The notes under the pieces: generated by a model | What the model was told of the DNA's origin: nothing | The model's input: the letters and a program-made list of their open reading frames with translations, nothing else | The model's database searches: none | Source of the DNA: a virus | Lineage: Duplodnaviria > Heunggongvirae > Uroviricota > Caudoviricetes | Virus record (IMG/VR): IMGVR_UViG_2537561712_000026 | Reading direction: 5' to 3' (one strand) | DNA length: 10,162 nt | Position numbers and translations under genes: made by a program | Shown here: positions 1-10,162 of the stretch, piece by piece | Layout of the letters: the number at the start of each line of letters is the position of its first letter | Position numbering within the stretch: position 1 is the first letter of the stretch

Positions 1-1362
1 ATGTTTAAACCGGAACTCCTTTCCCCGGCGGGAACGCTGAAAAATATGCGTTACGCTTTCGCTTATGGCGCAGATGCTGTTTATGCGGGCCAGCCGCGTT
101 ACTCCCTGCGTGTGCGCAACAACGAATTCAACCACGAAAACCTTCAGCTCGGCATCAATGAAGCCCACGCGCTGGGGAAAAAGTTTTATGTCGTGGTCAA
201 CATTGCACCGCACAACGCCAAGCTGAAAACCTTTATCCGTGACCTGAAACCGGTGGTGGAAATGGGGCCGGATGCGCTGATTATGTCCGATCCAGGGCTG
301 ATTATGCTGGTGCGTGAGCACTTCCCTGAAATGCCGATCCATCTCTCGGTACAGGCTAACGCCGTGAACTGGGCGACGGTGAAATTCTGGCAGCAAATGG
401 GACTGACCCGCGTGATCCTCTCTCGCGAGCTGTCGCTGGAAGAGATTGAAGAGATCCGCAATCAGGTGCCGGATATGGAGATCGAGATCTTCGTTCACGG
501 CGCACTGTGCATGGCCTACTCCGGTCGCTGCCTGCTCTCTGGCTATATCAACAAGCGCGATCCGAACCAGGGTACCTGCACCAACGCCTGCCGCTGGGAG
601 TACAACGTCCAGGAAGGGAAAGAAGATGACGTTGGCAACATCGTACACAAGTACGAGCCGATTCCGGTGCAAAATGTTGAGCCGACGCTGGGTATCGGCG
701 CGCCAACCGACAAAGTGTTTATGATCGAAGAAGCCCAGCGTCCGGGCGAGTATATGACCGCGTTTGAAGATGAGCACGGCACTTACATCATGAACTCGAA
801 AGATCTGCGCGCCATCGCCCATGTAGAACGCCTGACCAAAATGGGCGTGCATTCGCTGAAAATCGAAGGCCGTACTAAATCTTTCTACTATTGCGCACGC
901 ACCGCACAGGTTTATCGTAAAGCTATCGATGATGCCGCTGCGGGCAAACCGTTCGATACCAGCCTGCTGGAAACTCTGGAAGGTCTGGCGCATCGTGGCT
1001 ATACCGAAGGTTTCCTGCGTCGTCATACTCACGACGATTATCAGAACTACGAATACGGTTATTCAGTTTCTGACCGCCAGCAGTTTGTTGGTGAGTTTAC
1101 CGGTGAGCGCAAGGGGGACCTCGCGGCGGTAGCGGTGAAAAATAAATTCTCCGTTGGCGACAGCCTTGAGCTGATGACGCCGCAAGGCAACATTAACTTT
1201 ACCCTTGAGCACATGGAAAACGCCAAAGGCGAAGCTATGCCGGTAGCACCAGGCGATGGTTATACTGTGTGGCTCCCGGTGCCGCAGGATCTTGAGCTAA
1301 ATTACGCGCTGCTGATGCGTAATTTCTCCGGGGAAACTACGCGTAACCCCCACGGTAAGTGA
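1..1362 (+). CDS. rlhA: U32-family peptidase-like protein YegQ/RlhA (23S rRNA 5-hydroxycytidine synthase), complete
   Basis: 453-aa ORF starting at base 1. Translation recognised from memory as E. coli YegQ, same length, and its position immediately upstream of cyaR matches the K-12 order yegQ-cyaR-ogrK. Not database-verified. Confidence 0.88.
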   Translation: MFKPELLSPAGTLKNMRYAFAYGADAVYAGQPRYSLRVRNNEFNHENLQLGINEAHALGKKFYVVVNIAPHNAKLKTFIRDLKPVVEMGPDALIMSDPGLIMLVREHFPEMPIHLSVQANAVNWATVKFWQQMGLTRVILSRELSLEEIEEIRNQVPDMEIEIFVHGALCMAYSGRCLLSGYINKRDPNQGTCTNACRWEYNVQEGKEDDVGNIVHKYEPIPVQNVEPTLGIGAPTDKVFMIEEAQRPGEYMTAFEDEHGTYIMNSKDLRAIAHVERLTKMGVHSLKIEGRTKSFYYCARTAQVYRKAIDDAAAGKPFDTSLLETLEGLAHRGYTEGFLRRHTHDDYQNYEYGYSVSDRQQFVGEFTGERKGDLAAVAVKNKFSVGDSLELMTPQGNINFTLEHMENAKGEAMPVAPGDGYTVWLPVPQDLELNYALLMRNFSGETTRNPHGK

Positions 1363-1396
1363 TTAATTTCGATTATTTTTCCCGGATGGAAAATTC

Positions 1397-1446
1397 TTAG
1401 AAACCGATCACATACAGCTGCATTTATTAAGGTTATCATCCGTTTC
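1397..1446 (+). promoter_or_regulatory. cyaR promoter: candidate CRP half-site pair plus -10 element
   Basis: TTAGAAACCGATCACA at 1397..1412 (reverse complement TGTGATCGGTTTCTAA, resembling TGTGA-N6-TCACA) is centred about 42 bp upstream of the presumed cyaR 5' end. TATCAT at 1434..1439 is a plausible -10. CRP dependence of cyaR is established knowledge; the exact site assignment is my reading. Confidence 0.5.
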
Positions 1447-1533
1447 GCTGAAAAACATAACCCATAAAATGCTAGCTGTACCAGGAACCACCTCCTTAGC
1501 CTGTGTAATCTCCCTTACACGGGCTTATTTTTT
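1447..1533 (+). ncRNA. cyaR: CyaR (RyeE) Hfq-dependent small RNA
   Basis: Sequence GCTGAAAAACATAACCCATAAAATGCTAGCTGTACCAGGAACCACCTCCTTAGCCTGTGTAATCTCCCTTACACGGGCTTATTTTTT matches my recollection of cyaR. It contains the CCTCCTTA seed-like motif and ends in a hairpin (CCTGTGTAA...TTACACGGG) followed by a T-run. It sits between yegQ and ogr as in K-12. Confidence 0.8.
1507..1533. other. P2-type attachment core (prophage/host junction, attL or attR)
   Basis: AATCTCCCTTACACGGGCTTATTTTTT is the reverse complement of the 27-bp P2 att core as I remember it (AAAAAATAAGCCCGTGTAAGGGAGATT). It lies exactly between host cyaR and phage ogr, which is where attP sits in P2 (ogr-attP-int). Confidence 0.65.
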
Positions 1534-1574
1534 ACGCGTAATACAATGAAATAAAAGGATTTATTTCTGGTCAC

Positions 1575-1592
1575 GTCCACATATTGACCACA
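1575..1592 (-). promoter_or_regulatory. Possible integrase arm-type binding sites (direct repeats TGTGGAC / TGTGGTC, 11-bp spacing)
   Basis: On the minus strand TGTGGTC (1592..1586) and TGTGGAC (1581..1575) are direct repeats one helical turn apart in the att arm between core and ogr. They resemble the P2 Int arm-site motif as I recall it. Confidence 0.35.
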
Positions 1593-1597
1593 TCGAC

Positions 1598-1630
1598 AAA
1601 AAAAGCCCCTCAACTGAGGGGCTTTCTGTT
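1598..1630 (-). terminator. Rho-independent terminator downstream of ogr
   Basis: Minus-strand sequence AAAGCCCCTCAGTTGAGGGGCTTTTTTTG: 8-bp GC-rich stem (1604..1611 / 1615..1622) followed by a T7 run, directly 3' of the ogr stop at 1636. Confidence 0.65.
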
Positions 1631-1635
1631 TGTAA

Positions 1636-1854
1636 TTACATCCACATAATTTGCTGCCCTGACGGCAACGGGTGCGGTCTTACGGCGTGGACTTCTCCCG
1701 GCTTCACGATGTATCGCTGTACCGACTCATAAGTGATGAACGTGGCGCTGCAATTCACGTTCTGACACTGGTGATAACGCTCTTTTGTCGTGTCAGTGAT
1801 ATAGCGACTTGTACGCGCATGTGCGGCATGCTGGCATAAAGGACAATGAAACAT
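1636..1854 (-). CDS. ogr: Ogr late-gene transcriptional activator (zinc-finger, 72 aa)
   Basis: Translation MFHCPLCQHAAHARTSRYITDTTKERYHQCQNVNC... has the CxxC...CxxC zinc-binding motif and is recognised as P2 Ogr / K-12 OgrK. AGAGG Shine-Dalgarno 8 nt upstream of the ATG at 1854. The ORF track's 93-aa version uses an upstream in-frame ATG that I consider unlikely. Confidence 0.88.
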   Translation of the reverse strand: MFHCPLCQHAAHARTSRYITDTTKERYHQCQNVNCSATFITYESVQRYIVKPGEVHAVRPHPLPSGQQIMWM

Positions 1855-1935
1855 CGCGAGCACCTCTTCCGGTTTTGTTGATGGTGCCATTTTAGTTAAT
1901 TTATCCTTATAAAACAAACAGATAAAATAAAAACA

Positions 1936-3099
1936 TCATTCATCATCTTCTGTTTCGTATTCCACATCAGAAAGCCTGACCTCAAGCTCTAAGGACGTCG
2001 TGAAGCCGCTATTATTCAGAAAATGTGTCACCTTAGTGATGGTCCAGTCCTGCTCGTCTATGACGCGCTTAAAGCCTGACACTCTGACCGGTGTTTCCGT
2101 GTAAATATCTGCACGACCGGTAGCCAGGATGATGGAGAACTCCGCAACGCCCCGTTGCAGTTTGTCCCACTTCGCCTGAGCAGCACGCATGGCCTGTGCT
2201 TTCGTGGCATATACCGTGGTCAGGGCAAAAACGTTGTCAGCCTCACCGGCCATGTATTCACCTTCGCGCGCTTCCGGTACTTTTGGCGCTTTCTTCTGCC
2301 TGACCGGTTTCGCTTTCGGGTGCTCCAGTGCGCGCAGGTGTTTCTCTTTCTTTTTGCGTTTCAGTTTTACCTTCTGCTTTTGCGGTTTCGGGTCTTTGGT
2401 GTGTAACCACTTTGCCGTTACACCGGTATAGGCTCCACGGTCAGCAATCGCAAAATGATGGCGGTCGCCGTCGCTGCGGGTTATGGTGACCTGCGGGATT
2501 TTTTTACCGCTGGCCGTCACCCCCTGCCCCGCTTTGAGAAACAACAGTTTTCCCATTTTTACCGAGACCTCACCGCCGTTGCGTTCAGCAAGGCGGGTCA
2601 GGAATTTTGCATCAGACTCCTGCGACTGGTCGATGTGCGGGATTTTAATTCCGGCCAGTGACGGCGCGACACTGGCTTCCAGCCTGTTACGGGAGGCTAT
2701 TGCCTCAACAATCGCACCGAGCGTGGTGTCATGCCAGGAGTCTTCACGGCGGGAATTGAGCGTCCCGCGAAAATCTGCACTCCGGGCGCGGATGGTGACC
2801 ACATCCGGCGCGCCCCGGTGTTCAACCTCATCAACGGTAAATTTCCCTTTGCATACCAGGGCAAAACCTTTCCAGCCGATATACACCGTCAGGACAGCGC
2901 CACGAATCGGCAGCCCGACCTGCCCGTCGGCATCGTTCAGTTCAATATCAAGCTGGTCAGCCTCAAAGCCCCGGTTATCCGTCAGAGTCATGCTCATCAG
3001 ACGGTCGCTGATATTGCCGGTAATATCCCTGCTGTCGAGCATCAGCATGTAATCCGGCGTCAGCGTACTGCCTGCATCAAATGTCAGTGCATCCAGCAT
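1936..3099 (-). CDS. D: Tail/baseplate protein D (phage late control gene D family)
   Basis: 387 aa, the same length as P2 gpD. Position between U and ogr matches P2. Start ATG overlaps the U stop in a TAATG arrangement. Confidence 0.88.
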   Translation of the reverse strand: MLDALTFDAGSTLTPDYMLMLDSRDITGNISDRLMSMTLTDNRGFEADQLDIELNDADGQVGLPIRGAVLTVYIGWKGFALVCKGKFTVDEVEHRGAPDVVTIRARSADFRGTLNSRREDSWHDTTLGAIVEAIASRNRLEASVAPSLAGIKIPHIDQSQESDAKFLTRLAERNGGEVSVKMGKLLFLKAGQGVTASGKKIPQVTITRSDGDRHHFAIADRGAYTGVTAKWLHTKDPKPQKQKVKLKRKKKEKHLRALEHPKAKPVRQKKAPKVPEAREGEYMAGEADNVFALTTVYATKAQAMRAAQAKWDKLQRGVAEFSIILATGRADIYTETPVRVSGFKRVIDEQDWTITKVTHFLNNSGFTTSLELEVRLSDVEYETEDDE

Positions 3100-3578
3100 T
3101 ATCCCGCCCCCGTCATACCTGTGAATTTAGTCGCCATACTGCCAGCCTTACCGATGAGCGATTCCGCCTGTTTACCGATATCGCCATAAAGCGCGGCCAG
3201 TGGTTCGTCAACGCGGGTGAGCGACAGCGTAAAATCAATTTTTCGGGGTGTGCCGTCTGCAAAGAAAATACTCCCTGTTTCACTCACCCTGCTGATGACA
3301 TACATGCCGTAAATCATGCCGGTGCCATCCAGCAACGGCCACGCCCGACCTTCCTCTGCCATCAGCCTGAGCGTGGTCATCGTCAGCTTGCCGCCGGTCA
3401 GTTCGGGATAAAGCACACCGGCCAGCGTCATGTTTTCCTCGCCAACGCCGAGAAACTGGTAGGCATCCCGTTTACCGATACGGGAATTTGACGGCCAGCG
3501 ATAATCTGATTCACGCTGCATGGTCTGGTGTGGCAGCGTCTGGCGCATAAAAACAAACATACCTAACGCGAGCATCAT
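3099..3578 (-). CDS. U: Tail protein U
   Basis: 159 aa, the same length as P2 gpU, in synteny between T and D. Assigned by length and position rather than by direct sequence recognition. Confidence 0.8.
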   Translation of the reverse strand: MMLALGMFVFMRQTLPHQTMQRESDYRWPSNSRIGKRDAYQFLGVGEENMTLAGVLYPELTGGKLTMTTLRLMAEEGRAWPLLDGTGMIYGMYVISRVSETGSIFFADGTPRKIDFTLSLTRVDEPLAALYGDIGKQAESLIGKAGSMATKFTGMTGAG

Positions 3579-3592
3579 TTTTCGTCACCTCC

Positions 3593-6040
3593 TTAACCGT
3601 CATGCATCATGCTGGCACGGGCGCGCGCACGTTTATCCCGCTCGTATTTTTCGAGCGCATCCTGTAACTGGCGGTCAAGCTGTGTCCCCGGCGCAGTACC
3701 ACCCGTCAGGCTGATGTGATATTCGTTTTTACTCTGGTCCACATAAGAGCGGCCAGCCGGTGCCGTGACCGGCTGATAAGCCTGATAGCCTGCATAAGAG
3801 CTGGTCGCCGGAATATAACCACCGGTGCCATACGTGGCGGCATGAGTTCTGGCGGCGGTCTGGTCAAGTGTGTCTGACTCTTTGTTGATAACACCGAGTT
3901 TTTCCAGTACCCAGTCAATACCACTGCGCAGTTTGTTGAACGCATTAAGCGGCAGCATCAACGCGTCAGCCAGTGCCTGCCCGAACATGACGCCCGTGTC
4001 ACGGCAACGGTTCAGGGTGTCCTGGGTGGCTTTGACCGGGGCAATCAGTTTTTTAAACCACTGCCACGCGGCCTGTAACTTTTCACCCAGCCAGTCAAAC
4101 AGCGGCTTAAGTGGCGTGAACAGTTCCCCCACCGGCGCAAATGCAGCTTTCAGCCCTTCAACCACACCGCCAAAGAATGCGCTGACAGGCTCCCAGTATT
4201 TACGGATAAGCAACGCCCCGGCGACAATTGCAGCCACCACGGCCACAACCGGCCAGCTAATCGCCCCGATGGCCGTCATAACAGCACTGCCAACCGTCGT
4301 GAAGATTGCCCCCATTGCGCCTGCTGCCGCGATGATGGCATTAATGCCGGTGATAACCGGCCAGGCTACAAGACCAATTGCACCGATGATGCCAATAAGC
4401 GCCAGTGCGCCACCGACAATAAGGCCGATGGTTGACGCCAGTGATTTGTTTTTCTGGATCCAGCCGTCGAGTTTTAACACATACTTTGTGGCCGTCTGCG
4501 TGAGATTACGCAGTGCGCCTTCCTGTTGGTCAAACAGGTCAGTCCCCACCGCCTCATAAGCGGACTGAAACTCCTTAAAGTCACCGCCGAGGTTGTCCTG
4601 CATGATATTTACCAGCTCTGCGGTCTTCCCGTCTGAGGCTTTAAACGCAGCGGTCAGTTTGTCCAGCTTTCCGGTTGAGGCGGCAGTCATCAGCACGGCG
4701 GCGGCTGAACTGGCCTCCTCCCCGAAAATGGTTTTCATGTATTCAGCCTGCTGGGCAGTACCGAGCCGGTTTTTCTCAAAACTGGCCTGCATTTCTTTCA
4801 GAATGGTAAATATTGGTCGGGTATTCCCCTTGCTGTCTGAGGTTTTCACTCCAAGCTCTTTGAGTGCATCCCATGCTTTTCCCGTCGGTGCCTGCAGGCG
4901 ACTTAACACGGCACGGCTTCCCGTCCCCGCCATTGAGCCTGTGATTTTTGCATCATGCAGCGCCCCGACCATTGCGGCGGTTTCTTCAATGCTGACACCG
5001 GCATTTTTTGCCACAGGTGCGGCATAGGTCAGCGCATCGCTCATACCGTCAAAATCGGCGGCGGTTTTGTTCATCGTCATGGAGAGAACATCCCCGATAT
5101 GAGCAACCTTATCGTTTGAAAGCTGAAAGGCAGATTTCATCCCCATCAGCAGGGCGGCGTTTTCTTCCATCGTGCGACGGTTCGCCAGCGCCATATTCAG
5201 CGTGACCGGCGTTGCCGCCTGAATGGCATCAACATCCCCACCCGCTTTCGCGATGATAATCTGTGCACCGGCCGCATCATCCGCCGAGGCGGCGGTATTG
5301 TCGCCGAGCTGGCGCGCCTGCTTGCGTAGCGCGGCCATTTCGGCGGAGTCTTTTGCCACACCGAGCACGGCCTGTAATTCTGAGTTTTTCTGCGCAAATT
5401 CATAACCGGGCATCAGCAGCTTAACACCGGCCATCGTTCCCGCCGCCGCAATCCCCACACCGGCAGCGCCCACTGAGGCCATATTTCCGGCCAGCTCCTT
5501 TCCTGCCTGATAGCGCTGTTTTACTGCGTTAAGTTTTGCCTGTTGCGCACTGACACGCGCCAGCGCGTCACGCTGCCGGTTAAGCTGTGCGGTGGTTTCA
5601 CTGATACGGTTTTTCAGCCCCAGCTCATCATGTGCAAGATTGCGGGTATTAATTCCCACAGCGGCCAGTTCCCGCTGCTGGCGTTTAACGGAATCCGTCA
5701 GGCGGTTATATTTCGCCTGTAAGTCCTCCGCCGCACGCTTTGCGGATTCCAGCACTTTCGCCTGAGCACGGGTCGGACGTTCGGTGTTTTTAAACTGTGT
5801 GGCAAGGGCTTCGGCCTCCTGCCGTGCCTTTTCAAGTGCATGACCAGTCACGGCGAGCTGTGCGCTGGTCTTGCGGAATCCCTCAATACGGGATGCCTGC
5901 CCGTTCAGCTCGCGCAGTGATTTTTGTGTTTCCCGGATATCCCCCGACAGCGACTTACTCGCTGTGCGGATGGATTTAAACGGGCGGGATGCCTGGTCAA
6001 CAGCCCTGAGCAATACCTGTAATTTTACATTGTTACTCAT
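3593..6040 (-). CDS. T: Tail tape measure protein T
   Basis: 815 aa (P2 gpT length). Coiled-coil-rich N-terminal half, a Gly/Ala/Ile-rich hydrophobic central segment, and the expected position downstream of E/E'. Confidence 0.9.
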   Translation of the reverse strand: MSNNVKLQVLLRAVDQASRPFKSIRTASKSLSGDIRETQKSLRELNGQASRIEGFRKTSAQLAVTGHALEKARQEAEALATQFKNTERPTRAQAKVLESAKRAAEDLQAKYNRLTDSVKRQQRELAAVGINTRNLAHDELGLKNRISETTAQLNRQRDALARVSAQQAKLNAVKQRYQAGKELAGNMASVGAAGVGIAAAGTMAGVKLLMPGYEFAQKNSELQAVLGVAKDSAEMAALRKQARQLGDNTAASADDAAGAQIIIAKAGGDVDAIQAATPVTLNMALANRRTMEENAALLMGMKSAFQLSNDKVAHIGDVLSMTMNKTAADFDGMSDALTYAAPVAKNAGVSIEETAAMVGALHDAKITGSMAGTGSRAVLSRLQAPTGKAWDALKELGVKTSDSKGNTRPIFTILKEMQASFEKNRLGTAQQAEYMKTIFGEEASSAAAVLMTAASTGKLDKLTAAFKASDGKTAELVNIMQDNLGGDFKEFQSAYEAVGTDLFDQQEGALRNLTQTATKYVLKLDGWIQKNKSLASTIGLIVGGALALIGIIGAIGLVAWPVITGINAIIAAAGAMGAIFTTVGSAVMTAIGAISWPVVAVVAAIVAGALLIRKYWEPVSAFFGGVVEGLKAAFAPVGELFTPLKPLFDWLGEKLQAAWQWFKKLIAPVKATQDTLNRCRDTGVMFGQALADALMLPLNAFNKLRSGIDWVLEKLGVINKESDTLDQTAARTHAATYGTGGYIPATSSYAGYQAYQPVTAPAGRSYVDQSKNEYHISLTGGTAPGTQLDRQLQDALEKYERDKRARARASMMHDG

Positions 6041-6206
6041 TCGTGTTTCCGCTTCGCCTGAGCGCCTTTTCGCGCCATGTGATGAGTTCGGTCAGGCTCA
6101 TGGGATACAGTTCTGATGGCGGCCAGTGAAATACCACTGCCACATCCGCCATCAGGTCATCGACCGAGAGATTTTTCGGAAACGTCACTGCACCGAGTTC
6201 GGCGAC
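6033..6206 (-). CDS. E': E' extension of the tail assembly chaperone, reached by programmed -1 frameshift from E (E+E' fusion 142 aa)
   Basis: Slippery heptamer TTTTTTG on the minus strand (plus 6206..6212) lies 6 codons before the E stop. Reading on in the -1 frame gives 57 more residues (VAELGAVTFPKNLSVDDLMADVAVVFHWPPSELYPMSLTELITWREKALRRSGNTNE) and stops at TAA 6033..6035, overlapping the T start (ATGAGTAA). 85 + 57 = 142 aa, the P2 E+E' length. Confidence 0.8.
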   Translation of the reverse strand, partial: VAELGAVTFPKNLSVDDLMADVAVVFHWPPSELYPMSLTELITWREKALRRSGNTNE

Positions 6207-6460
6207 AAAAAACCGACCACCTTACCGGCCAGCGCCACAAGGTCAGGCAGTTCCAGCGCGGCGACCTCCTGTTCGGTCAGCATCGGTGCCGTCATGCGCG
6301 GCAGCACTTTAATCAGTGCATCGACTTCGGAGTTCGCGACCGCAGCCAGACTGACACCGCGCAGCGTCCCGGCATTGGGTTTCATCAGCGTGACCTGTTC
6401 GATAACCTGCTCACCACGCTTGACCGGATTGTCCAGGGTAATCACATTTTCTTTGTTCAT
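6185..6460 (-). CDS. E: Tail assembly chaperone E
   Basis: 91 aa, MNKENVITLDNPVKRGEQ...; length and sequence recognised as P2 gpE; located between FII and T. Confidence 0.88.
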   Translation of the reverse strand: MNKENVITLDNPVKRGEQVIEQVTLMKPNAGTLRGVSLAAVANSEVDALIKVLPRMTAPMLTEQEVAALELPDLVALAGKVVGFLSPNSVQ

Positions 6461-6488
6461 GGTTTTCTCACTTCTGAATCAGGGTTAA

Positions 6489-6509
6489 CCGGTCAGCCTG
6501 GCTGACCGG
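6489..6509 (-). other. Intercistronic stem-loop between FII and E (no U-tract)
   Basis: CCGGTCAG-CCTGG-CTGACCGG: perfect 8-bp inverted repeat with a 5-nt loop in the 56-bp FII-E spacer. Followed by TTAACCC rather than a T-run, so not a classical intrinsic terminator. Confidence 0.4.
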
Positions 6510-6516
6510 ATGAAAA

Positions 6517-7035
6517 TCACAGGCCGATATTGCGGCGGTGTTGCTCCAGCCGGTCGACGCCGTTCACCTTCTCAATCATGTTGATGGTGTCGATTTCGAC
6601 CAGCTCCTTACCGTCCATCGTCAGCCGGAAATAGGTGCAGACCACGGAGATTTTCGACTCGGTGTCTTCTCCCTGTTTACCCTCGCCGGTGTCGATTTCT
6701 TTCTGACGGCCACGCATGACCACCTCGACGGCCACCGTTTCGCCGGTATCGTCGCGCTGGTAAGAGCCTGCAAAACGAATCGGTACGGCATCCACACCGG
6801 TTGCGGCGTAAAGCTCCCAGATAACCGAATCCGGGAAGCCACCGAGCGACCACTCCATTGACAGCGCATCGTCATCAAGGCCGAGGTCTACCGGTGCGCT
6901 GCCATTCATCCCCGCACCGCGATAGTTTTCGAGCTTACGGGTCAGTTTTGGCAGCGTGACGGACTTCGCGACGCCCTGATAGCTGTAGCCGTTCAGAAAG
7001 ACGTTCATTAACTTGAGTTTGCGCGGCATTGCCAT
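6517..7035 (-). CDS. FII: Major tail tube protein FII
   Basis: 172 aa (P2 gpFII length); sequence recognised; AAGGAG Shine-Dalgarno upstream; follows FI with a 12-bp gap. Confidence 0.9.
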   Translation of the reverse strand: MAMPRKLKLMNVFLNGYSYQGVAKSVTLPKLTRKLENYRGAGMNGSAPVDLGLDDDALSMEWSLGGFPDSVIWELYAATGVDAVPIRFAGSYQRDDTGETVAVEVVMRGRQKEIDTGEGKQGEDTESKISVVCTYFRLTMDGKELVEIDTINMIEKVNGVDRLEQHRRNIGL

Positions 7036-7047
7036 CGGTCAGGCTCC

Positions 7048-8238
7048 TTAATTGCTGTTAACCGAGGTGACCAGATTTGCCAGGTATTTATCGGTGATAC
7101 GCTGGCGCAGGGTCAGGTTTTCAAGAGGAGGTACCGGTGTATAGTCGTAGTCGATATACAGTTTTCCGGCCTTGAGGGTTTCCGCATCGCTGGATTCTTC
7201 GCTGAACCAGCAGGTCGCATCCACGATATAGCCGTTTGTTTTCAGCTCACGGAATTTGGCATTGATGCCGTCAACGATGTCGCGAATCAGCGTTGCGGTG
7301 ATGGGCTTGTCCACCGCCCACATGTGCGCCTCAGCCATCGTGTCGGCCAGCACCTGCGCGGTGCGGGTGTAGTTTTCAAAGAGGAACAGCGGGTCATCAG
7401 AGCAGGTACGGTTACCCCAGAAGCGGAAACCGTCGCGGCGAATCAGCGTAGTGACGCCTGACTCGTTAAGCAGGTCAGCATCGGTGCCGGACTCCTGCAA
7501 ATCCCAGAATACAGATGCGCTGATGCCGTTAACACCGTTTACCCCGACGTTGGACAGCGTTTTATGCCAGCCCTGCTCCTGGTCGATTTTAGCGCGCAGA
7601 CCCAGCGCACGGGCGGTGGCATACGCGGTGGCGGTGGTGCTGCTGACCGTATCCCATGCGAGGAAATCCGGCCAGATGACCATCAGCTCACGCTGGCTGA
7701 AATTCTGGCGGTAGGCTTTCACCTCGGAAATGGTTTTACAGCCCCATGCGCTGATATACCCGAAAGCGCGCAGCTTCTGACAGACTGATGCCAGTGCAAC
7801 AGCCACCTCTTTGGTGTCCAGTCCCGGCACGCCGAGAATACGCGGTTTAACACCGGTTACCGACTCTGCCGCCAGCAGGGCTTTCAGTCCGGTATACTGA
7901 CCGTTTTCGTCAGTGGTGCCGATGATATTGGAAACGGTCTGCGCGAGTTTCGTTTCTTCGTCGTCGCCGGTGCCGTCTTCAACACGCACGACAACGGTAA
8001 CCGGTTTTGACTGGTCAGCGATGGCCTGCAACGATGCCGCCAGCGTGCCTTTTTTACCGGCCTTTGCAATTGCGCTCTGCACATTGGTAATCAGCACAGG
8101 TTTATTGAGGGGGAAGGTTTCCGCATCCGCATCGCTGGCCGTGCAGACCATGCCGACAATGGCGGTGGATACGGTGGAAATGACGCGGGTGCCGTCGTTA
8201 ATCTCCAGCACCTGCACGCCGTGATGATAATCACTCAT
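7048..8238 (-). CDS. FI: Contractile tail sheath protein FI
   Basis: 396 aa (P2 gpFI length); sequence recognised as P2-type tail sheath; first gene of the FI-FII-E-T-U-D operon. Confidence 0.9.
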   Translation of the reverse strand: MSDYHHGVQVLEINDGTRVISTVSTAIVGMVCTASDADAETFPLNKPVLITNVQSAIAKAGKKGTLAASLQAIADQSKPVTVVVRVEDGTGDDEETKLAQTVSNIIGTTDENGQYTGLKALLAAESVTGVKPRILGVPGLDTKEVAVALASVCQKLRAFGYISAWGCKTISEVKAYRQNFSQRELMVIWPDFLAWDTVSSTTATAYATARALGLRAKIDQEQGWHKTLSNVGVNGVNGISASVFWDLQESGTDADLLNESGVTTLIRRDGFRFWGNRTCSDDPLFLFENYTRTAQVLADTMAEAHMWAVDKPITATLIRDIVDGINAKFRELKTNGYIVDATCWFSEESSDAETLKAGKLYIDYDYTPVPPLENLTLRQRITDKYLANLVTSVNSN

Positions 8239-8335
8239 CCGTTTAACTCCGTGGTTAATGGGTGAGTGATATTTTCAGTTGTGCCGGAGATGTCAGGCTA
8301 TTTGTCCCGGTTGGCTAAGGGATGACACAATTTAT
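8239..8335 (-). promoter_or_regulatory. Expected Ogr-dependent late promoter region for the FI operon (element not resolved)
   Basis: Position only: P2 late promoter P_F lies immediately upstream of FI. I could find only imperfect TGT-N12-ACA-like dyads here (for example TGT-N12-CCA on the minus strand around 8311..8329). The region overlaps the 3' end of the invertase gene. Confidence 0.3.
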
Positions 8336-8891
8336 TCTTTGTCGCTGATGAGGGGAATTTTTTATAGAGCGTGGACAGGCCAATATCAAAAATCAGCGCC
8401 ACACGTTGACGAGATTCCCCCGCAGCCAGCAACCGTCCGACCTGCTCCCACTCACTCGTGGTGAGTTTCGGTCGTCTGCCACCAATACGACCTTTGGCTC
8501 TGGCCGCTTCCAGTCCGGCGCGTGTCCGCTCGACAATGAGTTCTCGCTCCATTTCTGCCAGGGCCCCCATCACATGAAAGAAAAAGCGCCCCATCGGCGT
8601 GCTGGTATCAATAGCATCCGTCAGGCTGCGAAAATTAACGCCGCGTTCGCGCAGTTCCTCAACCAGAATGACCAGATGCCGCATACTACGCCCCAGCCTA
8701 TCCAGCTTCCAGACTACCAGAGTGTCACCTGCTGATAATGTTCTGAGCAGTTTTTTCAGTCCCGGTCGGTCGGACTTCGTGCCGCTGATTTTATCCTCAA
8801 AAATCAGCTCACATCCTGCACACTCCAGCGCATTACGCTGCAATTCCGTGTTCTGGTCATTTGTTGACACGCGTACATAGCCAATAAGCAT
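8298..8891 (-). CDS. Serine DNA invertase, Hin/Gin/Cin/Pin family
   Basis: Translation MLIGYVRVSTNDQNTELQRNAL...VVWKLDRLGRSMRHL...MGRFFFHVMGALAEMERELIVERTRAGL...GRIGGRRPKLT...STLYKK closely resembles E. coli Pin and Mu Gin, with the catalytic Ser in YVRVSTNDQ and a C-terminal helix-turn-helix. Start chosen at the ATG at 8891 (197 aa); ATG 8897 is an alternative. The ORF track's 265-aa version (to 9095) has a 66-residue N-terminal extension I consider non-coding. Confidence 0.85.
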   Translation of the reverse strand: MLIGYVRVSTNDQNTELQRNALECAGCELIFEDKISGTKSDRPGLKKLLRTLSAGDTLVVWKLDRLGRSMRHLVILVEELRERGVNFRSLTDAIDTSTPMGRFFFHVMGALAEMERELIVERTRAGLEAARAKGRIGGRRPKLTTSEWEQVGRLLAAGESRQRVALIFDIGLSTLYKKFPSSATKNKLCHPLANRDK

Positions 8892-8946
8892 GAGCATCTC
8901 CCTGAATAAAAACCGGAGATGATGCCAGTTACCCGTTATTTCTGCA

Positions 8947-8972
8947 TTTTCATAAACGTTGGTTTGGGAGAA
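8947..8972. other. Candidate 26-bp inversion crossover site (hix/gix/cix-like), left border of the invertible segment
   Basis: TTTTCATAAACG-TT-GGTTTGGGAGAA has the 12-2-12 architecture and the AAACC/GGTTT-type inner half-site motifs of hixL and gixL as I recall them (TTCTTGAAAACC-AA-GGTTTTTGATAA, TTCCTGTAAACC-GA-GGTTTTGGATAA). It lies 56 bp upstream of the invertase start and inside the open tail-fibre frame. Confidence 0.5.
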
Positions 8973-9445
8973 GCGGCAAAACGGGATGTGGGGACAGGGG
9001 AAAATCAGCCACTCCGCCGACAGGCTGGCTGAAATGCAACGGGGCGGCTTTTTCTGCTGAAGAATACCCGGAACTGGCAAAGGTTTACCCGACAAATAAA
9101 TTGCCTGATTTACGTGGTGAGTTTATTCGTGGCTGGGATGACGGACGTGGAGTGGATAACGGAAGGGGATTATTGACGCTTCAGGACGGTGCGATTGTCA
9201 GTCATAACCACTATTGGGGAATCTGGACTTCACGAACTAACGACCAGACTCTGGAAAGTTTTACAGGCACCACGATTTTAAAACAAATCACGCCCCTGTC
9301 TCCGGCCATTAACTTCGATAATTACCCAATTCCCAACCCGGCTATTACAGAGGGTGGTGTTGTTGCGGCAACGACTAAACCTGCAGGTGCGAATGAAACA
9401 CGCCCACGAAATGTCGCTTTTAACTATATTGTGAGGGCTGCATAA
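8960..9445 (+). CDS. Tail-fibre C-terminal variable (receptor-binding) cassette; no start codon or promoter in this orientation
   Basis: The frame is open from 8906 to the TAA at 9443..9445 with no in-frame ATG (the track starts it at a TTG at 9101). It encodes ...GWLKCNGAAFSAEEYPELAKVYPTNKLPDLRGEFIRGWDDGRG...RPRNVAFNYIVRAA, resembling the C-terminal region of P2 H and Mu S (AYPKLAVAYP...LPDMRG...NIAFNYIVRLA). It begins at the candidate crossover site. Confidence 0.6.
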   Translation, partial: WFGRSGKTGCGDRGKSATPPTGWLKCNGAAFSAEEYPELAKVYPTNKLPDLRGEFIRGWDDGRGVDNGRGLLTLQDGAIVSHNHYWGIWTSRTNDQTLESFTGTTILKQITPLSPAINFDNYPIPNPAITEGGVVAATTKPAGANETRPRNVAFNYIVRAA

Positions 9446-10047
9446 TGAATAACGCAGAATTAAACAGTGAATTAATTGCCACTATGGCAGGAGAAATTAC
9501 TGTTTATAACTTTGATGTCATGAGTCGGGAATATATTTCAGCTTCAACTGAATATCTTGCTATTGGTGTCGGCATTCCGGCATATTCCTGTTTAGATGCC
9601 CCAGGCGCATACAAAGCTGGTTATGCAATCTGCCGTTCTGCAGATTTTAACTCATGGGAATATGTGCCAGACCATCGCGGTGAAATCGTCTTTAGCACCG
9701 AAACAGGAGAATCAAAAGAAATCACCGCTCCGGGTGATTACCCTGATAATACAACCACTATCGCCCCGTTAACGCCATACGATAAATGGGATGGTGAGAA
9801 ATGGGTGACGGATACCGAAGCACAGCATAGCGCCGCAGTAGAAGCGGCAGAAACACAACGCCAGTCGCTGATTGATACTGCAATGGCTTCCATTAGTCTG
9901 ATTCAGCTGAAATTACAGGCCGGACGGAAGCTGACGCAGGCAGAAACCAACCGACTTAACACGGTGCTGGATTACATTGACGCGGTGACGGCAACAGATA
10001 CCAGCACCGCGCCGGATGTCATCTGGCCTGAACTGCCGGAGGCGTAG
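9445..10047 (+). CDS. Tail-fibre assembly (chaperone) protein, Tfa / P2 G / Mu U family
   Basis: 200 aa. ATG overlaps the upstream TAA (TAATG coupling). C-terminus ...LDYIDAVTATDTSTAPDVIWPELP has the conserved Tfa C-terminal motif. Confidence 0.8.
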   Translation: MNNAELNSELIATMAGEITVYNFDVMSREYISASTEYLAIGVGIPAYSCLDAPGAYKAGYAICRSADFNSWEYVPDHRGEIVFSTETGESKEITAPGDYPDNTTTIAPLTPYDKWDGEKWVTDTEAQHSAAVEAAETQRQSLIDTAMASISLIQLKLQAGRKLTQAETNRLNTVLDYIDAVTATDTSTAPDVIWPELPEA

Positions 10048-10162
10048 GCCATTCAATATCTGGCGCACTGGCGGTATCGACCAGCTCCAGTGCGTCCAGA
10101 TAATCCAGCCACAAATTATATTGTGCCAGTTCCTCACCTTTCAGATGGTAATGGATGGATGA
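10019..10162 (-). CDS. Second tail-fibre assembly protein, C-terminal 47 codons only (5' end beyond window)
   Basis: Minus-strand frame reads ...HYHLKGEELAQYNLWLDYLDALELVDTASAPDIEWPTPPAVQAR with stop at 10019..10021. This is the same conserved Tfa C-terminal motif, convergent with and overlapping the plus-strand tfa by 29 bp. It is absent from the ORF track because no start codon lies inside the window. Confidence 0.65.
   Translation of the reverse strand, partial: SSIHYHLKGEELAQYNLWLDYLDALELVDTASAPDIEWPTPPAVQAR

Follow-up and report, generated by a model that had tools for sequence, protein, structure and literature searches.

The preferred chromosomal attachment site of bacteriophage P2 in E. 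coli is called locI. Around the core of the phage site (attP), P2 arranges an IHF site, the repeats of the Int 'P arm', the ogr terminator and ogr, and its integrase is a tyrosine recombinase whose N-terminal domain binds the arm sites while the core-binding domain binds the core (PMC3448106). Prophages of this type have been placed at the small RNA gene cyaR, also called ryeE, on several occasions. 'cyaR RNA' is listed as the P2-type insertion site in E. coli W, K-12 (ogr-D') and B (PMC3032704, Table 2), E. coli ryeE has been described as 'previously known to be targeted by phages' (PMC3603311), and a yegQ-locus insertion of the same prophage type has been reported from spinach-outbreak O157:H7 strains (PMC4928038).

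The use of structured RNA genes as integration targets is not confined to P2. Phages that integrate at the 3' ends of tRNA and tmRNA genes, such as 186 in tRNA-Ile and Fels-2 and SopE-phi in ssrA, follow the same logic, in which the 3' part of a structured RNA gene is repeated in the phage core, so that the gene survives (PMC3448106). At cyaR, however, the target is the terminator of an Hfq-type sRNA, with no tRNA-like acceptor or T-arm, and the core is short, measuring 27 bp against 50-110 nt in the 186-type phages that use tRNA genes (PMC3448106). In Salmonella, too, phages attach at an sRNA gene, ryeB/sdsR (PMC3603311; PMC3333887), although there the sRNA, the phage and the host are all different.

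Here we analyse a stretch of 10,162 nucleotides of viral DNA, referred to throughout as the window. We are highly confident that it contains the junction on the ogr side of a Peduovirus (P2-type) prophage, integrated at the classical preferred chromosomal site of P2, the 3' end of the CRP-dependent sRNA gene cyaR. In P2 naming this junction is attR, the ogr-adjacent arm being 'P'. A junction between the E. coli chromosome and a P2-type prophage at cyaR is already known and documented, and belongs to textbook P2 biology.

The junction between cyaR and the phage arm

Features of P2 were placed on the window by alignment to AF063097 (alignment A1), and the bacterial side was annotated from Pfam, Rfam and K-12. 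The features at and around the junction are as follows.

1-1362, + strand: yegQ/trhP, the bacterial gene upstream of cyaR (Pfam Peptidase_U32 and Peptidase_U32_C; named yegQ in EC4115 and trhP in K-12)
1447-1533, + strand: cyaR (ryeE) sRNA gene, intact (K-12 annotation transferred, L003 2115-2201)
1498-1533, + strand: cyaR intrinsic terminator, with stem 1498-1508 / 1515-1525, loop 1509-1514 and U-tail 1526-1533 (Rfam structure line, RNA fold and terminator scan)
1507-1533: att core of 27 bp, the chromosome/prophage boundary (27/27 against the annotated P2 attP core)
1532-1565: stretch homologous to the P2 IHF site (AF063097 protein_bind IHF 24324-24357, via alignment)
1569-1596, - strand: Int 'P arm' arm-type sites (AF063097 protein_bind Int 'P arm' feature, by alignment)
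1601-1625: rho-independent terminator of ogr and the F operon (AF063097 regulatory feature by alignment; + strand terminator-scan match 1602-1625)
1636-1854, - strand: ogr, late-gene activator (Pfam Ogr_Delta, 1.1e-21; ogr/ogrK in P2 and EC4115)

The core at 1507-1533, AATCTCCCTTACACGGGCTTATTTTTT, is identical at 27 of 27 positions to AF063097 24356-24382, which is annotated as 'attP' and 'Int attP core'. A first-pass annotation of this DNA had taken the 27-mer for the P2 att core and proposed that it be aligned to P2 attP; the alignment bears this out. BLAST similarity to P2 and related Peduoviruses begins at base 68 of a query taken from 1440, which corresponds to window position 1507. To the left of this point P2 and the window are unrelated in the alignment, and over 1507-1938 their identity is 96.8%. 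The 27-mer occurs once in the window, against 0 expected from shuffled sequences. Combined with the Rfam match to CyaR described below and with ogr and the late tail genes that come next, these results bear out the central claim of the first-pass annotation, namely a prophage integrated in the 3' end of cyaR.

Two simpler accounts of the shared sequence were considered and rejected. That the phage itself carries cyaR is ruled out by P2 attP, which has no cyaR similarity upstream of the core. A chance match is ruled out by the expected numbers of occurrences, 0 for the 27-mer and 0.02 for the spaced arm repeat. A general repeat search of the window returned nothing further of relevance to the att site.

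The sRNA gene is recognized by Rfam RF00112 (CyaR_RyeE) at 1445-1530 on the + strand, with 100.7 bits against a gathering score of 47 and coverage of model positions 1-85 of 85; this is the single Rfam family found in the window. Position 1447, from which the first-pass annotation had started the feature, is the annotated 5' end of cyaR when the K-12 annotation is transferred. The RNA folds into a short hairpin followed by the terminator (-19.8 kcal/mol, z = -3.0). After integration this terminator is intact, with an 11-bp stem, a 6-nt loop and the tail UAUUUUUU, the Hfq-binding 3' end, and the cyaR sequence through 1533 is the same as in the empty-site allele.

The relationship between core and terminator had been described in the first-pass annotation as a coincidence of the 27-mer with the hairpin and U-tail. 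This is correct for the loop, the 3' arm, the U-tail and the top 2 nt of the 5' arm, but not for the rest of the 5' arm, where 9 of 11 bases lie outside the core and are bacterial only.

Upstream of the gene, inspection by eye reveals TCACA at 1408-1412, some 42 nt before +1, together with TATCAT at 1434-1439. A sigma-70 consensus scan of 1300-1950 found no promoter, and the absence of a consensus match fits a CRP-dependent cyaR promoter. At the other end of the gene, about 41% read-through at the CyaR terminator has been measured in a reporter study (PMC9765468). In the lysogen, such read-through would meet the phage terminator at 1601-1625.

On the 3' side of the cyaR core, the window presents the putative IHF stretch, the P arm, the ogr terminator, ogr and the tail genes, in that order. 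P2 attP has the same 27-bp core and, in the same order, the IHF site, the P-arm repeats, the ogr terminator and ogr. The predicted IHF stretch (1532-1565), situated between the core and the P arm, carries 5 differences from P2, all within 1537-1545, and is identical to the corresponding stretch of the K-12 remnant. In the P arm, two 8-mer direct repeats on the minus strand, TGTGGACG (1581-1574) and TGTGGTCA (1592-1585), are spaced 11 bp apart, about one helical turn, and the spaced motif TGTGGTCAATATGTGGAC at 1575-1592 on the same strand is the sole match in the window, with 0.02 expected. The arm consensus of the P2 group is tgTGGaCa (PMC3448106). The minus-strand repeats TGTGGAC / TGTGGTC, which the first-pass annotation had picked out as likely Int arm-type sites, fit this consensus and lie inside the P-arm homologue at 1569-1596, in agreement with that assignment.

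The mechanism by which this junction would have arisen is drawn from established knowledge of P2 and the heterobivalent tyrosine integrases, as summarised in PMC3448106. Int and IHF would recombine the 27-bp attP core with the identical 27 bp that end cyaR. Because the attP and attB cores are identical, the core is duplicated on integration, and for the same reason CyaR reads identically through the U-tail whether the site is occupied or empty. The sRNA gene therefore survives integration.

The identity of the two cores also means that the point of strand exchange is not readable from the sequence, and the share of the rebuilt cyaR 3' end that is physically phage DNA depends on where within the core exchange takes place. 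TAA-TCTCCC-TTA is found in the core of attB and of attP alike, and in attB this extends into a near-perfect inverted repeat, the terminator stem. Given the flanking inverted TAA/TTA and the terminator stem, the loop TCTCCC is the likely overlap region, and exchange probably occurs in or next to it. Exchange at that position would leave the junction with a 3' arm and U-tail made of phage DNA, as the first-pass annotation had proposed.

The complete prophage and the empty site

Beyond ogr, the window continues into late genes of P2 type and then into sequence that P2 lacks.

1936-3099, - strand: D (Pfam Phage_GPD; EC4115 annotation)
3099-3578, - strand: U (Pfam Phage_P2_GpU; EC4115 annotation)
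3593-6040, - strand: T (Pfam PhageMin_Tail; EC4115 annotation)
6033-6460, - strand: E/E' (Pfam Phage_TAC_7; EC4115 annotation)
6517-7035, - strand: FII (Pfam Phage_tube; EC4115 annotation)
7048-8238, - strand: FI (Pfam Phage_sheath; EC4115 annotation)
8298-8891, - strand: serine invertase gene (Pfam Resolvase and HTH_7; EC4115 annotation)
about 8951-8974: likely invertase crossover site (crossover-like sequence TTCATAAACGTTGGTTTGGGAGAA)
9101-10162: tail-fibre and tail-fibre-assembly cassettes (Pfam Caudo_TAP; EC4115 annotation)

The P2-type tail genes span 1936-8238, with full-length Pfam matches, whereas the invertase and tail-fibre cassettes at 8298-10162 are prophage cargo absent from P2. 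The prophage is a relative of P2, not P2 itself, set apart by the five IHF-stretch substitutions and by what follows FI, a serine invertase with invertible tail-fibre cassettes.

About 8.6 kb of the prophage fall within the window, and the int end with its second core is known from genomes that are 99.8% identical. This identity holds over 1-10145 to E. coli O157:H7 EC4115 and to many other O157:H7 genomes, while none of the complete RefSeq E. coli genomes matches the window at 100%. Across 1380-1700, window and EC4115 are identical. EC4115 carries the element as a complete prophage of P2 type, from ogr to int, with exact cores at L002 3444-3470 and 35404-35430, which are 31,960 bp apart. The second core lies 80 bp past the int stop codon, the sequence to its left is the int-side attP arm of P2, and the integrase is identical to P2 Int at 337 of 337 residues. 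A second copy of the core at the distal prophage end, which the first-pass annotation had anticipated, is accordingly present as an exact copy at the integrase end of the EC4115 prophage, and on the ogr side the EC4115 junction is the same as that of the window. Escherichia ruysiae carries an independent lysogen with both junction types (L019/L017), in which a second core is likewise found beside int.

We compared the junction with the K-12 chromosome, where the cryptic prophage PR-X (ogrK-yegZ) is annotated as overlapping the last 18 nt of cyaR. In this comparison, which the first-pass annotation had suggested for the cyaR-ogrK junction, cyaR, core, P arm and ogr are nearly base for base alike in the two. 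PR-X, however, is down to 629 bp, namely ogrK and part of D, and its right-hand core is incomplete (TACACGGGCTTATTTTTT), whereas the late region of the window is intact. The existence of such a remnant at the same core, together with the fact that the window stops short of the int end, lends some substance to the idea that the window too derives from a defective or truncated P2 remnant, its junction being a fossil with no present function. Against this stand the late genes of the window, intact over at least 8.6 kb and matching Pfam families in full length, the 747 of 5,426 complete E. coli genomes that hold at least 80% of the window contiguously, and the closest genome, EC4115, with its full 32-kb prophage, both cores and an intact Int. 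We consider the remnant explanation very unlikely, and read the window as most probably one end of a complete prophage of P2 type.

In K-12 itself, at L003 2800-2830, the partial core TACACGGGCTTATTTTTT is fused to the gene D fragment, and the break falls exactly at the boundary between the loop and the 3' arm of the core. An aberrant event at the point of strand exchange could account for a break in this position.

The unoccupied form of the locus was rebuilt by joining the cyaR side, one core and the yegR side, giving a query of 423 nt. Two O157:H7 strains, PV15-279 and Z903, contain this rebuilt site in one piece and with 100% identity. The empty site is whole in these sister strains, and the prophage is therefore a clean, core-bounded insertion. 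Of the 5,426 complete E. coli genomes, 4,565 show an empty-type arrangement in one place; small remnants, that of K-12 among them, are counted here.

These comparisons also bear on a further explanation, in which the 27-mer would reflect chance or convergence and the phage genes would have come to lie beside cyaR through another integrase or target, or through homologous recombination with an older remnant. P2 arm and ogr remnants are frequent at the cyaR site in E. coli chromosomes, and homologous recombination with one of them is possible in principle. Nevertheless, 0 exact 27-mers are expected, P2 similarity starts precisely at the edge of the core, the sister-strain empty site differs by exactly one core-bounded insert, and the Int of EC4115 is identical to P2 Int. 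Taken against this evidence the explanation is extremely improbable, and Int-mediated integration at the shared core remains our reading of the junction.

Several features of the element and the locus are recorded here in their own right. In some lineages, for example in ST131 genomes, the empty-site query matches in two pieces over about 593 bp instead of 423, pointing to a small insertion of some 170 bp within or close to the att core. The internal differences between the window and EC4115 all lie at 8974-9004, beside the crossover-like site, where the window matches the reverse complement of the other inverted repeat of EC4115 (L002 12751-12803); the last 17 nt of the window are also unlike EC4115. 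The pattern of these differences suggests a different state, or a mosaic, of an invertible host-range segment. Relative to P2, the far end of the EC4115 prophage holds a different cargo module, annotated 'ABC-three component system'. Its genes, together with that for an AAA ATPase, occupy L002 25684-29373, between the portal and replication genes, and the module is likely to be anti-phage defence cargo at a P2 variable locus.

A probable trace of an older phage arm, and the core outside Escherichia

The yegR-side flank of the E. coli empty site contains an exact 15-mer, CATTGACCACATCGA, that equals the distal P2 Int arm site (window 1582-1596). It lies 33 nt from the core in the empty-site flank, compared with 48 in the phage arm. 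The 15-mer lies within L002 35431-35500 in EC4115 and within L003 2828-2900 in K-12, and the IHF and P-arm similarity that surrounds it has decayed. Escherichia sp. MOD1-EC7003 (L024) presents an intermediate state, with a less decayed flank that is plainly a degraded P2 IHF/P-arm. E. ruysiae (L017) has neither the arm relic nor yegR, and yegS starts within about 88 nt of the core. Compared with E. ruysiae, E. coli (K-12, L003 2828-3716) has about 800 extra bp, consisting of the relic, yegR and an AT-rich spacer.

Judged from these sequence relationships, it is more likely than not that an earlier P2-like lysogeny has left its fossil at the 'empty' site of E. coli, and yegR may be a domesticated gene or leftover of such an ancient lysogen. 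A present-day function for the relic, in which the retained arm-type site CATTGACCACATCGA would still bind Int and help to make this the preferred site of P2, appears unlikely.

The exact 27-mer also forms the 3' end of cyaR outside Escherichia. It does so in at least 11 Kluyvera species representatives (L006-L008, L011-L014, L016, L018, L022 and L023) and in two records labelled Enterobacter hormaechei (L004 and L015). In Kluyvera intermedia (L023), as in E. coli ECDA1023 (L005), a variant P2-like arm follows directly after the core. The presence of such an arm beside a Kluyvera core suggests that cyaR probably serves as a P2-type attachment site outside Escherichia as well.

Implications for annotation and for sRNA genes as phage targets

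The biology of this junction is not new, given that the P2 system, the K-12 remnant at cyaR and the yegQ-locus prophage of the O157:H7 spinach-outbreak strains have already been described or annotated. For annotation purposes, the boundary of the prophage should be placed at 1507/1533, inside cyaR, and the locus can be used as a control example in scans for integration into sRNA genes. It provides a clean case of a phage that attaches at the terminator of an Hfq-dependent sRNA and leaves the gene undamaged, as other phages do with the 3' ends of tRNA genes.

Follow-up and report, generated by a model that had tools for sequence, protein, structure and literature searches.

The right arm of phage P2 (AF063097 / NC_001895), from attP to the late promoter PF, is the closest described relative of most of the DNA analyzed here. 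Beyond PF, P2 carries fun(Z) and a non-invertible H-G pair of fiber genes. The Mu Gin, P1 Cin, and e14 Pin switches each combine a serine invertase, 26-bp crossover sites with a central dinucleotide, and a segment that contains alternative fiber C-termini together with assembly genes. Phase-variable invertible fiber loci in P2-like Escherichia coli prophages have already been published (PMC4272514). In E. coli K-12, the chromosomal site considered below holds a cryptic P2 remnant (ogrK-yegZ). Finally, phage pro483 (KR073661) and the prophage found next to yegQ in the O157:H7 lineage (strain 319, NZ_CP018241; EC4115) have the same architecture as the window, through the invertase and the fiber cassette. 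Phage pro483 and its kin are deposited as phage genome records.

The window, namely the whole stretch of 10,162 nucleotides, is judged from its sequence to be the attR (right-hand) end of a prophage of the P2 family (Peduovirus) that has the P2 att site and an invertible fiber switch, with a probability of about 0.93. It covers about a quarter of one prophage, and the genes for capsid, lysis, replication, and immunity fall outside. The window shares with P2 the gene order, gene lengths, overlaps, frameshift site, terminator, att core, and P arm, whereas P2 homology ends at 8318, within the activator-site spacer of PF, and an invertase and an invertible cassette take the place of fun(Z) and the H-G pair. 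The lineage of the window has the components of the Mu, P1, and e14 switches, although the carrier is a P2-type myovirus, unlike these three elements, and a single crossover site lies within the window. A P2-family prophage end at this site is real but ordinary and already known, and nothing in the window is novel. The genome is thereby marked as that of a present or past lysogen of a P2-like phage, a very common one of the O157 lineage, at cyaR/yegQ; beyond getting the annotation right, this is of small importance.

Attachment site and host flank

The features at the host-prophage boundary are as follows.

1-1362, plus strand: yegQ/trhP, host gene of 453 aa on the left flank of the att site (Pfam Peptidase_U32 and U32_C; RefSeq annotation of strain 319 and others)
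1445-1530, plus strand: cyaR (RyeE), host sRNA gene of 86 nt (Rfam RF00112, model positions 1-85 of 85)
1507-1533, no strand: attR core AATCTCCCTTACACGGGCTTATTTTTT, 27 nt, the same sequence as the attP core annotated in P2
1534-1625, minus strand: P arm with putative IHF and Int arm sites, from colinearity with P2 AF063097 and the attR-attP alignment
About 1602-1625, minus strand: putative terminator common to ogr and the F operon, colinear with P2 AF063097

With the RF00112 covariance model, for which the gathering score is 47, cyaR scores 100.7 bits. Its fold has a terminator hairpin followed by a run of six U, and the hairpin and U tract reach 1533. Weak Rfam matches to Phe_leader, isrJ, and the n-myc IRES in the terminator region are below threshold and were dismissed. 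The attR core coincides with the loop, the 3' half, and the U tract of this terminator. The first-pass annotation had started the element at 1507, which is indeed the base at which the 27-nt att core of P2 begins; the junction between prophage and host was thus placed exactly. Its statement that every intergenic gap was too short for a gene does not hold, as the 86-nt cyaR, whose terminator is the att core, was overlooked. It was likewise silent on the coincidence of terminator and core, on the fun(Z) slot, and on the mosaic nature of the fiber cassette.

In strain 319 the 27-mer core is present in exactly two copies, directly repeated at a distance of 31,960 bp, whereas an unoccupied O157 site (the empty attB) has it once. 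Integration would be carried out by a P2-type tyrosine integrase into this core, between yegQ and yegR. Because attB and the core are the same sequence, integration should restore an intact cyaR, and occupancy of the site may thus leave the sRNA gene whole, the att core being its terminator. The placement of P2 attB in the cyaR terminator comes from the sequence analysis here. The cyaR/yegQ site is presumably locI, the preferred P2 attachment site. Among the papers searched, there was neither one that places P2 attB in the cyaR terminator nor the original locI paper.

P2-type tail module

Inward from the P arm, the late genes of the window occupy the minus strand.

1636-1854, minus strand: ogr, late-gene activator, 72 aa, 100% identical to P2 Ogr (Pfam Ogr_Delta)
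1936-3099, minus strand: D, tail/baseplate hub, 387 aa, 98.4% identical to P2 gpD at equal length (Pfam Phage_GPD)
3099-3578, minus strand: U, tail protein, 159 aa, 97.5% identical to P2 gpU (Pfam Phage_P2_GpU)
3593-6040, minus strand: T, tape measure, 815 aa, 98.3% identical to P2 gpT (Pfam PhageMin_Tail)
6033-6460, minus strand: E/E' locus, with E (91 aa, 98.9% identical to P2) at 6185-6460 and E' at 6033-6188 (Pfam Phage_TAC_7)
6517-7035, minus strand: FII, tail tube, 172 aa, 100% identical to P2 gpFII (Pfam Phage_tube)
7048-8238, minus strand: FI, tail sheath, 396 aa, 98.0% identical to P2 gpFI (three sheath Pfam domains)
8239-8335, minus strand: putative PF late promoter region, from alignment with P2 and pro483, including the transcription start and activator site annotated in P2

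Between 1507 and 8318, the window and P2 are 97.0% identical at the DNA level over 6.8 kb, and the P2-type late block ogr-D-U-T-E/E'-FII-FI is colinear, with the P2 lengths and overlaps kept (e.g., the U stop overlaps the D start). The coordinates of every gene from ogr to FI equal those of the AF063097 annotation minus a constant 993, which indicates that no indel is present from ogr through FI. Ogr and all seven tail genes are uninterrupted ORFs in the window; the lengths of Ogr, D, U, T, E, FII, and FI are the same as in P2, and each protein falls in the expected Pfam family. A 93-aa ORF with a TTG start at ogr was rejected as an over-extension. The exact FI protein is found in 5,798 blocks of a public assembly index.

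The E plus E' product would be 142 aa long, by a predicted -1 frameshift at the slippery run GGTTTTTTG (6206-6214). This run and its flanks are the same as in P2, whose annotation marks the frameshift site. At PF, the P2-like part extends to 8318, a position within the activator-binding element's spacer, and the TGT-N12-CCA pattern is retained. The PF region overlaps the final codons of the invertase gene. By analogy with P2, the ogr product would be a zinc-finger activator of late promoters, and the F operon (FI, FII, E/E', T, U, and D) would be transcribed from the Ogr-dependent PF. Its products would be the contractile sheath, the tube, the tape measure with its frameshift chaperones, and the tail-hub proteins. 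By sequence, the late-gene parts appear to be in working order, and the functions given to the parts here follow from near-identity to P2 and Mu Gin.

The first-pass annotation had described D, U, T, E, E', FII, and FI as all present at P2 lengths, and the constant offset, the overlaps, and the frameshift signal bear this out. Divergence from P2 beyond what equal lengths suggest, which it had named as evidence against its reading, was not found (97.5-100% for proteins and 97.0% for DNA). Also correct were its views that no cargo gene is inserted between ogr and FI, and that the element is P2-like but not necessarily P2 itself, given its invertase. It had extended the tail module over 1507-10162; the P2-like part holds to 8318, whereas 8319-10162 is not P2-like, lies outside the sheath/tube module, and comprises the invertase and the tail-fiber cassette.

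Invertase and invertible fiber switch

The window from 1546 to 10145 is 95.1% identical in DNA sequence to pro483, and the part upstream of FI contains a known arrangement of an invertase, a crossover site, and an invertible tail-fiber cassette.

8298-8891, minus strand: predicted serine DNA invertase of the Gin/Cin/Pin type, 197 aa (Pfam Resolvase and HTH_7)
8947-8972, no strand: putative left crossover site TTTTCATAAACG TT GGTTTGGGAGAA, with two mismatches to the 26-bp Hin/Gin/Cin/Pin consensus

The invertase matches the Mu Gin structure 3uj3 over residues 1-182 (E = 1e-93), and it has an N-terminal catalytic domain (Ser9) with a YVRVSTNDQ motif and a C-terminal HTH. The annotation of pro483 calls it a DNA invertase, and that of strain 319 a recombinase. 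A 265-aa ORF with a TTG start at this gene was rejected as an over-extension. The gene sits in the slot held by fun(Z) in P2. This slot upstream of FI has a probable fiber-switching invertase and no defence gene; the earlier view that the window has no novel accessory or defence system is upheld.

The window contains a single consensus-like crossover site (8947-8972), compared with two in strain 319, where the inverted partner lies at 12850-12875 of the retrieved locus (L003), beyond the point that corresponds to the window end. The pair of sites is found at both cassette ends in strain 319, pro483, and a further assembly (L005). A third crossover site, as in the shufflon-like arrangement of EPEC (PMC4272514), was considered and rejected on these counts. 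The Gin-like invertase would flip a segment of roughly 1.9 kb between the two 26-bp sites, and inversion would join the constant part of H to either a gp53-like or a Collar-type C-terminal tip, each tip being paired with its own assembly chaperone. The expected outcome is host-range switching. Both orientations are present in public assemblies, in which H measures 399 aa with the gp53-like tip and 439 aa with the Collar tip.

Sister prophage in strain 319

Strain 319 matches window positions 1-8973 apart from two SNPs, and its prophage is complete, with 31,960 bp between the att cores. It contains genes for capsid, terminase, portal, lysis, and replication, as well as cox, C, int, and attL. 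No structural, lysis, or replication gene of P2 is missing from it, and the set includes A and B for replication and Q-P-O-N-M-L for capsid and terminase. Compared with the P2 proteins, Int is 100%, Cox 83.5%, and C 64.6% identical; P2-type C and Cox are its lysogeny switch genes. In addition, this sister prophage differs from P2 in having an ABC-3C locus in place of old/tin. The P2 C repressor is not SOS-sensitive, and induction of the present element by SOS or mitomycin C would not be expected, a view that transfers P2 behavior to a C only 64.6% identical to that of P2. The fiber gene H of strain 319 is called a pseudogene by PGAP, yet the 1,200-nt ORF is whole, and a broken H was therefore rejected.

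Mosaic fiber cassette

Downstream of the crossover site, the window cassette mixes pieces of the two orientation states in a mosaic that corresponds to neither canonical state.

8973-9008, plus strand: linker segment 'b' (ending in AAKRDVGTGENQ), 100% identical up to 9008 to assembly L005, which is in state B
9009-9445, plus strand: putative Collar-type alternative C-terminal module of the tail fiber, in silent orientation, 100% identical to L005 7433-7869
9445-10047, plus strand: predicted tail-fiber assembly protein, 200 aa, likely partner of the Collar-type tip (Pfam Caudo_TAP)
10019-10145, minus strand: 3' end of a second tail-fiber assembly gene, 41 codons plus stop, cut at 10145/10146
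10146-10162, plus strand: terminal 17 nt TGGTAATGGATGGATGA, with no contiguous match

Linker 'b' usually leads into the gp53-like tip; in its place, another linker, of 39 nt, is found in strain 319 and pro483. In the window it is joined to the Collar-type tip with the frame broken, and the ORF from 8919 is 37 codons long, ending right past the junction. The module at 9009-9445 has the opposite relative orientation to that in L005; it is not in frame with the crossover site, and just a 114-aa ORF is left, while the homologous ORF in other assemblies has the Pfam Collar domain. At the second junction, identity to strain 319, pro483, and L005 breaks off at 10145. The translation of 10019-10145 ends in LKGEELAQYNLWLDYLDALELVDTASAPDIEWPTPPAVQAR before the stop, and an unrelated SSIHYH comes ahead of it. 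The terminal TGGTAATGGATGGATGA differs at one position from the start of the gp53-like fiber tip (..GDGWMK); an IS insertion at 10146 was rejected on this fit, and the 17 nt are presumably also unlike the ends of IS1, IS629, IS3, and IS5. The assembly index has 4,791 blocks with a protein identical to the 200-aa assembly protein.

The relatives in strain 319 and pro483 have neither the join of 'b' to Collar nor the break at 10145/10146. Both odd junctions were absent from 5,426 complete E. coli genomes in megablast and blastn searches. Exact-pattern scans of GTDB species genomes and JGI metagenomes gave no match, a scan of IMG/VR hit only an unrelated low-GC phage, a pattern search across all retrieved loci found none, and the 48-aa and 37-aa junction ORFs had no exact match in protein look-ups. 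A look-up of the 114-aa ORF led to one Logan contig, which was rejected, being a copy in the canonical state A that contains a sequencing frameshift.

The mosaic may be either an assembly artifact or a real defect. The former is somewhat favored: in a culture of mixed orientation, an assembler or polisher may have taken a chimeric path, in which case the actual prophage would have a canonical form and probably be complete. Both orientations are found among public assemblies of this prophage, many draft contigs break in or at the edges of the cassette (L006, L007, and L016-L021), and one draft contig ends in a palindromic artifact. Moreover, the first patch begins exactly at the crossover site and is the exact sequence of the other orientation. 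However, the 10145/10146 junction is interior to the segment, away from the inversion boundary, the last 17 nt have a mismatch to the expected sequence, and overlaps of 4-8 nt would seem too short for a k-mer graph join.

Alternatively, the prophage of this genome may be defective through an illegitimate rearrangement in the cassette, with the Collar tip out of frame and the second assembly gene truncated, an explanation held only tentatively. The element would then make no infectious particles in at least one orientation, perhaps both, with the sheath/tube module intact. Consistent with this, 1-9008 equals the state-B L005 and 9005-10145 equals L005 in the opposite orientation, the 37-codon ORF ends directly after the junction, the assembly gene is severed at 10145, and the last 17 nt are one nucleotide off the gp53-like tip. 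Furthermore, the junctions have only TCAG / CTTTCAGA microhomology rather than crossover-like sites. On the other hand, neither junction is present in the complete genomes or the other collections searched, all else is base-perfect compared with thousands of O157-lineage assemblies, and the remainder of the cassette is outside the window. It is doubtful that the junctions at 9008/9009, where linker 'b' meets the Collar-type tip, and at 10145/10146, where the assembly gene meets a gp53-like fragment, record non-canonical recombination at TCAG-type microhomology within the Gin-type segment; if true, such cassettes would shuffle or decay beyond plain two-state inversion, and a real mosaic would have one fiber variant and one assembly chaperone broken. 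The window does not show the intact prophage suggested in the first-pass annotation: its tail module is full-length, but its cassette is scrambled, with one fiber tip out of frame and an assembly gene cut at 10145/10146. Invertible cassettes are spots where assembly and automatic annotation fail, as for H in strain 319.

A tailocin (an R-type bacteriocin) that the host has domesticated from a P2-like phage and kept is very improbable, even though only tail, fiber, and regulator genes are visible in the window and P2-like tail modules are known ancestors of R-type pyocins, given the precise attR junction with the P2 core and P arm, the sister prophage with genes from capsid to int and attL, and the deposition of related elements such as pro483 as phage genomes.

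Distribution of the tail module and the K-12 remnant

The tail module is present in about 29% of the 5,426 complete E. coli genomes, and it adjoins yegQ in roughly 12%. A K-12-type genome has the order yegQ, ogrK, a 213-nt D fragment, and yegR, in agreement with the earlier claim that K-12 keeps only a remnant here. This remnant has the chromosomal site, the attR side, and ogr in common with the window, whereas ogrK and 213 nt of D are all that it retains and the window has the entire right arm.

Tail module and comparison with P2

The window carries one end of a P2-family prophage, the end with the tail genes, and novel cargo is absent. The first-pass annotation's finding is real, correctly placed, and right in its main reading, and the biology of the element is already known and very common. 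The host gene yegQ/trhP is followed by a 273-nt intergenic stretch, after which all genes up to 8238 lie on the minus strand.

Features of the window (coordinates, strand, description)
1-1362, plus, host gene yegQ/trhP; the window begins at its ATG
1636-1854, minus, ogr
1936-3099, minus, D
3099-3578, minus, U
3593-6040, minus, T
6033-6188, minus, E'
6185-6460, minus, E
6517-7035, minus, FII
7048-8238, minus, FI
8298-8891, minus, serine recombinase gene (197 aa)
9101-9445, plus, ORF, tail-fibre C-terminal fragment
9445-10047, plus, tail-fibre assembly gene (200 aa)
10019-10145, minus, second assembly gene, 3' end only, convergent with the first

Comparison with P2 had been proposed as a check. 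In a megablast search of 50,697 phage records, P2 (AF063097) has 97.0% identity across 1507-8318, and the P2-family relative Escherichia phage pro483 (KR073661) has 95.1% identity across 1546-10145. From ogr to FI, the annotated P2 coordinate of every feature equals the window coordinate plus 993, which indicates that the module contains no indel. The proteins encoded from ogr to FI have the same lengths as those of P2, as had been claimed for D, U, T, E, E', FII, and FI, with 97.5–100% amino acid sequence identity (Ogr 100%, D 98.4%, U 97.5%, T 98.3%, E 98.9%, FII 100%, and FI 98.0%), and each was assigned to its expected family (Pfam). For the -1 frameshift, the signal GGTTTTTTG and the flanking bases match P2 exactly, with a predicted E+E' product of 142 aa. 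The earlier observation on the module holds in all its details, and its description as free of cargo also stands, with zero inserted genes from ogr through FI.

Attachment site

The P2 match starts at 1507, exactly where the 27-nt P2 att core AATCTCCCTTACACGGGCTTATTTTTT begins. The junction was aligned with three other sequences, namely an O157:H7 site that carries no prophage, the attL end in E. coli strain 319 (NZ_CP018241, which has a sister prophage), and P2 attP (n = 4). The window reads host arm, core, and phage P arm, so its junction is attR. The attL side in strain 319 reads phage P' arm, core, and host arm, and this genome has exactly two copies of the att core, spaced 31,960 bp. The unoccupied O157:H7 site has only the core between yegQ and yegR, an interval that we take to be the preferred P2 attachment site (locI). 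A P2 remnant at this site in K-12 was reportedly described in the early 1990s. The gene order in a K-12-type genome (yegQ, ogrK, a 213-nt C-terminal fragment of D, and yegR) agrees with the earlier statement that K-12 keeps only ogrK and a truncated D.

The intergenic gaps had been judged too short to hide a gene. This judgement overlooked the sRNA gene cyaR (RyeE) at 1445-1530, which matches the full length of the Rfam model (100.7 bits versus a gathering score of 47). In the predicted fold, the cyaR terminator hairpin GCCUGUGUAAUCUCCCUUACACGGGC is followed by a U run, both within 1445-1533, and the 27-nt att core spans this U tract as well as the loop and 3' half of the hairpin stem. The att core is thus the end of the cyaR terminator, such that the phage integrates at the end of the sRNA gene and restores it. 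Other phages use tRNA genes alike, inserting at the end and rebuilding the gene. P2-type insertion at the end of cyaR has presumably been noted previously.

Departure from P2 and the invertible fibre cassette

The homology to P2 stops at 8318, within the spacer of the PF activator-binding (Ogr-binding) element. The TGT-N12-CCA outline of the PF element is conserved, and the recombinase gene runs into it with its final codons (LANRDK and stop), which lie in P2-homologous PF promoter DNA (region 8298-8335). In this slot P2 carries fun(Z) together with an H-G fibre pair that is fixed, whereas the window element has a Gin-like recombinase and an invertible cassette, in line with the earlier view that, given the invertase, the element is P2-like and not necessarily P2 itself. 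The recombinase is close to Mu Gin (E = 1e-93, residues 1-182) and contains the YVRVSTNDQ motif.

A 26-bp crossover site, TTTTCATAAACG TT GGTTTGGGAGAA, is located at 8947-8972. Its inverted partner is about 1.9 kb away, inside the tail-fibre gene H, in strain 319, pro483, and L005 (a public assembly with a state-B copy of the prophage). Both cassette states occur among public assemblies of the same prophage. In state A, H has 399 aa and a gp53-like tip; in state B, it has 439 aa and a Collar-type tip. The switch between the two sequences falls exactly on the central dinucleotide of the crossover site. The cassette segment is also the end point of many draft contigs. Phase-variable fibre inversion has been published for P2-like E. 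coli prophages (PMC4272514), and the invertase/fibre cassette is a known kind of system.

Several related copies have features of their own. The right crossover site of strain 319 (12850-12875 of its locus L003) has a C-to-T change beside the central dinucleotide relative to pro483 and L005. In O157:H7 TR01, a second invertible fibre cassette is found by pinE in a decayed prophage at about 310 kb on the chromosome (L004 5384-7407). Its crossover site and linker 'b' (the segment corresponding to window 8973-9008, which normally leads into the gp53-like tip) are identical to those of the window, and the two elements could be mutual invertase substrates or partners in homologous exchange. Moreover, a contig end of GCA_000461975.2 (L016 5039-5366) holds a pair of 54-aa ORFs in mirror image within the cassette, suggestive of a palindrome created by misassembly at the invertible segment.

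The fibre cassette of the window copy is anomalous and matches neither state A nor state B. Window 1-9008 and window 9005-10145 each have 100% identity to L005, the latter in the opposite relative orientation, and the last 17 nt (10146-10162) have no contiguous match, being one base off the start of the gp53-like tip. Linker 'b' is fused to the Collar-type tip with a register shift of 7 nt, and as a result the crossover-site ORF ends after 37 codons, compared with 177–178 aa in strain 319 and pro483. The second assembly gene is broken off 41 codons ahead of its stop. All that the junctions have in common with the canonical sequences is TCAG or CTTTCAGA. They do not look like crossover sites, and neither junction (9008/9009 or 10145/10146) was found in any other sequence searched, including 5,426 complete E. 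coli genomes, GTDB species genomes, JGI metagenomes, and IMG/VR. A genuine rearrangement is a somewhat less likely explanation than an artefact of assembly or polishing from a culture of mixed orientation, although the position of the second junction in the interior of the segment and the single mismatch in the last 17 nt call for caution.

Sister prophage in strain 319

The earlier suggestions of intactness and inducibility reach past the window, and the genes of strain 319 speak for the lineage, not for the source of the window. Strain 319 is identical to window 1-8973 except for two SNPs. Its element spans yegQ to yegR with a full P2 complement, including genes for baseplate, fibre, lysis, head, terminase, portal, replication, cox, C, and int. 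Judged on this strain, the prophage of the lineage looks complete. An ABC-three-component locus, comprising an AAA ATPase and two 'ABC-three component system' genes, separates gene A from the portal gene (L003 25747-29436), an interval known as the old/tin hotspot for defence genes in P2-like phages (PMC9122126). In RefSeq/PGAP, H of strain 319 appears as two pieces, a 'gp53-like domain' CDS plus a pseudogene. The gene is an uninterrupted 1,200-nt ORF (L003 12490-13689; 399 aa, the same length as in pro483), and the pseudogene call was rejected on this basis.

The lysogeny switch in strain 319 is of the P2 C/Cox type. Given that the SOS response does not induce P2, the mitomycin test proposed earlier is the wrong assay. 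Int is 100% identical to that of P2, Cox 83.5%, and C 64.6%; the divergence of C leaves some room for doubt about the predicted SOS insensitivity.

Frequency in E. coli

At least 80% of window 1000-8330 is present in 1,593 of the 5,426 complete E. coli genomes. The module is contiguous with yegQ in 5 of 40 evenly spaced rows, a sample that suggests adjacency in roughly one in eight genomes. At least 80% of window 1-2400 is found in 1,125 genomes, a count that includes K-12-type remnants, and the exact FI protein occurs in 5,798 blocks of a public assembly index. A P2-family module at yegQ is everyday content of E. coli genomes. In the E. coli C entry NZ_CP029371 (H128), 41% of the module is matched in two pieces adjoining yegQ, which contain ogrK, D, and tube and sheath fragments, suggesting that E. 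coli C holds a different, partly deleted remnant at this site.

What the first reader, a model, noticed from the sequence alone, without database searches (positions are those of the whole stretch)
6033..6460. Conserved programmed -1 ribosomal frameshift producing E+E' (slippery site TTTTTTG)
On the minus strand the heptamer TTTTTTG (plus 6206..6212) lies 6 codons before the E stop. A -1 slip yields a 57-residue extension that ends at a TAA embedded in the T start (ATGAGTAA), giving exactly the 142-aa fusion known for P2. This is the conserved G/GT-type tail chaperone recoding and should be annotated as a joined CDS, which automated callers usually miss.
Basis: partly seen in the sequence, partly recalled or inferred. 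Interest (0 to 1): 0.45.

Follow-up and report, generated by a model that had tools for sequence, protein, structure and literature searches.

The report
Known P2 tail-chaperone frameshift site
This is the well-known programmed -1 ribosomal frameshift that makes the tail-assembly protein E+E' of phage P2, present here in a P2-type prophage of E. coli; it is real and conserved but already described, and the only practical point is that genome annotation pipelines split it into two genes.

Summary
On the minus strand, gene E (6460..6185, 91 aa) contains T_TTT_TTG at 6212..6206, in the X_XXY_YYZ register, six sense codons before its TGA. The -1 frame is open for 57 codons and ends at TAA 6035..6033, inside the ATGAGTAA that starts the tape-measure gene T.

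The 142-aa fusion is 140/142 identical to P2 E+E' (NP_046780.1 / O64312). My P2 reconstruction with the GFL|VAELG junction matches that record exactly. The 91 nt around the heptamer are identical to P2, where this frameshift was shown experimentally (Christie 2002, read only through citing papers).

Conservation supports the reading:
- 79 of 80 species-level genome loci have E' in the -1 frame with an in-register TTTTTTN.
- 11 of 14 window and phage sequences have TTTTTTG; the other three use different in-register heptamers.
- The GTG start that PGAP gives E' is present in 1 of 87 distinct sequences.

PGAP annotates two separate CDSs here, so the annotation point holds.

[quoted passage not shown] It is conserved, frozen at synonymous sites, and may be an unreported stimulator of this weak heptamer. 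Verdict: already known, low interest.

The parts
6185..6460 (-). Gene E (gpE, 91 aa), the zero-frame tail assembly chaperone
   Evidence: ORF, translation. Matches Pfam PF10109 Phage_TAC_7 at E = 3.8e-12. PGAP names it 'phage tail assembly protein'.
6206..6212 (-). Slippery heptamer T_TTT_TTG. The zero-frame codons are GGT TTT TTG
   Evidence: It is the only in-register X_XXY_YYZ heptamer in the 37-nt overlap. An in-register TTTTTTN is present in 79 of 80 genome loci, and TTTTTTG in 11 of 14 window/phage sequences.
6033..6206 (-). E' segment: 57 codons plus TAA in the -1 frame, read after the slip
   Evidence: Translation. Matches Pfam PF06528 Phage_P2_GpE at E = 5.8e-22.
6033..6460 (-). Joined CDS E+E' = complement(join(6033..6206,6206..6460)), 142 aa
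   Evidence: 140/142 identical to P2 NP_046780.1. The DNA is 99% identical to P2 over 456 nt.
6217..6223 (-). Shine-Dalgarno-like AAGGTGG. [quoted passage not shown] Candidate 5' stimulator (inferred, not shown)
   Evidence: Strongest anti-SD duplex in the E gene, -12.2 kcal/mol. Across 87 distinct sequences the mean is -10.8 against a background of -2.2 +/- 1.7. The Lys codon is AAG 71: AAA 1, whereas other Lys columns are about 2:1 in favour of AAA. 80 of 87 sequences meet the published SD-stimulator rule against 13% at other positions.
6033..6040 (-). ATGAGTAA: the start codon of T (6040..6038) overlapping the stop codon of E+E' (6035..6033)
   Evidence: The same arrangement is found in P2 and in most relatives.
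3593..6040 (-). Gene T, tail tape measure protein (815 aa), the presumed client of the chaperones
   Evidence: Pfam PF10145 at E = 2.4e-45. PGAP annotation.
6517..7035 (-). Gene FII, tail tube protein (172 aa), the upstream neighbour
   Evidence: Pfam PF04985 at E = 2.3e-60.

Best explanation
The window carries the late tail operon of a P2-type (Peduovirus) prophage inserted next to yegQ in E. coli. The gene order on the minus strand is FI-FII-E/E'-T-U-D-ogr.

Most ribosomes translating E stop at TGA 6187..6185 and make the 91-aa gpE. A minority slip back one nucleotide on T_TTT_TTG (6212..6206). In that slip, tRNA-Phe on UUU in the P site and tRNA-Leu on UUG in the A site re-pair with UUU and UUU. 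These ribosomes then read 57 more codons in the -1 frame and make the 142-aa gpE+E', ending at a TAA that overlaps the ATG of the tape-measure gene T.

By analogy with lambda gpG/gpGT, the shared E part would bind the tape measure. The E' part, made at a fixed lower ratio, would recruit the tail tube, and neither protein would end up in the virion.

Basis of each step:
- Shown here: the sequence anatomy, the homology and the conservation.
- Taken from the literature: that the shift occurs, that it is essential, and that its efficiency is a few-fold above lambda's. This was shown in P2, whose 91 nt around the site are identical to the window.
- Inferred: the chaperone mechanism, and a stimulatory role for the conserved Shine-Dalgarno-like AAGGTG just upstream.
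For: Anatomy:
- The fusion is 140/142 identical to P2 E+E'. The P2 reconstruction equals NP_046780.1/O64312 exactly.
- The P2 record annotates a joined CDS and a -1 frameshift site.
- The 91-nt context is identical to P2, and the region is 99% identical over 456 nt.
- Pfam PF10109 matches the zero-frame part and PF06528 the -1 part.
- FI, FII, T, U, D and ogr are all full length and in P2 order.

Conservation:
- E' is in the -1 frame in all 14 window and phage sequences. TTTTTTG is in register in 11 of them. The other three have different in-register heptamers (GGGAAAG, AAATTTT, CCCTTTC), two of them at the homologous Phe codon.
- 79 of 80 genome loci from different species have the -1 arrangement plus TTTTTTN, across 75 distinct nucleotide contexts.
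- The codons GGT TTT TTG show essentially no synonymous variation.

Literature:
- P2 makes the 91-aa E and the 142-aa E+E' by a -1 shift at TTTTTTG (PMC3091744).
- Efficiency is 2- to 3-fold above lambda G-T (PMC5009743).
Against: - No protein or ribosome data exist for this particular prophage.
- The primary paper (Christie et al. 2002) could not be opened, so the experimental facts come through citing papers and my own memory of its abstract.
- U_UUU_UUG is a weak -1 motif in E. coli reporters: 0.12% without a stimulator, 0.25% with the IS911 stimulator and 0.77% with the IS3 stimulator (PMC4066793 Table S3). No conserved 3' structure was found. How the site reaches a useful efficiency is therefore not fully explained.
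- The identity of the junction residue (Leu if two tRNAs slip together, Phe if only the P-site tRNA slips) is not established by anything I could access.
Confidence: 0.95

Rival explanations
1. E' is a separate small gene. A 51-aa protein would be initiated at GTG 6188 with no frameshift, which is the gene model PGAP uses.
For: PGAP annotates 6033..6188 as 'GpE family phage tail protein'. That 51-aa product is on record from about 1000 contigs. The ORF listing gives a GTG-started ORF there.
Against: The codon at that position is GTG in only 1 of 87 distinct relatives; elsewhere it is GTA, CTG, TTA and others. In most relatives the first possible start in the E' frame is 18 codons in. By contrast the in-register heptamer is nearly universal. 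The literature says E' lacks a ribosome binding site and that the fusion was verified in P2 (PMC3931495; PMC3091744).
Confidence: 0.02
2. The -1 frame is reached by transcriptional slippage. RNA polymerase would add an extra U in the T6 run, and ordinary translation of the T7 mRNA would give ...GFF|VAELG....
For: The site is a homopolymer run. Some relatives have T7G or T7C (PMC3931495). One E. coli genome record carries a 142-aa in-frame GFFVAELG protein, QTN08932.1, which shows that T7 variants arise.
Against: From general knowledge, six T's are shorter than the runs that give efficient polymerase slippage. The run is always in the X_XXY_YYZ register. Three divergent relatives use in-register heptamers with no long homopolymer: AAATTTT, CCCTTTC and GGGAAAG. 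A Shine-Dalgarno-like element at a set distance fits a ribosomal mechanism.
Confidence: 0.02
3. The site is a relic. The prophage would be defective and the E/E' signal no longer used, so the feature has no present function in this genome.
For: Only the tail end of the prophage is visible in the window. One tail-fibre-region ORF next to the invertase is out of frame relative to EC4115.
Against: All seven tail-operon genes have exactly the P2 lengths with no stops. In the 456 nt aligned around E/E', 11 bases differ from P2, and only two of these change an amino acid of the fusion. The att core and ogr are intact.
Confidence: 0.05

Closest known systems
Phage P2 genes E and E+E' (NP_046781.1 / NP_046780.1, UniProt O64312 TAPFS_BPP2)
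   Same: Same gene, heptamer, register, 37-nt overlap, 142-aa product and stop overlapping the T start. The 91 nt around the site are identical, and the protein is 140/142 identical.
   Different: Two conservative substitutions (S29N, I110V). Here the locus is a chromosomal prophage next to yegQ, with an invertase and tail-fibre module in place of P2 fun(Z) upstream of FI.
Phage 186 gene H (orf51/orf52) and E/E' pairs of other Peduoviridae (phiCTX, Burkholderia KS5/KS14/KL3, Ralstonia and Acidovorax phages)
   Same: Two frames offset by -1, in-register TTTTTTG, and a Shine-Dalgarno-like sequence just upstream (PMC3091744).
   Different: Protein identity is 37-79%. N-terminal extensions vary, the distance from the heptamer to the E stop is 6-22 codons, and the overlap is 37-427 nt.
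Lambda gpG / gpGT tail assembly chaperones
   Same: Position between the major tail gene and the tape-measure gene. [quoted passage not shown]
   Different: At E <= 0.01 only PF10109 and PF06528 matched, so no other Pfam family was detected. The heptamer differs. P2 is a contractile-tail phage, and its efficiency is reported as 2- to 3-fold higher.
E. coli dnaX and IS911/IS3 -1 frameshift signals
   Same: X_XXY_YYZ heptamer with an upstream Shine-Dalgarno-like sequence of a class (AGGKG) and spacing (6-17 nt) reported as stimulatory (PMC4066793).
   Different: Those signals also have a 3' hairpin or pseudoknot. None is supported here. The spacing here is at the short end of the range.

Membership tests
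P2-type E / E+E' recoded tail assembly gene pair (Peduoviridae) | Upstream ORF homologous to gpE | tested here: met
   PF10109 at E = 3.8e-12 over residues 7-85. The E part of the fusion (residues 1-85) differs from P2 at one residue, S29N.
P2-type E / E+E' recoded tail assembly gene pair (Peduoviridae) | Overlapping ORF in the -1 frame homologous to E' | tested here: met
   PF06528 at E = 5.8e-22 over residues 104-139 of the fusion. The frame offset is -1.
P2-type E / E+E' recoded tail assembly gene pair (Peduoviridae) | In-register slippery heptamer T_TTT_TTG inside the overlap, near the 3' end of E | tested here: met
   6212..6206, six codons before the stop. It is the only in-register heptamer in the 37-nt overlap.
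P2-type E / E+E' recoded tail assembly gene pair (Peduoviridae) | Location between tail tube gene FII and tape-measure gene T, with the E' stop overlapping the T start | tested here: met
   ATGAGTAA lies at 6040..6033.
P2-type E / E+E' recoded tail assembly gene pair (Peduoviridae) | Fusion protein actually produced by ribosomal slippage and required for tail assembly | not testable with these tools
   Reported for P2 by Christie et al. 2002, as cited in PMC3091744, PMC3931495 and PMC5009743. The primary paper is not held.
Lambda G/GT-type tail assembly chaperones (functional class) | Two overlapping ORFs between the major tail or tube gene and the tape-measure gene, joined by a programmed frameshift | tested here: met
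Lambda G/GT-type tail assembly chaperones (functional class) | Sequence homology to lambda gpG/gpT | tested here: not met
   The Pfam scan at E <= 0.01 returned only PF10109 and PF06528. From my own recollection, the primary literature describes the P2 and lambda proteins as lacking sequence similarity. The locus therefore works like G/GT but is not a member by sequence.
Lambda G/GT-type tail assembly chaperones (functional class) | Binding to the tape measure and tube proteins; absence from the virion | not testable with these tools
   Described for lambda in PMC5009743. No solved structure of a relative was found.
Shine-Dalgarno-stimulated -1 frameshift signals (dnaX / IS911 type) | [quoted passage not shown] | tested here: met
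   AGGTG ends 6 nt before the second base. 80 of 87 distinct relatives meet the rule against 13.4% at other codon positions. The rule is taken from PMC4066793.
Shine-Dalgarno-stimulated -1 frameshift signals (dnaX / IS911 type) | Conserved 3' hairpin or pseudoknot 5-9 nt after the motif | tested here: not met
   The 60 nt downstream give z = -0.01. The RNAalifold consensus is only -3.9 kcal/mol. A local CCG/CGG hairpin has no covariation, and 460-491 of 500 shuffles do as well.
Shine-Dalgarno-stimulated -1 frameshift signals (dnaX / IS911 type) | Loss of frameshifting when the SD-like sequence is mutated | not testable with these tools
   Needs a reporter assay.

The most novel reading that the evidence does not exclude
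[quoted passage not shown] It would raise an intrinsically weak U_UUU_UUG motif (0.1-0.8% in E. coli reporters) to the several-per-cent level reported for P2, without any 3' RNA structure. I found no mention of it in the papers I could read, but I could not open Christie 2002 or Xu 2004, so it may already have been noted.
Probability: 0.4. Interest if true: 0.35.

Novelty: already known. Interest (0 to 1): 0.12.

Why it matters
As biology it adds nothing new. The E/E+E' frameshift of P2 has been known since 2002 and belongs to the widely conserved G/GT-type recoding of tailed phages.

Its practical value is for annotation. In RefSeq E. coli genomes this locus is split into a 91-aa gene and an artificial 51-aa gene started at a non-conserved GTG. 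The real 142-aa product is therefore missing from protein databases for this allele.

The side observation has modest mechanistic interest. A positionally fixed, synonymously constrained anti-SD-complementary element sits next to a weak heptamer. It offers a cheap, direct test of how this family of sites reaches its efficiency without a downstream structure.

Tried and rejected
1. 3' stimulatory structure.
- The 60 nt after the heptamer fold no better than shuffles (z = -0.01).
- The 100-nt fold has z = -2.86, but this comes from a hairpin that starts about 50 nt downstream, which is too far away.
- RNAalifold on 87 sequences gives only -3.9 kcal/mol, with G-U-rich pairs to the conserved GATGACCTGATGGC and little covariation (3 of 12 pairs, in one or two of the 87 sequences each).
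- A tempting local hairpin, CCG-NNTT-CGG, right after the heptamer has no covariation and does no better than column shuffles. It is explained by dual coding.

2. Independent initiation of E' at the PGAP GTG. Rejected, because that start codon is present in 1 of 87 relatives.

3. Heptamer frequency as evidence. Rejected, because TTTTTTG occurs at the chance rate in the window.

4. Solved structures. No relative was found by sequence.

5. Primary paper. It was not obtainable by DOI or PMC id, so the experimental claims rest on citing papers.

6. The 32-nt patch next to the invertase site. I checked whether it is a local inversion or has a partner inside the window, and found none. There is no exact copy in viral contigs.
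Full report
**What is in the sequence**

On the minus strand the ORF 6460..6185 encodes 91 aa ending ...AGKVVGFLSPNSVQ*. Its last codons read GTC GGT TTT TTG TCG CCG AAC TCG GTG CAG TGA. TTTTTTG therefore sits at 6212..6206 in the register T_TTT_TTG, with six sense codons before the stop.

Re-reading the G at 6206 in the -1 frame gives VAELGAVTFPKNLSVDDLMADVAVVFHWPPSELYPMSLTELITWREKALRRSGNTNE*. That is 57 residues. The TAA is at 6035..6033, inside ATGAGTAA, whose ATG (6040..6038) starts the 815-aa ORF 3593..6040. The fusion is 142 aa.

The heptamer alone is not statistically remarkable: there are 3 copies in the window against 2.5 expected. The two reading frames overlap by only 37 nt, and this is the only in-register X_XXY_YYZ heptamer inside that overlap.

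**What the locus is**

The 701 nt around the site match 82 phage records, almost all Peduovirus or P2-like, at 95-99% identity. The whole window matches E. coli chromosomes, best O157:H7, at 99.8%.

Pfam and the PGAP annotation of NC_011353 give the following map.

| Feature | Window coordinates | Strand |
|---|---|---|
| yegQ | 1-1362 | + |
| ogr | 1636-1854 | - |
| D | 1936-3099 | - |
| U | 3099-3578 | - |
| T, tape measure | 3593-6040 | - |
| E' and E | 6033-6460 | - |
| FII, tail tube | 6517-7035 | - |
| FI, tail sheath | 7048-8238 | - |
| serine invertase and tail-fibre genes | from 8298 | mixed |

All the tail genes have exactly the lengths of their P2 counterparts. This is the FI-FII-E-E'-T-U-D-ogr late operon of a P2-type prophage.

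**Comparison with P2**

The reference P2 record annotates E (276 nt), a two-piece joined CDS 'E+E'' noted as 'shares amino terminus with gpE; -1 frameshift', and a 'site of -1 translational frameshift'.

The window and P2 are 99% identical over 456 nt. The 91 nt from -28 to +56 around the heptamer are identical. My conceptual fusions differ at two residues, S29N and I110V.

An exact-sequence look-up shows that the P2 fusion built with the junction GFL|VAELG is AAD03292.1 / NP_046780.1 / UniProt O64312, 'Tail assembly protein E''. The fusion has PF10109 (Phage_TAC_7) at residues 7-85 and PF06528 (Phage_P2_GpE) at residues 104-139.

**Conservation**

A tblastn search of the fusion against 50,697 phage records finds 418 records. 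In 401 of them, one place covers at least 80% of the query, and nearly every listed hit is in two pieces, i.e. in two frames.

I examined 14 sequences: the window, P2 and 12 further phages. They span 37-79% protein identity and hosts from Escherichia to Burkholderia, Ralstonia, Pseudomonas, Acidovorax and Mannheimia.
- E' is in the -1 frame in all 14.
- TTTTTTG is in register in 11 of them.
- The remaining three have other in-register heptamers: GGGAAAG, AAATTTT and CCCTTTC.
- In the protein alignment, two of those three lie at the homologous Phe codon.

A scan of one genome per bacterial species returned at least 588 relatives. Of the best 80 loci, 79 have the -1 arrangement and an in-register TTTTTTN (75 G, 3 A, 1 C), in 75 distinct nucleotide contexts.

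Across 89 distinct sequences, the codons GGT TTT TTG show essentially no synonymous variation, while neighbouring codons vary freely.

The single exception, L016 from a Symbiopectobacterium, has an 11-nt deletion just upstream of the T-run that puts E and E' in one frame.

**Rivals**

PGAP models E' as a separate 51-aa gene starting at GTG 6188. That GTG is present in 1 of 87 distinct relatives. In most relatives the first possible start codon is 18 codons into the E' frame. Papers summarising the P2 work state that E' has no ribosome binding site, that it extends 37 nt back into E, and that E (91 aa) and E+E' (142 aa) come from one start through a -1 shift at TTTTTTG (PMC3931495; PMC3091744).

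Transcriptional slippage is unlikely. The run is short and always in register, and relatives without a homopolymer keep an in-register heptamer.

**How it most likely works**

A tandem -1 slip would move tRNA-Phe and tRNA-Leu from UUU-UUG to U-UUU-UU, and reading would then continue in the E' frame. This step is inferred from the heptamer rule.

By analogy with lambda gpG/gpGT (PMC5009743), the common E part would bind the tape measure gpT. The E' domain, made in a fixed minority of molecules, would recruit the tube protein FII. This is inferred, not tested here. The same review says the efficiency in P2 and its relatives is 2- to 3-fold above lambda's.

**Stimulators**

I found no support for a 3' structure.
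- The 60 nt downstream fold like shuffled sequence.
- The consensus fold of 87 sequences is -3.9 kcal/mol.
- A local CCG/CGG hairpin has no covariation.

This agrees with the statement in PMC3091744 that P2 and its Burkholderia relatives lack such hairpins.

On the 5' side there is a clear signal.
- AAGGTGG at 6223..6217 forms the strongest duplex with the 16S 3' tail anywhere in E, at -12.2 kcal/mol.
- Over 87 distinct sequences, the mean duplex energy at offset -10 from the heptamer is -10.8 kcal/mol, against -2.2 +/- 1.7 for all other offsets.
- The Lys codon in it is AAG 71: AAA 1, whereas three other conserved Lys columns of the same genes are 23-34 AAG to 38-54 AAA. The Val codon is GTG in 78 of 87.
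- All 11 TTTTTTG-bearing window and phage sequences have the element. The three phages with other heptamers do not.
[quoted passage not shown] 80 of 87 sequences meet the rule, against 13.4% at other codon positions.
- The same paper measured U_UUU_UUG at only 0.12%, 0.25% and 0.77% frameshifting with no stimulator, the IS911 stimulator and the IS3 stimulator respectively. A context stimulator is therefore needed to explain the efficiency reported for P2.

This is a hypothesis, not a result. The spacing is at the short end of the range. I could not check whether the primary P2 papers already discussed the element.

**Annotation point**

In NC_011353, PGAP gives two CDSs here. Most of the phage records I opened also split the pair or omit E'. 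Only P2 and Carl1 carry a joined CDS, and phage 186 carries a note.

For this allele, the 91-aa E and the 51-aa 'GpE family' product are each on record from about 1000 or more contigs. The 142-aa fusion is not in a collection of about 15 billion proteins. PMC10885494 describes the same general problem for tail-chaperone frameshifts.

**Verdict**

The feature is the already known P2 E/E+E' programmed frameshift, in a near-identical prophage copy. Interest is low. Two items have some value: the annotation correction, complement(join(6033..6206,6206..6460)), and the testable idea that a conserved upstream Shine-Dalgarno-like element stimulates the shift.

Noticed in passing
window 6217-6223 (minus strand), just 5' of the heptamer: [quoted passage not shown] It is the strongest anti-SD match in gene E and is positionally conserved in 87 distinct relatives. 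Its synonymous sites are frozen (Lys AAG 71:1). It is absent from the three relatives that use other heptamers. It may be the stimulator of an intrinsically weak U_UUU_UUG motif.
   Followed up: partly
window ~1507-1533 (minus strand), between yegQ and ogr: The P2 attP core AAAAAATAAGCCCGTGTAAGGGAGATT is present. Homology to P2 (ogr end, terminator, Int P arm, IHF site) stops exactly after it. This is the prophage-host junction, about 145 nt past the yegQ stop. The ogr terminator has T7 where P2 has T6.
   Followed up: partly
window 8298-10162: Where P2 carries fun(Z), this prophage has a serine invertase (Resolvase + HTH_7, 8298-8891 minus strand). Next to it are a Cin/Gin/Pin-like crossover-type sequence (about 8950-8975) and opposed tail-fibre and tail-fibre-assembly genes. 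This looks like an invertible host-range segment.
   Followed up: partly
window 8974-9005: A stretch of about 32 nt right after the putative crossover site differs from EC4115 and is 7 nt shorter. No complete E. coli genome of 5,426 searched matches it; the best full-length matches are about 81-82% identical. It does match, at 94-96%, sequence next to similar sites in other phages (OR845587, ON470579). It puts the ORF that PGAP calls 'phage tail protein' in EC4115 out of frame. The origin is unexplained: it may be mosaic recombination or a recombination product at the site.
   Followed up: partly
L016 (Candidatus Symbiopectobacterium, NZ_PEHF01000066.1) 586-1020: An 11-nt deletion just upstream of the T-run removes the SD-like element and fuses E and E' into a single in-frame 139-aa ORF. 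Only the long form could then be made. This is probably a decaying prophage in a symbiont genome.
   Followed up: no
protein QTN08932.1 (E. coli chromosome), found by exact look-up: A 142-aa annotated protein with the junction GFFVAELG. This is what a T7 run (one extra T) would encode, giving an in-frame E-E' fusion. It is either a real mutation or a homopolymer sequencing error.
   Followed up: no
window 6106-6155 (minus strand): A stable hairpin, CUGAUGGCGG...CCGCCAUCAG, lies about 50-93 nt downstream of the heptamer and gives z = -2.86 for the 100-nt fold. It is too far away to be a classical stimulator, and it sits in the most conserved part of E' (DDLMAD...HWPPSE). It was not analysed further.
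   Followed up: no

Follow-up and report, generated by a model that had tools for sequence, protein, structure and literature searches.

Does the invertase gene beside the tail genes of this P2-type virus genome belong to a host-range switch, and, if so, in what state is that switch in the present copy? The DNA in question (10,162 nt; IMG/VR record IMGVR_UViG_2537561712_000026; hereafter, the window, which is the whole stretch analyzed) was the subject of a preliminary description that proposed a switch in the style of the Mu G segment or the e14 P segment, grafted onto a P2-type tail. This proposal is supported by the invertase, by the crossover site, by an inverted partner site in near-identical genomes, and by the presence of both segment orientations among such genomes. 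In the best explanation, in which we have high confidence, a P2-like prophage of the Peduovirus pro483 type lies beside yegQ and the window covers its right arm, and a module resembling the e14 P segment (an invertible segment of ~1.9 kb, two convergent cassette-chaperone pairs, and a Pin-type invertase) replaces the C-terminal part of H, G, and Z/fun.

Genomic context of the module

The window opens with yegQ (1–1362, + strand), which is followed on the − strand by a P2-type right arm consisting of ogr, D, U, T, E/E′, FII (6517–7035), and FI (7048–8238). The open reading frames of the window and the RefSeq annotation of the identical locus in Escherichia coli EC4115 yield the Peduovirus late-gene order, H/G ... 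FI-FII-E/E′-T-U-D-ogr, and the FII-FI stretch is 97% identical at the DNA level to P2-like phages. The insertion point of the prophage adjoins yegQ in an E. coli O157:H7-type chromosome. Positions 1–10145 match many E. coli O157:H7 chromosomes with 99.8% identity, and at least 80% of the window is covered in 747 of the 5,426 complete E. coli genomes. Between the EC4115 locus (L001, offset +9000) and window positions 1–8972 there are zero differences; those that exist are confined to 8973–9004 and to the region beyond 10145. In RefSeq, the EC4115 locus is a P2-like prophage that continues into baseplate, lysis, and head genes. The Sakai prophage Sp13 was considered as the identity of the element and ruled out, because Sp13 is without most morphogenesis genes (PMC2669165), which the present prophage has.

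The invertase and its putative enhancer

The gene at 8298–8891 (− strand) encodes a 197 aa serine DNA invertase of the Pin/Gin/Cin/Hin subfamily, as had been proposed. The assignment follows from the Pfam matches (Resolvase, 2.8e-52; HTH_7, 4.8e-13), from the match to the Gin crystal structures 3UJ3/4M6F (~1e-93, aligned over residues 1–182), and from identities of 85.3% with e14 PinE, 77.0% with Mu Gin, and 78.5% with P1 Cin. The start at 8891 (MLIGYVRVST) agrees with the N-termini of Gin, Cin, and Pin and with the RefSeq call in the identical genomes. The catalytic Ser9 is present, and so are Y5, R7, R42, and R68. In addition, the protein has the helix-B basic patch K46/K47/R50 and, in helix 1 of the DNA-binding domain, Q150/R153/L154; these residues align with Hin K47, K/R48, and K/R51 and with Hin Q151, R154, and L155, respectively, in a provisional Hin-based numbering, and they can likewise be seen in the Gin alignment. 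The patch and the helix-1 residues are conserved only in invertases that depend on Fis and an enhancer (McLean et al., PMC3798978). Judged by its residues, the protein is a member of the Pin/Gin/Cin-type, Fis/enhancer-dependent subfamily, and, with all of the signature residues present, it appears intact; inactivating changes would have spoken against a switch. The invertase gene is transcribed away from the segment, and a simple scan for a sigma-70-like promoter of this gene found none.

In gin, cin, and pin, the recombinational enhancer acts in cis and is part of the 5′-terminal coding sequence of the invertase itself. The P1 record places the cin enhancer at cin nt 19–90. In this stretch, pinE, gin, cin, and the invertase gene of the window are all colinear, and the window is 78% identical to cin, the corresponding positions being 8802–8873 (− strand; coding nt 19–90 of the invertase). 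The homologous stretch falls within the region 8750–8890, in which an enhancer had been predicted. Matches to the Fis consensus KNNYRNNWNNYRNNM, which is so degenerate that about one match per 128 positions is expected, are found at 8855–8869 and 8807–8821, with centers 48 bp apart; the pair, at coding nt 23–37 and 71–85, is kept in the invertase gene of the window, pinE, gin, and cin. The same spacing of 48 bp between two Fis sites was reportedly found for the Hin enhancer by Johnson et al. in 1987, a study cited in PMC3798978. Conservation of synonymous sites was considered as independent evidence and dropped, since a comparison of the four sequences showed no significantly stronger conservation in the enhancer stretch than in the rest of the gene (Fisher p = 0.31). 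We regard 8802–8873 as a putative enhancer, and the invertase as presumably dependent on Fis.

The crossover site and its reading frame

A 26-bp crossover site, TTTTCATAAACG-TT-GGTTTGGGAGAA, is located at 8947–8972 (+ strand), with the core dinucleotide at 8959–8960, and forms the invertase-proximal boundary of the segment. The preliminary description had reported a 12-2-12 site 56 bp upstream of the invertase start, and this is indeed the distance to the ATG at 8891 (56 nt). It had also suggested a comparison with known sites: letter for letter, the sequence is that of the invertase-proximal site of the e14 P segment (pix type), and it aligns with gixL/R and cixL/R. The core AAACC-NN-GGTTT is common to all aligned sites, the central dinucleotide being TT in pix, cix, and both O157 sites, and TC in gix. 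The window holds a single copy, and 200 shuffles gave 0 matches at three or fewer mismatches. With a half-site matrix made from pix, gix, and cix sites, and including the scored site itself, the site scored 28.9, compared with 7.2 for the next-best position of the window and 13.1 for the best of 50 shuffles; the matrix search returned a single site for the window and precisely two for its relatives. A chance match is ruled out by the shuffles and the matrix scores, and, by sequence, 8947–8972 is a genuine crossover site of the pix/gix/cix type.

The site had further been described as lying inside a tail-fiber reading frame. A + strand frame, 8924–9445, is indeed open across it, but this is not the frame used by the switch in this window. 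The functional frame (..FINVGLGE..) stops at 9030–9032. It is read by a short ORF at 8922–9032 (+ strand) that starts between the invertase gene and the site, passes through the site, and has the translation MPVTRYFCIFINVGLGEAAKRDVGTGENQPLRRQAG*. In the window, this ORF is truncated to only 36 aa. From this ATG, EC4115 has a collar ORF of 177 aa (L001 17919–18452), and genomes with the flipped segment have a gp53-like ORF of 136 aa (L002 4031–4441).

The partner site and the two orientations of the segment

Neither the partner site nor the constant part of H falls within the window, which ends ~0.7 kb before the expected position of the partner; at ~0.7 kb past the end, the partner is expected to read TTCTCCCAAACCAAGGTATGCGAGAA on the + strand. 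The evidence for it comes from near-identical genomes, identical to the window over 1–8972. In EC4115, the only other match to the matrix is an inverted partner, TTCTCCCAAACC-AA-GGTATGCGAGAA, at L001 19850–19875. Read from outside to inside, it is TTCTCGCATACC-TT-GGTTTGGGAGAA, so that the inner half-site and the TT core are the same as in the proximal site. Lack of an inverted partner within a few kilobases had been named as an argument against a switch; the EC4115 partner lies 1875 nt to the right of the first site. A second segment, linked to pinE and with a site of this type, is also present in the O157 genomes.

In EC4115, H (L001 20689–19490, − strand) is a single uninterrupted ORF of 399 aa with the partner site inside. 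It consists of a P2-H-like N-terminal part, the sequence LAYLGLGE across the site, and a gp53-like C-terminus. Over its first 270 residues, this protein shows homology to P2 gpH, in which a YLGL.E motif occupies the equivalent module boundary. Strain 2010C-3142 (L002) and others have the segment in the flipped orientation, at 100% identity, and the gp53-like cassette then adjoins the invertase gene. H is an uninterrupted ORF in these genomes as well, of 439 aa, in which LAYLGLGE is followed by a collar-type cassette; Pfam Collar is recorded on this product. Thus, both fusions are in frame in the relatives, and there are two convergent Caudo_TAP genes, that is, one chaperone per cassette.

One of these cassettes is visible in the window. 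The collar-type C-terminal tail-fiber cassette at 9005–9445 (+ strand) is a silent copy here and matches the C-terminal part of the flipped genomes' 439-aa H with 100% identity. It is followed by its paired tail-fiber assembly chaperone gene at 9445–10047 (+ strand; Pfam Caudo_TAP, 1.3e-32), in the position that is occupied by tfaE in e14 and by U in Mu. The second assembly gene, convergent with the first and associated with the gp53-like cassette, is represented by its 3′ end at 10019–10145 (− strand; Caudo_TAP, 5.3e-10), which is identical to L001 19026–19152.

Both orientations of the ~1.9-kb segment, as would be expected of a switch, are found among sequenced O157:H7 genomes at 100% identity. 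Of 33 contigs read for the chaperone protein, 31 were classifiable, with the segment flipped in about 19 and unflipped in about 12, and strains of one sequencing series differ in segment orientation at 100% identity. Therefore, as far as can be judged from genome comparison, the lineage has clearly been switching by inversion; this evidence concerns the lineage, and the source strain of the window and the role of this particular enzyme lie outside it.

Boundaries of the module and the proposed mechanism

The left boundary of the module lies at pF, the Ogr-dependent late promoter region of P2 upstream of FI (8239–8330, − strand), as delimited by alignment with P2 and pro483. The P2 annotation includes the activator site of pF, and the pF region is conserved between the window and P2. 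Homology with P2 and with invertase-less P2-like phages runs from FI through pF and ends at about position 8330. The last ~11 codons of the invertase gene and its stop codon are located within this P2-homologous DNA, which accounts for the C-terminal extension of the protein compared with PinE. The other boundary is the crossover site inside H. With boundaries at about 8330 and at the crossover site in H, the module therefore replaces the 3′ part of H, G, and Z/fun. The invertase had been assigned to the slot in which P2 carries Z/fun. This holds insofar as P2 carries fun(Z) between G and FI, but the module extends further and also takes the place of G and of the C-terminal part of H.

According to the Hin/Gin paradigm, invertase dimers would bind the site at 8947–8972 and its inverted partner inside H, and would assemble into an invertasome together with Fis, which would occupy the enhancer within the first ~90 bp of the invertase coding sequence. 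The enzyme would then cut at the TT core, followed by rotation. As a result, the constant part of H would be fused alternately to the collar-type or the gp53-like receptor-binding end, which would change the host range. Inferred from this paradigm are the Fis dependence, the actual rate of switching, and the effect on the host range.

Two private junctions in the present copy

The window differs from the relatives examined at two junctions. The first is a patch of 36 nt at 8973–9008 (+ strand), which is the start of the other, gp53-like cassette and ends in a TCAG that is common to the collar cassette. The patch replaces a leader of 43 nt that belongs to the collar cassette, and the transition falls at the shared TCAG. 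Positions 8959–9008 are the reverse complement of L001 19814–19863 (100%), and 8240–9008 and 9005–10145 match different places of the flipped genomes, each with 100% identity. Because of this leader swap, the frame of the switch (..GLGE AAKRDVGTGENQ..) stops at 9030–9032, and a different frame is used by the collar cassette. With a distal end like that of EC4115, the inverted repeat would be lengthened from ~16 to 50 bp. The proximal collar cassette, when flipped onto H, would give a fiber that is truncated 23 residues after the LGLGE of the crossover site.

The second junction, 10145/10146, interrupts the second chaperone gene, which continues at this point in every other genome examined. The last 17 nt of the window, TGGTAATGGATGGATGA (10146–10162), do not continue this gene, and they do not correspond to the start that would be expected for the gp53-like cassette either. 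Aligned in opposite orientation with the coding strand of the gp53-like cassette, they agree with it at 16 of 17 positions, and each of the gp53-like cassettes examined differs from them by one base.

Neither junction was found in the 5,426 complete E. coli genomes or, by exact-pattern scans, in the GTDB representative genomes, the JGI metagenomes, and IMG/VR. Exact-protein look-ups of the three window-specific ORFs in a gene catalogue returned nothing except an unrelated, frameshifted read assembly. Several simple origins were considered and rejected. A third or secondary crossover site, as in the three-repeat shufflon of EPEC, was looked for with the matrix, which found none near 9005 or 10145, and simple inversions, either of the whole segment or of nested sub-pieces, do not yield both junctions. 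An ordinary mosaic boundary in the assembly gene at 10145/10146 is contradicted by the genomes, 0 of 5,426 of which cover at least 80% of window 10112–10162, and by the phage proteins, which align only from residue 6.

The out-of-frame cassette together with the second private junction implies that the segment may be partly or wholly non-functional in this copy. The switch could, accordingly, be a decaying relic here, in which there is either no inversion or an ON/OFF alternation between a working and a truncated fiber. We consider this possible, at rather less than even odds. It is favored by the collar cassette being out of frame with the site, by the break in the second chaperone gene at 10145/10146, which has no counterpart among the 5,426 complete E. 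coli genomes, and by the absence of both junctions from every collection scanned. However, outside the junctions the module is 100% identical to genomes that show both orientations, and any damage must therefore be very recent; moreover, the invertase gene and the crossover site are untouched, and the remainder of the segment lies outside the window.

The damage might also be apparent rather than real. If the source culture was of mixed orientation, the junctions could have arisen as errors of assembly or consensus calling, in which case the actual locus would resemble EC4115 or the flipped form. Cultures with such switches are indeed mixed (PMC4272514), several related draft contigs (L007–L012) break exactly at the segment boundaries, and the junctions are unique to the window. 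Nevertheless, we consider this explanation unlikely. The junctions share only 3–5 nt (TCAG or CAG) with their partners, an overlap that would be too short for a de Bruijn-graph chimera and a match too poor for over-extension during polishing. Furthermore, the rest of the window is error-free compared with EC4115, and the 17-nt tail has one base that sets it apart from every gp53-like cassette examined.

The junctions may represent either a private rearrangement or an assembly error. The first of them would be compatible with a template switch for which the inverted repeat provided the priming. More speculatively, and with slightly less confidence than we would give to an artifact, the 36-nt patch may reflect a real and recent event in which synthesis primed at the inner half of the site transferred the distal leader to the proximal cassette and returned at the TCAG, a microhomology of 4 nt, and the 10145/10146 junction may be a second product of the same instability. 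If so, the patch would be a snapshot of how long inverted repeats originate, such as those of 34 bp in Mu G and 0.6 kb in P1 C, and of a two-state host-range switch turning into an ON/OFF switch of the fiber.

Finally, the invertase and the short ORF might mainly serve the host, either the enzyme by acting in trans on other segments or the ORF product, made upon inversion, as a free receptor-binding protein that blocks phages. There are documented cases of action in trans, by Fin on the H segment of Salmonella and by PinQ, PinR, and PinE on the P segment of e14, and the pinE-linked segment of the O157 genomes would offer a similar target. According to a recent claim, StfE2 of e14, an invertase-proximal N-terminal stub fused to a gp53-like domain, blocks the adsorption of T2 (PMC12529663), and the 136-aa gp53-like fusion ORF of the flipped O157 genomes starts from the same stub ATG. 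Yet this explanation is improbable, given that the stub ORF has only 36 aa in the window and that the prophage of the relatives possesses a complete complement of P2 genes for tail, lysis, and head, together with both full-length H fusions, which is what a phage host-range switch needs.

Significance

About 750 of the 5,426 complete E. coli genomes, many of them O157:H7, carry this yegQ-adjoining prophage with an invertible tail-fiber module of the e14/Mu type. Orientation differences between assemblies at this locus are therefore programmed variation and neither misassemblies nor strain markers. This is of use in the comparison of O157 genomes and in typing or engineering with these prophages or with tailocin-like tails. 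Beyond annotation, the importance is small, and the private rearrangement is a curiosity that bears on segment decay or on the growth of inverted repeats.

Comparison with known invertible systems

The P segment of e14 in E. coli K-12, with its invertase PinE, has an identical proximal site, an invertase with 85% identity, and a segment of ~1.8–1.9 kb. The layout is also alike: the invertase gene is transcribed away from the segment, a collar-type cassette is followed by a tfaE-like chaperone gene, and a second cassette is associated with a convergent, tfaP-like chaperone gene. However, e14 is a defective lambdoid element with a remnant of a fiber gene, whereas the present module is joined to an N-terminal P2-type H in a prophage with complete P2 tail genes. 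Two further differences are the outer half of the distal site (TTCTCGCATACC here, CTCTCGAAAACC in e14) and the C-terminus of the invertase, which is 13 aa longer than that of PinE and runs into the P2 pF DNA.

Mu G with Gin and P1 C with Cin have invertases of the same subfamily (77–78.5% identity), sites of the same 12-2-12 design, an enhancer, putative in the present system, in the 5′ end of the invertase gene, and alternative fiber C-termini that each have their own chaperone. Unlike the present system, they reside in other phages and have longer segments (3 kb and 4.2 kb) and inverted repeats of, respectively, 34 bp and 0.6 kb. The cin gene of P1 is directed toward the segment, with cixL overlapping its 3′ end; in Mu, the gix core is TC rather than TT. 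Salmonella Hin and its H segment are more distant. The identity is ~63%, an approximate figure, and the Fis-contact and helix-B residues are conserved (PMC3798978), but hin is located inside its own segment and switches a flagellin promoter, with no fusion of fiber genes.

Within the P2 family, the system can be likened, by description, to Fin of Fels-2 in Salmonella LT2/LT7 and to the prophages of EPEC E2348/69, in which a Pin-like invertase is found beside an invertible tail-fiber segment. In Fels-2, the pin homologue fin adjoins the inverted tail-fiber segment (PMC7953296), and for the P2-like prophages of EPEC E2348/69 and for e14, phase variation by inversion has been shown by sequencing and PCR (PMC4272514); in the Fels-2 and EPEC systems, inversion was seen between strains or within cultures (PMC7953296; PMC4272514). 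One EPEC locus differs in having three inverted repeats and four variants, whereas the close relatives of the window have two sites.

Close phage relatives are Escherichia phage pro483 (Peduovirus pro483) and further P2-like records (the O157:H43 T22 phage, S164, and MET_P1_103_31), with 96.6% DNA identity over 6500–10145 and the same order of FI, DNA invertase, collar fiber, two convergent chaperones, and H. In contrast to the window, pro483 has an in-frame collar leader and an intact second chaperone gene, and it is without the two junctions. The architecture is already known, both from the GenBank record of pro483, in which the gene is annotated as a DNA invertase, and from the literature on Fels-2 Fin and the EPEC prophages. 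New here are the hybrid 36-nt leader and the 10145/10146 junction of this copy of an otherwise ordinary system.

Sequence features around the crossover site

At positions 8973-9008 of the window, the invertase-proximal collar cassette does not carry its own leader but that of the gp53-like cassette (36 nt), and the switch point is a TCAG common to both cassettes (9005-9008). As a consequence of this leader swap, the crossover site and the collar cassette are in different reading frames, and the inverted repeat would be lengthened to 50 bp. A second example of the swap was found in none of the other sequences searched.

Between the invertase and the crossover site, the plus strand contains an ATG preceded by GGAG (8919-8924), and the ORF that starts there crosses the site and continues into the cassette that happens to be proximal. 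In near-identical O157:H7 relatives, this ORF encodes 177 aa with the collar cassette or 136 aa with the gp53-like cassette (positions 4031-4441 of L002, the flipped locus of strain 2010C-3142); in the window, its length is 36 aa.

At the right end of the window, the convergent gene for tail-fibre assembly is broken off after CCTTTCAGA (10145/10146). The final 17 nt (10146-10162) read TGGTAATGGATGGATGA and are translated on the plus strand as SDGNGWM; 16 of the 17 nt are identical to the gp53-like cassette (ASGDGWM), albeit in the opposite orientation. This junction was present in none of 5426 E. coli genomes.

Module boundaries and gene H

At its 3' end (..CHPLANRDK*, 8298-8333), the ORF of the invertase consists of DNA homologous to the pF late-promoter/activator-binding region upstream of FI in P2. 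Thus, the stop codon of the invertase falls within P2 promoter sequence that is conserved, and the end of the inserted module is at about 8330. P2 lacks an invertase, yet around residues 373-385 of its H protein (735-2744 of the P2 record) VIEYLGLQETVNR aligns with LAYLGLGEAAKRD, which is encoded at the crossover site. This alignment suggests an old module boundary at this position. In EC4115, H is one uninterrupted ORF of 399 aa (19490-20689 of L001, the EC4115 locus). RefSeq represents it as two features, a pseudogene labelled "partial, missing C-terminus" and a gp53-like protein of its own; this division is an artefact of annotation that arises from the orientation-dependent fusion.

Comparison with other invertible segments

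O157:H7 genomes also contain a second, pinE-linked invertible tail-fibre segment (3538-6341 of the record from strain ECP19-2498), which resides in a different prophage with baseplate genes of the Mu/e14 type. The site and the gp53-like region of this segment show about 96% identity, and each of the two invertases could act on the segment of the other. The counterpart of the short site-crossing ORF in e14 is stfE/StfE2, which is claimed to act against phages (PMC12529663). In P1 (5661-6235 of the P1 record), cin is directed toward the C segment, with cixL overlapping the 3' end of the gene. In Mu, e14 and the window prophage, transcription of the invertase gene leads away from the segment, and the site lies upstream of the gene.

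Follow-up and report, generated by a model that had tools for sequence, protein, structure and literature searches.

The right end of the 10,162-nt stretch of DNA analysed here (the window) very probably represents the invertase-proximal half of an invertible tail-fibre segment of the Pin/Gin type, which belongs to the P2-like prophage beside yegQ in E. coli O157:H7. The tail-fibre switch of this prophage is already known, and the window holds no new system; the junction beside the invertase, on the other hand, is a hybrid of the two orientations of the segment, which most likely originated in the draft assembly of the source contig.

The assignment to a P2-like prophage is supported by the gene order. 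Genes ogr, D, U, T, E/E', FII and FI are found on the minus strand of the window, and the late genes of P2 are arranged as ...V W J I H G / FI FII E E' T U D ogr; between G and FI, this order is interrupted by the invertase and the second fibre cassette. In the relatives the P2 late gene set is complete, and H, I, J, W, V, S, R, the lysis genes and the capsid genes are found beyond the region covered by the window, whose source draft contig, AODY01000126.1, stops 2 nt past its end. Outside the segment, 9 kb of the window are 100% identical to the relatives. The same element, with the same architecture, is found in Escherichia phage pro483 (Peduovirus, NC_028943) at 95% identity, and in the O157:H7 prophages at the yegQ site in one orientation of the segment (state A; EC4115 and CP032808) at 98.9-99.8% identity, the differences lying in the hybrid patch described below. 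Identity to genomes with the other orientation (state B; GCA_017081335) is 100% if the comparison is made separately for the stretch on the invertase side and for the interior of the segment, each in its own orientation. The invertase, the Collar tip, the two convergent tfa genes and H are all annotated in pro483 and the O157 relatives. As a side observation, PGAP splits the intact H gene of EC4115.

A sequence-only reading of the window had proposed that a start-less fibre frame on the plus strand abuts an invertase on the opposite strand, and the invertase was readily identified as a serine recombinase of the Pin/Gin/Hin/Cin family (197 aa, 8298-8891, minus strand; an alternative upstream ATG lies at 8897). 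The protein matches the Pfam families Resolvase (E=3e-52) and HTH_7 (E=5e-13) as well as the structure of Mu Gin (3UJ3; E=1e-93 over residues 1-182). Its identity to PinE of e14 is 86.7%, and it differs from PinE by a C-terminal extension of 13 aa. Its ORF is intact, and the catalytic Ser9 is located within YVRVSTNDQ. As judged from a degenerate motif and conserved residues, the 5' end of the invertase gene probably contains an enhancer that binds Fis and is used by the enzyme. The putative Fis-dependent recombinational enhancer (8807-8869, minus strand) is a pair of 15-bp Fis-like motifs (8855-8869 and 8807-8821) with a spacing of 48 bp and a distance of ~97 bp to the crossover site; the motifs match the degenerate Fis consensus at +23 and +71 of the invertase gene, the same positions as in pinE and Mu gin. 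Both the spacing and the distance are in agreement with those of the Hin enhancer (PMC3798978), and the residues of Hin that contact Fis, Q151/R154/L155 (PMC3798978), have the counterparts Q150/R153/L154 in the invertase.

The invertase-proximal boundary of the segment is formed by a 26-bp crossover site, TTTTCATAAACG-TT-GGTTTGGGAGAA (8947-8972; central dinucleotide at 8959-8960), which is alignable with Mu gix and identical to the pinE-proximal site of e14. It is the one site in the window; in the relatives its inverted partner is found 1,875 bp away, a position that falls past the end of the source contig. That the segment is invertible, as had been proposed from the sequence, is borne out by near-identical genomes that carry it in both orientations: the flanks of CP032808 and GCA_017081335 are identical, and the interior of the segment (1,875 bp) in one is the exact reverse complement of that in the other, with 0 differences. 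The orientation switch between genomes maps inside a shared 15-bp core, TTGGTTTGGGAGAAG. In a set of 5,426 complete E. coli genomes, collinearity with state A was observed in 207 and with state B in 257. In the complete relatives H is a continuous ORF of 399 aa with a gp53-like tip in state A, and of 439 aa with a Collar tip in state B. The inversion is thereby demonstrated for relatives, whose shared parts match the window at 100% identity, rather than for the isolate itself; both the e14 segment and the segment of a P2-like prophage occur in both orientations in clonal E. coli cultures (PMC4272514).

Within the segment, the frame at 8906-9445 on the plus strand is open for 179 codons after a TGA at 8903-8905, and contains no ATG, GTG or TTG ahead of the TTG at 9101. 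It matches the Pfam family Collar (PF07484, E=2e-12), and its part at 9009-9445, with the stop codon at 9443-9445, is a Collar-type variable C-terminal tip of a tail fibre, which is 59% identical to StfE of e14 and which state-B genomes carry as the C-terminal end of fibre protein H (439 aa). The expected start-less fibre C-terminal domain is therefore present in this frame; the accompanying statement that no ATG is available holds for the frame 8906-9445 itself, but not for the neighbouring frame of the constant part, in which an ATG lies outside the segment, at 8919. In the assembled contig, the Collar tip adjoins the invertase in the unexpressed position and is detached from the constant part, and thus has no start codon. 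It had been proposed to be the silent alternative, with the constant part of the fibre gene on the minus strand to the right, and this is the arrangement in the complete relatives EC4115 and CP032808 and in phage pro483. The tip is coupled to a gene for a TfaE-like tail-fibre assembly chaperone (9445-10047, plus strand; 200 aa; Pfam Caudo_TAP, E=1e-32; 86% identical to TfaE of e14), the ATG of which at 9445 overlaps the TAA at 9443-9445 by one base. On the minus strand the C-terminus of a second, convergent tail-fibre assembly gene (Caudo_TAP, E=3e-11) can be read from 10162 to its stop codon at 10019-10021; the 3' end of this gene spans 42 codons (10019-10145), and the relatives are collinear with and 100% identical to the window as far as 10145. 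In the relatives the full-length gene encodes a TfaP-like protein of 147 aa that serves the gp53-like tip. The coupling and the 29-bp overlap of the two tfa genes at their 3' ends (10019-10047) are as first read, and an identical 29-bp overlap is found in tfaP/tfaE of e14 and in O157 EC4115.

These features suggest how the switch would work. The constant part of H comprises 280 codons ending in ...LAYLGLGE; it is encoded by the minus strand past the right-hand end of the window and is not included in the invertible segment. Within the 1,875 bp of the segment are two alternative C-terminal tips that face each other, each followed by its own assembly chaperone, i.e. a Collar-type tip with the 200-aa Tfa and a gp53-like tip with the 147-aa Tfa. 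The plus strand of the window encodes the Collar tip and the 200-aa Tfa, and its minus strand carries the 3' end of the second tfa gene; the rest of the 147-aa Tfa and the gp53-like tip are supplied by the relatives. The serine invertase would recombine the two inverted 26-bp sites, so that either tip could be joined in frame to the constant part, and the receptor specificity of the fibre would be changed; a role of the switch in host range is accordingly probable.

The suggested Sv-U / U'-Sv' layout beside an invertase matches both classical systems to which the segment can be compared. The P segment of e14 in K-12 (pinE, stfE, tfaE, tfaP, stfP/ycfK) has the same gene order and orientations (StfP-TfaP> <TfaE-StfE, PinE), an identical invertase-proximal 27-nt site region, a TfaP with 53% identity and, in its reference orientation, a start-less StfE-type Collar tip beside the invertase, as in the window. 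However, e14 is a lambdoid remnant, whereas the host element here is a P2-like myovirus prophage with a P2-H-type constant part (Phage_tail_fib); the second tip is gp53-like here and StfP-like in e14, and the Collar cassette of the source contig has a hybrid, frame-breaking 5' end, unlike that of e14. The G segment of Mu, with its highly similar invertase Gin and the genes S/U and S'/U', shares the layout Sc[Sv U> <U' Sv'] gin, the transcription of the invertase away from the segment, and 26-bp sites with a conserved AAACC..GGTTT core. It differs in its length (~3 kb), in the non-overlapping U and U', in variable tips that are unrelated in sequence to those here, and in the central dinucleotide of the site, which is GA/TC in gix and AA/TT here. 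In the multi-site fibre switch Min of p15B, an invertase and inverted sites likewise generate alternative fibre C-termini. In the P2-like prophage of EPEC E2348/69, which follows the same principle, three inverted repeats give rise to different C-termini of the fibre, and clonal cultures contain the variants side by side (PMC4272514), whereas the relatives of the window have two sites and two tips only.

The unusual residues between the crossover site and the Collar tip (KRWFGRSGKTGCGDRGK) had raised the suspicion of a frameshift, and indeed 7 nt are lost relative to the intact relatives. These residues are an out-of-frame reading; the neighbouring frame of the same DNA encodes FINVGLGEAAKRDVGTGENQ, which is the natural joint between the constant and the variable part, so that there is a real frame break between 8974 and 9008. 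As revealed by alignment to EC4115, this interval (plus strand) is a hybrid patch that contains the first 12 codons (AAKRDVGTGENQ) of the gp53-like cassette; its last four nucleotides, TCAG, are common to both cassettes. The first 46 nt of the Collar cassette have been replaced by the first 39 nt of the gp53-like cassette, and because of the net loss of 7 nt the frame of the constant part stops at 9030-9032. The Collar cassette in the window is consequently out of frame with the constant part by 7 nt; the constant gene itself lies beyond the end of the contig, and in the relatives the fusion is in frame in both forms of H, with the intact junction GLGE-GSALPVGVPVPWPSATPPTGWLKCNG. Canonical junctions consist of the crossover site followed by GTTCGGCATT... 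or by CGGCAAAACGG...ATCAGATACCGG, whereas the hybrid junction (plus strand, within 8940-9040) reads GAAAATCAGCCACTCC, with the breakpoint between GAAAATCAG and CCACTCC. Positions 1-9008 of the window are 100% identical to state-B genomes; over positions 9005-10145 the match, again at 100%, is to the interior as oriented in state A.

A second anomaly is found at the end of the contig, where a 17-nt tail (10146-10162) stands in the place at which all relatives continue with ACGACCAATAGC...; the contig reads ATGGTAATGGATGGATGA, then AA, and ends. The tail junction (within 10120-10164) is formed by TTTCAG followed by ATGGTAATGG, and the tail resembles the 'GDGWMK' stretch of the gp53-like cassette. 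The collinear sequence ends 21 nt after the last SNP that separates the prophage from a second pinE-type fibre locus in another O157 strain. A natural variant of the tfa gene was rejected as the source of the tail, as the relatives all continue as above, and so was the end of an IS element, as the tail is not known to match any IS terminus. In the collections searched, neither the hybrid junction nor the tail occurs outside the source draft contig: the exact hybrid junction has no match in the 5,426 complete E. coli genomes, the GTDB representatives or IMG/VR, and the tail has none in the E. coli genomes, IMG/VR, the GTDB representatives or any fetched locus, a blastn search with 39 nt matching the tfa half of the query only. 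Both predicted hybrid H proteins are absent among 15 billion proteins, in which both intact forms of H are present.

As to the cause, the hybrid junction is most likely a chimera of the draft assembly, a reading that we put at somewhat better than even. Such a hybrid could come from a culture with both orientations, combined with a second prophage that bears an almost identical fibre cassette. However, the assembly is otherwise good, the window being identical to its relatives over the 9 kb outside the segment; we know of no common assembly algorithm that joins sequences via a 4-nt overlap (TCAG); and by a rough scoring estimate, made without simulation, a pure 39-nt patch is not what a reference-guided consensus should cleanly produce. 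An untrimmed 454 or Ion Torrent key was rejected as the origin of TCAG, which is native at all three places in the intact relatives. No literature on the accession of the source assembly (GCA_000335235.2) was found.

It is possible, though rather doubtful, that the hybrid junction and the tail are real, and that a microhomology-mediated rearrangement put the start of the gp53-like cassette before the Collar tip, by inversion at secondary TCAG sites, by template switching between the inverted arms, or by an MMBIR-like insertion of 1,141 nt between TCAG and AT. The patch is a 100% copy of the first 35 nt of the other cassette, ending at a 4-nt microhomology on which assemblers do not normally join sequences; both junctions fall at the same point of the gp53-like cassette, between TCAG and AT, as would be expected from a single insertion or template-switch event; and the 9-kb flank is free of errors. 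Nevertheless, thousands of related genomes show the junction only once, in a draft contig, and the second junction lies 21 nt from the contig end, the match beyond it needing a 25-nt gap and a mismatch. By inspection, the sequence around TCAG fits the crossover-site consensus poorly, its flanks likewise fit the half-site consensus poorly, on which ground the TCAG positions were rejected as classical invertase quasi-sites, and the tail is unexplained by a simple inversion at secondary sites. Furthermore, cultures normally mix both orientations and the cassette is repeated in another prophage, both of which are classic sources of misassembly. Were the junction real, the Collar alternative would be frame-shifted and the flipped fibre gene would end in ...GLGEAAKRDVGTGENQPLRRQAG followed by a stop codon, at 299 aa, a reciprocal hybrid on the H side having 304 aa; the switch would alternate a truncated fibre with one working tip at best, and the inverted repeat would be lengthened from 15 to about 54 bp.

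The ATG at 8919 raises the question of whether the Collar cassette is not silent at all, but is expressed alone as a small free-standing protein, which we consider very improbable. In favour of such a protein, an ATG-initiated ORF runs across the site in O157 (177 aa, through the Collar tip), in pro483 (176 aa) and in e14 (stfE), and the 177-aa product of the intact relatives is annotated as 'phage tail protein', like StfE of e14. However, no plus-strand sigma-70-like promoter was found upstream of the ORF, and GGAG is located 0-3 nt from the ATGs, a poor Shine-Dalgarno spacing for ribosome binding, so that independent expression is unlikely. Moreover, the residues upstream of the site differ between e14 (MPFACYFF) and O157 (MMPVTRYFC); the protein would not have the N-terminal Phage_tail_fib domain carried by H, which probably fixes the fibre to the baseplate; stfE of e14 is a pseudogene in RefSeq; and in the window the ORF is ended early by the frame break, after 37 codons (8919-9032, plus strand; MMPVTRYFCIFINVGLGEAAKRDVGTGENQPLRRQAG followed by the stop). 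The 37-aa product has no record in the protein collection. Separately, the look-up of a 114-aa ORF in this collection returned only an unrelated Logan contig with sequencing errors of its own and a normal junction.

Hardly more credible is the view that the segment has decayed into a fixed remnant unable to invert, with a layout that is a fossil of a former switch: the frame break in the source contig and the retention by K-12 of only the P2 remnant ogrK at the prophage's site speak for it, but the invertase ORF with its Ser9 and the crossover site are both intact, the relatives have the complete P2 late gene set, and clonal O157:H7 genomes differ by the exact flip alone, the two states being about equally frequent.

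The fibre switch itself is textbook biology, as known from the Mu G, P1 C and e14 P segments, and annotations of this very switch already exist for phage pro483 and for hundreds of O157:H7 genomes. A start-less fibre fragment beside an invertase should be read as an alternative cassette, not as a pseudogene. Invertible, repeated prophage segments are also spots where draft assemblies break or turn chimeric, and frame breaks in such segments should not be taken as gene decay without a look at the reads. If the hybrid junction nonetheless proves to be real, it would provide a natural example of fibre switches that decay or are reshuffled via recombination away from the canonical crossover site, and a modest case of off-site recombination degrading a phase-variable host-range switch.

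The window is an exact match to contig AODY01000126.1 (52,647 nt; assembly GCA_000335235.2), and 9,008 nt of it, outside the invertible region, match E. coli O157:H7 prophages at 100% identity. Its first base is that of the start codon of the host gene yegQ (1-1362), which adjoins a P2-type tail module on the minus strand (ogr, D, U, T, E/E', FII and FI; 1636-8238). The prophage terminates in ogr (1636-1854, minus), which leaves about 270 bp to yegQ; at the corresponding place K-12 retains the ogrK remnant alone. Two overlapping ORFs in the module (6185-6460 and 6033-6188; 6033-6460, minus) are the counterpart of the P2 E / E+E' tail chaperone pair, a product of programmed -1 frameshifting, and the second of them is 39 or 51 aa long depending on annotation. 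The module is followed by a serine recombinase gene (197 aa; 8298-8891, minus; Resolvase and HTH_7 domains) and a plus-strand open frame with a Phage Tail Collar domain (8906-9445; E=2e-12), which, as the sequence-only reading held, is a start-less fibre tip beside an opposite-strand invertase, with no ATG, GTG or TTG before 9101. The tail-fibre assembly gene coupled to this tip (200 aa; 9445-10047, plus; Caudo_TAP, E=1e-32) meets a second, minus-strand Caudo_TAP gene, of which the window holds the last 47 codons; the stop of the latter (10019-10021) sets the 29-bp 3' overlap that the same reading had reported.

The system is a member of the Pin/Gin/Hin/Cin invertible tail-fibre switches, working alike, in a P2-like prophage. 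Alignment of the invertase to phage Mu Gin (PDB 3UJ3) covers residues 1-182 (E=1e-93) and shows the catalytic Ser9 at its position. Identity to PinE of the K-12 e14 element is 86.7%; PinE has 184 aa and lacks the additional C-terminal tail ...SSATKNKLCHPLANRDK of the window invertase (8298-8336, minus). The 26-bp crossover site (8947-8972; TTTTCATAAACG-TT-GGTTTGGGAGAA) is identical to the pinE-proximal site of e14 and aligns with Mu gix. The Sv-U / U'-Sv' layout proposed from the sequence is borne out by e14, whose order StfP-TfaP> <TfaE-StfE then PinE is that of the window, 29-bp tfa overlap included (TfaE 86% and StfE 59% identical to the window proteins), and by the equivalent Sc[Sv U> <U' Sv'] gin of Mu. 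In Escherichia phage pro483 the module is found at 95% identity, its genes labelled as an invertase, a tail collar fibre protein and two assembly proteins; this phage, together with hundreds of O157:H7 genomes, represents a P2-like prophage in which the system is already known. Two family features have to be read from relatives identical over the shared DNA, in which both are present: the in-frame fusion across the site fails in the window because of a 7-nt frame break, and the partner site is off the contig. AODY01000126.1 stops 2 nt (AA) after position 10162, so the right crossover site and the constant fibre gene are unreadable for this isolate.

The constant part that had been expected on the minus strand to the right is present in O157:H7 EC4115, a complete genome in state A (the orientation of the window), as a continuous 399-codon fibre gene, H. 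Its constant part of 280 codons ends in ...LAYLGLGE and is continued across the partner site by a gp53-like tip (AAKRDVGTGENQIPDMASFASGDGWMK...). RefSeq/PGAP divides this stop-free frame (NC_011353.1, 9251-10450, minus) into a pseudogene, 'phage tail protein, incomplete, missing C-terminus', and a separate 'gp53-like domain-containing protein'. In O157 genomes of the opposite orientation, state B (GCA_017081335, ABHL02000001 and others), H, at 439 aa, carries the Collar tip at its C-terminus (...GLGE-GSALPVGVPVPWPSATPPTGWLKCNG...); the gp53-like tip is the one adjoining the invertase. CP032808 (state A) and GCA_017081335 (state B) have identical flanks; the stretch of 1,875 bp bounded by two 15-bp cores TTGGTTTGGGAGAAG in the one is the exact reverse complement of that in the other (0 differences). 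In a set of 5,426 complete E. coli genomes, a state-A query has 207 collinear matches and a state-B query 257, and in e14 and P2-like prophages read-pair analysis has found both orientations together in clonal cultures (PMC4272514). The exact inversion and these mixed cultures support the view of the cassette as the silent alternative of an invertible segment. A flip would join the start-less tip to the N-terminal part of H, and the missing start codon is explained because the tip takes its N-terminus from H. A related prophage lineage (GCA_023641805.1 and GCA_016389015.2, 7060-9970; tail genes 97% identical) has a different, longer gp53-like tip (H of 467 aa) and a 162-aa Collar ORF, with unchanged crossover cores; therefore, a tip has been replaced within one switch.

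The invertase gene matches the degenerate Fis consensus at positions +23 and +71 (8855-8869 and 8807-8821). These two matches are spaced by 48 bp, at a distance of about 97 bp from the crossover site, and pinE and Mu gin have matches at equal gene positions. The spacing and distance agree with those of the Hin enhancer, whose two Fis sites have centres 47 bp apart about 100 bp from hixL, and Hin residues Q151/R154/L155, which contact Fis (PMC3798978), have counterparts in Q150/R153/L154 of the window invertase; these motifs suggest a putative Fis-bound enhancer. As for an upstream plus-strand promoter and start that the sequence-only reading might have missed, no sigma-70-like plus-strand promoter was found ahead of the Collar cassette, while a start was: at ATG 8919, outside the segment, where intact relatives begin a 177-aa ORF that reads through the site and is annotated by PGAP. 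This ATG has poor Shine-Dalgarno spacing, e14 stfE is classed as a pseudogene, and independent expression of the cassette from this ATG is unlikely. No sigma-70-like promoter was detected for the invertase. In the interval that separates the crossover site from the start of the invertase, a weak hairpin resembling a terminator, with a T-run after it (8911-8930, minus), might shield the invertase from late fibre operon read-through.

The frameshift suspected from odd residues is real in the sequence as deposited: the string KRWFGRSGKTGCGDRGK is not protein, and the constant-part frame of the same DNA gives FINVGLGEAAKRDVGTGENQ. Aligned with EC4115, the window has 39 nt (CGGCAAAACGGGATGTGGGGACAGGGGAAAATCAG) in place of the 46 nt of the Collar cassette after the site (GTTCGG...GGCCTTCAG, coding for GSALPVGVPVPWPS). 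The 39 nt are exactly those that open the gp53-like cassette, and the Collar cassette resumes at a common TCAG (9005-9008). The net change is -7 nt, and therefore a flip at the canonical sites would yield ...GLGEAAKRDVGTGENQPLRRQAG* (299 aa) without a tip. Positions 1-9008 match state B at 100%, and 9005-10145 match the segment interior in state-A orientation at 100%. After ...CCTTTCAG (10145), where all relatives go on ACGACCAATAGC..., the contig has ATGGTAATGGATGGATGAAA and then ends; this 20-nt tail matches the GDGWMK stretch of the gp53-like cassette with two mismatches (chance expectation 0.01 for the 18 nt of it compared with EC4115). Both anomalies therefore stem from the first roughly 85 nt of that cassette, and the contig has the formal appearance of a gp53-like cassette interrupted at TCAG|AT by 1,141 nt.

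We lean towards an assembly artefact as the source of both the hybrid junction and the tail. Among the collections searched they are confined to AODY01000126.1, being absent from the complete E. coli genomes, GTDB representatives and IMG/VR, and a collection of 15 billion proteins contains the 399- and 439-residue forms of H and neither of the two predicted hybrids. Alignment beyond the second junction, which lies 21 nt from the contig end, takes a 25-nt gap and a mismatch. Cultures are mixtures of orientations (PMC4272514), and this segment is a break point in other draft assemblies too. Moreover, a second fibre locus of the pinE type occurs in another O157 strain, with about 1.1 kb near-identical in common, and the collinear part of the contig ends 21 nt beyond the last SNP distinguishing the two loci. 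A real, microhomology-mediated rearrangement is the less probable origin, and we would call it rather unlikely; in its favour, the patch copies the other cassette perfectly and is joined at microhomology, one breakpoint is common to both junctions, assemblers do not normally join on 4 nt, and the remaining contig is error-free.

ORF-level look-ups in the segment pick up assembly noise, as a short Logan contig shows (SRR24451066_2677), whose small indels, e.g. GAATACCTGAACTGG, 1 nt (a G) short of the reference, lead to spurious ORF calls. The second pinE-type invertible fibre locus is that of O157:H7 TR01 (NZ_CP033605.1, 308567-311586); the part it has in common with the segment of the P2-like prophage is 97% identical overall, and near-identical in the gp53-like tip and its assembly gene, tfa147. 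Such repeats could confuse assemblies, and could permit invertase action across loci.
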